A DNA stretch of 59,843 nucleotides, filler included, from Porpidia crustulata (GCA_964255105.1; 6 parts of 6 records of this genome joined end to end with filler, not necessarily neighbours in it), one strand, 5' to 3'; shown: positions 1 to 59,843, counted from the first letter of the whole stretch. Notes: generated by a model from the sequence alone, not told the origin. A program made the numbers and translations.

Positions 1-390
1 ATGGTATGGCCAAACGCCATGTACTAACAACATTTCGCCCGGATACCGTAGTAGACATTTGAAGGTCCAAAACATCCGCAAACCGTTGCTAGGCGTCAAC
101 ACCAAATGCACCTTTACCAGGCGCTTATGCGCGAGGATCGGTCACCGTACAGCCTAGCTGGGTTAGCGTGGTAGCATATGTCCTCGATACTTCGACACTT
201 CATTATCCTCTACTTAGCTAGTGGCTACTTCTACGGTTGTGCTCAACTGTGAATGAGCAATTCAATGTTTACTGTAAACATAGCCGAGCAACTCGACGTT
301 GTTACCTTCGTGTGTGTACTGACTGTGAGTATCTAATTTCTCTACACGGCGAACGCGATTGAGTGAATTGGGTGTCCAAAAGTCAGCAAA

Positions 391-3085
391 ATGCCTCGTG
401 TTGCACAACCAGCACGCGTACAAGTCTCTGCTACGACACCACACAAGTCAGCCCAATCTCCGCTCAAGTGAGTCTCGAAATATCACAAATGAGTAGCCAT
501 AAATTTACGGAAGTGGCTCACAGGATTCCTCTCAACGATGATCGACATGAAAAGGCCATTCGGCTTCAATCTCGACAAGCTCTACATGACCTGCAACTGA
601 ATTCACTGAAAGCAGCAGCTTCTCCAATGCGAAGACTCAACGTTTTCGAGCGGGCTGCGAGCAGCAGCCCTAAAACTCCACGCGTACGATGCATTCGTGG
701 AAAAGAAAATCCTGAGGATATGGCTCTTGAGATTGTTGACTATGGGACTAGTGCCATGACGCCGATGAAGCGTGTTCCCATCCTAGCAAATTTTGAGGAG
801 TGGATGAAGATGGCCACGGACAATAAAATCAACGCAACAAACTCTTGGAACTTTGCTCTCATCGACTATTTTCATGACATGTCACTACTTAAGGAAGGAG
901 ACGGTGTCAACTTCCAAAAGGCCAGCTGTACACTGGACGGCTGCGTCAAAATTTACACGAGTCGGGTGGATAGTGTAGCGACAGAGACAGGCAAGCTACT
1001 CAGTGGCTTGGCAGATAGTGGAAATAAGAAAACGAAGCAAGTGGGTGGGATTGACGACGGAGATAACGACGAGGATGGAGCTGCTGAAGATGGTGAGGAT
1101 GGTAGCAGGAAAAGACTTAAAAAACGAGTATGTCACCGGTTTGGTATGCTTCCAGACCATTGGTATTGATGATACCCGACAGGCACAACGATCGTCGGAG
1201 ACGACATTGGCACCTTCGTTCACAACACTACAATTGAAGAAAATGGAGCTAGAGTTCTCGATAGATCCACTCTTCAAGAAGGTTGCTGCGGACTTTGATG
1301 AAGGCGGGGCAAAAGGACTTCTGCTCAATCACCTAGCAATTGACTCAACAGGTCGGATTGTTTTTGACAGTAGCGATGATGCCGGAGATGCTACTCCTGA
1401 AGCTGAAGATGCCAGGAGACTTAGTAAAGCTTTAGCAGGTGACCAAGGTATCGATGGTCATGAAGAGAACTGGGCTCCGGAAGCCTCCTTGAAAGCAACC
1501 CAAGACATGGAAATAAATCTGTCTACTCTTGGCTCAAGCTTCTTCCCCAATCTAGCCAAGCTTGATGATCAATACATCTGTCCAACGCTAAAAAACTTTG
1601 ATTTGGGAGATCCAGCGGCGTCCTTGGATGTTCCATTCCTGAAGCCATCAGAAGACTTACAACAAGATAAGAACAGTCCCCAGAAAGGAGGTGTAGGAGA
1701 TGAATCAGGGATCTTCTTGGATGACGATAATGCGGCTGGATTTGATGATGATGACGGAGCGCTTGGCGAATTTGACATCTGTCAAGATGCTGTTTTTGGC
1801 GAAGGCGGCGAGACGTGGGCCAAAGCAGTGGTTGTAGAGCCTCAGGTGCGCCTGCAAGAAGGCAGGTATGACGAGGGTGGTTTGGATGAAGGCAATGGTG
1901 GAGAAAGAATGGGCGTTGGCGACTTCGATGTAGAGAGTGACCAATACGTGGTTTCGCTACATCAGAAAAAAGCGGAAGGAGGTCATGAGGATATACTCAG
2001 CTACTTTGATAATGCTCTCAGGAAGAATTGGGCGGGGCCCGAGCATTGGAAGATCCGGAGAATTAAGGATATCACAAAACCTATCGGACCTACATCATCT
2101 AAACGTAAAGAAAAGGAACCTTTCAGGATAGATTTCGCAGCGCCACTGGACCCTTCTCTGGCTGAAATGATATACACACCTGCAGTATCCCATTCGTCCA
2201 TTTCCCTGCCGAGAACGCACTGGAAATCGAAAACACGAAATTTGTTACCCGACGACAAGCATTTCAACTCCCGACAGCTCCTACGACTATTCCTTAAGCC
2301 CAAAGCACGTCTGGGAACATATAAAGCTGGATTCAGTGGGAACCAGGGAATCTCGACAGTTCAGCAGACGGAGGTGCTGGATGGCGAAATGGACGAAGTA
2401 TTCTGGGCCAGGAAAGAGACTTTGGCGAACCAGACTCTAGTGGATGAAAACGCCCCTCAGGGCACCTACGACGCAAACTTCTTTCAAGACGACGGTTTAG
2501 CATTCCCTGGCTATCCACCAGAAGATGAGGACGATTTCGCCGATGCCAAAGAAGCATTCTCACCAGGCGTTGAGGGAAGTCTTGGGACCGAGAGCCAGAG
2601 TATTGTTGGCCTCTTGGCCGGCACAGATGGCAGACAGGACGAGGCGTTTGGCACGCAGCTAGTGACGCAGAGCCGAAGATTGCGGCCTGAGTACGTACAG
2701 TATGCGCGAGTGGCAAAGAAAGTAGATGTTAGGCGCTTGAAAGAGGAAATGTGGAAAGGAATCGGCTTAGGGGAGGTCAGTAGAACAATGTCACTCTTAT
2801 CCGAGCTTATCATTGACTTGTTCACAGATCAACGATCCTCCGATGACAGCGTCAGAGTCCATCCCCAAAAACGAGATCGACACATTGAATTTCACCGCAG
2901 TCATGAACAATCTCCAAAAGGTCTATCCTAAACAGGCTATGGCAGATATATCAACATCTTACTGCTTCATCTGTCTTCTTCATCTGGCTAATGAGAAAGG
3001 CCTTGCCTTGCAGAATCAACCGGGCTTACAAGAACTAAGTATAAAAAAGGATTTTACAGCTGAAATCACCGGGGGCGCAGGTTAG
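391..3085 (+). CDS. BRN1: Condensin complex subunit 2 (kleisin; barren/Cnd2/Brn1)
   Basis: Motifs NFEEWMKMATDNKINATNSWNFALIDYFHDM, NFQKASCTLDGCVKIYTSRVDSV, DPLFKK..ADFDEGGAKGLL, WAGPEHWK and C-terminal DISTSYCFICLLHLANEKGL. ATG at 391; predicted introns 468-523, 1128-1182 and 2776-2827 join the three ORF-track frames; stop TAG at 3083-3085. Confidence 0.95.
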
Positions 3086-4036
3086 GGTTGGTTGCGGGTA
3101 CATATTTGTTAGGCTGGCGTTCATGGGAAGCTCGTTCAGGTTACTTACAGGCATGGTGAGGTGGTTATATGAAACACGTAGACGGCCAACAGGTCTCCCA
3201 TGATTGATTGGCCGAGGCTTTATCTGAACCACATGCCATCTTTGCTAAGTTCTGTTTCCTGATCGCAAAAGTGCAAGATACTGCGACGGAGGAGTCTATT
3301 GGTGGTATAACTTGAAGATTCCCAACAATACTTGTAGACTGAGCACTATGTTTGAAATCGGTAGGGAGGCACGGGAAGATGTCAGGCTCTCTTCCAGCAC
3401 ATTGATGCTAGAGTATAGCAGAGTGCATTGAGCAACAAGGTGTATTACAAAGATACTCGGTAGCACCGTATGAGGACTTTAAGCATCAGGGTGTAGTGAA
3501 GGCAGGGGACTTTGTAGCCCGTCCGAGTATCGAACCCGTCTTACTAGGAAGAGATAACACGCCGGACCAATTTTCTATCAGATCTCGGACGACCCGAAGG
3601 CAGCCACGAATGTAGGCGGGAATAATGCTCTCTTATGTCCGCCGCACACGCTACTTTCCTCCGCTTACCTATCTGAGCTGGAGGTAGGGGTGTGAAAGGT
3701 CTCCGGCTCGCTTACCGGACAGATTGCTCGTCCCAAAGCCCGAGGATCAAGAGTGCTCAGTCATCGTCCCGCTCCGTCATTGGCCAGAACCCATTCCAAG
3801 TGGCTCCGACCGGGCGAATGATGCAGTCATCGTATTTGGACTTTTCATTACTGCCAAAACCACAAAGAGAACACTGCTGTGGTGATGGCCCACTCCCTTT
3901 AGGCTCCCAAAAACATAAGATGTGGAAGCATCCCTCACATTTCTCAAGCCACTAATTACAGCAATTTTCTTTCTTCGTTTCTACCTCTCACTGCCTAACC
4001 CTTGGCGTCACTTATTGGTCATAGTACCTTCCAAGC

Positions 4037-5894
4037 ATGAAGGTCCCTACATTCTTACAGAAAGCGCGTGCCTCGAGCACCAAACCTTCAACAACTACCA
4101 GTTCCACATCGGATTTGGAAAAAGTTCCTGGAGAGGCCGGCACCGTTTCGCCAGTGATACCCAGCGGCGCTATTCATGATGGTGCGCCGGAAAAGGTCTT
4201 CGAAGAGACTGCAGTCGAAGAGGCAGCGGCGCTGGACAAATTGTCAGAAGAACCCGAATATCCAAAAGGGGCAAAGCTCGCTATCATCACGGCGGCTCTG
4301 TGCTTATCAGTTTTCCTAATGGCTTTGGTGAGGTCATTGTAGTAGATCATTTTGGATCAACTAACAGTAGTTCAGGACAATACTATCATCGCTACGGCCA
4401 TTCCCAAGATTACAGACCACTTCCAGGCTCTCAATGGTTGGTGTTCCCCGTATAGCTCCCCTTCGTGCACGACTGACGCGTGATGTAGATGTTGGCTGGT
4501 ACGGATCGGCCTATCTCTTGACTACCTGCGCCTTCCAGCTGTTCTTCGGCAAACTCTACACTTTCTTTAGCATAAAATGGGTCTACCTTTGTGCCATCGG
4601 TGTTTTTGAGCTCGGGTCACTCATCTGCGGTGTCGCCCCTACCTCAGTCGCCCTTATCATCGGACGTGCCGTTGCCGGCATAGGGTCTGCTGGAATATTT
4701 TCCGGAGCTCTTGTGATTGTGGCCTACACGGTTCCACTAGTTCAGCGGCCCATATACACCGGTATAATTGGTGCCATGTATGGCATTGCTTCGGTCGCCG
4801 GACCTTTAATGGGTGGAGCATTCACGGATCACGTTTCCTGGCGATGGTGCTTCTACATTAACTTACCCCTTGGTGCTTTTACGATAGCTGCTATTGCATT
4901 CTTCTTCGAGTCTCCCAAACGACGCAACGAGGATTCCATAGGATTCAAGGAGCGCGCGAAGCAATTTGACCCCATCGGCACTACTGTCTTCATTCCTGCG
5001 ATTATATGCCTTCTCCTCGCATTGCAGTGGGGTGGCACACAGTATCCGTGGAAGAGCTGGAGGATTATTCTGTTGTTCATTATCGCAGGTTTACTAGGGA
5101 TTGCCTTCATCGCTATCCAGGTCTGGAAACAAGAAAATGCGACGGTACCCCCCAGGATATTGAAGCAACGTAGTGTGGCATGTTCTGCTTTCTTTGTTTT
5201 CTGTCTTGGAGGATCGTTCTTCGTCATGATATACTACCTACCGATTTGGTTCCAGGCCATCAAGGGAACCACAGCGACCGAGTCTGGCATCAGGAATTTG
5301 CCGATGATCCTGAGTCTGGTCGTGATGTCCATCATTTCCGGCGTCATCATTACAAACATAGGGTATTACACCCCGTTCATGATTATCGCCTCTGTATTCA
5401 TGGCCATTGGAGCGGGCTTATTATCAACCCTGTCTGTAGGCAGTGGACACTCGATGTGGATGGGTTACCAGATCATCTACGGCTTCGGTGTTGGCTTTGG
5501 AATGCAGCAGGCGTTGATTGCCGCTCAGACTGTACTCCACATTGACGACGTACCCGTGGGGACCTCGATCGTCATGTTTACCCAGACTCTCGGAGGTGCT
5601 CTGTTCATATCTGTGGCACAGAATATCTTCACCAACCGTCTCCTCGGCAATCTTGCTGCGAATGTACCTAATCTTGACCCCTCGATCGTTCTGAAAACCG
5701 GGGCGACGAGCTTGAAAGATGCAATCACCCACATCAATCCCAACTACCTGCCGAACGTTTTACTTTCATATAATAAAGCCATCGATCAGACCTTCTACGT
5801 ATCAGTCGCCATGGCTTCATTATCCTTGTTTGGAGCTGCAGGAGTTGAGTGGAAGTCCGTTAAGGGAAAGAAAATTGAGACTATCGCCGCTTAA
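4037..5894 (+). CDS. MFS drug:H+ antiporter, DHA2 (14-TMS) family, AflT/GliA/Mfs1-like toxin efflux pump
   Basis: [64 protein letters not shown]; about 14 hydrophobic segments; predicted introns ~4328-4376 and ~4437-4488. Confidence 0.93.
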
Positions 5895-6199
5895 TGTCTG
5901 GTTGTTTTTATCACCATTGTCTAGTAGACGCATAGTTTCGGCGTTCTTGGAAGGGATTATAGTCCTCGTAAATATCCATCGCGTTTCATACATGTATAAA
6001 ATAGTACCCCAATGGTTTGAAAAGTAGTATAGGTTTTCACTCGATCCAAATGTTTCATTGTTAGTCACCAGTTGCTCAACGGCTTGATCTGGCTCCAAAC
6101 CTATAAAGGTCTTCAACGAAGCAAATAGTATGCTTCCAGAGCAAGACCATTGTCTAGCTTCGTAAATTCAGACGCTCGATCATTCTCAATACCTCATTC

Positions 6200-8490
6200 C
6201 TATTACACGACCTCGTACAAACTTGAGAGCCACGAAGGTGTAGACCTAAAACCAACTTGGAGGTGTCAATAGAATGACATTAAGAAAACACCATACCGTA
6301 CAGAATTGCACTTCGACGAACTCGAATTCTGATAATTGCGAGCCCGGAGTCTGTACGCCACTAGGATACGACCAGTGAATGTGCTATTATCTATCCTTAA
6401 CTAAATCTTGTTCGAACCCGCAGGTCCGTAAAAGAGCTCACGACGATCGGAGAGCAGCCTCAAGTACGAAACCATTTGAGGCATTCTCGCCAATGCCGCA
6501 ATTTGTTCAATGGACTTACTAGAGTAAAGCTACGCGGAGCAAACCCATAACAAGCCCAACTAGGGGATCCAGCAGAGATACGGTCGCCATCGATCTTGTG
6601 CAGTGGTCATTGAAAGGACTAGGAACCACAGGTCAACGTCGATAAAGATGGTGTCAGCCGCTTTGCTTTGAGATATCTTCTGAAAAGTTGGAGAGGTTCC
6701 TGCCAAAACAGGCAGAGAAATTGTTTGAGTGAAAGAGTGAACAGCGGTACTTGGACGACCAATGTAGATGGCGAGCCCAAGTCGATCAGGCATGATTAGG
6801 AGCCCTTGGCATATGGGCGTAGCTGCGCCGCCTGATAAGGAAGATGAGAATCAGTACTTGTAGACATGAGCGTTCGGCCCTTACGCTATCAGTTTGCGAG
6901 CTTCGAAGCACCTCACACGTGTCTAGAGGACGCCCAAGAAGATACTGGAGCAACCGGTAGGACGGAAATAATTGCCATTGAGCCTTGAGCATGACGGCGG
7001 GCACAAAGATTGGTAGCGTCGAGACTACGTCGATCGAGTGAGTGGCGTGCAGAAGGTCAGCCCTGCATCAGGAATTGCGTCAAAGCGAAGCTCCAAAGGA
7101 CATATATAAGAGGCACTGACGCTCCCGACCTGGGCTCTATCATTGGCCTTGGCGTAGCTCAGAATGCCCTGGACAACGGTTGATGTTTCATGCACTGAGC
7201 GCTTCAATTCTCTTCAGGTGATCGAAACCAAACACAAGGCTTAGCGGCAGTAGGAACGATCCAGATATATTGAAAGCAAATATGTAAGCTATAGTGATCC
7301 ATCAAATAATTTTGCAAAAACAGGACGCGCCGTAGGGAAAACAAGGTCTGGGACGTAGAAGTATCGATTCAACATAGTATGCACGGACAAATGTTCAGTG
7401 GGGGGGAAAATTATCCTCTTAAGAAGCATTCTGAACAAGCTCGTTGCAGGGATAGAATGATACGACGCTCGGCCTAATTTGAGCTTTTGTGGTAGAAATT
7501 GGAGATATTGCAACTTCAATTCCATAACCTGTTGTCTCCGTGCCTGGGAGCCAAATCGGGGCCAAGAAGGGAGTACGTTGCCAGATGAGGGATTTGATCT
7601 CGTCTAGTGCTACGTTGACGGGTGTCTCTTGATCATGATTCCAAAATTGGTATCGTAACAGCGTGGCTATGAATGAGAAATCTGGACCACAATTTTCATC
7701 TCTGTCCCACGTTGTAATATAGCACTCAACGATCTGGATGAACTGTGATCGGTATATGGCTATCGAGCAAACATTATGACGACGATGATCTTGAACTTCG
7801 AGTCGCAGATTCTCTAAGTACCTTAATAACAACAAATTATGAATAGTCAAACACAACATCTCGGGACTCGTGTTCTGCATAAATTCATGTGGTGGTGAGA
7901 AGCGTCCCAAAAGCTATATTCTCCATGTGTCTTTCCCGATGATCCACTTATAAAAACAGCCGGAGCAGCTCAAACACTATTCCACCACATACTACAAATG
8001 CAAGGATACCTATTGCACAACAAATTAAGCTCGCTCAGCCAGTTCCAAGTGCCGAATGTTCGTGCCACGTACCTATCCACAGGGGCGAAATGGGAGAATT
8101 GAGTTTCTGCCTGGGCTTTATGGCACTTTCTGGCTTTCCACGCTTGGACGCTTCTTGCTTCGCGTAGCGTTCGTTCGCTTTTCGTTGTTGAGGTGTTTGT
8201 GCCTATCTTGGGGGTTAGAGCGAGGGTATACAAGTTGGCGGAGCGTGTCCAGTACCATAATTTGTCCAAAGTCAATGGCGAGCTGATCTCGAGATCGTGC
8301 GGACTAGCACTAGCTTCGAGTACGCAGGAATGGTACTCGTATATCCGATAGCCGTATGGAATCGTCGTATGGGCAACTAATTCTCCATCCTCAGTGTGAT
8401 GTGTTGAGTTAATCTTGGCTTTGGTTACATAGGGTGGAAGAAGGGGTGGGGGTTGGATATGGCGGGTAGAACTGTTCTTTCGCCGGCTCT
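6200..8490 (-). pseudogene. Probable eroded gene with a degenerate SET-domain-like N-terminal part
   Basis: A chain of short minus-strand protein-like ORFs (7970-8275, extendable upstream to ~8490; 7419-7910; 7025-7207; 6786-7004; 6560-6793) broken by stops and frame changes. GELVAHTTIPYGYRIYEY and FGTWNWLSELNLLCNRYP loosely resemble SET motifs (G-L-x-A-x-x-x-I-x-x-G and S-x-x-N-H-x-C-x-P). Boundaries approximate. Confidence 0.3.
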
Positions 8491-8591
8491 GTCAAGCAAC
8501 ACTTTTACCCTCACAGCAAGCAAGCTTTACATGGGCATCAACTCGAGACTTTGATGACCGTGCTTCATCAGCTAGTAACACTTCCTAGATC

Positions 8592-8971
8592 ATGTTCAAT
8601 CCACTCTGGTATCAGCCCTTGAGGATGACGATGATTTATCAGAGGAAGCCAGCTAGCACGGGGTCTAAATCTATGTCTCCTCATGTCAGTTTATCACGAA
8701 CCTTAAATCGTGACCAGATGGTCGCTAACTCAACGAAGGTGGGCTTCTATAAGAGCTTTGGTCGCCCAATCGCAAAGGTTTTCCTTGGCGCTGTATTTAC
8801 TTACCAAGTAGTATATTGGCTTTGGGTCAAACTTGAGACTGATGAAATCAAACAGCATCAAATAAGTACGATAAATCTAATCTTATTCGAATGTCCCCCT
8901 CGCTGAAATTTTGCATAGAGGAAATACATGCCCTAGAGGAGCAAGTCAGCAGCTACCTAGGCGACCACTGA
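8592..8971 (+). CDS. Small single-TM mitochondrial inner-membrane protein (resembles fungal proteins annotated Ina17-like)
   Basis: Basic N-terminus, FYKSFGRPIAKVFLGAVFTYQVVYWLWVKLE TM segment, coiled-coil-like tail KEIHALEEQV; predicted introns 8685-8738 and 8866-8918; stop TGA at 8969-8971. Confidence 0.7.
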
Positions 8972-9916
8972 TTTACATTGTGTAAGTATATCGATCGCCG
9001 CTGATGTCAGGCCCACATCAACTCGTGGTCGGTCGGCTCAGGGTTACTGACGTTGGATTTTGAACCGAACAGACCAATTAGACTGGTACGATCCGATTTA
9101 TCTCTCGCCAGGCTGGAGGACACTGTGATGACCCGATAGCCTCAGACACCACATATCTCATGACCCGGCTGTGCAATCGAGTTGGCATGTTTGACTCGTA
9201 TCATTATACTTGATCATTTGCTCGAACACTCTATTACTGGCTAAATTGGACGTGTTCGATCAATGCGACTGAGAACGTCATGTGATCCTATTCTTCATTT
9301 ATGGCTAATCTTATATGTCTGTTCGAGTTTGGTATTTTTGGCCCCTTCAGAAGTCTTCCTACTATTCTTCGGAAGGAGCAGAAACCAAAGCTGGACTGGT
9401 TTACAAATGATCCAGGACTCGAGGATGAATTTTGTTTAAGCCAAGATCTTACTGGACACGGACGATGTTCACCTAAATAACGAGCAAACCCATTCTGGAT
9501 ATCTTCGGTTTGCCTCGACGATAGCGGTGGGAGCCTCATACGTTCTTTGACAACTTGGTTCACGTTTTCGTCGAGGCTGCCATTGGTGAAGATAGTCTCG
9601 ATAGCTATGATTCTTCCCAATATTCAAATTGGCTTGATTCGCGTCACAATCTCCTCTATCTACTTGGAATTCATTCGCAGATACATCGCAAGGGAACAAT
9701 TGATCTCAGTACCATCTCCCTACCCTCTTTCTATCATCCACCAAGCCTTTATAGTAGTACATAATACCGTGTACTATAGTCAAACGTTATCGTTGAATTT
9801 TAGAAGATTTGACAGGATCCTACTTCTAGTTCTTAAAACCAATCGCTGTTTACTGTATAGCGCGGCCAGCGATGAAACCCACCTGTACGCGGTGCTGGCT
9901 ACGAACCTTCTGTTTA

Positions 9917-10016
9917 NNNNNNNNNNNNNNNNNNNNNNNNNNNNNNNNNNNNNNNNNNNNTTAATTAATTAANNNNNNNNNNNNNNNNNNNNNNNNNNNN
10001 NNNNNNNNNNNNNNNN
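9917..10016. other. Artificial contig spacer (N44-TTAATTAATTAA-N44)
   Basis: 100 nt containing a palindromic six-frame-stop core; repeated identically five times in the window. Confidence 0.99.
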
Positions 10017-10086
10017 GCCATACTCGCCTCTGACTCCTCAATAAGACACATAATATCGTCATGTAAACAAAACGCAAATACACACA

Positions 10087-11852
10087 TCACAAACTCGCCC
10101 TCTCCTCCCTCCTCCACCCCGCTTCCTCCGCAATCATCTCCGCCGCCCTCTCCCCGATCCCCAGCACCGTCAACATCGGATTCACACTCGTCATCGTCGG
10201 AAACACGCCCGCGTCCGCGATCCGCACCCCGCCCAGCCCCTTGACCCGCAACCGGCTATCCACGACCGCCATGGCGTCGCGGCCCATCTTGGTCGTGCCG
10301 GCCGGGTGGTAGACCGTGTGGGCGACGCGGCGGGCGTACTCGCTCAGGGCGGCGCCGGAGGTGACGGCGGGGCCGGGCGCGACTTCGCGTTTGATCCAGG
10401 AGCGGAAGGGTTCCTGGGCCGCGACGCGGCGGGCGGCTTTGAGGCCGGCGACGAGGGTGGCGGCGTCGTAGCCGGCGGGGTCGGTGAAGTATTTGAAGTC
10501 GAGGGCGGGTTTGACGGAAGGGTCGTTGCTGGTGAGGTAGAGCTGCCCGGTGGAGCGGGGGCGCGGGATGTTGGGGGTCATGCAGAAGGCGTCGATGGGG
10601 GTGTCGTAGCCGAGGCGGGCGGTGTTGAGGCAGAAGGGAATTTGGTAGCAGTGCATCATGAGGTCTGCGGCGGAGTCGGCGCCGGAGATGGGTTCGTGCC
10701 GGAGGAAGACGCCGGCGTCCGAGTCCATGGTGGTTTGGTTGGGGGGGACGGGGCGGTTGAGCTCCCACATGATGATGGTTTCCGGGTGGTCGAGGAGGTT
10801 GTGGCCGACGCCGGGGATGTGCTTGATCAGGGGAATGTCGAGGGATTGGAGTTGGTCACGTGGGCCGATGCCGGAGAGGAGGAGTAGGCGAGGGGTGTCC
10901 ACGGCACCGGCGCAGAGGACGGTTTCTTTCTTCGCGCGGAGAGTCATTTTGGCACCGGATTGCAGGGTTATGTTCACACCTGTGACGGTGGAGTTCGTGA
11001 GGTTAACACGGCTCACCCATGTATCGGTCAGGATCGTCAGGTTAGGTCGCTTTTTATCGCCCCGGAGGATGGGGTGGATGTACGCTACGCTCGCGCTGCT
11101 ACGACGGCCATCATCTGGATTGTAAGAGACGGAGAAAAATCCAACTCCGGTCTTCAGAGCCCCAGTTTCTTTGATCTCCTTGTTGAAATCATGGATGACT
11201 GGGATGTCCAAAGCAGTCGAACAGGATTGGACCCAGTCTTTACACAATTGGTTGCGGTGACGAGAATGAACAGGCTGTACAGTGTTACGGAGATTATCCA
11301 GGACACGAGAAAAGGTCTTGAAAGACCAGCCTTCGCAGCCAAGAGATTCCCAAATCTTGCAATCGTATTCGAATGGTCTGAATGAGATTAGGGTGTTGTG
11401 TGAAGAGCAGCCACCAAGAACCTTTGCTCGCGAGTGACGAATATGCGAATTCCCTAGAGTCTGTTAACGATGTTGTCCAAATCGAATCTTGTTCGCTGTT
11501 GCAGTGCCCTCTTCAACGCCGTCGTTCTACACTGTCTTTACCATATCCATGGCATTGACGGCAATGATGCTTTCAACTTGTGAAGAGATGATGCAGAGAG
11601 CTACTTGCCATTTGGCTGCTCGGTGGTGCCGTAGTCATAATCTAGTTCACCGCCAAGTAGGCTCAACCATTCCTTGAGGTCAAGCACCTTGTCATTCAGG
11701 TAATCACTCGGCCCAGCCTCGATCAAAAGTATCTTCTTATGCGGTAGATATTCTGCCAGCCTGCTAGCGATCACACAGCCTGCTGTTCCACCGCCAACTA
11801 TCAGATAGTCAAAGCCATCGGCATCGTGAGACGAGAGCTCGGTTGTTGTCAT
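10087..11852 (-). CDS. codA: Choline oxidase (GMC oxidoreductase)
   Basis: FAD-binding [18 protein letters not shown]; spliced [43 protein letters not shown]; catalytic HTVYHPAGT and SVNPM; one intron 11454-11608; head-to-head with an aldehyde dehydrogenase. Confidence 0.93.
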
Positions 11853-12431
11853 ACTTTGGGACTGCTGAAGTGTGGCCTCTCACCCAGGCGTCTTTGGATT
11901 ATCAGATAGAGAGGAGAGAAGGCAATGAAGACACGCTCGATTGGGATTAAGAGAGGAGAGGGTGACAAGTCGATGACAGAGGTCGAAACATGTACAGTAT
12001 GAATTTCAATCCAAAATTACAAAATTGAGATACCTAACGAATTCAAATTTTTCGGTTCGAAATTATATATACAGACCCAGCATTTAAAGAAACGATCTAT
12101 TAGCACGTCAGACGACTACGCACAAGAATGGAAAATTCTGTTAGTGAGCCAAAATACGTAGGTGGATTTAGATAGTGAAGTTTTTCCCGAGGCATTCTAC
12201 TTGAGAGGGAATCTAGAGCGGAATAGGATAAGCTTTCCGCAACCTCTTGCTCCAACCTTCTTCTTAGCATCTTGTACTCGCACAAGCTCGGTCATGTCGA
12301 CGAGGTGACTTAAAGTATGTTGGCTTCCTGTCGGCTGGCCAGTCTCGAAATAGTGCTCTCTACAAATCAGTGAGTGAACTGAGAAGACATAGGGTACTGG
12401 AAGATACAAAACTCTCCACTCCAGCTGAACT

Positions 12432-13977
12432 ATGACCGACGCCTTTTATCCACCCCGTCATCTTTACTACGATGGCCAAATTCAAGTGGCAACCTCAGGA
12501 GCTGTTTTCAGGTCAATAGACCCTTCTACGGCACAGCCATTGGCGGAAATCCACGTTGCTTCTCGCGCCGATGTCGACTCTGCTGTTGCTTCGGCTGAAA
12601 AGGCCTTCACATCATGGTCCACTACGCCCCCGATAGTTCGATCCCGTATCCTACTCAAAGCAGTTCAGATCCTACGGGAGAGGAACGATGAGTTAGCAAA
12701 GGTCGAAACACAAGATACTGGGAAGCCCTTTTCGGAAACAAGTGCAGTGGATATTGTGACTGGTGCAGATGCTGTCGAGTTCTTTGCAAATCTCGTAGGA
12801 GGAGGAGGTCTCAATGGAGAGACCGTTCAATTGAGAGAAGATGCCTGGGTATACACGAAGAAAGAAGCATTAGGCGTGTGTGCAGGTATCGGGGCGTGGA
12901 ATTATCCTATCCAAATGTATGCTGCAGATATCATTCACATTAGATTTGAGCTGAAGAATTGACACACTCAGTGCCCTCTGGAAATCTGCACCATGCTTGG
13001 CCGCCGGGAATACCATGGTCTATAAACCAAGTGAATTCACACCTCTTCATGCCCAGACACTGGCCGAGGTCTATGCTGCGGCTGGAGTCCCTCCTGGCGT
13101 ATTCAATGTGGTCAATGGTGCTGGAGACATAGGTGCTTATCTGACATCTCATCCCACTATTGCCAAAGTGTCATTCACGGGACAGGTCTCAACCGGTAAG
13201 AAAGTAGCTGGTAGTGCCGCAGCCGGGATGAAGTATGTGACCATGGAGCTGGGCGGAAAAAGCCCAGTCATCATTCTGCCAGACTCTAATCTGGAGAATG
13301 CGGTGGATGGTGCTCTGATGGCCAACTTCTACAGTTCTGGCCAAGTCTGTACGAACGGTACTCGAGTCTTCGTTCCGAAAACAATGAAGCAAGACTTCGA
13401 AAAGAGACTACTAGAAAAGATGAAAAACGTTCGAGCAGGGGATCTTATGGACCCTCAGACGAACTTTGGGCCACTTTCATCAAAGGCTCATTACGATAAG
13501 GTGATGAGTTATATTAAATACGGCATTGAGGTTGACAAGGCGAAATTACTTTACGGTGGTCTCGAAAAGCCAAGTGCCATCAAGGGAATGGAGGATGGCT
13601 ACTGGGTCAGACCCACCGTCTTCACGGATTGTGCCGACTCGATGAAAATCATCCAAGAAGAGATCTTTGGCCCTGTACTGAATATATTGACATACAACAC
13701 GATTGACGAAGCTATCACGAGAGCGAACCACACGGCTATGGGTCTAGCAGCCGGTATCTTCACGCAAGACTTGAATCTGGCTCATAAGGTTATCGCCAAG
13801 CTTGAGGCTGGCATTACGTGGGTCAATACTTGGGGCGAAAGCCCGGCTGAGATGAGCGTCGGTGGATGGAAGCAGAGCGGCGTGGGTGTAGAGAACGGAA
13901 GAAAAGGAATCGAGGCGTGGGTAAGGAACAAGAGCACGTTGGTCGACATGAGCGGTGTTGTCCCTACGGTATTCTAG
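12432..13977 (+). CDS. Betaine aldehyde dehydrogenase (ALDH9/BetB-like)
   Basis: [26 protein letters not shown], catalytic MELGGKS and GQVCTNG, EEIFGPV; intron 12917-12972; divergent from choline oxidase. Confidence 0.92.
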
Positions 13978-14857
13978 AAGCTCGAAGGAAGTCCCCTGTC
14001 CTAAGGCTGTTAATCACCTAGGGATAGCTATGTAGTTGTAGTAGCAGCGTTGATTGTGTGGTTGCACGGTCCAGCCGTCTGACAGCGTCCATCGATTCAG
14101 CTTGCGGTGGATGAGACGCTGCTACACCGCAGCATGCAACGTTACACATCATTTCGAACCACTCGGACAACAGAAGGGGCCCTTGCGCTGTTTCTCACCT
14201 GCAGCGGAAGCCAATTTGGTCTGTCAGCGATAAACTTGCAGTTGCACCAATCGGCACAACTTCCTTTCCTGAATCAAAAGTAATATTCTGTGGATAATCA
14301 GCTTAGTCATGTGCAACGCCAACCCTCTTTTGGCTCTCACATTTTCCAATCAAAACGTCATATTTTGGTGTATCCTGACTGGGTTCGGATTCTACAAGCA
14401 GGTCAAGAGCTGCGTAGTTGATTACTGCAATAAGACATTGTGATACACCACTATCTAGTGAACCTTGATGTACTTTGGCTGACGGGTCCATTTCCCCGGA
14501 TTAGCCGGGTGGATGCCGATATGCTACTACTACTATTAACGGCCACTATGCTTCGTCCATTCAGATATGCGGCTTACCCCCGCACACATTCCCCTACCCT
14601 CCTCCCTCCCTGGCACGAGACTCATCGGGTAGCACCAATGATAACAATAATAAGAATGGCCCAGGGTGGCATAGCTGCCTACCCTGGCATTCACTTCAAC
14701 TTGCTTGGGAGGGCGTCGAGTGACCATCAATTCCCTACTACCTGCGCCTTATCTTGGAGCTGATTCCAATCCGCAAACTGTAGAGCTTCAGTTTCTTCTC
14801 TTCCTTCTTCTCCTTCTGATCCTTCTTGCCCTTGAGTTCCAGTAAAATCGACTCCTC

Positions 14858-16536
14858 ATGGCGGACGTTAGGGATGACAAGGTCGTAAGCGCAGCACAAG
14901 ATCAGGTGGAGGAAACACCACCGCGAAACTCCTACGTTGGAGAGGAAGCTGGCCGGATCTACAACAAGAAGTCATGGATGTACAAGCGTCACGGCATCAT
15001 TCCAAGCTACGCTTCGCCGCCCTTCCAGCTCGTACTCGTGGCCCTTGTGTGTTTCCTGTGCCCGGGCATGTTCAACGCAGTGAACGGTCTAGGAGGTGGA
15101 GGTCAATTTGACCAGTATGTAGCAGATAACTCGAACGTTGCAGTATACGCCACCTTCAGTGTCGTCGGTTTCTTTGCGGGGACTTTTGCCAATCGACTCG
15201 GAATCAGAACCAGCCTGAGCTTTGGCGGTTTCGGCTACTTCATCTACATTTCGAGCTATCTAAGCTATAATCACAATAAGAACAGCGGCTTTGTGATCTT
15301 TGCTGGGGCACTCTTGGGCGTTTGTGCTGGTTTACTTTGGACCGCGCAAGGCGCCATAATGATGTCCTATCCTGATGAAGCCAGCAAGGGCCGGTATATC
15401 TCCTGGTTCTGGATGATCTTCAATCTAGGAGGTGTCATTGGGAGTTTGTACGTCGATCGAAGATTCAAAATCTGGAAATGAGATTACTGATATTGCTGGC
15501 AGAATCCCTTTAGGCCAGAATATCCATTCCAAGTCCGGTGTCGTGACTGATGGCACTTATATTGGTTTCATGATTCTTACATTCTGTGGTGCTGTGCTGG
15601 CCTGGGCCCTCGTTGATGCCCGTCAAGTAGAGCGTGCTGACGGATCTCGTGTTGTTTTGATGAAGAACCCATCGTGGCGAAGCGAATTCCTAGGCTTGTG
15701 GGAGGTGCTCAGGACTGATACATGGGTGATCTTTCTCTGGCCAATGTTCTTTGCCAGCAACTGGTTTTACACATATCAATTCAATGACGGTAAGAATTCC
15801 CAGAATATATGTTCATCTAATCGCAGTTCTAATCCGTATCAGTCAACTTGGCACTTTTCAACATCAGAACCAGATCTCTCAATAGCACTCTTTACTGGAC
15901 TAGTCAGATCTTCGGTGCTCTCATCTTCGGCTACGCGCTTGATCTTAAGCAGTTTCGAAGAAGCACCAAAGCAAAAGCCGCCTGGGGCGCTCTGTTCATT
16001 CTTACTATGGTGATTTGGGGTGGAGGCTACGCATTGCAGAAACAATACACTCGCGCCGAGAAAGCACCAAAAGATTATGTCAAGGAAGATTGGACTGCGA
16101 GTGGGTTCGCCGGGCCAATGTTTCTCTACATTTTCTACGGCTTCTATGATGGTATGTCAAGGTTTCCAAAGATCGAAGACTTAACACAAACTGATTGATT
16201 CTAATATTAGCTGCATGGCAAACATGCGTATATTGGTTCATGGGGGCTCTTACAAACAATGGACGAAAGCTTGCCAATTTCGCTGGATTCTACAAGGGAA
16301 TACAATCTGCAGGCGCAGCGATCATGTTCCGGATCGATTCACTGAACACGCCTTATATGAACGAGTTTGCTTCGTGTTGGGCTCTCCTGGCGGGCTCGCT
16401 AGTGATTGCGGCGCCTCTGATCTTCACCAGAATACAAGACTCGGTTTCATTGGAGGAAGACTTGAAGTTCTCGGACGAGACAATTGCGGAAGTAGCACCC
16501 ACCGTTGCGCCGGATATCATGCATGAAAAGATGTAG
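14858..16536 (+). CDS. UNC-93-like/DUF895 MFS transporter, probable NGT1-type GlcNAc transporter
   Basis: LVCFLCPGMFNAVNGLGGGG, GALLGVCAGLLWTAQGAIMMSYP, FWMIFNLGGVIGS, FASNWFYTYQFN, AGFYKGIQSAG; predicted introns ~15448-15502, 15790-15842, 16152-16210. The substrate is inferred from family and neighbourhood. Confidence 0.88.
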
Positions 16537-17731
16537 TGTTCCGGGGAATTTTGGTGTTTGACTACTTGTACTTTGGACCGGAGCTGAAATGTGTTGAGCA
16601 TCGTCGAGGTCTCCAACGCTGGAACGTGGGTGCTGTTTATTTCCGACAGGGTGGTAGTTAGGACTTCGGTTCCAGAAATTGCTTCAAATGTCTCGCTGTA
16701 TCCTGACGAATCGTTCAAATGAATGCTACTAGGAATACCATGACATGAAGCTTTCTTAGCGGATATGACGTGCATTCCCAGATATTGTCTACTATGAGTT
16801 TTAAGGTACGATACTATACAGAAATTGGAAGGTCATTCATGGCGAACGTAAAGGAACACGAGAAGGACTGGCCTAAGAAGGTCCGATATCCAACCATTTG
16901 AATGTAACCGCAGCACAGATCAACACGACAGCTCCGAAAGCTCGACATTAATAGACCCTGACCCTGAACACTCGGCTCGTATCGTTCTACTCGTTCCAAC
17001 ATGCTACGTCTATCGGCCCCGAACTCCTCCTCGAGATTCATGCCATGCATACGCAACCCACCCATATATGTAGAAGTCCGATTGCGTTCGTATAAATTTA
17101 CACATGGAAAGGGGAGCATCCATAGGAGGTAATGGATAATGATACGTGTGCCATCTTCTGTGTCACCTATCACAATGACGAGGAAGGCTGTCTGGGTAGA
17201 TATCTTGGTCCACTCAGGGGCCAAGGAAAGCACGTTGCGCACTACGATCGTCCCCTAAAGCCACCCGCCTCCAGCCTGAAAGCAAAGGGACTAGAACGCC
17301 CCAACTCACAGTGCTCTTCTCACTATTCGTTTGATGGATACTTATTCTTAGGGGCTATTATGGCGGTTGATAGCAATCATTGCCGCTGTACGGTCCCGCC
17401 ACTGCTACCCCAGACAACCCATCAATGTCACCCCAACATCCAACCTATTCCCAATTCCTACAAACTCACAAAGATCAGCTGCTGCCAGAAGGACGTCAGA
17501 CACTACCCCATTCGGACCCCGTTCCTGCCCATCCTGGAGCGGAGGGTATCCGTCAACCCAAGCAGTAGCATCTCCACCGACCTGCGGACGTATGGCACCC
17601 ATGTCGTGCACTGCACTTCAGAAAAGGAGACCTCCAAAGTCAGGAAACAATCTCAGCATCCTCATATAAGAGCCCAACTCTTGAAGCTGTTGGTATAGAA
17701 GATCCCATGACCGAACGTCACGCCTTCACGA

Positions 17732-19388
17732 ATGTCAAGCACCTACACCTCCGCCACCACCAACATGCTCGTGTGCAATACAGTCGTCCAACCTCCACAT
17801 CTACACCCATCAAAAAGTCCAGTCGAAAGCAATGAAGCTACTATATACTATAGAAGCATGAATGATCTACTGCAAGAGGTCCAGGATTTGTTTGAGCGGC
17901 AATTGAGAATCGAGTCCTTGCTATCGATCTCAAGGAAGCTCCAGGTTGAGCTCAAGGAACGGCTTGATTCGAGTCTGCAATGCATGCTACCTTCGCACAA
18001 TTACATATTACCCAGTGGGGAGGAAAGAGGAACATACTTGGCCTTAGAGGTTGGGGGCTCAACCCTGCGGGTTGCGACAGTAGAATTGAGCGGCAGGAGT
18101 ACGGGAGCAGGTTGCCTACGGGTTAGGCGCATGGAATGTTCACCTATTGACTCGCATGTACGGAAGCTGGAAGGTCTTTCATTCTTTGACTGGATAGCTG
18201 AAAGGATAGCGGAAATGCTGGTCATGGACAAGGAGGCATATGAACATATGTTGAAGGTTGAGCCTTTGCATATGGGCATTGCATGGGCATTTCCCATAGA
18301 GTCGGTGCCAGAGTACAGTGATGTGGAGAGCGTAGCTGACCATGGTATAGTCAAACGTCGATTAGAAGTGGCAATGTTTTGGGTATGGGGAAGAATTTCA
18401 TCTGCTCGAGCGCTGTGAAGGGTCATGATTTAGGGAAGATGATCACACAAGCCTGTCAGCGTGCAGTGGGTATCCCAAGCTACCATCATACGAAGTCTAG
18501 ACTAATACTCTTTAGAATCTTAATGTTCGTCTCGATGCTATAGTCAATGACTCCTCGGCTGCTCTTTTGTCTCGCGCTTACGTAGACCCTTCGACTCGGT
18601 TGGCCGTCATCTTTGGTACCGGTATCAATGCTGCTATACATCTGCCAATCACTTCTCTCAACCAATACAAACTTGGCTCGCGATTGTTGCCAACGAACGG
18701 GGAGACTACGCATGTTCTCATCAACACTGAACTTAGTATGTTCGGGAAGAACATCTTTCCGACCACTCGCTGGGACGATATACTAAATCGGAACCATATT
18801 CTCCCCGACTATCAGCCCCTGGAATACCTGATAGCTGGTGGCTACATGGGTGAAATAGTCCGATTGATTCTGATAGAAGCAACAGAAACTGCAGGCCTGT
18901 TCGGCGGCGAACTACCTCCATCATTATACAACCCATACGTTCTAGACACCCGTACACTCGCAGCATTAGAAATAGACGCTTCCCCATCCTTCACATCATC
19001 CCGCATTCTCTTCCAAGACCGCCACCCCTCGACTCACCTTCCCACTCACTCCGATATTAGCTTCATCCGTCGTACCGTCCAAGCCGTCTCATGCCGCTCC
19101 TCCGCCTACTTTACCGCCGGCGTCCACGCCCTGTCCTCCCTACTCAACGACCTCGAAAACCACGACTCCCTGCAGAGCCAACTCCACCTCCTCGACCACG
19201 TCAGTATCGGCTGCGATGGCAGCGTCATCAACAAATACCCTGGCTTCATGGGAAACTCCCAGGGTATCATCGACAAACTCGTCGGCATGGAGACGAACGG
19301 CATGAAACGAGTCGTGTTGGAGAAGACGGTCGATAGCGCCGTGCTCGGGGCCGGCGTCGCCGTGGCCATGGCTGCGATGACGGCGTGA
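17732..19388 (+). CDS. Atypical hexokinase of the HXK3/HxkD(XprF) type, probable GlcNAc kinase
   Basis: CMLPS, YLALEVGGSTLRVA, GIAWAFPI|DQTS, IVNDSSA, FGTGINAA, NTELSMFG, QPLEYLIAGGYMGEIVR, DGSVINKYPGF, SAVLGAGVA; predicted introns 18301-18350 and ~18466-18515. Start could be 17732 or 17858. Confidence 0.88.
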
Positions 19389-19917
19389 GCTTTCATCTCG
19401 TGCTTTTTCTTACCGGTCCATCGTCGCTGATGAAATTCCATCTCAAGCGCCTCAAACCAGCACCGCGTGGTCCCCGTTGAGAATGTCGACCGGAGCGATT
19501 TCACAGGGACTCAATTGGGCTGGCGCTGGCTGCGACGCCTCCTTGAGCCCTGGTGGGAAGAGGTGCAGCGGCGAGCGCGAAGGATGTGGTTGGCGTTCTG
19601 GAGAGTCAAGACGGATTGATTGGCATCTGTTTGAGGGGGTAGGCAATGCATTATACGGCACATGGGCATCATTGGAACACCTCGGTGGTTTTAAAGGCGT
19701 CGATGGTCTTGGTTGTTTTTTATTTATTTTTCCGGCGGCTGTTTATAGGAATAGAACGCTCGTTTTGTGTGCATCATGTGTTCTTGTTTGTGATCACTCC
19801 CAAACCTCCCTCCTTATTATGTTTCCCCTGGCATTCTCCTCACCGACCCAATCTCCCCGAACGGGGGGGCGGCCCCCCCCCCCGGGCGGGGTCGCGGAGG
19901 CACCCCGGCAACCCCCC

Positions 19918-20017
19918 NNNNNNNNNNNNNNNNNNNNNNNNNNNNNNNNNNNNNNNNNNNNTTAATTAATTAANNNNNNNNNNNNNNNNNNNNNNNNNNN
20001 NNNNNNNNNNNNNNNNN
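19918..20017. other. Artificial contig spacer
   Basis: N44-TTAATTAATTAA-N44. Confidence 0.99.
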
Positions 20018-23000
20018 GAAGGAAACGGCGACCATGCGGTCCGAGTCGACGCTGCCGACGAGGATCTGGCTGAGGCCCTGGATGACGGTGCCCTGGTAGA
20101 CGGAGACGAGGACCCAGGCGGCGAAGGTGCGCAGGCTGAGGCTGGCGCCGGCGGTGAGCTCCTTGTAGAGTTCCGGGTAGAGGTTGGCGAGGCCTTCGTC
20201 GACGTCGGTGTCGAGCACGAGGCTGAAGACGGGCGCCATGGTGTAGACGGTGGCGTACCCGACCAGCAGCCAGTCGCGGTAGAGGGCGTGCGGCTCGAAC
20301 TTGGTGGCGATACTGTAGACGGTCTGGCAGACGGAGATGATGAGGCCGCGGTGGATGACGAACTGCGCGAGCTTGGCGCTGCGCTTGTACGAGTTGCGGC
20401 CGTGCCAGACGAGGAGTTTGGTGAGGTGGTGGAATTGCGTGATGGAGAAGTCGGCGGCGAGGGACGCTTGGCGGCCTTCTTTGCCGATGATGCCGATGCC
20501 CACGTCGGCGGCTTGGATCATCGAGACGTCGTTGCCACCGTCTCCGATGCAGGCGACGCGCTTGCGGGTGTGTTGACGGATGAGGGATGCGACATCAGCC
20601 TTTTGGGTCGGGGAGCAGCGGCAAGCGATCACTGCGGGCAGAAGTACCGCGAGGGAGATGAAGTCTTGGCGGTGGTGGGTCAAGAAGTATGATAGGGAGT
20701 CGCCATCGATAAGGAGGCCAGTTGAATCGGGTTTGGATCGTAGCAACGATAGGGCGTCGAGCGCTGCGGAAGCTCCAGAAGTATTGGAGAGTTTGGTGAT
20801 GGTGTGGATGTATTGGTTACGTGAGACGAGTTTGGCTGAGATGGCAACACATCGGGCTGTTTCCACTTTATCGCCCGTGAGCATCCATATCTTAATTCCA
20901 GCGTTACGGAGAAGCTCCAGCGAGGGTTTGACATCTTTCTGAAGCTTATCTTCAACGCCGGTCACGCCAAGGAGTTGGAGATTGCTTTCAAGATGATCTT
21001 TGACCACTCGTGCTATGCTGGAGTCTCGGCTTTGCAAGGACATGGAGGCTTGCTTGTACTGACTGGCAAAATCGCGGTATTGTTGGGCAGATAGCCTTTT
21101 TCTACCTATTACCAGAGTCCGAAGGCCCTCTCGAGCCATATTTGCAGTCTCTTCATCGAGCCAATCATTAGCAGCTACAATCGACGCCATAACCGTGTCA
21201 GCTCCCTTTTGATAGAACCAAATCTCTCCCATTTCGTCTGCTGGATCCAAAGCAGATTCAGTCCCTCGAAAGTATTGCAGGATAACACCCATACGCTTCC
21301 CTTCAGAGGTGAATGGAAATATGTCAAGGATTCGGACTTTAACAACAATGCGCGAGGTATCCACGGACTGGAGTGTGATGCTGTGCCTATCTCGATGCAT
21401 AAGACGAAGACCTACATTCTCAGTCCAGCGTACAATGGCAATCTCGTCGGGGGAAGAAGCCTGATAGGTGGTGAAGCTGCGGCCATTCTCTTCTTCGACA
21501 GTGGGAGTGACGTTGTGACACAAAGCCAAAGCCAGAACCAAGTCTCGGACACGAGATCCGATTTCCCGCCTTGTTCTTGTTGTAGCGGTGCCAGCAGAAG
21601 CTGTATGGTAGGTGGATGACGGCGTTACCAAGGAAGAAGCCTTGAGAATATCAGAAGCATCTTCAATCGAGAAGCCTTGTCGAATATAAGACCCGACCTC
21701 GTCCATTGCTTCGTTGGCGTAAGAGACCGTGCCGACATGGATCTTTCGAAGTTCCATCTCTGGCTAATCGTTAGCAATTGCATACTCATACTAATAGACA
21801 GGCTTACCATTTTGTGTCAAGGTGCCGGTTTTGTCACTCAAGAGATATTCAATACGACCTAGCTCTTCCGGTATTGTGCTGGTCCTGACTACAGTGCCAG
21901 CCATACCATGGTCCCTTTCAATAAACCATGCATAGACTGTCTTCCCCATATCCAGGTTGACACGAAGGCTGATTGGAATGATGGTTGAGAATAGTATGAG
22001 AAATCTTGTGATGGCCACGTACCATTTCATGTCCGGTCTGCTCTCGAACCCTTCAAGAGCAACAAGAACGGTAGAAAGCGTTAAAGTCAGACCACAAAGA
22101 ATCTTTGTGAGATTGTTTATCTCGTACTCAAGAAGACCTGTTTTTGACCGGGAAGGCGTCGTAGAGAGCGCTTGGCGAGTTTGTGACCCAGTGTATACAA
22201 TCACTGCGAGGATAACAGCATTTGATGCAATCACTGTATTTGCCCAAGCGGTATTATCGATATTGAGCGGAGCTACGGGAACCTTTTGGTAGTCGCTAGC
22301 ATGCTGAGTGGCCACACTAATCCTTTGGTCGATCGGAGTGTATTCAACGGTTCCAACAAAGTCGTTGACCTTTCTATCTGGCTTGCCAGCCACGATCTTG
22401 AGTTGGGTGAAATCACAGGGTTCTAATGCTTGCGTGAGTGGGGAAGCAATACGAAGTTTCCAATCGGTCTCCCCATCAAGCTGGTCTGTACGAATGAATG
22501 TCTCTCCAACACTTCCCCCACCTGTTGAACCTGAGCCATTACCTAATATTGCTGGTTGCGGTACAGCATCGCCTGTCATGGCCTCGACCTGCATTGAGTC
22601 CTCGGCGACTGCGAGAAGAGATTCGTCATGGGAAGATTGAGGGATCGGTAAGGTTATCGCTAACTCGGCGGTGTAACTTTTCAATATAATCAAATCTGCG
22701 GGTACCCTTTGGTCTTTGCCCAATTTCAATACATCACCAACTTTGAGGTCCTTGGACCTAACCCTAATCTCGTCAATTTCGATATGTGAGCCGTGCTCCG
22801 CTTGTCGTCCTTCAAGGCTCTCCTCTTCCTCTTCAATTGCATCAAGTCGAGTAATGTTGTGCGCAATACCGTGACTTCTCTTTCGTGATTTCAAAAGCGA
22901 GTGATTTTTCTTGCTCGTTCTTGTTGCCAGCATCTTTGACGTATCTCGTAATCGAAGAACCGTATATGGTTCTTTATTTGCTTCTCCATCTCTTCTACGC

Positions 23001-23782
23001 CTTGCAATATCGTCCAACGCCTCCTTTCCCAAAGTAATGGCAAGAACACACGCTAAAGGTACAACGTATGTAGAGACGTAACCGATCCGCAAAAAAGGTA
23101 TAAGCTGAGAGAGAGCCACCAATAAGAAATACATGTTGAAAAAGAAAGAGAACTCGTTGTATAGTGTACGTGGGAGAAAGCTCCATGGGGTATATTTGGC
23201 ATTCGAAACGGCATTGGGTGGGAACCGAGGCGGTGGATATTGACCTATATTAATGTTGCGAGACGCAAGTCCGCCCTTGGTGTCTCTGGCGGTTCCTTTG
23301 TTTGGACTGGGATGATACTCTGTGCTAGACAGGAAGGATGGTAGCCATGAATGACGTGAGAGACGCTGCTCTGAATCCTCGTTATTGTAGCTTTCTGTAG
23401 CGTGGCTTGTGTCGTTGTTCAACAGAGGTGCTTCATCTTCACTGAGAGGACTGTTCCTCGCGGCGTGACTTGGGCGGCTGCTTCCTTGTAGTAAACCCTG
23501 CAAGTCTTCCTCACCGTCTATTCCATCCTGGTAGTTGCCACTGTTCCTCCCCTTGTGTCCAAAATCGGTTGTTTGCCCCCCTCTTAGATTTCTCAAAGGA
23601 ATTCGCCTTTCGGTGCGCCTCTCGTTCTGGCTCTTGATGGTATTCCGAGGGCCATGATATCCATGTGCTCCAGAATTATCAATAGGGTCCAGCTCGTCCA
23701 AGTCCAAATCTATATCAGAGTCGGAATCCTCCCCCTCAGACCCTGAAATATGAGGTTGGTGATACTGGTGGGCTCTCGACAT
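20018..23782 (-). CDS. NEO1: P4-type ATPase phospholipid flippase, Neo1/ATP9 class (3' end cut by contig end)
   Basis: FIRTDQLDGETDWK, IPISLRVNLDMGK, IPEELGRIEYLLSDKTGTLTQN, QASSPDE, WMLTGDKVETA, CRCSPTQKA, IGDGGNDVSMIQAA; intron ~21760-21807; ATG at 23782. Confidence 0.95.
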
Positions 23783-24301
23783 CGTTTCATTGATGAAGTA
23801 GTACGAGCTTTTTGATATAAGGTTACAAGCAGTGTTTTCGTAGCACAACTGACTTATTCTAACAATATAAGACTGAGGAAAGTAGATGCTGTAAGTGAGA
23901 AGCTGTCGCCTAGAACTCTACGTATTCTTCAATTCTTTGAGCCTCCACAATCATAAGCGGGAGATCCGGGGGCTAACCTTGATAGTGGTCCAAGCTTTGG
24001 CGCTAGCAGAACACCGAGTAATGACAGCTCGCCGCATGTGCCAACGAGTAAAGTCAAGTTCTAGTACCTGCCTGGGGTATTACCACCAGCAACTTAAATC
24101 CGGTGCTTCGATACTGTCTCCTTCATGGCGTTTGGAGCGCTTCCTTCGTGATTTGTGGACCCGTCCTTTATGAAGACTAATAGCGAAAGAAGCAACCCTC
24201 GTTGCTCTTTACCCCTGTCAACTAAGAAGTCTTCGTCAGCCCCTACATTCAGACCAGAGTGAACTTGGCGCCGTGTTCACACATCCTCAATACCACCTCG
24301 A

Positions 24302-27300
24302 ATGGAACTGGAAGCCTCGCGAGCTTCGCAGTCGGACCAGGATGCAGGAACTGGGGCATGGCATCCAGCAATGAGACCAGATTCGCAGCCTCCAAGCCGC
24401 GAATACGAGCAGACGGCAGAACAGGACCGCCCGAGCGCTGCTACGATTGGACTCCAGATGCCCGTGTTCAATGGATTTGGGGGCGGTTTACCCAATCCAC
24501 CACCTGCCCTGATACAGCACGCTGCGTCCATCCCCTTACAAGACGACTACATCGAAGACGCTTTTCAAAGCGATACACCCTTGGCTTTAGACAATAATCA
24601 AAATGCTGTTCGGACTTCGGATGATAGCGGCGAACCAGGGGATGAAAAAGCTGAGCAGGAAGCTTTAATCTTGGAAACCCAGCATTCGGACTCGAGAAAA
24701 TCGATATCTTCGGCAATGGAAGACAAGACCACAATGGAGACTGGCAGCATAAATCAAAGTCAACCTAGTGACCTCTTATTTTCGTACCCTGAAGATATCG
24801 ATGGAGATCGAAAGCAGGTATTCCCTAAACAATTAACATCTCATGGTGAAGAAGGTGTCAAGAGTCTAGAATCGGCTACAGTAGTTGGAAAAGCGCGAGA
24901 TTTGTTGGACAACTTTGGCAGCATCAATCGCACAAATTCATTTCCTGAAGTTCCATCTATACGTCCTCCAGAGTCAGTGCCACCCCATGCTCTGGCTCAG
25001 TCACAAGCACAGGAAATCATGCAAGAAGACGAGGCACTCTGCGAGGAACCACTTGCGGGCGAGATTCAGGAGGAATTTGATCCCTTCAAATTTAGTACAG
25101 ATGGCGACGAAAGTAGCTTCTTTATTGGCACGGGAGGCCTTCATCCAGGAGCCGAGCATTCCCCGGCCGATGAAGAAGCAAGATTCGAGGAGGGTCTCCC
25201 TCTAATGCAACCTGAGTCATATACCAATATGCTAAACGGTAATCTAAACGGGTTAGACGATGATTTAACAATGTCCACACCGTTGTACGAGAGTCCTGAT
25301 AGTGGCCACGGGGCTAAGAATGAAACTACCTCGCCCAAGGAGTCATTCTTCAGGCCGCAACAATTAGATCGGAAATCAACAACTCAAGTTCTTGACTCGT
25401 TACACCATGGAATCAGTAATGCCCACCACGAGGTATTAGCAGAGAAGAATCTACAGAACTCTCTACTACATGAGGATAAACCAACAGCGTGGAAAGATTC
25501 AGTTCTTCCCGAGTCTCCGCGCCATGACCCGCGAGACATAACAGAAATAGATATGAAAACTCTCTCTACCCATGACCAGAAGGAAGATGATCTAGCCGCT
25601 ATATGGAAAGCTGCACTTGGTGATGATGAGCTTCTTGAAGAGTTTGAGCCCTCCATTGCTCCAGCAACATTCTTTGATGACGATGGAGAAGGTTTTCTGG
25701 AGGATACCAATAATGCCCCAATGGACCAACCACAGTCGCGGCAGGGGCCCTCTTCAGGTGATATTCAACCGTTCGATATTCCAAAAAGCAGCGGAGCCAT
25801 GCCGAGTTCTCACTATATGCCTGCCGCTTACAATCAAACGTCAGCTGCTCCAAATTCCTCACATCTCTCCGGAATTCAACAAACTCCGCAGCCGACATTT
25901 AATATGAGCCATTCTATTTCAGCTCCGGCAGGATTGACATCTGCAATGCATCAGCGTACATCTTCTGCTGAAACGCCTGCTCCCGCGAGGCCACAGATGC
26001 CGCGACCAACACAAAGTTTTGCTGACAAATCAAAGGGAGGATACACATCACCTTACGACCTTCCCATGGATGTTGCACGTCCACTCAAGAAGCGGAACTA
26101 TACACGACAAGTTCAAGTCGGTCCTAACGCTCCGATTACCGCCAACAATATGGCTCCACCCAGGAGTACCAGTATGTATACCAAGGGTTCTCCAAGCGTT
26201 GACGTTCCTCCATCTTTACCCACTTTAGCTGGTGCACACCCCAATTCGTTAACTGCTACCGTCCGTCCTTCCACACTCCAACCGAAATCCAGCTTCTTCG
26301 AGGAACTCCCGTCTGTCAAGCCTCGTCCGTCAAGTGGTATAGGCAGAGCTACCCATGCACCCTTAAAGATCGCTCCTCATCCATTGCCTCAGCAGCAAGA
26401 ACCACCTATACCAGATCCAGCACCGTCAGTGCCAAGCTCTTCTAATATCTCTCAGGCATACCAGCTCCTCCCTCCAGAACCTTTGGGCCTTTATGCAAAC
26501 ATTCCTTCGCAAGAACCTAGGACTCATGCTGTACCAGCACTAAAATCAAGATACTCGCCAGCTCCTGTATCACAACAGGCTGTCCCCCCTCCCCGGAATC
26601 GCTATGCGTCATCCCCTTCCAACGGCCCTCGACCCCAGCCAGCGCAGGTTCTGCCTTTTCAACCTCGTACATCAAGTCCACTAGCAACCCAGAACACCCC
26701 TGCCTTGCTTGGTAACTCTGTTCAAGCCGAACCTCCACAGGCGTCTAACTTCGGAAATGATTCATATCTGGGCTTTCAACATGAACCTGTAGCACAAGAT
26801 CTGCGGGACCCCTCCCATTATAACAGGCCTTCGCCCCCTTCAACAAATAGCCGTTACACGCCCTCTAGCAGTTCCCCACCATCGTCTTCACATTCCATGC
26901 CATCCCAAGAGCCTAATCGATTACCAGTCACCTCCCTTCCGAACCGTGAACTCCAAGAACCTCAGCAGAGCATACCAAACGACAGTACTTTTGGTCCACC
27001 TCGAAGATCACAAACACAATCTCCGACTGCCATGAGATCAAGGGCAGATTCACCTTCAACTATCAAGGCTCCTTATCAGCGGCCAGCGTCTGTCAACCAA
27101 AATCCATACATCCACAGTGCGCCGGCGTTTTCAGTAGCTTCGAATCCAGAACACCATCGTAAGAACCTTATTCCATCAACTGTCAATTATATCAAACCGT
27201 CAGACGGCCGCGAAAATGATAGTCTTGAGCGCTGGAAAGGTTGTCCTCTATTGACTTTCGGATTCGGTGGTACAATTGTGTCAAGCTTTCCGAAACACGT

Positions 27301-29908
27301 CCCACGCTACGCTGCCGGCCAAAGTATTCCAATGATCAAGTGCAGCCCTGGAGAGGTCAAAGTCCGTACGGGAAAGGCTTTTGCGATCGAGGAGAATATT
27401 GCAAGTTTCCCTGGCCCCCTCAGGACCAAGAGTAAGAAGAAAGAGGTCCTTGACTGGCTACAAAAGCGAATACTCGAGCTTCAGAATATTCAATTACGGA
27501 TAACCGAACAAACCGGTCTCCCAGACCCTCACAGACGTCACGAGGAGAAGGTTCTTCTGTGGCGGGTAGTCCACACCCTAGTGGAATTCGATGGATCCAT
27601 CGAGGGGAACCCCTCTGCCGAGAACGCTGTGAGGACTATCCTGTCACCAGAGTTGACTGCTAGAGACGAAGCGAGAGTATCACCATACCATGCCAATGCA
27701 TCTCTGGTTGGTATTTCGCGATCTGGTGGCTCAATCAGTACTCCCGAGCTAGCAGATCCGGAAGCATTAGAGGGCTTGCGAAAGATCTTGCTGCATGGTG
27801 AGCGAGAAAAGGCCGTTTGGCATGCTGTGGACCGCAGATTATGGGGACATGCGATGCTTTTAGCATCTACTCTCGATAAAGGGATCTGGAAACAAGTTCT
27901 CCAAGAGTTTAGCAGTCAAGAAGTGAGGGCATTTGGAGAGAATACCGAAGCCTTAGCTGCCCTATACCAGACATTTGCAGGTAATTGGGAAGAAAGCGTA
28001 GATCAGCTTGTTCCGCCTTCTGCCCGAGCCGGTCTACAGATGATCAGCAAGGTCTCGGCTTCTGGACCAACAAAGAATGCGCTTGAAGGCTTGGATCGAT
28101 GGAGGGAGACGTTGACTCTGATTTTGAGCAATCGTACTACAAATGACGGAAATGCACTCATAGCTCTGGGAAGGCTATTGGCACGCTATGGCAGGATTGA
28201 GGCAGCACATGTCTGCTATATATTCGCTAAAACGCCTGGACTCTTCGGTGGACCTGACGATCCTCAAGTCAGCGTCGTCCTTCTCGGTGCAGATCACTTG
28301 CAGCAACCTTATGACTACAGCCGGGACATTGACAGCATTTTGCTTACAGAAGTGTATGACTTTGCTCGTACAGTGCTGGCGCTATCGCCTATTGTGAATG
28401 TGTCGCCGCATCTGCAATCGTACAAGCTATATCATGCCTTGACTCTGGCTGAATATGGCTACCGATCCGAAGCACAGAACTATTGTGATACTATCACGAG
28501 CGCACTTAAATCGACTACAAAGCTATCGCCATACTATCATAGTCTCCTCTTCGGAGCTCTTGATGATCTGATTCAAAGGTTACGGCAAGCACCCAAAGAC
28601 GGTTCAACGTCAATGATTGCTGGGCTTAGCATGGATAAAGTTTCGGGTTCGGTTTGGTCCAGATTGAATCAATTCATAGCGGGGGATGAAAGTGACGCGG
28701 AGTCGACCGCCTCAGGCAATATAAATGATCCAACAGCTGGACCGTTCGCCAGAGTTGCTGGGGATTCCCCGAACATTAGTCGGCCGCCATCGTCAAATGA
28801 CATTTATGGGTCATATCCTTCAATGACTGGCAACTCCCCACAGATGCCCACAAATGTTGCGTCAAACTCTCGATATGCTCCTGCCAGTCAATATACACCT
28901 CGAACATCACTCGAACAGCCTGCTCGACCGTCGCAGGAGCTGCAACGACCTGTACAGAGCGAAGTTCTTAGGCCTCCGTTTACTCAGCAACGAAATCCTT
29001 CATCCCAGTCAAGATCTGCATCTACCAGATCGCCACAAGACCAGCAGCAATATGATTTATATAAGCTGCCGAGTCAAGCTTTGATGCATAACAATTCCAC
29101 AGGAACCTATCCGCCGACCCCTCCTCTGCAGTCTCAATACATGCCTATCGCTCCTCTAGATGACTCGTCATCACCTCACTATCAACAAGAGACCAACCAG
29201 ACCTCCGAGTACTCAGATATAAGACCATCATATGAATCTAAACAATCAAATCAAGAATTGCCGTCTAATAATGTCTACAAGCCGTTGAACGCAACCGAAA
29301 TGCCCCTCGACGTCTCTCAGATTCCTCAGCAACCTAGCTATGAGCCTCCTTCCAACTATGGTTACGAACCGCCCTCTTACCATCCGGAAACACAGGAAGG
29401 TAGTGATAGTCCCACAAGAATGAGCCCCAAAAAAAAAAAGTCGTTCATGTACGGCGACGAGGATGACGACGACTTTGCAGCGAAAGCAGCTTCAGTCCTC
29501 AGGGAGCAAAAGGCTCAAAAAGATCGTGACGCGGACGACGCTTTCAGGAAGGCTGCTGAGGTCGACGGTATGTTTCCCCGACTCTTTGGGGTATATCTGA
29601 CCGTATTGACGAATAACACAGCACAAAAAGGTCCCTCGCTCAACGCGAAAAAGTCTTGGTTCGGCGGATGGCTTGGCGGGAAAAAAGAATCAAACGATCT
29701 CAACCAACCTGCCGGTAACGCTCCAATCAAAGCCAAGCTAGGCGAGAAGAGCTCCTTCTACTACGACAAAGACCTCAAAAAGTGGGTCAATGGGAAGGGT
29801 GGCGATGATTCCACTGCCGTTTCTTCCACTCCTCCCCCACCTAGAGCCCCTCCACCATCGCGAGCGGTCACTGGCGCCGCGCCTCCGCCTACCACGCCAA
29901 ACCTACCA
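24302..29908 (+). CDS. SEC16: COPII coat assembly protein Sec16 (3' end cut by contig end)
   Basis: Long low-complexity N-terminus, then LTFGFGG, FPGPL, LLHGEREKAVWHAVDRRLWGHAMLLA, WRETLTLILSN, EAAHVCY, ILLTEVYDF and C-terminal KAKLGEKSSFYYDKDLKKWVN; likely in-frame intron ~29568-29621. Confidence 0.95.
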
Positions 29909-30008
29909 NNNNNNNNNNNNNNNNNNNNNNNNNNNNNNNNNNNNNNNNNNNNTTAATTAATTAANNNNNNNNNNNNNNNNNNNNNNNNNNNNNNNNNNNN
30001 NNNNNNNN
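29909..30008. other. Artificial contig spacer
   Basis: N44-TTAATTAATTAA-N44. Confidence 0.99.
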
Positions 30009-30467
30009 GGTGACGGGGGCGCGGGCGGCGTCCGGGGAGGTGCGGCGGATGGTGTGGTCGAAGATGAGGATGCGGGATGCGCCGGGGACGTGGGCGAGCA
30101 GGAGCTGTTCGACTTCGGGGTAGTAGTTTTTTTGGACGGAGGCGTCCGATGTGAAGGATTTTTCGGCGGGGGGGGGGATGGAGGAGAGGGCGGTGAAGGC
30201 ATTAGTGTTGAGGGTGAAGGTTGATTCGAGGGTGCGGATGTCTTGGATGGTTATGGGGAGGTCGGTGTCGCCAAAGTTGCGTTGGGGCTGGCCGGGAGGA
30301 GGGGTTTCGACGTAGTTGAAGGGTTTGGAACCGTCGGAGGGGGGTTGGTAGAATTGAAGTTTCGGGGTGACGGGACCGCGGGGAATGTAAGTTGGGTCGT
30401 CGGTGGAAAGGGTTTGGGGTACGGTAGTGGCGGTGGTAGCGGTTGTGGTTTGGGTTGTAGTTGACAT
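30009..30467 (-). CDS. AsaB/CmcJ-like (NvfI-related) putative oxygenase, N-terminal half only
   Basis: PRGPVT.KLQFY.PP.DGSKPFNYV, IQDIR....FTLNTNAF, YYPEVEQLL...PGA.RILIFDHTIRR; runs into the spacer. Confidence 0.85.
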
Positions 30468-31042
30468 GGTGGCTTGGGAGTGTTCTCAAATAAGTGTGGA
30501 GGCCAAGTGGAATAGGTGTCTGAGTTCGACTGAGCGATGATTGTCGTTACGATTGATGTGGAGAGGAAGAATCAGTCTTATATCAACTTCCCCCTCTTGA
30601 TTGGTGATGATTTTCTATGGATTTGGGATTTCTAATCGACTTGTCGTCATCCAGCCTTCAAAACTAAACGAGACAGCCGATCGTCCGGGGTAGAGTTTGA
30701 CACTGCAGCAACCGCTAAGCACGCCATTGACACCAACAGCATGCCATTAGATATGTCAGCTGTCAATTGGTAAATGGTGTCACACAACACGCAAACGATG
30801 GAACGTTCAGAAAAAGCTGAGTTAATCATCAATAGAAATCCTGCAATTTTTTTTCACTCATGGTCATATTGGTAAAAGTGCCCGCTTTTTTTTCTAATGC
30901 CATCTAATTAACCGAATACTTCTATTTCTTTCTAGCAAAGGCCTGATCCTGGGTATATCCAGCTAAAATGCAGCAAAGTTGCGCCGCCCTCACAAGCTTT
31001 CTTCATCCCTATTCACTCGTTAATTGCCCATACGCTCTACTT

Positions 31043-32918
31043 CTATTCTTCATCCTCATCATCCCCTTCCATTACCTTTCCGAACGAGTTCACCACTTTT
31101 CTACTCCCTTCTTCTTTCCCCCATCTTCCTTTCCCATCCGCAAACACCTCATCCTCAACCTTTTTACACACCTGACCCCACTCCATCCACGTATTTTGGT
31201 CCGTCCACACGCCTCCTCTGCCACCTCTTTTATCCCACCATGTATGACCTCCCGTAGCTGCCGCGAAGGCAGCCTCTTTGGTCTGGGTCGATCTGATAAA
31301 GCGGCGAAGTAGAGCACGAGCATCTGATGAGAACCACATTTGTGACCACCAAGACGTTAGGGGTGACTTGTCTCCATTGAAGTGGAGCAATGCTGGGGTC
31401 GAGCCTGCGTAGACATTCATTGCTAGGGACACTTCTGACCATGCCGGCTCATTTGAGATAGAGTCTAAGGCCTTTGAGTATGGGATTAGTATCCCGTCTT
31501 TCAAGTCCCCACTACGGTTACCAGGAGATGAATAGGCAAAGGGGGGCCGGGCCTGCTGAATATCTATTGGTAGCCACGACGGCAGCGGGTGTACCGATGG
31601 GATCTTTTCGTGGATACGTGATAGACTTGAAGTATCATTGTAGGAGATGAACTCGATATCGCTAGTGGAGTGTGTCATTGTCTGGAATATTCTTGATTCG
31701 TAATCAAGACCGATTCCAAACTCGTAGTTATGGCCAGGCATAATGGTCATATTATTGATTGTTCGATTCGATGACAAGGGCGACTCAGTAGTCCCAAGAG
31801 CATTAGATATCCAATCGAGCCATCGTCCGCCAGCCCTTTGGGATCCTTGTCTCAAAACTTCTCTTCGATATTCTTGTTCACCGAAGATCTCGGCGAACAC
31901 AAATTGGTCGCCTATGGTACCTCTATTATCATGAACTTTCTCTAAAGCGCGCTCGTACATTTTTCGTATGTCCGTAACGGGACCAATTATTGTACCCGAA
32001 TTCAAGAATCTCGGACGATTGTTGAATGCCTCAGGGTCCTTATCGGTCTCCGCTCCATAGGTATTCTTTGGGAGTGTTGAGTATGGCACAGCAGCACATG
32101 CTGGGTCGTCTGCCGAGTTTGGCCAGCATATCTTGTCCGCGGCAAAAATGACATTCTGGGTATACCTTTTGGTGGGCTCTTTGTAGTCTTCATTTCTTGC
32201 CTTTTCAACAAGGGCCATACCATATCTTGTCATTAGACGTTTGTTGGCGTCATTGACCAATTTATGATACCTCTTGATCATGACCTCAGGCGGAAGTTGG
32301 AACCAGACGTCATAGCCATCCACGACGAGAACTAAATCGTCATCCTTCATATGCTTAGCTGCGTTGAGCCAATTGTAGATGCCTTGGATTTTCCCGGTAT
32401 GGGTTCCCTTGTCCCAATTATCTCCGGTGAAGATCTTCCGGTAATTCACCAAGGTCGGAGGCGGGTAAGCAAGTAGAAAGGAGGAAAGAAGTGTTTTGCA
32501 TAGATTTGCATTCGACTCTGAAGCTGGGATGATGAGGTGGAATGAAGGATTGGTCTTTTGCAGTCCACTCGGCACAGTCCCGTTTCGAAGGCGTTCAAGA
32601 CTAGGACCATGAAGGACAGGTATCTCCAAATGGCCCATGAGCTCGGGTTCATCGGAGAGTGGGGCATTTGGCTGGAGTTTTGATTGAGAGTTTACTGCTC
32701 TCGCTCGTGCCTACATAAGATGAGTATTGCGAGCTCCAAATAGGGAGCGGCCATACAGTGGGGGAGCTTTTCCATCCTAGAGACAGTAGGAGGATGCACA
32801 GCACGAAGATAAAGAAACCCGTCCTGCTGCGTCGCGGACGTGTTCGATGCATGAATCTTGGCTTCAATCGCGACGGACTTATTTGTGTGACACAGTCAAA
32901 GGAAGAATAGCGGGCCAT
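31043..32918 (-). CDS. Type II membrane protein with a PLOD/LH3-type (GT-A) glycosyltransferase-like domain
   Basis: N-terminal anchor FFIFVLCILLLSLGW; a predicted 43-nt intron (~32672-32714) joins ORF 32649-32918 in frame to ORF 31043-32638; motifs LVLVVDGYDV, VIFAADKICWP, RFLNSGTIIG, DQFVF, LDYESRIFQT, LLHFNG. Confidence 0.75.
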
Positions 32919-35247
32919 GACAGGCTAGCACGTTGCTATAGGCAAGTGTTGCTGTTAATGGTCACACTTCGAGGTAGCTACGGAACCTCACGCGAGCGAG
33001 AGTACAGCCGAAGAAAGATAACCTTCATTAGAAAACACTACTATTAAGACTGAAAAGTGGTACTACGTCAACTTTCCATAGTTTTCATAGATTCCGGAGT
33101 CGAATTTCGACCACCAGGTGATTGCCTCGAGGCAGTTACATCACTCCGACAGATCAAAAGAGGGCAGTAAGTAGAAACGAGAGATAGATCCATAGGTAGG
33201 TATTCAGGCGACGACGCACGTGATACATGAGAGAAACGTAAGGTATCTGCTGTCGGTTGGAAGCGTCCGCTACCAATATGAAAGTTGTTAATCATCCGCA
33301 TCAGGAAGGGGCATGAAATTCGTGATATTTATCGTAAGTAGGGTAGACGCGGATAGTTTTTACGATGACAGGTAGAACTGCATTCGTGGAGGCAACCAGA
33401 GCCAAGTTCTTCGACACGCTTGATAATGTTTTGGTGAAATGAAGTCGACGCCAGCCAAAGCACTGTGCTCCATAAACTGCGGGATGTGATGTATTTCTAG
33501 TCTTTTATAAATAAATTCGACGACGAATGAATAAACAAGAAATGACTAAGAAAACTTTGATACGCGTTCTCGCCTAAATCTTATACTCTAACCCTAGCCC
33601 TAGACTTTAGCGTTCCAGCCGCCCTCAATCTTTCCTTCCAACGCTTTAGACGCCTGAGAATCTCCAACAACGAAGCCGAAAGAAAGGATATACCCATGAA
33701 GCCGACATTCCTTATTCCGTACGAAAGTTTTCCTTCTTATTTCGACTGACCTCTCGCAATTTTCTTTCAACTCTCTCATCATTTTCGCGTCTTCTTCTCC
33801 GTCTTCTCCAACCACTCCTTCATCTCCCCCTCTGATTTTCTATCGGTCTTCACCCCCGTCGGCAGCTGCTCATGCGGATGTTTTGTCCCAAGCCATTCCT
33901 TTAACTGTGGCTTTGATGTCGCTGCCTTTTTGGGCTGTGTGTTCGTACCGGAGGTACTAGCGTCGCTGAAGTTGTGGTGGGAGGAGGGGCTAGAGGCAGG
34001 GGCAAGAAGGGGTCAGTCTGGTTAACCTTCAAGACTTGATGGAGGTACTGAAAAGGGAAGTACGGGGTCTAACGGCATCGTGGCTTAGCGCAGGCCTATC
34101 GAAATGGACGTTGCCGAGGTGGGAGGCGTGAGGGTTGAAAGATGCTTTGACCTGGATGGAGGACAACGGCGGCACAAAGAAGCACACGAGCGGCGGCACT
34201 AGGTCCAGGTATAAGAACTTTCTTCCTTGGGAAGCTGAATGCAATACAGAGGTGGATGTCCTTGAGGCCCGGTATGCAGCCCTCTATATAAGCAGTATCG
34301 TCCTCCATCCCACTTTACTCAGGGGTCGCCATTCCTGGGATACGTATAGTGGGGGTGTTCACGCTAAGTCGATCTGCTCGACTGAGTCGTGAACCATCAT
34401 TCAATTCTTCCGTATTCAAAGGTCCTCTTGCTTCCATCTCCACCGGTCTTGCCTTATCTTTGAGTCCTCCGTTTCCCTCCTCCCACTATTATTAACCATC
34501 CTGCTAGTGGTTCAGGGACGTCTAGTTGAAATTGCTGGCAAGCCGTGCAGCTTGCCGTACAGGCTCAAAGCAGGAGGCGACCTCTCCTTAAAATAGATCC
34601 CGGCTTAAGCAGCCTCTGGATCAATCAAGAATGGTGTTGGCAGGAGAATGTACTGCCGGAGGACCACGTCGTATTCTGATACGAAGACTTCCGCAAAGAG
34701 ATTTATGGGTCAATCCAGTCAGTTTGAGGCAGACGACGGGGTTCGGAAGGCAATGTGCAAGAATTGCTTTGCGACTCGGCGCTATTCGGCTAACGATAGA
34801 GACTTGCCACGGGTATTAGCTTGAATTGCGTTGACCTGGGAGAGCAAGGAAGCGAACACCGTATCGGTAGTACATGCCATGGCGGGAAGTTTAGGAGGAG
34901 AGGTAGATGCGGGTTCTTTCTGCACGGCCCACGACTCACGCCCCTATTCTCGGGGATGGGGGCAAGTCTGGTTCAAGTCTTGGATAACCGTCCAAGTAGT
35001 GGATCGGATGGGTAGAGCGTCGTTGATGTGTGATTACAAGGACTCACTATTCCGGAATTACTTTCTACAACATTGTGTTCGTCTAGCCAAATTCAGTGAA
35101 AGATATATGAATGATTCCATTCTTCCTAAATACTAAAATTCGTTAAGAGCTATCCTGCTTTCATTGCGATACCTCGCATCTGTTGACCCCTTTCAGCGGC
35201 GGTTTGTCCCGTTTCATTCGATTAGTGGAGCTTCAAGCTCTGCTACG

Positions 35248-38108
35248 TCAAATTCCACTTGTAGTAATAATGCCATGAGCACGTCTTGAGGCTGATCTTC
35301 CACCAATTCTGTTTTCGCGCAGTTTACCATTCATGTTATTGGCAAGCCCATGCGCAGTCTTGTAATGTCTACTTAGGTTATCTTCGCGACTGCATTCTAC
35401 ATCGCACCCTGGCGCTGGGCAAGCTACCCGTCTCTTATTTTGCGAGTGAATGTCGCGAATGTGGCGATTAAGATTCGAAGGGCCAGAATTTTCACGGAAT
35501 GACGCATTGCAGATTTCGCACCGTAAGATGTTGAAGGTACTAGGCAAAGGCGAAAGTGAAGGCGTTAAGCTACCAAAATGCACTGTTGCGTCTGATGTGG
35601 TGAACGGAGTGAACGGAGTGCTGACATCACTGCTAGCGGAGGATGCGATGCAATCTGTAGTGATAGACGTTGAACTAGATGTTGACAAGCTAGAGTTAGT
35701 TGGGCTTGTGTCATAGCTCGAAGGTGAGGATGTTTGCAATTCAGTCGAGCGCAGCCCAGATTTATCGAGCACAGCTACATGACCCAAGTCCTGTCCCAGG
35801 CCAGTAGAGGTACGTGTTGAGCACTGCCAAATACCCAATTCTAGGTCGGCTTGCAATTTGTCTATAGCCGTAGCATAGTAACGGTCGCGCCAATTGTAAG
35901 CATACGAATGCCCGGCATTGTGATCAGACTCGCGCATGGCGTTATCACAAAGATATGACACTTGAGTCAAGAATCTCTCATAAACTAGATGAGATCTGTA
36001 ACACCGCTGCCCTTAGTCAGTCACCACTATAGTAGATTCTTCATTTCCATATACTCACTCTACCATTCATGATCAGCTTGACCTCAATTTCATGCGGATT
36101 GTGCAGGATTCCACAACGGAGATCGTTGTGTGTAATCGTGAGGGCGTTGTGGAATTCTTTCAGCCTGGGGTCCTGCCTGAGCGGTGCAATGATCGAGGTT
36201 TCCATGATCTGAATGTGATCCTGCAATTGTTGCAAGTGGGATGGCGAGTGAAACGGATTTTTGCCGTTTCGATCCGCTATGCCTATATAATCGACGGCTA
36301 CACATTCAGGAGTTAGACGGGACCGGAAAAAGGAATTGAATTTTTAAACTACCATCAAGAAAGCGGCAGCAAATGCTGAAAGCTCTTCCTGTCTTGACTA
36401 TTGGAAGCACCGACGTGTCACGTTGAAGCCCTGTTGGCGGAGGTAGTGATGCATTGAATTGCATTGGTGTGTGTTCATGAACATGCTCATCAAATAGCAA
36501 AGATTCGCTCCCTAGTTTGAGCCAATCCTGCGATTGAGCAAAGAGCGAAGCATTTGAGGGGTGGTGCGAGTCACTAAGTCCTTGGCGTAAAGCTGAGGGT
36601 AACCGTGGCGGTGACCAAATATTGTGGGCAATCCTAGAGAAAATATTTCTGTCTTCCTCATTAGTGATTGCAAAACGCCACCTTTGTACGTCCTCATATA
36701 GTTCATCCCATGGATAAGACTCATCATCTTGAAAAAGTACGTAGGCAGATGCAAATGCGACCTGAGCCAGCGAGAAAACGTTGGCAAAATTAGTCGGTGG
36801 TACATCGCGACACCAAGATCGCAAAGTTTCAAGGCCTCTTTCGAAAGGCGAGGCAGCGCAGAACGGTGCCTTGGCAAGGGATAATTCTGGGATTGAGGCC
36901 ACTTTGTGCAACCAGTAATCATTCAAAACATGAACAACTTCACGGACGTGCTTGACAAGTATTGTTGCTGTTGGAAAATCATCTTCAAGAGATAGGTTTT
37001 CTTGTTGTCCTTCCGTACTAGTCAGGCCAAGGGAGTAAATACTATGATTAAAGCACTGTTCAGGATCTTGAGCACAGGCTTCATGTGTCTGACCTATGTC
37101 TTGAGCAATTCTGGTCTCGACAGAGAATCCAAAGCTGGTCGAGATCGATAAGACTGGCCTTCGAGGAGGAGAACGGGGGCTTTCGTCTGGAATAAAGCAT
37201 TCAGTTGAAGAAACTGGACTGACAAGTTCTGTAAAGGGAGTGAAAGTAGAATCGCGAAGGGTGAGCTCTGGTGAAATGGGGGAAATGAGCTCATGATAAT
37301 CCGGCATGTCTTGGTCGGCCATAATGCCAACCCAGCTCTCCGTCAATCTTTCCGCAATTACATCTGCAGTCAGCGCCTCGTCAGTTATGTTGCCTGTAAA
37401 TGTACCTTCAACGCTCATAGGGTTTGGATGTTCTATAATGGCATTCCATGTTTTACAGCTTGACCTTCTCGGTTTAGCTCCAGGCTCAGGATTTTCCAGC
37501 TCTGACCTCAGGCCAAGGGTCGCCATCAATTCATATCGCGCGGATGTGCCATGGAGTTCACCAAGAGGTTCGTGCTGCTCTAGATGGTCTTGCATATCAG
37601 TGAAAAAGCCCCTGCGGACCCCGATGCTATCCTCCCAACATTTATCTTCAAGTTCTCCACAATGCTGAGGATACGATGGTTTGGCATCGCTTTCCATCAC
37701 ATTCCGGCATCGTCTCTTCATGACCCAGTTCATAATCCAGCGGTTGAAAGGGCCGTTCTTGTGCGATGGAGTCGATAAAGTAGTCTCCGGTCGCGAAGAG
37801 CTCCTGCAAACGCCGAAATGTTTGAAAAACAGTACAGCGCGCTCCACTTTTGTCTTCTTTCGGCCTGACTCTTGTATCGTATACTTAGAAGTTGATACTG
37901 GAGCTGCAAAGTTCTCTTTCTCGTGGCAGTAAGGGCACCAGTACCAAGCATCGGAGAGACGTGGGCATGTGTCAATGTGTTGTAAACAAGACTGGATATT
38001 GTCGAAAGTCTCATGCTCGCAGCCTACCATTGGGCAGATGAAGTGTTTTTGGGCAAAAATATCTGGTAATGCATTGCGCACAAATGCTACCCAATTTTGA
38101 AAAGCCAT
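35248..38108 (-). CDS. Uncharacterised protein with N-terminal Cys/His zinc-binding motifs and two C-terminal C2H2 fingers
   Basis: N-terminal CPMVGC..HIDTC..WYWCPYC; C-terminal CEICNASF...NLNRHIRDIH and CPAPGC...REDNLSRHYKTAH; predicted introns 36298-36352 and 36007-36058 join three ORFs in frame. The true start may lie upstream of 38108. Confidence 0.75.
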
Positions 38109-39889
38109 TTGACACTCCTCTCGAGCGAGACCACCGAGACAATATCGACTGCCCCTTTTACAGCGGTAGTCTTCAAGACTAAGGTCTGTGTGTCAGAGAG
38201 TGAGCCTTATAGAGAGAGTATTGAAGCCTTACGCGCAGGGCATATTTGGGGATTTGGTCCTGTTGGAACTTTCACCCATGTTTACGAGCGAGGTTGACAA
38301 GTAGCGACGTTCCTGCATTGGACGGAATAGCGAGCATCAAAAGAAGCATGCGGACAAAGGGCGTATTTTTAACGACTTGAAAGTCGTGGTGCTGGAGGAT
38401 TTATCGCTCACGTGGCGGACGCAATCTGGATGATGAACGCATCCAGTTGCAAGTATCTCGGAACAAGACAATGCCCGCAAGCCACTCAAGAGGGGTCAAT
38501 CATCCTCATTAGTCTGGCAGGCCTTTCTCCCCACTGCTACTCGAGCGCTCATGTCGATCCTTGGGGTTGCATCATGGGGTATAAGGGCTGTAGGCTTTCT
38601 TGAGTCTGATGTCTTGCTGCCGAGAACAACTGTTGACTAGTTATTGGCTGTGGCAACAGCGGAGAGAAGGTCGCCTTGTCTGAAAATAGAGGTTTCTTCA
38701 TTGGCCTTACTCGAGATTATGCCCATATCGAGTAGTAATATTAGCCTGGGAGTTCGCCTGCACGGCAGTCTGGATGGAGCCATTGCAATATTCCTGGAAA
38801 GGGCATCATGTCGGGGTCTTGCGAAGGATGTGTGGTTCTTGAACATCATTATCATAGGTTCATAGGCGGCAGCTTCCACTGGCAAGGTGCGGGCTACCCT
38901 CGAACTGGTTCGCGTCCAGTGGGCCTTCCAAGTGTATTCGCAACATCGCGGAACACAGTCCAAGGTTTGTTGAATGCTAGACTGACAACAAAGGCTTGCG
39001 CGATCCAAGCGTCTCGGTTTGGATATGATGTGGCCAACTCTTGGGTCTCATCTGGTGCATTAGTTTGCATATGTTTTGGTCCCCTATTGGGTCTCATAGG
39101 GCTCATAAGCGGACGACCTGTGATGTTCAGTCTTATGCACACTGTGGGGTTTCAAGGGATTATGGGGGCAAGCGTACTATGTCGTTGCTCGTATTTTTCC
39201 GAGGTCTATTTTTGGGCCGCGAGATGGTGCACAGACGCAGGAGGATGAGATGCCTTATCTTCCGCAGGAAAACTAGACTTCAAGGCAATCGAATGGGACT
39301 GAGCTATTACCCTCTTAGCAATTGTAATTTCCCAAAGTAATCGAGCCAGCGAATGAAGGGTCGTTGTTGTGAAGCTATAAAGCTTGAGACGGATGATATC
39401 GAAGGAATGGAGCCCTAAATTCGGACCCGATACGCGAGCTGTAGGCTGGCAACTCTGGAACCAACAAACTGTGAAACATAAATCGAGCCTTGACATCCAA
39501 ATGATCTTAAGAAATCAGGACAAAGTACATGTTATTAAAGGACCGTTCTTGGTGCTCCCTTCAACACTGCCACAGATTGATACTATACACAGCACGTTAT
39601 TGATGCACAGCAACTGAATTTTCGGGAAAATATTGTACGGCATTCAATTGACGAAAGAGAGCCGCATTCGACTACATGGAACCGGCCTTAGCCATGCAGG
39701 AGGAGTTCAACAACCTCCACGGGTGAAGTCAAGGTACATACGCCATGCGCACAGAGATCATCAGTGGTCATGGGGTCTTCAATGACATGATCTGGCACAT
39801 GTACGCATGTTAAGTATGTCGTGAAGGACAGGGGTGGTTAAAAGGTGTCAAGGCCAATTTCAACCAGCAACAGATATGGACTGCCGTAC

Positions 39890-39989
39890 NNNNNNNNNNN
39901 NNNNNNNNNNNNNNNNNNNNNNNNNNNNNNNNNTTAATTAATTAANNNNNNNNNNNNNNNNNNNNNNNNNNNNNNNNNNNNNNNNNNNN
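39890..39989. other. Artificial contig spacer
   Basis: N44-TTAATTAATTAA-N44. Confidence 0.99.
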
Positions 39990-40450
39990 AGGGGAGGGAG
40001 TAAGGTTTAAGAATTGGGTTTAGGGGTTTAGGGGTTTGTGTAGAAGGATCCCGTCTCAGCGTTAAATTCAGCGTAATATAGAACTAAGCACCTACAGAGA
40101 TCGTAATCAAGGCGACAACCCCATCACCGCGAATACGTCATTGTGTCTGCACCCAAGTGATGGATTTGACATCTCGGAAGAAATTCGAACCGTCGGAATC
40201 ATCGTCGGCGGTTATTCGCACGGACTCGAAGTGGAAAGAAAAAAACAAACGTAATCCTCTCAACCACGTCAAAAACCCATAACTCCAGCGTCTTTAACTC
40301 TGCTGTTAAATTTCCAACCTGGAGATTACATATCCCTACCTCTCATTTCCCTATCCCCTATTTCCCAACATATATACAACACATAACCCCGAACTTAGGA
40401 TTACCGATTGTCGTTTCCGTTTAGAAAAGGGAGCACTGAGAGAGGAAGAG

Positions 40451-40505
40451 GGAGTGGGAAGGAGTAGGGGGGAGTAGGAAGGAGTGGGAAGGAGTATTGG
40501 GGGAG
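40451..40505 (+). repeat. Imperfect 10-bp purine-rich tandem repeat (GGAGTRGGAA-like, about 5 copies)
   Basis: ggagtgggaa ggagtagggg ggagtaggaa ggagtgggaa ggagtattgg read directly. Confidence 0.8.
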
Positions 40506-42678
40506 CAAATATGAACGCTATGAGGCGGTGTGAAGGCGCATCTCAGTGAATAGAAGTCTACATACTGTGGCTTCTGGCTCCTCTGTTATTATTCTGCTGC
40601 TGCAATATTTTTGAACGGACTACAACTTGCAGGTTAGGCATCATGACATTTCTCAAGATCGAAATACCTCGCTAGATGTGATTTCTCTAGATACTTTGAA
40701 TATGGGAGAGAGTTGCGTAGCGCATTCTCGGCCGCATTGATAGAGGTTTAGAGGCAAATATAAATTCAAGAAGTTTTTTTTGAAAAGGTGTTTTGACGAC
40801 TTGCTGTGCTTGTCGCCGTGAATGAGGAAAGGGGCACGATGCAGATCGGTTGGTATTTGCGTTCCTTCACGCAGGGAGCTTTGTGTGTGGTTCGGGAACA
40901 ATCGTGAATTGATTGTCCTAGATAGAACTACGGAACTATCTATCCCTCCAGGTGGCAGTCCGTGTGCCACCAGGATCATCGGGTACGCCTTACATATTCA
41001 GTGAAGCCCTAGCCTTAACATTAAGCCTATGATAGTAAGATCAGGTAATTAGAAGTAATCATTTTAGGCATCGGGTATATCTGGATAGGTAAGCACGGTA
41101 AGGTGCCCGACTATCCTACAAATGAATGCGGGTGCCTCTCGCGGGGTTCACCTCGACGGGAAAGCAGAAAGGCTCTCGATACATTGCTTAACGAAGATAG
41201 ACTCCTAAAAACCTGGGATCGCTATATGTCGGGGATGTATTCTCGGTGCAGAAGAAATATCAATAAGTATGCAGAAAACTAGAGGAGCATTGATACCGCA
41301 TATTTCACAGCTGTAGAGAGCAAATTGAGAAAACGTGAGAGAACGAAGCTCGAAAACCTACGATTTTCAGCCTGATGAGCTTTCTCACTGTCCTTCATGT
41401 GGATGTGAGAATGCTTATGCTATACTTTCGTCGTAGATGATCTGAATTATACGTATTAAAGGAACTACGTGTAGTAAATTGGGAACTATGTCTAGTATCT
41501 ATTATGGAAACTACCTTTAAACGTTCTCCCGGCCAAGGGAGGCTGACATCACGTGACGCGGCTACCCATAAGTACAACTACACACCCCTAGCTCGGTCAC
41601 GAGCACCTAGAGCTAACCGAGAACTATGCCTAAGAGTACCCCTCCCGCCTAAAACATACCTAAATATAGGGACTCTTGGCTAAGCCTAGGGGCTGTCCTC
41701 ATTGCCATTCATTTTTTCAATATCTTTGACATGCTAATCGCTCCCATGCCAACCCTTCAACCTTCTACATACCCCTCCTCTTCATTCCGCTGATTTGCTA
41801 AGCTGCCAACAACTCTACGTTTTACGCTCCTTTGATTAGTATTGGCTATCTCCCTCCCTCTTATTCATCTTTTCGTCACGGATATGTCGTCGTGAAAATT
41901 GATGCTGTCAGCATATTTCATCTTCATCCAGTGTCCCCCAGCCCGTCACTCGGCCCTTTCATCCTCCCATATTCATGTATCCTAACTCACTCTTACGTTC
42001 GACGTGGATAGTCGGATTTTGCAAGTCAAGGCAATCATTCTATCATACCTTCTGTTACGTCGAATGAAACCGGCAGCACCACAGCGCTATCTCCGACATT
42101 TCTCCCTGTACGAAGGGAGAAATGCTCATCTTCGCGATCCCTGCTCTCGATAATCTTGGTCATGTACTCCGCAAATGCACGGACTGGCGAGTTACTACCC
42201 AGTGAGGTTCGCCACAACTTCTTTTTTTCCGTTTGGCTCGGCGACAAGGATTCTCCTCCATCAAATACACTCAATAATATCGTGCTAGAAAAACATCGAA
42301 TAACTGTCCGTGTTCTTATAATACTCGTTCCCTAGTTCGCAGATATTCGTACTCTCTCATGGAAATGCAGCACTGGCTGCTTGTATTTCCTCGTCGGGTT
42401 TTATAGAATCGACTAATCTACCTCCGTAGATAGTAGCGAGAATCTTTGCATCAGAACACCACTTATCAGAGGCAGACAGAGGCATCGTCTTTGAGTTGAT
42501 AGTTTCAACTGTCGAATAAGATGTCTCAGACTCAGCGTTTTCTGGCTTTACAAGGTTAAGAAAACTTAAGTTGTTCAAGATATGTTCTGGAAGGCATTTA
42601 AATTACTAGTATACTAACAAGGGACGCCACCTTAATCACTCCCTATTCGGATATTTTGACTCGCCAGGACATAGGATG

Positions 42679-44565
42679 TCATCTCTGTCTTCGCTGGCGA
42701 TTTCGGATCCATTTCCAAAGCGATCTAATCCACCCACCAATATCCAAGATATAGAAGCAGTAGGAGAGTAGTACTACCGGGACTGACACAGCGAAAAAAA
42801 CCCATATAGATAAGTAATTTCCGGGCGCAATCTCCGAAAAGTTCGCACCAAAGAGAGACGTTGTGAATGATAATGGGATGAAAAAAGATGCGAGAAAAGT
42901 CAGCTTCTTCAACCTCGCGGCTTGATCGATTGCCTTTCTTGACTCAGCTACAATAGCCCGGTTCATCATTACTCCCATACCGTCCGTGCAGCGCTGACAT
43001 AACTCCAAGGCTTTAGTAAGTAAACCATCATAGTCTTCCATAAGTTGGGGCACAGCTAGAGAGGCTTTCCTTTGACTTCGGGCGTCGGTCGCTGAAGGTC
43101 CATTCCCAGCAACTTGTGACTTGATCGTTCGTAATACATCTCTAATCTGGCGTACATGTCGCTCAAGAACAGACCGAAAATATTGGAGATTATCTAGAGA
43201 GTAACTTCGATCACGCTCAAGAATAAGAATGCCTATTTCATTGTCAATTTGCCAGTCCATGAGATTGAGGAGTTGCACTCCTGAGAAAGCGGCGTGTTGA
43301 AATACTACATTGACGGCATAGAATGCGTCCTGCTTTGCTGTCTCGTTGTCGACTAGTGAGTTGCAGTCAAATGGGAGCAGCATAGTGCTTTGATGTATCA
43401 TGGAATTCTTTAATGCGGCGGTCTCTGATATATTGATAGAATCGCCAGCACTTTCAGTATGTGCTTGTCTCGCTACCATCTCAACATGATGTTGTATGAC
43501 GGGAAAGGAACTAGCACTGCTTCCTGGCCCGTTGTGATTCGAGCACCAAGGTCCATTCGGCCCAAGCGCAAGGTCCCTTCCAACGTCTGCCCACACCAGA
43601 GCTGAATTGAATTAGCTCAGCCTATCCCCCCAATGATTTCGGTACGTACCAAACCAGTCTTGTTTGCTTTTGCGTATGCATACAGATATCTCCTGTTCAA
43701 CGATAGAGAAACGCTCGTCTAGTGTATAGTATTCTCTGACAATTGAATCGCCATAGCGAGCATTAGTCTGGTACAAGCGAGCATAAGCCTTCAAGCTTGC
43801 TGCCTCAGATCTTCGTCTTGCCGCCAGGTTTCTGTATTCGTTGCGAAGGGGGAAGCCATGCTGGACTATAATGGTATTTATCCGAAGAGTAATAATGTTC
43901 TTCGAGGAAGACGGCAAAGATGGCGTTGAGAACGCACTTCGATAGACTAGTGTCGTCATAAAAGCAAGATGACGATTGAAGAACTCCGGATCGATTCGAA
44001 AAACACTACCAATAGTACTAATCCAGTCCGGACTAGCATAGCCTCGTAGGAACAGGACTCTGTTGATTCTGTCTGCGGACCTAATCTGAGTCAAGAAAGA
44101 ATCAAGATCGCAGTATCGGTATTGAAGGATTCTAGATGGTTCACGAGGAGCTAAGCAATGGAGAACCGCTAATACATGTTGATCATCTAATGTGGATTTT
44201 TGATGAGTCTCTTGCTGGATCCATGCGGCCAAATCTAGATAATTTTGCCCAGGATACATTGAATTCGCGGTGTGCCTTCGTGAGTGGGCAACAATAGACT
44301 GCACATAATCCCGGGCTTTCTCTGCATTGTCGTGAACATAAGATATAAGATAATCGAGAACGGAATTACACTTACGGCGATCAATTGAACTGGACTGCGA
44401 AGATCTGGTGAGTCCGCTCTGGGGAACTTTCTCTGGCACAGGGATTTCCTCCTGGACTTCATGACGTCTTTCGTTCCACAAGGCTGCAGCATTGATGGAT
44501 TTGCTGTCGTGACCAGGCTCGTTTGAGGCCGGATATCTACCGGCTTCATGCTGGGAGCGTTGCAT
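42679..44565 (-). CDS. Fungal CorA-like protein (large soluble N-terminal domain, two C-terminal TM helices)
   Basis: FRIDPEFFNRHL, helical stalk AESRKAIDQAARLKKLTFLASFFIPLSFTTSLFGANF, second TM SIWVFFAVSVPVVLLS; intron 43602-43649 joins the two ORFs in frame. Confidence 0.85.
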
Positions 44566-45154
44566 TCTTTAAGAAATGAACCCGGCTACATTACCCTTGT
44601 GCTTACAAAAACCATTATACATTCATCGCAGAAGAGATTTTAAAGGCGCAGAGGATAAAGCAGAAATCTACAACAAGGCTGTGCGATCATTTCAATCGAG
44701 GTGCATCAAATGCTGCCTGAATGTCTAATCGCCAAGACCATGTTCCAAGTCCTAAGCAGCTTGCATGCCCAATGATGCTTCAGCCTTGCAAAATAAAGCG
44801 AAAAATTGGTCAGGAGACAGAAGATAAGTGGATGAAGCTTATCTCCAGTGTTCTTATGGGGGTTGTTATAGGGCAGGCGCAGCATTATACACCAGTGAAC
44901 CCTTAGCAAATCATTGGTGGCGGCAGAGCACTCTCTGATACGTTTACCCATCAAGACTAGCTTCTTCTGAACCTGTTCACCCCTCGTCTCGGACCCAAAA
45001 AATGCCATATTCTTGCTAAGGTAGCTATCCAATCCCATGTTGTTAAGAGCAACTGTTCATCTTCTTCCCTACTATGCGGCTCTTATACCACTCACCGTGG
45101 CCTGTGGAAGACTAATTCAAGCTACAAGACTTTCAACTTTCTGGGCCATAAGAG

Positions 45155-46212
45155 ATGGCTCATGACGATGGCGACATAGTAGCAGACATTCATTATCTAT
45201 CTCGCAGCGATGTGTACAAGACTATCAAACCATACACTCTGCGATACAAGCCCCCAGGATCTCTACCTATTACAAATGTAGCACGCGAACAGAAAGCTAC
45301 AATAATTCGCAACATGCGACAACACCCAGAAAAATTGCAGTACGATAATTGCGGGTTTCAATTTGCAAACCTGGATACACAGATGACTTGGGAAGACTTT
45401 TCGGATGTTAACAAGATTGACCAAGTTCATCGCCCGGAAATCGAGCAATGTGTGAAGGAGAAATTGCAAGCATCATCTGTACAGGTTCTCGATTACGTGG
45501 TAGGGTTTGCCTTCGCGTCGCACTCATAGAACTTTTCTCACCTGCACGGTAGGTACGAAGGCGTCATGCATCATTTCCTATTGCTACAGGAGAGCCGTAC
45601 GAATGGCAGCAGCCAGCCTCAAGGGCACACATTGGTGAAGCATTACATCAGTATTGCCTCCGTCGAAGCTAACAAGCTAGACTTTACATACAATGCGGGT
45701 GTCAGCACTATACGCAATGCATTTCCCGACAAAGCGGACGGTATATTGGCGGCTGGGTGGCAATTTGCGAAGTAAGCCCGTCTTTCGTTCCACGTCCCCT
45801 ACAATTGACCTAATGCGAGAAAGCGTATGGCACCCTCTGAGAGGTCCTTTAGTGGATTGGCCACTTGCGGTTTGTGATGCGGCTTCGGTGAACTTCGAAA
45901 ACGACACAATGGCTGGAGATGTGGTGGAAAGGGCAAAAGCCTTTGAAAACACTCAAGTACACTTCAACCATCATCAAAAATGGTACTACTTGAAGGATCA
46001 ACTTCCATCTGAACTTCTTATATTCAAGAATGCTGACAGCCAGTCGATATATGGCGCATCTCCTGGTAGGCTTGCACGCAAAGTTCTTCGTAGCCTACGG
46101 CTCTTACTTAGCTGCATTAGGTGTTCCTCACGCCTCTTTCTGCAATCCACTGGCTTCACATAATGAAACACCACGCGAAAGCATTGAATTCCGGCTGGTA
46201 CTAATGTGGTGA
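45155..46212 (+). CDS. AsaB/CmcJ-like putative Fe(II)/2-oxoglutarate-type hydroxylase/desaturase
   Basis: Spliced product contains LDYV|VRRR, RAHI|D (HxD), [45 protein letters not shown]; four predicted introns (~45499-45552, 45634-45680, 45771-45822, 46067-46120). Confidence 0.9.
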
Positions 46213-46822
46213 TCTAGAGCGTGTGGAAAGTAACAAGCAAAAATCGGTGTCAAGAGCTATCAAATCCCTTTATTGAAGGGATATGGCTCTGGGTTCGAAA
46301 CTGATTGCAGAGGGCAGGCAATGAGAAGATCACAATTTATCGTCCAAGTCTCCATAATATTCCTCCGTGCAAACCGTTTTGCTAGCTCCTTTCAACGGCA
46401 TTGAAACCGCTCGCATCAGCTCAAGTGCAGAACATACGCGACCTAATGAATTGGAAAAAGAGATCTCCTTTCGTTAAAAATTGTTCCGGTAGGAGATTTG
46501 ACAATCAACAATCGTTCTATCGATGCTTCGCAATCCTTGGCACTTAACCAATATAGGGTATATACAAGTAATGCAAGAATTGCAGAAAGGTAACCCGTCG
46601 AACAATTTCATGTACTGCCTACTCCAATCGAGCAAGCCTGGTACGGTGACTTGGCCAGGGATTGCTATAGGTCTCGTGCGCTATAACACCCATCTTGTGG
46701 GCCAGGATTATAGATTGATCAAGTTCTCCTGGTCATGCATACTTAGCTACGAGTGGCTTGTGTTTTGTGGGAAAACCAAGAAGCTTACATCAGACGCAAT
46801 CGAGGTTGGTATGAAACCAGAT

Positions 46823-47146
46823 TCAAGTATCTGAAGCCAAGGGTTTGGACTGCCGATACGATACTCGGACTGATGGACTCATTGCTGCGGTCTTAGCAGC
46901 CTCCTCGGCCTGCGCAACGCACAACTTGCACTTGCCGCCACACGAGGCTTCGTGGCTCAAGTCGCCATGGCTTGCGCCATCCAGAACAATGGTAACGCCT
47001 TTGAGTAGACCATAATCGAGCACTTCCTGAGCGCCCTGATCGTCCTGGCCATCTCCGCCTTCATCAGCGGCGCCTGTCTCCCGCGTATCTTGCTGTGCTG
47101 GAGGCCATGTGGATTTCCATGGTTGTATCTTATCCTCGCCAGACAT
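46823..47146 (-). CDS. Small hypothetical protein (~107 aa), acidic N-half with an H-x3-C-x3-C-x2-C motif
   Basis: ATG at 47146 preceded by a pyrimidine-rich leader; MSGEDKIQPWKSTWPP...DLSHEASCGGKCKLCVAQAEEAAK; GC-richer than its flanks. No family recognised, and the 3' end could be spliced. Confidence 0.5.
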   Translation of the reverse strand: MSGEDKIQPWKSTWPPAQQDTRETGAADEGGDGQDDQGAQEVLDYGLLKGVTIVLDGASHGDLSHEASCGGKCKLCVAQAEEAAKTAAMSPSVRVSYRQSKPLASDT

Positions 47147-48289
47147 GTCAGTAAGCGTGAGACTGATGGAAAGAGGCAAAAATGGATTGATGATTTGAAA
47201 CTTTCTGGTGCTGAAGTGAATAATAGTCGCAAGTATGGCAGATGTGAACCCCGCACTCGCAATGAGATAAGAGCCTCCTTCGCTCGATGGGCTTTCTACG
47301 ATCGATCGATCGCCCTCCCTCTGGAGCACCCTGTGTATATGTGCGTGCCACGTCCATCAATGCGCCAGCGTTTACTCGGATATTGCCCCGTTCGAGTGGC
47401 TTGCTTAATGAAGCATTCGATTGTTGCATCGACCGCTATTGTTGCGATGGTGGTTGAAATTAACCTCGGCCAGGAATCCTGGAAGTTTTTACAGTTCCAG
47501 CGATCTAAACATTTAGCTCAAATACTCCGGAGGAAGCCAACCAGTCATGCTCTGCGCTAGCTACTAGTGCGCACACTAATTAGCACGGCAGTAATCGTTG
47601 AGCCCTAACCCTACTTCCTCGGTCCTAATCCTATGAATTTCAACTGTCTAATTTTCATCAGAAACACTCGTTATTGGACTGCTCGTTGGAATGGAAATGT
47701 TCATGAATCTGCTTCTTCTGATGATTTTGGAAGCTGAACAGGTAGATATCCAAATGGACATATTGATGGTTAGGGTTCGATTGTCAGCCCTAACCCGCGC
47801 CACGAATGTGACTGCACTAGTAGTCGGCGCATTATGAAAGCATGACATTGTGTCGAAACAAGACGTGGGAATTCGCATCTTCAATATCGAAGCACACATG
47901 AGGTACCTAGGGTTATTATTCCCACCAATAATGTGATGACAGATTGACTGCTCTATCATGATGGGGATTTTCCCTTGCAGCTCCATGCTGCAAGCTTTCT
48001 GGAGGATTCACCAACACCTTCCCCTACAAGGCAAATGCCTAACTCCAAGCATACCTGTGGGCGTACAGCGCTATTCCAAATTTCATCACTGCTGTTGTGC
48101 GGTGTTTCTTTGTCAGCGAAGCTCAACGAACTCGCGGCCCTCCGCATTTACTCGTATTTTTTCCTCACATAAAGTGACAGCTCAATGAGATTTGTCGTGT
48201 TTACTTCTACGACAATCTACAAAGGGTCTTCATCTTCACATCCACAAGCCCAGCTGTCATTCAAGCCTCCGCTCCTTTGCCAGTTGGCA

Positions 48290-49869
48290 ATGTTGCCGTC
48301 AGCCTTGAATCCAGAGACTGTCAGCAATGGAGAATCGTGAGATGCGCATCATCTCGGGTAGCGTTGACCATACGCAGCTCGAGTAGGTAGTTCTTTCACG
48401 TCCGGTAAATTTCCTTGAACTAAGTGTACGGAAAGCATTGTTCTCATTCCAGGCCTCGGAACAGTGCCAGTGGAGAATTGGCCCTTTTGTTCTCCGCTGT
48501 GGCTCCATCGTATCCTACCCCCACAGCTATCGTCTGCACGTATCCTCACCTTTGATATTCAAATCCCTCTGAGTGATTCTTTCTCCTGGCAATATGTTTT
48601 ACTCGAAGGTAGCGTGCTTCTTAAATCACTGTCGGACTATACAAGACTCGTGGCATCGAACGAGGTAAGCCGGCAAAAGACCGGTCTCAGTTAGGTAACG
48701 AACTTACTCTAAGCAGGCTCGACCTCGGCCAATGCTCTTCATTTGTCACAGCCTGGGTGGTATCGTGTTAAAGCAAGCATTCTGCATTGCTAATGAACAG
48801 CTGTATAGATACGAGCACCTCATCTGTCTTGTATCTGGGATTATCTTTCTTGGAACCCCTCACCTTATGGCGAAGCAAGAAGACACATGGGATAGAGTCA
48901 TGAAAATACTCAAAGTTACCAATAAGACAACCCCAAGAATTGCAGGAGAGCGTTTGCTTGAGGAAAGCGCCATGTTGATAGACATCTTCATAAGATTCGA
49001 GGGTCTCCACCTTCGAGCCCCAATCCTCTCCGCTTTTGAGACCCAACCAACAACAATCCATGAGAGACGGTTTGCTAAAAACCTGCGCGCTGTCGTAAGT
49101 AGGATAGAAGTCTATTTGCTATAGCTGTAATTCAGATTTTGGGAAGAGATAGCTGATGATGCAGCTTGTTGACAAAACGTTGTGCACTACGCACGCCCCA
49201 CGAGAAGAATTCATTGCACTTCCACTCGACCATATCTCAGCTTGTAATCTCGAGAAGAGTGGCAACGAGCTCCAGACGATAATTGAGTTTATTACCGAGG
49301 TTCTAATGGACGCAGATAAGTCGATTTCCAGGAGACTAGAAGCGAGTAGGTTTGCTGCCCTTTTGATGCAGAGAAAATTAATGTGATTCCTGCCCAGTGA
49401 ACACACGATATATAACCTCGAGCGCTTACTCACCGAAAGTCAGTGATCCGAGTATTATTTCCTATGAGCGAATCGCCGAAGGTACACAGGCCTTTATCAA
49501 ATTGTCCGATCGACTTCGATGCTGATACTCGCAGAGCACGACGAAAGCAGAAAGCAGAGCCAGTCGCACGGAAGGAATTCAAGTTTGGTAACTGAGCCGA
49601 GTACTTCAGTATCATCTCAAGGGTACGAATTTGTTCCCACTATTGCGAACTTCTCCGTAGCAAGGAAGGAACCCCGCCTGCCATGCTATGTCCTTCACTC
49701 CATTGTTCGCAATCCGGATTTTTTCGGGCGTAAAGATATTCTGCGGATCTTGGAGAACTCTCTTCTTCCATCACGGGCTAAATTCATTTCGTCAGAACCA
49801 AGCAGTACAAGATACTTTGCCCTAACGGGCATGGGCGGGCTGGGGAAAACTGAAATTGCAACGGAATTT
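48290..49869 (+). CDS. Fungal NLR: SesB-like alpha/beta-hydrolase plus NB-ARC NTPase (C-terminus, probably a repeat domain, lost at contig end)
   Basis: IVLIPGLG, nucleophile elbow FICHSLGG, IIFLGTPH, SAFET, LDHISAC; then RNPDFFGRKDIL and Walker A GMGGLGKTEIA. Predicted introns include 48665-48716, 49096-49165, ~49346-49397 and ~49482-49534. Start is uncertain. Confidence 0.88.
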
Positions 49870-49969
49870 NNNNNNNNNNNNNNNNNNNNNNNNNNNNNNN
49901 NNNNNNNNNNNNNTTAATTAATTAANNNNNNNNNNNNNNNNNNNNNNNNNNNNNNNNNNNNNNNNNNNN
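49870..49969. other. Artificial contig spacer
   Basis: N44-TTAATTAATTAA-N44. Confidence 0.99.
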
Positions 49970-50248
49970 GGTGATGATTGATAGAGATGGGGATGGATTG
50001 ATGTTCGCGCTACCCGTATTTACCCCTAGCTCGGCCACCTTACCAAGGGTTAGGGTTACAGAATCAGGTTATGCGAGCATGGCCGAACTAGGGGTATATA
50101 CGTGTAGCGTGGTTTGTATGGTCTTGCGGATTTTTGTGACCCCATCACCCCATCACCGTTCTCACTCCCAGTTGTGAAATTGTGTCTTACACAGGTATTC
50201 TGATTGATAGTTTCATTTGTAGTATCCTCTATGATTTGTCTATGCTGT

Positions 50249-51429
50249 CTACTCTAATAATCCGCATCGGCTTACTGTGCTCTGCTCTAGAATCTCTATA
50301 TCTCGAAGAAACCTTTTAACCCCCTCATACAATATCGTCTATTTTGTTGTTTTCTCCTCATGGCCGTCATGATGAGCTTTCTCAAGTCCTTTAGCGGCCA
50401 CTTTCTCGAGGCTTACCTTTCCTTCTCTATCTCTTGTTCAGAAATTTTCACATCCACAAGTCGCCAAGGGTTCAACTTACACAATATCCTTTGTCGTTGC
50501 AAAGATTGAATTCCAGTCCTCAAAGACGGAGAACGGCACGCCTTCCCGCTCGCAGTACGTTACCAGATCTACGGAAAGTCAGGACGTATCACAGTGGTGC
50601 AAACACGATATGAGGTTTCTCGACTTACCCATGCCCTTCTTCGCAAACAGCAAATCCGTCTCACGTGCCGCGCTCAAATCGCTCACTCCGTCTCCCGCAT
50701 ACAACATAGTCGGTCGCGCCTCTCCTTTCACCTCATCGAAATGCTTTTTGTAGGGCCTGATCGCCAGACTCTTATCGTGCCCAAAATGGCTATCATCATG
50801 GAACCTGATCTGCCATCCTCCCTCCTGATCTATCTTCTTACCAGGCCGGTTCTCCACTTCGTTACTTATAATTTCGATATCATCGGCGTCGGGGCCAAGC
50901 AAGTGGACAAGGAGACCACGTATTATGGGGGTCATGCCGGAAGAGAGGACAATAACGGGGACGTTGTTGGCGCGCGACCACTGGTAAAAGTCGGCGAAAT
51001 GCGGATCGAGTTTAATGTTTGAGCAAAGGGCGGAGATGCATTGAGGAAAGGGAGTCTTGACGCTGTCCATCATTTCGCTGAAGGATTCTCTGTGACGCTG
51101 GTTCAGAAATGCTCAGCGCGATGAGCCGCATCTTCTGGTAGGTTTACGAGGGCATACCTAAAGGTTTTACGATCCTCCAAGACGTCGACATTGCCTTTGC
51201 GACGGAGCTCCACCCCGAAGCCGAGATTGTCCGTCTGGGAAAGGATCAGTGAAATGGGGGTGGAATGAGCTGAAGGCGCAGTACCATCCAATCATTGCCT
51301 TTCTATCACATTAGTGCAGAATCATCAATGATATGGAATCTACTCACTGTCTTTCAGCGTTATTGTGCCATCGAAGTCTGTAAAGAAGATGCATTTCGGA
51401 TTCGACCTGAGGGTTTCAGGGTATGGCAT
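50249..51429 (-). CDS. HAD-superfamily phosphatase (MtnX-like / yeast YNL010W-Pyp1-like)
   Basis: Spliced MPYPETLRSNPKCIFFTDFDGTITLKD|SNDWM|TDNLGFG; VLSSG; FGHDKS; YAGDGVSDLSAA; five predicted introns including a 14-nt exon. Stop position approximate. Confidence 0.88.
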
Positions 51430-52026
51430 GACTGGCAGAAAGCAAGGTGTATGGGGATGGAAGCTCTGCGCAAAATATGATTATTTGGAGATTAATAAAA
51501 TAAAAAATCGGGTGAATCGCAAGAATGGTGGGGTGCCTGCAGAGTTGTAGTAGTGCCTCGGTGTGCCAAACGTCATCGATCCCTTGCATGATATACTTGA
51601 GTTCGAGAATTTTATATTCGAAAATAGTATTGGTATTAACCTGTACCCAGTTTTCGACCGAGGAGTTGATCGAGGAGCCAATGCTGTAAATGGCAGAGAC
51701 ATCGAACGGATGTGAAGATCCTCCAGCTACGAAGAATACATCTCACCTAGGTCTGGTCTCGATTCATGAACATTCGTTCCAATTATGGATAAGGATGTTT
51801 CGTCGATGGACAGGTGTATTCATGGTCGCGGTTCAACTTAATCCGCGATATATTGGGCTTTCAATCATGCCAATAGAACGAATGAACAGCCCATATTGCT
51901 GAATATGTACAATTCTGTAATATCGAGCAAGGAAATGGGATCGTAATTATACAATATGAACAGTGCTATCCCAAAGGAAGCATTTGCAGTGCCGGAGGTT
52001 CGCCGACACTTGAGCTGACAATCGAC

Positions 52027-54106
52027 TCAACAGGTCCATATTCCCACGGTACCGTCCTTACGGCCTTCCGTCAAATAGCCATCCTTGACTCGGACTCGCT
52101 CAACCGAAGCTGGATGGCGGCCCTCTGCTTCGGCCGCCACACCGGCACCGCAATCCCAGTGTCGGCCGTCTGTCTTATCATAAACTTTGGCCGCGTTCTC
52201 ACCAGCTGCAGATACGATCCGTCGGGCATCGAACATCATGCTTGTGACTGGGTTGTCGTACGCATAGGCGTCGTGGATTGAACCTGTCCGGAGGTCCCAT
52301 ATCTATTCACGAATTAGACACAGTGGATAGAGAACTTGACTGTAGAAAGGGGTTCTTACCCGTATGCTCCGGTCCAAACTTCCAGTGACCAAATGAACAT
52401 CATCAAATTGCAGACAAGTCACAGGGCCGGTATGCCCTACAAGACTTCGATGCACTTGACCGCTTCGAAGATCCCATAGGCGCACCATCCCATCCGCAGT
52501 TCCACAGGCAAGGGCTGCGTCGAAACACTGCAATGCACCGACAAAGTCTGCCGATGCATCGTGGAGTCGTCCTGTTGTCCGCCATTGCCCATCATTCAGA
52601 TTGGTCGTAGCTGAAGCTTGAGCGGCTGCCCAAAGAACATCCAGAGTCTGAACGCATCGACCTTTCACAAGATCCCATTGCCTTAGGGTTTTATCAGCAG
52701 AGCCCGAGACGAGTGTATCGCCTCTGAAGTGTAACGCAGTGACTTTGTCCACATGCGCTTCTAGTGAGAAAATTGGACAATCCTTCATACTTGATGAGTG
52801 TGGTACAGGCATAGGATCTTCAGTGCTTTCATTGCCTAATCCTTCTTCATCGTCCTCTTCTATTCGCTTGTTGATGTTATTGTCGTGCGGCACAACCTCA
52901 GCTAAGCTTAAGTCCCAAAGCCGAATGGACGCATCCATAGATCCTGTAGCTACAATACTGTCTTCGACCTGCAAGCACCTGACCGAAGCTTGATGTCCCT
53001 CGAGTAAACCTACACATCGCCCTACGTTGAGATCCCATACACGTACAGTATCATCAAGGGCCGAAGTGACCATTGTACCAAACGGTGCATCAAAGTCTAA
53101 TGCTGTAATCATGTCATTGTGCGCCTGTAATTCTCTTATGCTCGATCCTGCCTCGAAGTGCTCATGCCTTATCGGCATTGATTTTCGCCGTGAAGGCTTA
53201 TGCCTTTTGGCTCTGGGCGATGGTAGCTTCTCATATATCGATGCTGACATGAAAGATGGACTTGTTGTATCAGCTTCTCCAGCCCCATCCTCGATTTCCA
53301 CTTCTATTTCAGTTGGGGGAGTTGCAGTATGGCCCAGCGCGGTAGTATCGTCAAACTCATCCATGATGTCCTCAAGCTTGTTATCAACATCTAACAGCTC
53401 ATGCTCCAATTGTACTTCATCTTGCTCCAGGTCCCCAAGCCTGTCCAAGACTATTTTGCGCATACTGTTGAGGTTTGATATTTTATTATCAATCTCTCGA
53501 ATCTCCGATGAACACATATTCTTACGAATGCCCATCACCTCTAGCTTATGGCTCAGATTTTTTCTCTCTCGCTTCACGTTTTGCAATGGAGATTCTTCTT
53601 GGTTCTCTGATATCCCAAGCAGTTTGCGATCCCTTGTGGTATGCCGTCGATGGGTCTTCCTATACCCAATCTCTTCCTCTTCGGGCATTGTTGCTTGGAA
53701 ACCTTGAAATAAAGAATACGCATTCCCACTCTCGGGAATATTTGCAAGAAGCTCATCTGGGAGGTAAGTGAGGGCTCGATGTTGGATTTCAGAGGTCGAG
53801 AGCTTTGACCGGACTAGTTCAGTCGGTGAAGCTTTGGCGTATGAAAAGACTCTTTGCTGTATCCCAGGCCTTCTAAGCTCTTTTTGAAGCTCGCTCATGG
53901 CATGTTGATAGTGGGGATTGCTACTGTGGTCGCCAATCAAATGGTTTGCTGTAGTGGTTACCTTGCGGCCGAAGGCTTCAATCGACCGTGTCTACATATG
54001 TTAGTAACAACGTGACGATAAGTAGATATCCGGTCATTACAGTCAGGGCAGTTCCCAGAACCGAATCTTCTTGATTGCTTGGCGGAAGGACATTGCGGCT
54101 CGCCAT
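52027..54106 (-). CDS. MDV1: Mitochondrial fission adaptor Mdv1/Caf4 (N-terminal extension, coiled coil, WD40)
   Basis: [19 protein letters not shown], coiled coil [19 protein letters not shown] repeats [45 protein letters not shown] at 54106, introns near 53992-54040 and 52305-52359. Confidence 0.95.
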
Positions 54107-54503
54107 CAAATTCTCATTTCAATATTGTAGTGTACAGAGGGCCAGATATCTGCGACGATTCAGAAGTAGAGCTTTAAATCAGCTGCATCGGTCTGGACTT
54201 TAGCTCGTTCATAGGTTGTTATTGGACTATTGACGTAGCAAATTGATCGCGGGAACCGAGTCTTAAACCCCCCCTTTGCTGCCGCTCAGCCCTATCAGGC
54301 CGATACCAGAAAGTTTTCGCAAAATCGAGGTCTTTAAATGCTCGTACTTGCACTTACTTACTTCGCTCTCTCGTCAAAATCCACCTTAGGAACTTCCTAC
54401 ACTCAATTGTAGCACTACGAAAGCTCCTCGTCTCGTACTGCCGTAGTCGGTCTGCATTCCGTCGCTTTTTGCTTAATTTTGTTGACTCGGGGAACCGAAA
54501 TTC

Positions 54504-55408
54504 ATGGACACTGCAATTGATCTGTCCGACGCCTCCAAGGCGCTTGACTTGGCGAATATACGGTTTCAATTAATGTAATCTTCCATTGTCTTTCTTTGTA
54601 TGGGACTACGACTGAAGTTAGTAGTCGACTAGAAGACACAATCACATTTCATCTTATTGAGCGTGTACAATTTCCGTTAAATCCAACTATCTATCAAGCT
54701 GGAGGGGTCCAAATCCCACATAGTTCTCTAAGTCTATTTGACTGGGTGCTCCGAGAGCAAGAACGTCTTCAATCTCTGATTCGTCGATACCAGTCTCCTG
54801 ATGAATATCCATTTTTCCCCGATGCCCTGCAAAAACCAATTCTACAGCCGCTGAACTACCCTCATATCCTCCATCCCAACAATGTGGATCGAACCCAGGA
54901 GCTCAAGAAGAAATATGTCGAGATGATTTTGCCAAATGCTTGTTGTCAATTTGGAAGAGAGGATCGTGGTCAGCGAGAAGAGAACTACGGATCCACTGCG
55001 ACATGTGACGTAGCTTGTCTGCAAGCGCTCTCCAGAAGAATACACTTTGGGAAGTTCGTCGCTGAGTCGAAGTTTCTCCAAGAAACAGAACGATTCGTAG
55101 CTTTAATACGAGCAGCAGACAGGCCTGGGATCAATGCCGCTATTACTAATACCAGAGTGGAAGAGAAGGTATTAGAAAGACTCAAACTGAAGGCCAAGAC
55201 TTATGGCACGGATCCTAGTATAGACGCCAATGGTGAAGGAAAGATCAACGTGGATGCTGTAGAGGCTATTTACAAGGTACACAGTAAATCCCTGTTTCTA
55301 TATGCTAAGTGACTAACTATAGACCAGGAAGTTGTCATTCCTATGACTAAGATAGTAGAGGTGGAGTACCTAATGCAGCGCCTAGAAGGAACCTCATGGA
55401 AATCCTGA
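54504..55408 (+). CDS. ARO7: Chorismate mutase (eukaryotic AroQ)
   Basis: [84 protein letters not shown]; introns ~54576-54624 and ~55277-55327. Confidence 0.96.
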
Positions 55409-55491
55409 TCGCAGCCCAGAGAGCGACCGGATGAACGCCAGATTAATGCATGCAGCCGCTGGCGTCGTTTTTGGGAGGCCTTCTCGTCCCT

Positions 55492-56483
55492 TCAAGTTTG
55501 GCCAAGATATGCTTCGAGAGCTTTTACCACACTTCCAAAATTTGCGGCTTCTATTAGTATCAAGTGTCCGCGCGGTTTCACGCCAAGCTCCTGGAACGTC
55601 CTTTTGGCATCAGACTGGCCTTGCCCTTCTTGCTTCAGGTAATCAAAGCCGCCATATACAAGAGCATGGCGCTGTAAAACTTCGTCTTCGGGATGAAAAT
55701 GGAACACAGTTGCACTCTCATCTGTGCTACCGTCTGTCTTCTGTTTTCTCTTCTTTTGCGGTCGGCTAGTCTCTTGGTCTAGCGTGGACGCCACTTCCGT
55801 GTATGTTTTTGATAAAATCATATAATGCGAAAAATTATAGGGTTCCTTTTCCTCCAGTGCCCACGAAATTTCTTCCTCTAGCATCCGATACATAGGCGGT
55901 ACAACCTCAGACGGACAATTGATGAATCTTTCGGTCAGTACAAGTCCAACTCGAGATGGGCTGCTGGGTTCCAGAAGATTTCTCAACGTCGAAAGTTGGT
56001 TGTTGAGAGTGGCTTGGGTGGCTATGTATTCTATCAGGCTACGGATGACTGGTTTGTCCTACAGAAGCTTTAGCTAGGTACAAACATGAGAAAAAAAAAT
56101 TTATATATACCTTATGCTCTTGGAGATTGAGAACAGTAAGGAACGCCCATGGATCTGTCTCATTGCCGTCCACTTTGACAGTCGATCCAAGTAATGGTTG
56201 CGCCAGTATAAGATCTGTCAGTGCGCTGAGGTCGAATGATGGGGCGTCCGCGTCAAGGAGCTGTCTTAGAAGGGTCTTGATGCCATGGAAGTCATTTTCC
56301 AGCTGGGGATCAAACCACTCGAATTCCACTTTGAGCTCGTTCATTTCCTGACAATTTATCAGATAGTTGACCTGGGTGTAGTTGGGTGCTTCTCACGGTG
56401 TCACTGTCGCTGTCTGCGGAGCTGCTCTCATCCATCCCAAGCTCCTCCGCCTTACTGTCAATGGCGGCTTTACGTTTCGTCAT
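55492..56483 (-). CDS. BCP1: Bcp1/BCCIP family protein
   Basis: VEFEWFDP...DFHGIKTLLRQL, LGSTVKVDG, GLVLTERFINCPSEVVPPMY, HPEDE; ATG at 56483; two predicted introns. Confidence 0.93.
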
Positions 56484-56757
56484 TGCGATAAATCTGAATT
56501 CCGATCTTTAGAGTACTGTAAGGAGCTTCTCAACATTCAAGTTACGAGAAAATGTAAAGACTCGAGATTTATAGGAACATTCAGCAGCCCTTCAGCCCTA
56601 CGTAATCGATAACGAGGCGAACAACGCCCACGAGATTTCAATTCCTGACACACTTTTTTTTGCCAGCTGCGCCCACTTGCGAGAATTATTGATAACATCT
56701 TCCCTTCGGCCTGTCGATTAAGGGCAGTCATACGGCCTGCGCATTCGCTGTGTCACC

Positions 56758-58454
56758 ATGGTCGCAAATGGAGATGAAGCCGGAGAAACACCGGACGATC
56801 CTCATAAGAACTTTGACACTATACTTGTATTGGACTTCGGGTCTCAGTATTCGCATCTAATTACGCGTCGGCTCCGCGAGCTCAACGTCTATTCTGAAAT
56901 GCTCCCGTGCACCCAGCGCATATCAGCTCTGTCGTGGACCCCGAAAGGTATCATACTGTCGGGCGGGCCCTACTCAGTGTATGAGAAGGATGCCCCTCAC
57001 GTGGACGCGGCTATATTCGAGCTCGATGTTCCTCTTCTAGGTATATGTTATGGTCTACAAGAGATGGCCTGGAATTTTGACAATAAAAACGTCCTAGCAG
57101 GGGAGAAGAAAGAATATGGTCATGCTAAACTTGACATCAAGCGACACCGGGGAAAGGAGTCTTTAGATCGATTGTTAGGGGGTCTTGGCGACGAGATGGA
57201 AGTGTGGATGTCTCATGGTGACAAGCTGGCTAACTTGCCAGACTGCTTCTCAACCATCGCAACAACTAGCAATGCACCATTTGCAGGTATTGCTCATTTA
57301 TCGAAGCCATATTATGGCATCCAGTTCCACCCAGAAGTTACCCATACTTCTCGAGGTACAGACCTACTCCGGAACTTTGCAGTTACTATATGCCAAGCTC
57401 GCCAAAATTGGACGATGGAAGAATTCGTGGATAAGGAGATAGTAAGAATACGTGCATTAGTAGGCGAGAAAGGGCAAGTGATTGGTGCTGTCAGTGGTGG
57501 GGTCGATTCGACCGTTGCGGCAAAATTAATGCATCACGCCATCGGCCATCGATTCCATGCTGTGCTTGTCAACAATGGATTGCTGCGGCAGAACGAAGCC
57601 GAAACCGTTCATAAGACCCTGACACAGGATCTGGGAATCAACCTGACTGTTGTTGATGCAAGTGAGCGCTTTTTGAGTGATCTCAAGGGCGTATCAGAGC
57701 CAGAAGAGAAACGTCGAAGAATCGGTAAGAATTTCATCCAAGTATTCCAAGAAACCGCCAAGAAGATCGCTGTAGATGCCGCGGGGTCGCCCCAGGCTGG
57801 AGAATTTGAGTGGCTCTTGCAGGGAACATTGTACCCAGATGTAATTGAAAGTATCTCGTTCAAAGGCCCTAGTGCCACTATCAAAACCCATCACAACGTT
57901 GGCGGCCTTCCAAAAGACATGCATCTCAGGCTCATCGAACCCCTTCGCGAGCTGTTCAAGGACGAGGTAAGAATTCTAGGCACCAAATTAGGGATATCCG
58001 AAGACCTTGTCTGGAGACACCCGTTTCCTGGACCAGGCATTGGTATCAGGGTCCTCGGAGAGGTGACACCGGCGCAAGTCGACATCGCCCGTCAGGCGGA
58101 TTATATATTCATCGAAGAAATCGTTGCTGCGGGCCTTTACCGCAAGATCAGTCAAGCGTTCGCGGCACTACTCCCTGTGAAAGCCGTTGGAGTCATGGGC
58201 GACAAGCGAGTTCATGAGCAGGTCATTGCGCTTAGAGCGGTCGAGACGACCGATTTCATGACGGCGGACTGGTATCCGTTTGATGGTGCTTTCCTAAAGA
58301 AAATCAGTTCGAGGATTGTTAATGAGGTTAATGGGGTCTGTCGGGTTGTTTATGATAGTGAGGACTCCCTCACAAAGTCTTGGCTGTTCGACTTCAAGAA
58401 CTAATTATGCATGCAGTAACGAGCAAACCACCAGGCACCATCGAAATGGAGTAG
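56758..58454 (+). CDS. GUA1: GMP synthase (glutamine-hydrolysing)
   Basis: [54 protein letters not shown]; intron 58358-58417 gives the terminal [12 protein letters not shown]. Confidence 0.97.
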
Positions 58455-59843
58455 AACCGTTTCATGTGAATAATCCTCTAGAAGTTGTTGGATGATTTTA
58501 GAAGAGGCAGAGCATGGCATTGGCGCATCTCCCTTTGATGGATTTTTGAGAGCTTCATATGATACCCCAAGTTTAGACTTTCTAATTGCAGGCTTTCCTA
58601 ATGCAAGCTAGTGCTCTTCCTCCAATTTTTCATTATCAAGAATTTTGCCAATTCCGCCTAAATATCGCAAATGCTAAGAGCAAGCTCGTCAAAACGAAGA
58701 TGCCCTCATGCTTCTTACTTGTCCCGGATCATCCGTTAAGACCGGCGCAGGGGGCACACTAATATCAAAAGACTTTGTCCCCGACAGCCAATCTAAGACA
58801 GCGAACCTACCAGACACCTAATCCACAAACTTACAACAGACGAATCGGCAATGCATCGTCAACAAAAGCCACACCAAAACCTCCATGAAAGTGAACGGAG
58901 CCTCAAACATCTCCCCTTCAAAATCACCAACCACCACCTCTATCCTCGGGAAACGCCACATCTTCAACTCTCGTCATATTATTCCTCAGTCCGATAAAAC
59001 TATACAGGAGCCCTTGATTAGAATTCATCGCGCCCCTCGATCTCCTCCATATCAGCTAGGCTCAGCTTGAAAGTCAACGCCTCAAGGCTATCCCTCAAAT
59101 ATCCAACAACGGGAAAACACAGGGCGCTTTGTGGGTCATGTACGTTAGCGCGACACTCATAAACCAAAGTCCCCCTTTCCTACTAGCAACCTTCTACGGC
59201 ATCCTCGCGACCTGCACAGTAGATGGCGCCATCATGTTCCCCGGACCTACGTTTGTTACCTCCCGCTGCTTCTCGCTCTTTGAGTTCCCACCATCCAGCG
59301 TACCCCTCAACACCACACCCATCCCCTCCGCGGTACAGTTCTACAGCACGTCGCGCTCAAAGTCACGATTCGCTGCACTTCAGCAGCCTTCGTAGAAAAA
59401 CGTCCCAAGCATCCCTAAAATTCATTTTCTCCATCGCAAATGGGCTAACCATGGTCCACACCGAAGACGGGTGCAAATAGTGGCGGGAAGAGGAATGTAA
59501 TTCTAAGCTGCTGTGCTACTTTTGCCATCAACGAGAAGCAGAGATGACGGAGAGAGCTTGAGCAACAAGCAACAACTAGAGTTTTGAGGAAAAAGAAATG
59601 GGAAGGGACTCTATACGTATCTACTGGATAGGTTGAATCAAGAAAACACCGCGAGAAAAGGAAGTCATATTTTAGCAAGTCCTCACTCCTGCCTCCTACC
59701 GACGTGCAGGGTTTCGGCGATCAAAGTAAAAGGATACCCAGTATCTGCAGGGGTTAGACAAAACATCTATTCCATACACTAGATATCTCTGCTACCTAGG
59801 TACATGAAGTCCAACACTCGCCAGTCCCATCAAACCCACCATC

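Follow-up and report, generated by a model that had tools for sequence, protein, structure and literature searches.

Do the four genes at positions 42679 to 49869 of this Porpidia crustulata DNA, for a CorA-like membrane protein, an AsaB-like oxygenase, a small protein and an NLR, belong together as one functional module, as a preliminary description of the locus had proposed, or do they share no more than a contig? The window (the whole stretch of DNA analyzed, 59,843 nucleotides including filler) consists of six ~9.9-kb pieces with N44-TTAATTAATTAA-N44 spacers between them, and the four-gene stretch is located on the piece 39990-49869. We observe 0 differences between this piece and one 9831-nt Logan contig, indicating that it is one real contig, and in a related sample all four genes are collinear on a single 8134-nt contig.

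Layout and products of the four genes

The CorA-like, oxygenase and NLR gene models are clean, their GT..AG introns being 46-70 nt long and their spliced frames open, in agreement with the earlier placement of four genes on one contig. The two head-to-head pairs are likewise found as described, with 1180 bp between the small open reading frame (ORF) and the NLR gene and with the CorA-like and oxygenase genes 589 bp apart, both sharing the divergent intergenic region 44566-45154. The same head-to-head CorA-like/oxygenase pair, with a spacing of 534 bp, is present at one metagenome locus (L020). The window NLR gene does not adjoin the CorA-like gene, being 3.8 kb away with two genes intervening. 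On the other side of the CorA-like gene, the flank 39990-42678, which begins at the contig start with a GGGTTTAGGGGTTTAGGGGTTT run, had been called gene-empty and repeat-like, and both terms fit: it contains no Pfam-bearing ORF, tRNA or Rfam match, and three stretches of 45-60 nt each (40386-40435, about 40937-40986 and about 41603-41660) recur on numerous contigs besides this one, both in the same sample and in related ones, with no further copy within the whole window.

The CorA-superfamily gene (42679-44565, minus strand) encodes 612 amino acids in two exons (44565-43650 and 43601-42679) separated by a 48-nt intron (43602-43649), with an open spliced frame. Its C-terminal exon matches Pfam CorA (PF01544) at 34.8 bits (gathering score, 27), with six full-length relatives scoring 27.5-44.8 bits, and the protein has two C-terminal membrane helices and is 69% identical to Endocarpon pusillum EPUS_01879. 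An AlphaFold model of the 69%-identical ortholog P0001, not of the window protein itself, has a pLDDT of 68.6 and a pTM of 0.67, and a Foldseek search of the PDB with this model gives full-length Thermotoga maritima CorA chains as top matches (E 2.6e-8; about 470-490 columns; TM by target, 0.47-0.55). The ortholog is accordingly modeled with a whole-protein CorA fold, that is, an N-terminal alpha/beta domain, a long stalk helix and two membrane helices. The GMN motif marks the end of the first membrane helix of CorA/MIT proteins. It is kept in 19 of 23 aligned CorA-like rows and reads SMN in two others (L008 and L032), and in the window the pore-loop motif is GAN rather than GMN (F-G-A-N-F, 42841-42849), as it is in the E. 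pusillum ortholog. Given the full predicted CorA fold and the GMN in most rows, the channel looks functional. Compared to canonical CorA there are ~250 extra residues, among them a conserved, poorly modeled insert (W.D.GRDL..GP.GPW ... P.IQHHP.M), and scores against the NCBIfam CorA and ZntB equivalogs, whose cut-offs are 200-292 bits, are just 22-29 bits. The family is confined to Ascomycota, large, multi-copy and paralogous, and shows the patchy distribution for which the preliminary description had suggested looking.

The NLR gene (48327-49869, plus strand) is represented by its 5' part, an alpha/beta-hydrolase of SesB-like/DUF676-like type followed by the putative start of an NB-ARC domain, in exons 48327-48382, 48436-48664, 48717-49094, 49165-49345, 49398-49481 (small and uncertain) and 49535-49869. 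The gene is cut by the contig end at 49869 and its sensor half is missing; the remainder is in no other piece of the window, and in each of two samples the Logan contigs end near 49690-49869. The hydrolase head carries an HSLGG nucleophile elbow at 48747-48761 (C-H-S-L-G-G, then G-T-P-H and later D-H). The window hydrolase exon scores below the cut-off against DUF676/PGAP1 (E 0.005-0.006), while the homolog P0012 reaches 21.8 bits against DUF676 (cut-off, 20.3), and the SesB-like label is assigned by architecture. A Walker A motif (GMGGLGKT, 49828-49851) is the sole part of NB-ARC before the contig end, up to which the window NLR aligns to NB-ARC-bearing homologs (NB-ARC E 3.7e-8 to 3.4e-13). 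The closest homologs, including a 1129-aa Hyaloscypha variabilis hydrolase/NB-ARC/DUF7779/TPR protein to which the window NLR is 54% identical, continue into DUF7779 and TPR, as do all linked NLRs that could be read to the end. Of the 9 linked NLRs that could be read, 2 (L018 and L025) have Gly in place of the nucleophile Ser, and hydrolysis therefore cannot be obligatory everywhere.

The oxygenase gene (45155-46212, plus strand) encodes 283 amino acids in five exons (45155-45499, 45553-45634, 45681-45771, 45824-46065 and 46121-46212) with an open spliced frame, and its first exon is 73% identical to EPUS_01880. The NCBIfam model NF041278 (CmcJ/NvfI) was scored on the ortholog EPUS_01880, along the whole length of which the window exons align (E 9e-46, 156.5 bits; cut-off, 80), and on P0023 (152 bits), and the earlier naming of an AsaB-like oxygenase is thereby borne out. 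CmcJ/NvfI (AsaB-like) enzymes are expected to have metal-binding His-x-Asp ... His residues. The window gene and the cluster-linked copies have conserved blocks in common, including A-H-I-D and V-P-H-A-S-F in the spliced protein.

The fourth gene is a 107-aa ORF (46823-47146, minus strand) from a small lineage-restricted family, with five relatives among 1.84 billion representatives (the best is 76% identical and 110 aa long) and no Pfam or NCBIfam match. The "small Cys protein" of the preliminary description is thus a real ORF with a generous label, since it has only 3 Cys. Its proposed membership in the module did not hold, as no homolog is present at any of the 43 CorA-like loci described below, and by this distribution the ORF is a probable passenger, outside the conserved cluster.

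Recurrence in other fungi

We fetched 43 metagenome loci with CorA-like protein patterns alone, which dereplicated to 27 groups whose independence was judged by sequence divergence only; 23 are true CorA-like family members and the other 4 are distant or partial relatives. Linkage was counted from the CorA-like side, as the share of CorA-like loci with an NLR nearby, and by this measure an NLR of the same hydrolase/NB-ARC/DUF7779/TPR design is present in 13 of 23 member groups, with 10 of the 13 matches covering more than 400 aligned residues at E values of at most 5e-42. Of the 11 groups flanked by 3 kb or more on each side, 9 have the NLR (within 2 kb in 8). The oxygenase is found in 6 of the 23 member groups, and the other 4 groups gave no match. 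Neither partner is found in 8 of 23 member groups, which counts against reading the genes as partners; among the loci lacking one or both, L023 has the oxygenase and no NLR despite good flanks on both sides, L032 has neither with equally good flanks, and L014 has neither with 1.8 kb upstream and 6 kb downstream. Fungal genomes are reported to hold a mean of 46 NLRs each, 20% of them with NB-ARC (Dyrka 2014, PMC4986451). If chance is taken as 2.5-10% per locus, the P for 13 of 23 groups is 1e-15 to 4e-8, and the CorA-like, NLR and oxygenase genes are co-located far above chance. The synteny search suggested earlier thus finds three of the proposed four genes together in many diverged fungal loci, with the small ORF dropping out of the module.

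We furthermore observe that the arrangement varies (tandem in both orders, convergent and divergent), and that the genes stay adjacent at 28-47% protein identity while their order and strand have been rearranged repeatedly. On the CorA-like tree, linked members occur throughout, in every major branch, and ORF clustering of the flanks yields a clade-limited HAD hydrolase as the sole other recurrent neighbor. The CorA-like and NLR proteins diverge together (Mantel r = 0.83, 0 of 10,000 permutations reaching this value, 11 pairs), their domains show similar divergence rates, and the resolved parts of the NOD and CorA-like trees agree, so that the gene-tree congruence anticipated in the preliminary description is seen for this pair.

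The pairing is also found in named genomes. In H. variabilis, the best NLR and CorA-like homologs, KAN0095890.1 and KAN0095891.1, have consecutive accessions and share one 2,778,396-bp contig. E. pusillum keeps the CorA-like/oxygenase pair (EPUS_01879 and EPUS_01880), although the NLR homolog search returned no close NLR homolog from this species. Congruent trees of neighboring genes can also be obtained from vertical co-inheritance alone.

Comparison with known systems

Our literature search found no paper describing this NLR/CorA-like/oxygenase cluster. The nearest parallel is to PLP-1 (phospholipase/NB-ARC/TPR) of filamentous ascomycetes, an NLR that physically binds SEC-9 and may keep watch over it (Heller et al. 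2018, as cited in PMC12881547). Both that pair (het-Z, vic2) and the cluster described here combine an NLR of lipid-hydrolase-type N-terminal domain, NB-ARC and TPR with a specific non-NLR partner gene whose product is membrane associated and for which a guard relation is proposed, and in the present case the NLR/partner adjacency is conserved across lineages (13/23 groups; 9/11 with full flanks). The differences are that a SesB-like/DUF676-like alpha/beta hydrolase takes the place of the patatin head, that the partner belongs to a large patchy group of CorA-superfamily channels rather than being an essential t-SNARE, and that the oxygenase is a third recurrent member. In addition, the cluster is known from its genes, whereas allorecognition, polymorphism, partner binding and cell death dependent on the NLR head and the P-loop are expected of the PLP-1/SEC-9 type. 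SEC-9 is an essential single-copy gene and the CorA-like family is large and patchy, and the guard analogy is therefore imperfect.

The amyloid-signaling clusters (NWD2/HET-S, and the sigma cluster of sesA, sesB and het-eN) also encode a fungal NLR beside its working partner, and the SesB-type hydrolase belongs there. In those NLRs a short N-terminal motif recurs at the C-terminus of the partner, while here the N-terminus is a full enzymatic head of ~300 aa. BLASTP of P0002 against P0012 found no motif shared by NLR and CorA-like protein (best E 1.1), and we rejected an amyloid-signaling pair on these grounds.

In type III CRISPR systems, a CorA-family membrane effector is activated by SAM-AMP (PMC10600005, PMC12255297), and in both cases an immune sensor has a CorA-superfamily membrane protein genetically linked to it. 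Those systems are prokaryotic and signal by way of Cas10 and a defined nucleotide messenger, whereas this cluster has no messenger synthase. The fungal family matches the PADLOC CRISPR-CorA models marginally (14-17 bits, E 5e-4 to 4e-3), at profile positions 356-436 in the membrane helices only, and the window exons do not match these models. Membership among the CRISPR-associated CorA effectors was rejected, as the match is weak and none extends over the cytoplasmic sensor part.

With respect to the CorA/Alr1/Mrs2 Mg2+ channels, the family shares the Pfam CorA domain, two C-terminal membrane helices, the predicted fold and mostly the GMN motif, and differs in its extra residues, the GAN of the window copy, its Ascomycota-only multi-copy distribution and its NLR linkage. 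A further CorA-like protein (PF01544) tied to vegetative incompatibility, compared here by description only, is the polymorphic mimpvic32 of Morchella importuna, a bulk-segregant candidate whose causality is unproven (PMC8940278). It is larger (773 aa, 8 introns) and neighbors an Abhydrolase_3-type esterase, and the 23-gene interval as annotated in Supplementary Table 7 of that study lists 0 NB-ARC, TPR or NACHT domains.

A putative NLR-controlled partner channel

The window contains one copy of a recurrent Ascomycota cluster made up of a divergent membrane protein of the CorA superfamily, whose fold is that of pentameric cation channels, an "all-in-one" NLR and, in about a quarter of cases, an Fe(II)/2-oxoglutarate CmcJ/NvfI-type oxygenase. 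Its recurrence in distantly related fungi suggests a module for cell death or self/non-self recognition that has yet to be described. From gene content and linkage we give a probability of roughly 0.5 to the reading that this is one copy of a cluster in which NLR and channel are dedicated partners, the NLR controlling non-self recognition or regulated cell death. In this reading the channel, or something bound to it, would be watched by the TPR arm, ATP-dependent oligomerization of NB-ARC would gather the lipase-like domains at the channel's membrane, and membrane damage and/or ion flux would follow, with the oxygenase as an optional accessory that may make or remove a small-molecule ligand. 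We lean toward the channel as a guarded or monitored partner over the channel as executioner.

The same conserved cluster would also suit a rather unlikely alternative, the signal-gating idea of the preliminary description, in which the activated NLR, through its hydrolase and/or the oxygenase, would make a small-molecule or lipid signal that opens the CorA-like channel. Cell death or ion flux would then be the work of the channel itself, as a eukaryotic equivalent of the SAM-AMP-activated CorA effector of type III CRISPR systems. Conservation of the pore motif (GMN) and of the full CorA fold suggests that conduction matters, although the window copy and its E. pusillum ortholog have GAN, and the Ser-to-Gly replacements at loci that nevertheless keep the channel imply that the hydrolase is not the universal executioner. 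The conserved insert could be a regulatory site, and there is a bacterial precedent for a CorA-family immune effector (PMC10600005, PMC12255297), although the PADLOC models of such effectors match the membrane part alone (14-17 bits, E about 1e-3). A recurrent enzyme from a small-molecule-modifying family would be in line with such a signal, but it is missing from 17 of 23 groups, no signal-synthesizing enzyme of a known kind is present, and the NLR already has its own enzymatic head in the usual fungal "all-in-one" design (Dyrka 2014).

We consider it improbable, more so than such gating, that the genes lack a functional link and are accessory families accumulating in the same variable compartments, with an ancestral chance adjacency simply passed on. 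Both partners are indeed missing from 8/23 groups, accessory or mobile genes lie near some loci (a HET-domain gene and a gypsy-type integrase at L032, AAA/DUF7025 at L014), and any two vertically inherited neighbors give congruent trees. Against this, it is always the same NLR design among many fungal NLR architectures, the adjacency survives the divergence and rearrangements described above and reaches every major branch of the CorA-like tree, other flanking genes are not conserved, and the unrelated oxygenase family is recurrently linked as well. Least probable, and by our estimate very unlikely, is a non-immune cluster for metal-ion homeostasis or metabolism, with a divalent-cation channel, an iron-dependent oxygenase and a STAND ATPase as regulator or scaffold. 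CorA proteins do transport Mg2+, Co2+ and Ni2+ (textbook knowledge; also PMC8940278), GMN is conserved and CmcJ/NvfI enzymes act, by family name, in secondary metabolism. However, no other biosynthetic or transport gene recurs, a patchy paralogous CorA-like family is at odds with housekeeping, and the hydrolase/NB-ARC/TPR architecture is a catalogued type of fungal non-self recognition protein (Dyrka 2014, PMC4986451; PMC12881547).

As to what the cluster may mean, a more far-reaching and speculative possibility, to which we give a low probability, is an NLR-controlled ion-channel death or alarm pathway in fungi, in which activation of the NLR would open a dedicated pentameric channel of CorA type, perhaps via a small molecule that the hydrolase head and the CmcJ-type oxygenase make or trim. 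If true, it would place a eukaryotic pathway alongside the SAM-AMP/CorA arm of type III CRISPR and the Ca2+-channel resistosomes known from plants, and make the cluster the sign of a widespread, hitherto unrecognized branch of fungal innate immunity.

Gene models and setting of the cluster

All four genes of the preliminary description are present in the stretch, each with GT..AG introns of 46 to 70 nt and an open spliced frame, and its spacings hold at 589 bp and 1180 bp. The CorA-like gene (42679-44565, minus strand; 612 aa, one 48-nt intron) has a C-terminal exon that scores 34.8 bits against Pfam CorA (cut-off of 27). The spliced model of the oxygenase (45155-46212, plus strand) gives 283 aa in five exons, and the assignment to the AsaB type stands, with its Endocarpon pusillum orthologue falling in NCBIfam NF041278 (CmcJ/NvfI) with a score of 156 bits, where the cut-off is 80. 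The small ORF (46823-47146, minus strand) encodes 107 aa with three cysteines. The 5' part of the NLR, on the plus strand from 48327, comprises an alpha/beta-hydrolase head (motifs C-H-S-L-G-G, then G-T-P-H and D-H), a linker and a Walker A motif, G-M-G-G-L-G-K-T, at 49828-49851, directly ahead of the contig end, and is without its sensor half. A small linker exon at 49398-49481 is uncertain, the alternative being a single 189-nt intron. The closest named relatives of the window proteins, at 69-73% identity, are those of E. pusillum, a lichen-forming Eurotiomycete, and by these best hits the source is probably a related ascomycete.

The 59,843-base window is made up of six stretches of about 9.9 kb, with N44-TTAATTAATTAA-N44 spacers between them (9917-10016, 19918-20017, 29909-30008, 39890-39989 and 49870-49969) and adjacent pieces not necessarily genome neighbours; the four genes are confined to the fifth stretch, 39990-49869. 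Because a 9831-nt Logan contig from sequencing run X1 matches 40005-49835 with zero differences, this stretch is a genuine single contig, if a short one, and it is the assembly, not biology, that cuts off the NLR. For a related organism in the X1 study, 41612-49689 is collinear on one 8134-nt contig with 400 differences, and two further runs (X3 and X4) match only short parts of the stretch. The next piece, from a different contig, carries a HAD-like ORF of 164 aa (50579-51073, minus strand) and a coiled-coil/WD40 ORF of 531 aa (52303-53898, minus strand).

The left flank (39990-42678) holds no recognisable gene, and tRNA and Rfam searches gave no match there. Stretches of 45 to 60 nt at 40386-40435, 40937-40986 and 41603-41660 recur on many other contigs (runs X1, X2 and X4), and since both assemblies also break at about 41603, these stretches are probably a dispersed repeat. 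Telomere-repeat-like strings are seen at 39990-40040, where the contig starts with GGGTTTAGGGGTTTAGGGGTTT, and at about 47590-47612 and 47770-47800; they may reflect promoter sites of the telobox type or be the trace of a subtelomere. The intergenic region between the small ORF and the NLR contains CCCTAACCCTA and an inverted pair, GGTTAGGG ... CCCTAACC.

Co-location in named genomes and metagenome loci

In E. pusillum, the best CorA-like homologue (EPUS_01879) and the best named oxygenase homologue (EPUS_01880) lie on the same 417,845-bp contig, so that this pair is kept, and no close NLR homologue from this species was among the matches of a word-limited NLR search. Among named homologues, the NLR head has its best match in KAN0095890.1 of Hyaloscypha variabilis (1129 aa; hydrolase/NB-ARC/DUF7779/TPR), a Leotiomycete distant from E. 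pusillum, and the second-best CorA-like homologue, KAN0095891.1, is encoded on the same 2,778,396-bp contig; we infer from the consecutive accessions that the two genes are adjacent.

JGI metagenome contigs were scanned with patterns derived solely from the CorA-like alignment, for which a first, more diverse alignment was replaced by four closer sequences. The 412 matching stretches gave 43 confirmed loci, which fall into 27 groups at 90% nucleotide identity. True family members, having the N-terminal domain and the CorA part or being cut only by a contig end, make up 23 of the 27 groups, and four (L021, L034, L038 and L043) are distant or partial relatives. These loci were then queried by tblastn, using five NLRs, two oxygenases and four relatives of the small ORF. 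An NLR was found in 13 of the 23 member groups, with more than 400 aligned residues and E <= 5e-42 in ten (L001, L002, L003, L011, L012, L016, L018, L022, L025 and L039) and partially, at a contig or locus edge, in three (L007, L008 and L020). The oxygenase was found in six (L018, L020, L022, L023, L025 and L030). Both partners occur together in four member groups and neither in eight, four of which are contigs under 4 kb; tblastn gave no NLR and no oxygenase in any of the four distant groups. Eleven of the groups have at least 3 kb of flank to each side of the CorA-like gene; an NLR is present in nine of them, within 2 kb in eight, and two (L023 and L032) have none. According to Dyrka et al. 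(2014; PMC4986451), a genome has on average 46 NLRs, of which 20% are NB-ARC. At an assumed per-locus rate of 2.5 to 10%, an NLR in 13 of 23 groups would arise by chance with P between 1e-15 and 4e-8. The grouping beyond chance for which the preliminary description proposed a check is thus found for the NLR and for the oxygenase, but its small Cys protein drops out of the module, since tblastn with the four relatives found no homologue in any of the 43 loci.

Pfam and NCBIfam searches gave no match for this small ORF. Five relatives, with the best 76% identical, turned up in a set of 1.84 billion representatives, so the ORF is probably a true gene, if a lineage-restricted one. The window copy and its relatives P0035-P0038 share a conserved start, M..DKIQPWKSTWPP, as well as a DYGLLKG..IVLDG block and a C-G-G-x-C-x-x-C motif, and in P0038 the unit is present twice.

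Some copies of the CorA-like gene depart from the common form. Four loci (L021, L027, L028 and L029, at about 10001-10700) match only the N-terminal cytoplasmic domain (query residues ~120-343); the channel part was not detected in them, and neither an NLR nor an oxygenase lies within 10 kb. In the ESM Atlas, a 222-aa family aligns to CorA-like residues 67-287. In L007 (875-2824), L001 (3535-5511), L018 (9863-11611) and L023 (5744-7501), the CorA-like frame has one or two in-frame stops, which tblastn reads straight across, and these copies contain either short in-frame introns or are pseudogenes.

A single NLR design and an enlarged CorA-like protein

The NLRs linked to the CorA-like gene are of one single design, with the same hydrolase head wherever the N-terminus is readable (by alignment in L002, L003, L011, L016, L018, L022, L025 and the window; by eye in L012, L022 and L039). 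The nucleophile Ser is kept in the window, H. variabilis, L002, L003, L011, L016 and L022, and is replaced by Gly (H-G-L-G-G) in L018 and L025. An oxygenase is also present in each of these last two loci, and the linked oxygenase copies have conserved blocks in common. The arrangement of the CorA-like gene and the NLR varies, being tandem in either order, convergent or divergent.

ORF clustering across all loci found a HAD-family hydrolase as the sole other recurrent neighbour, always on the minus strand, just past the NLR in the clade of L003 (9750-10496), L011 (6857-7741) and L016 (6724-7566) and near the CorA-like gene in L023 (3703-4533). Limited to that clade plus L023, it was rejected as a fourth member and is probably local synteny.

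In a tree of 28 CorA-like sequences, NLR-linked and oxygenase-linked members occur on every major branch. The gene-tree congruence suggested as a check in the preliminary description is also observed: for 11 pairs, the NOD-region and CorA-like trees agree wherever they are resolved, and their patristic distances correlate at r = 0.83, a value reached in 0 of 10,000 label permutations. Per-domain identities of the two genes drop in step. This congruence is evidence of long co-inheritance rather than of co-evolution itself, because any two vertically co-inherited neighbours would also be congruent.

The AlphaFold model of the E. pusillum CorA-like orthologue (11-row alignment; pLDDT 68.6, pTM 0.67) has an alpha/beta domain, long stalk helices and two membrane helices, and its best PDB matches are full-length Thermotoga maritima CorA chains (E 2.6e-8), for which reason the N-terminal 330 residues are predicted to be an enlarged CorA cytoplasmic domain. 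This domain carries a strongly conserved insert, W.D.GRDL..GP.GPW ... P.IQHHP.M, with invariant W, D, G-R, G-P-W and Q-H-H (residues ~289-326 of the E. pusillum protein P0001; window ~43480-43600), which is modelled at a pLDDT below 50 and is a candidate partner-binding or regulatory loop. The pore motif is GMN in 19 of 23 rows, GAN in the window copy and E. pusillum, and SMN in two. This large family is restricted to Ascomycota as far as the nearest ESM-Atlas clusters show; 27 of the 30 nearest matches have the CorA family set in common.

The model of the hydrolase head (alignment A7 with P0011) is too poor for fold comparison (pLDDT 53.4, pTM 0.40), and phmmer of P0011 against PDB sequences gave no match at E <= 1. 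A complex prediction for the H. variabilis NLR TPR region (740-1129) and the CorA-like cytoplasmic part (75-510) scored 0.00, which speaks neither for nor against binding, and sequence comparison found no motif common to NLR and channel.

A candidate NLR/channel partner pair

To our knowledge, the partner, trigger and output of most fungal NLRs are not known, and we know of few understood NLR/partner gene pairs, namely, NWD2/HET-S and PLP-1/SEC-9. The latter is the closest well-studied design to the pair described here. PLP-1, a phospholipase/NB-ARC/TPR NLR, binds SEC-9 physically and may surveil it, and killing needs both the lipase head and the P-loop (PMC12881547). By analogy, we give about even odds (roughly 0.5) to the hydrolase-NLR and the CorA-like channel being dedicated partners in regulated cell death or in the recognition of non-self, with the oxygenase as an accessory. 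In such a pair, surveillance of the channel would fall to the TPR arm, and the lipase-like heads, once oligomerised, would work at the membrane; the oxygenase would be an optional accessory handling a small ligand.

The preliminary description instead saw the channel as a possible executioner that opens in response to a product of the hydrolase and/or the oxygenase, a scheme resembling the SAM-AMP-activated CorA of type III CRISPR (PMC10600005, PMC12255297). Such a role would suit the conserved GMN motif and the NLRs that still keep their channel with a Ser-to-Gly head, but any known messenger synthase is lacking, 17 of the 23 groups have no oxygenase, and PADLOC CRISPR-CorA matches are marginal and limited to the membrane part, and we regard gating of this kind as less likely than the partner pair, though as the strongest of its rivals. 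The fungal CorA-like HMM, which may miss bacterial CorA, had no match in 80 prokaryotic NB-ARC loci (1.2 Mb, 3802 ORFs). Less probable still is pure hitch-hiking of the genes in a variable genome compartment, and a non-immune, metal-handling cluster appears the most doubtful of these explanations.

Full-text searches on fungal NLRs with CorA, or on CmcJ with NLR, found no publication describing the association, and we therefore rate the CorA-type channel partner and the CmcJ-type oxygenase accessory as new among fungal NLR/partner gene clusters. As set out by Wojciechowski et al. (2022), their screen of NLR neighbours took in short-N-terminus NLRs, neighbours of 200-400 aa and amyloid motifs only, and would have missed this cluster because of these restrictions (PMC9815663). 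Bulk-segregant analysis of vegetative incompatibility in Morchella importuna gave two candidates, one of which is a polymorphic CorA-like gene, mimpvic32; its causality is unproven, and among the 23 genes of the interval none is annotated, as reported, with NB-ARC, TPR or NACHT (PMC8940278).

Despite deep divergence and repeated rearrangement, a specific NLR clade has kept its place beside a specific channel of the CorA type, often with an oxygenase as well. This linkage offers a concrete, genetically tractable hypothesis for the target of one large class of "lipase-headed" NLRs, as well as a first candidate role for a big, Ascomycota-only CorA-like family that has none. If the channel is the output, execution through ion channels would connect the immunity of fungi with that of plants and prokaryotes; if it is the guarded target, fungi would have a second case of surveillance by an NLR.
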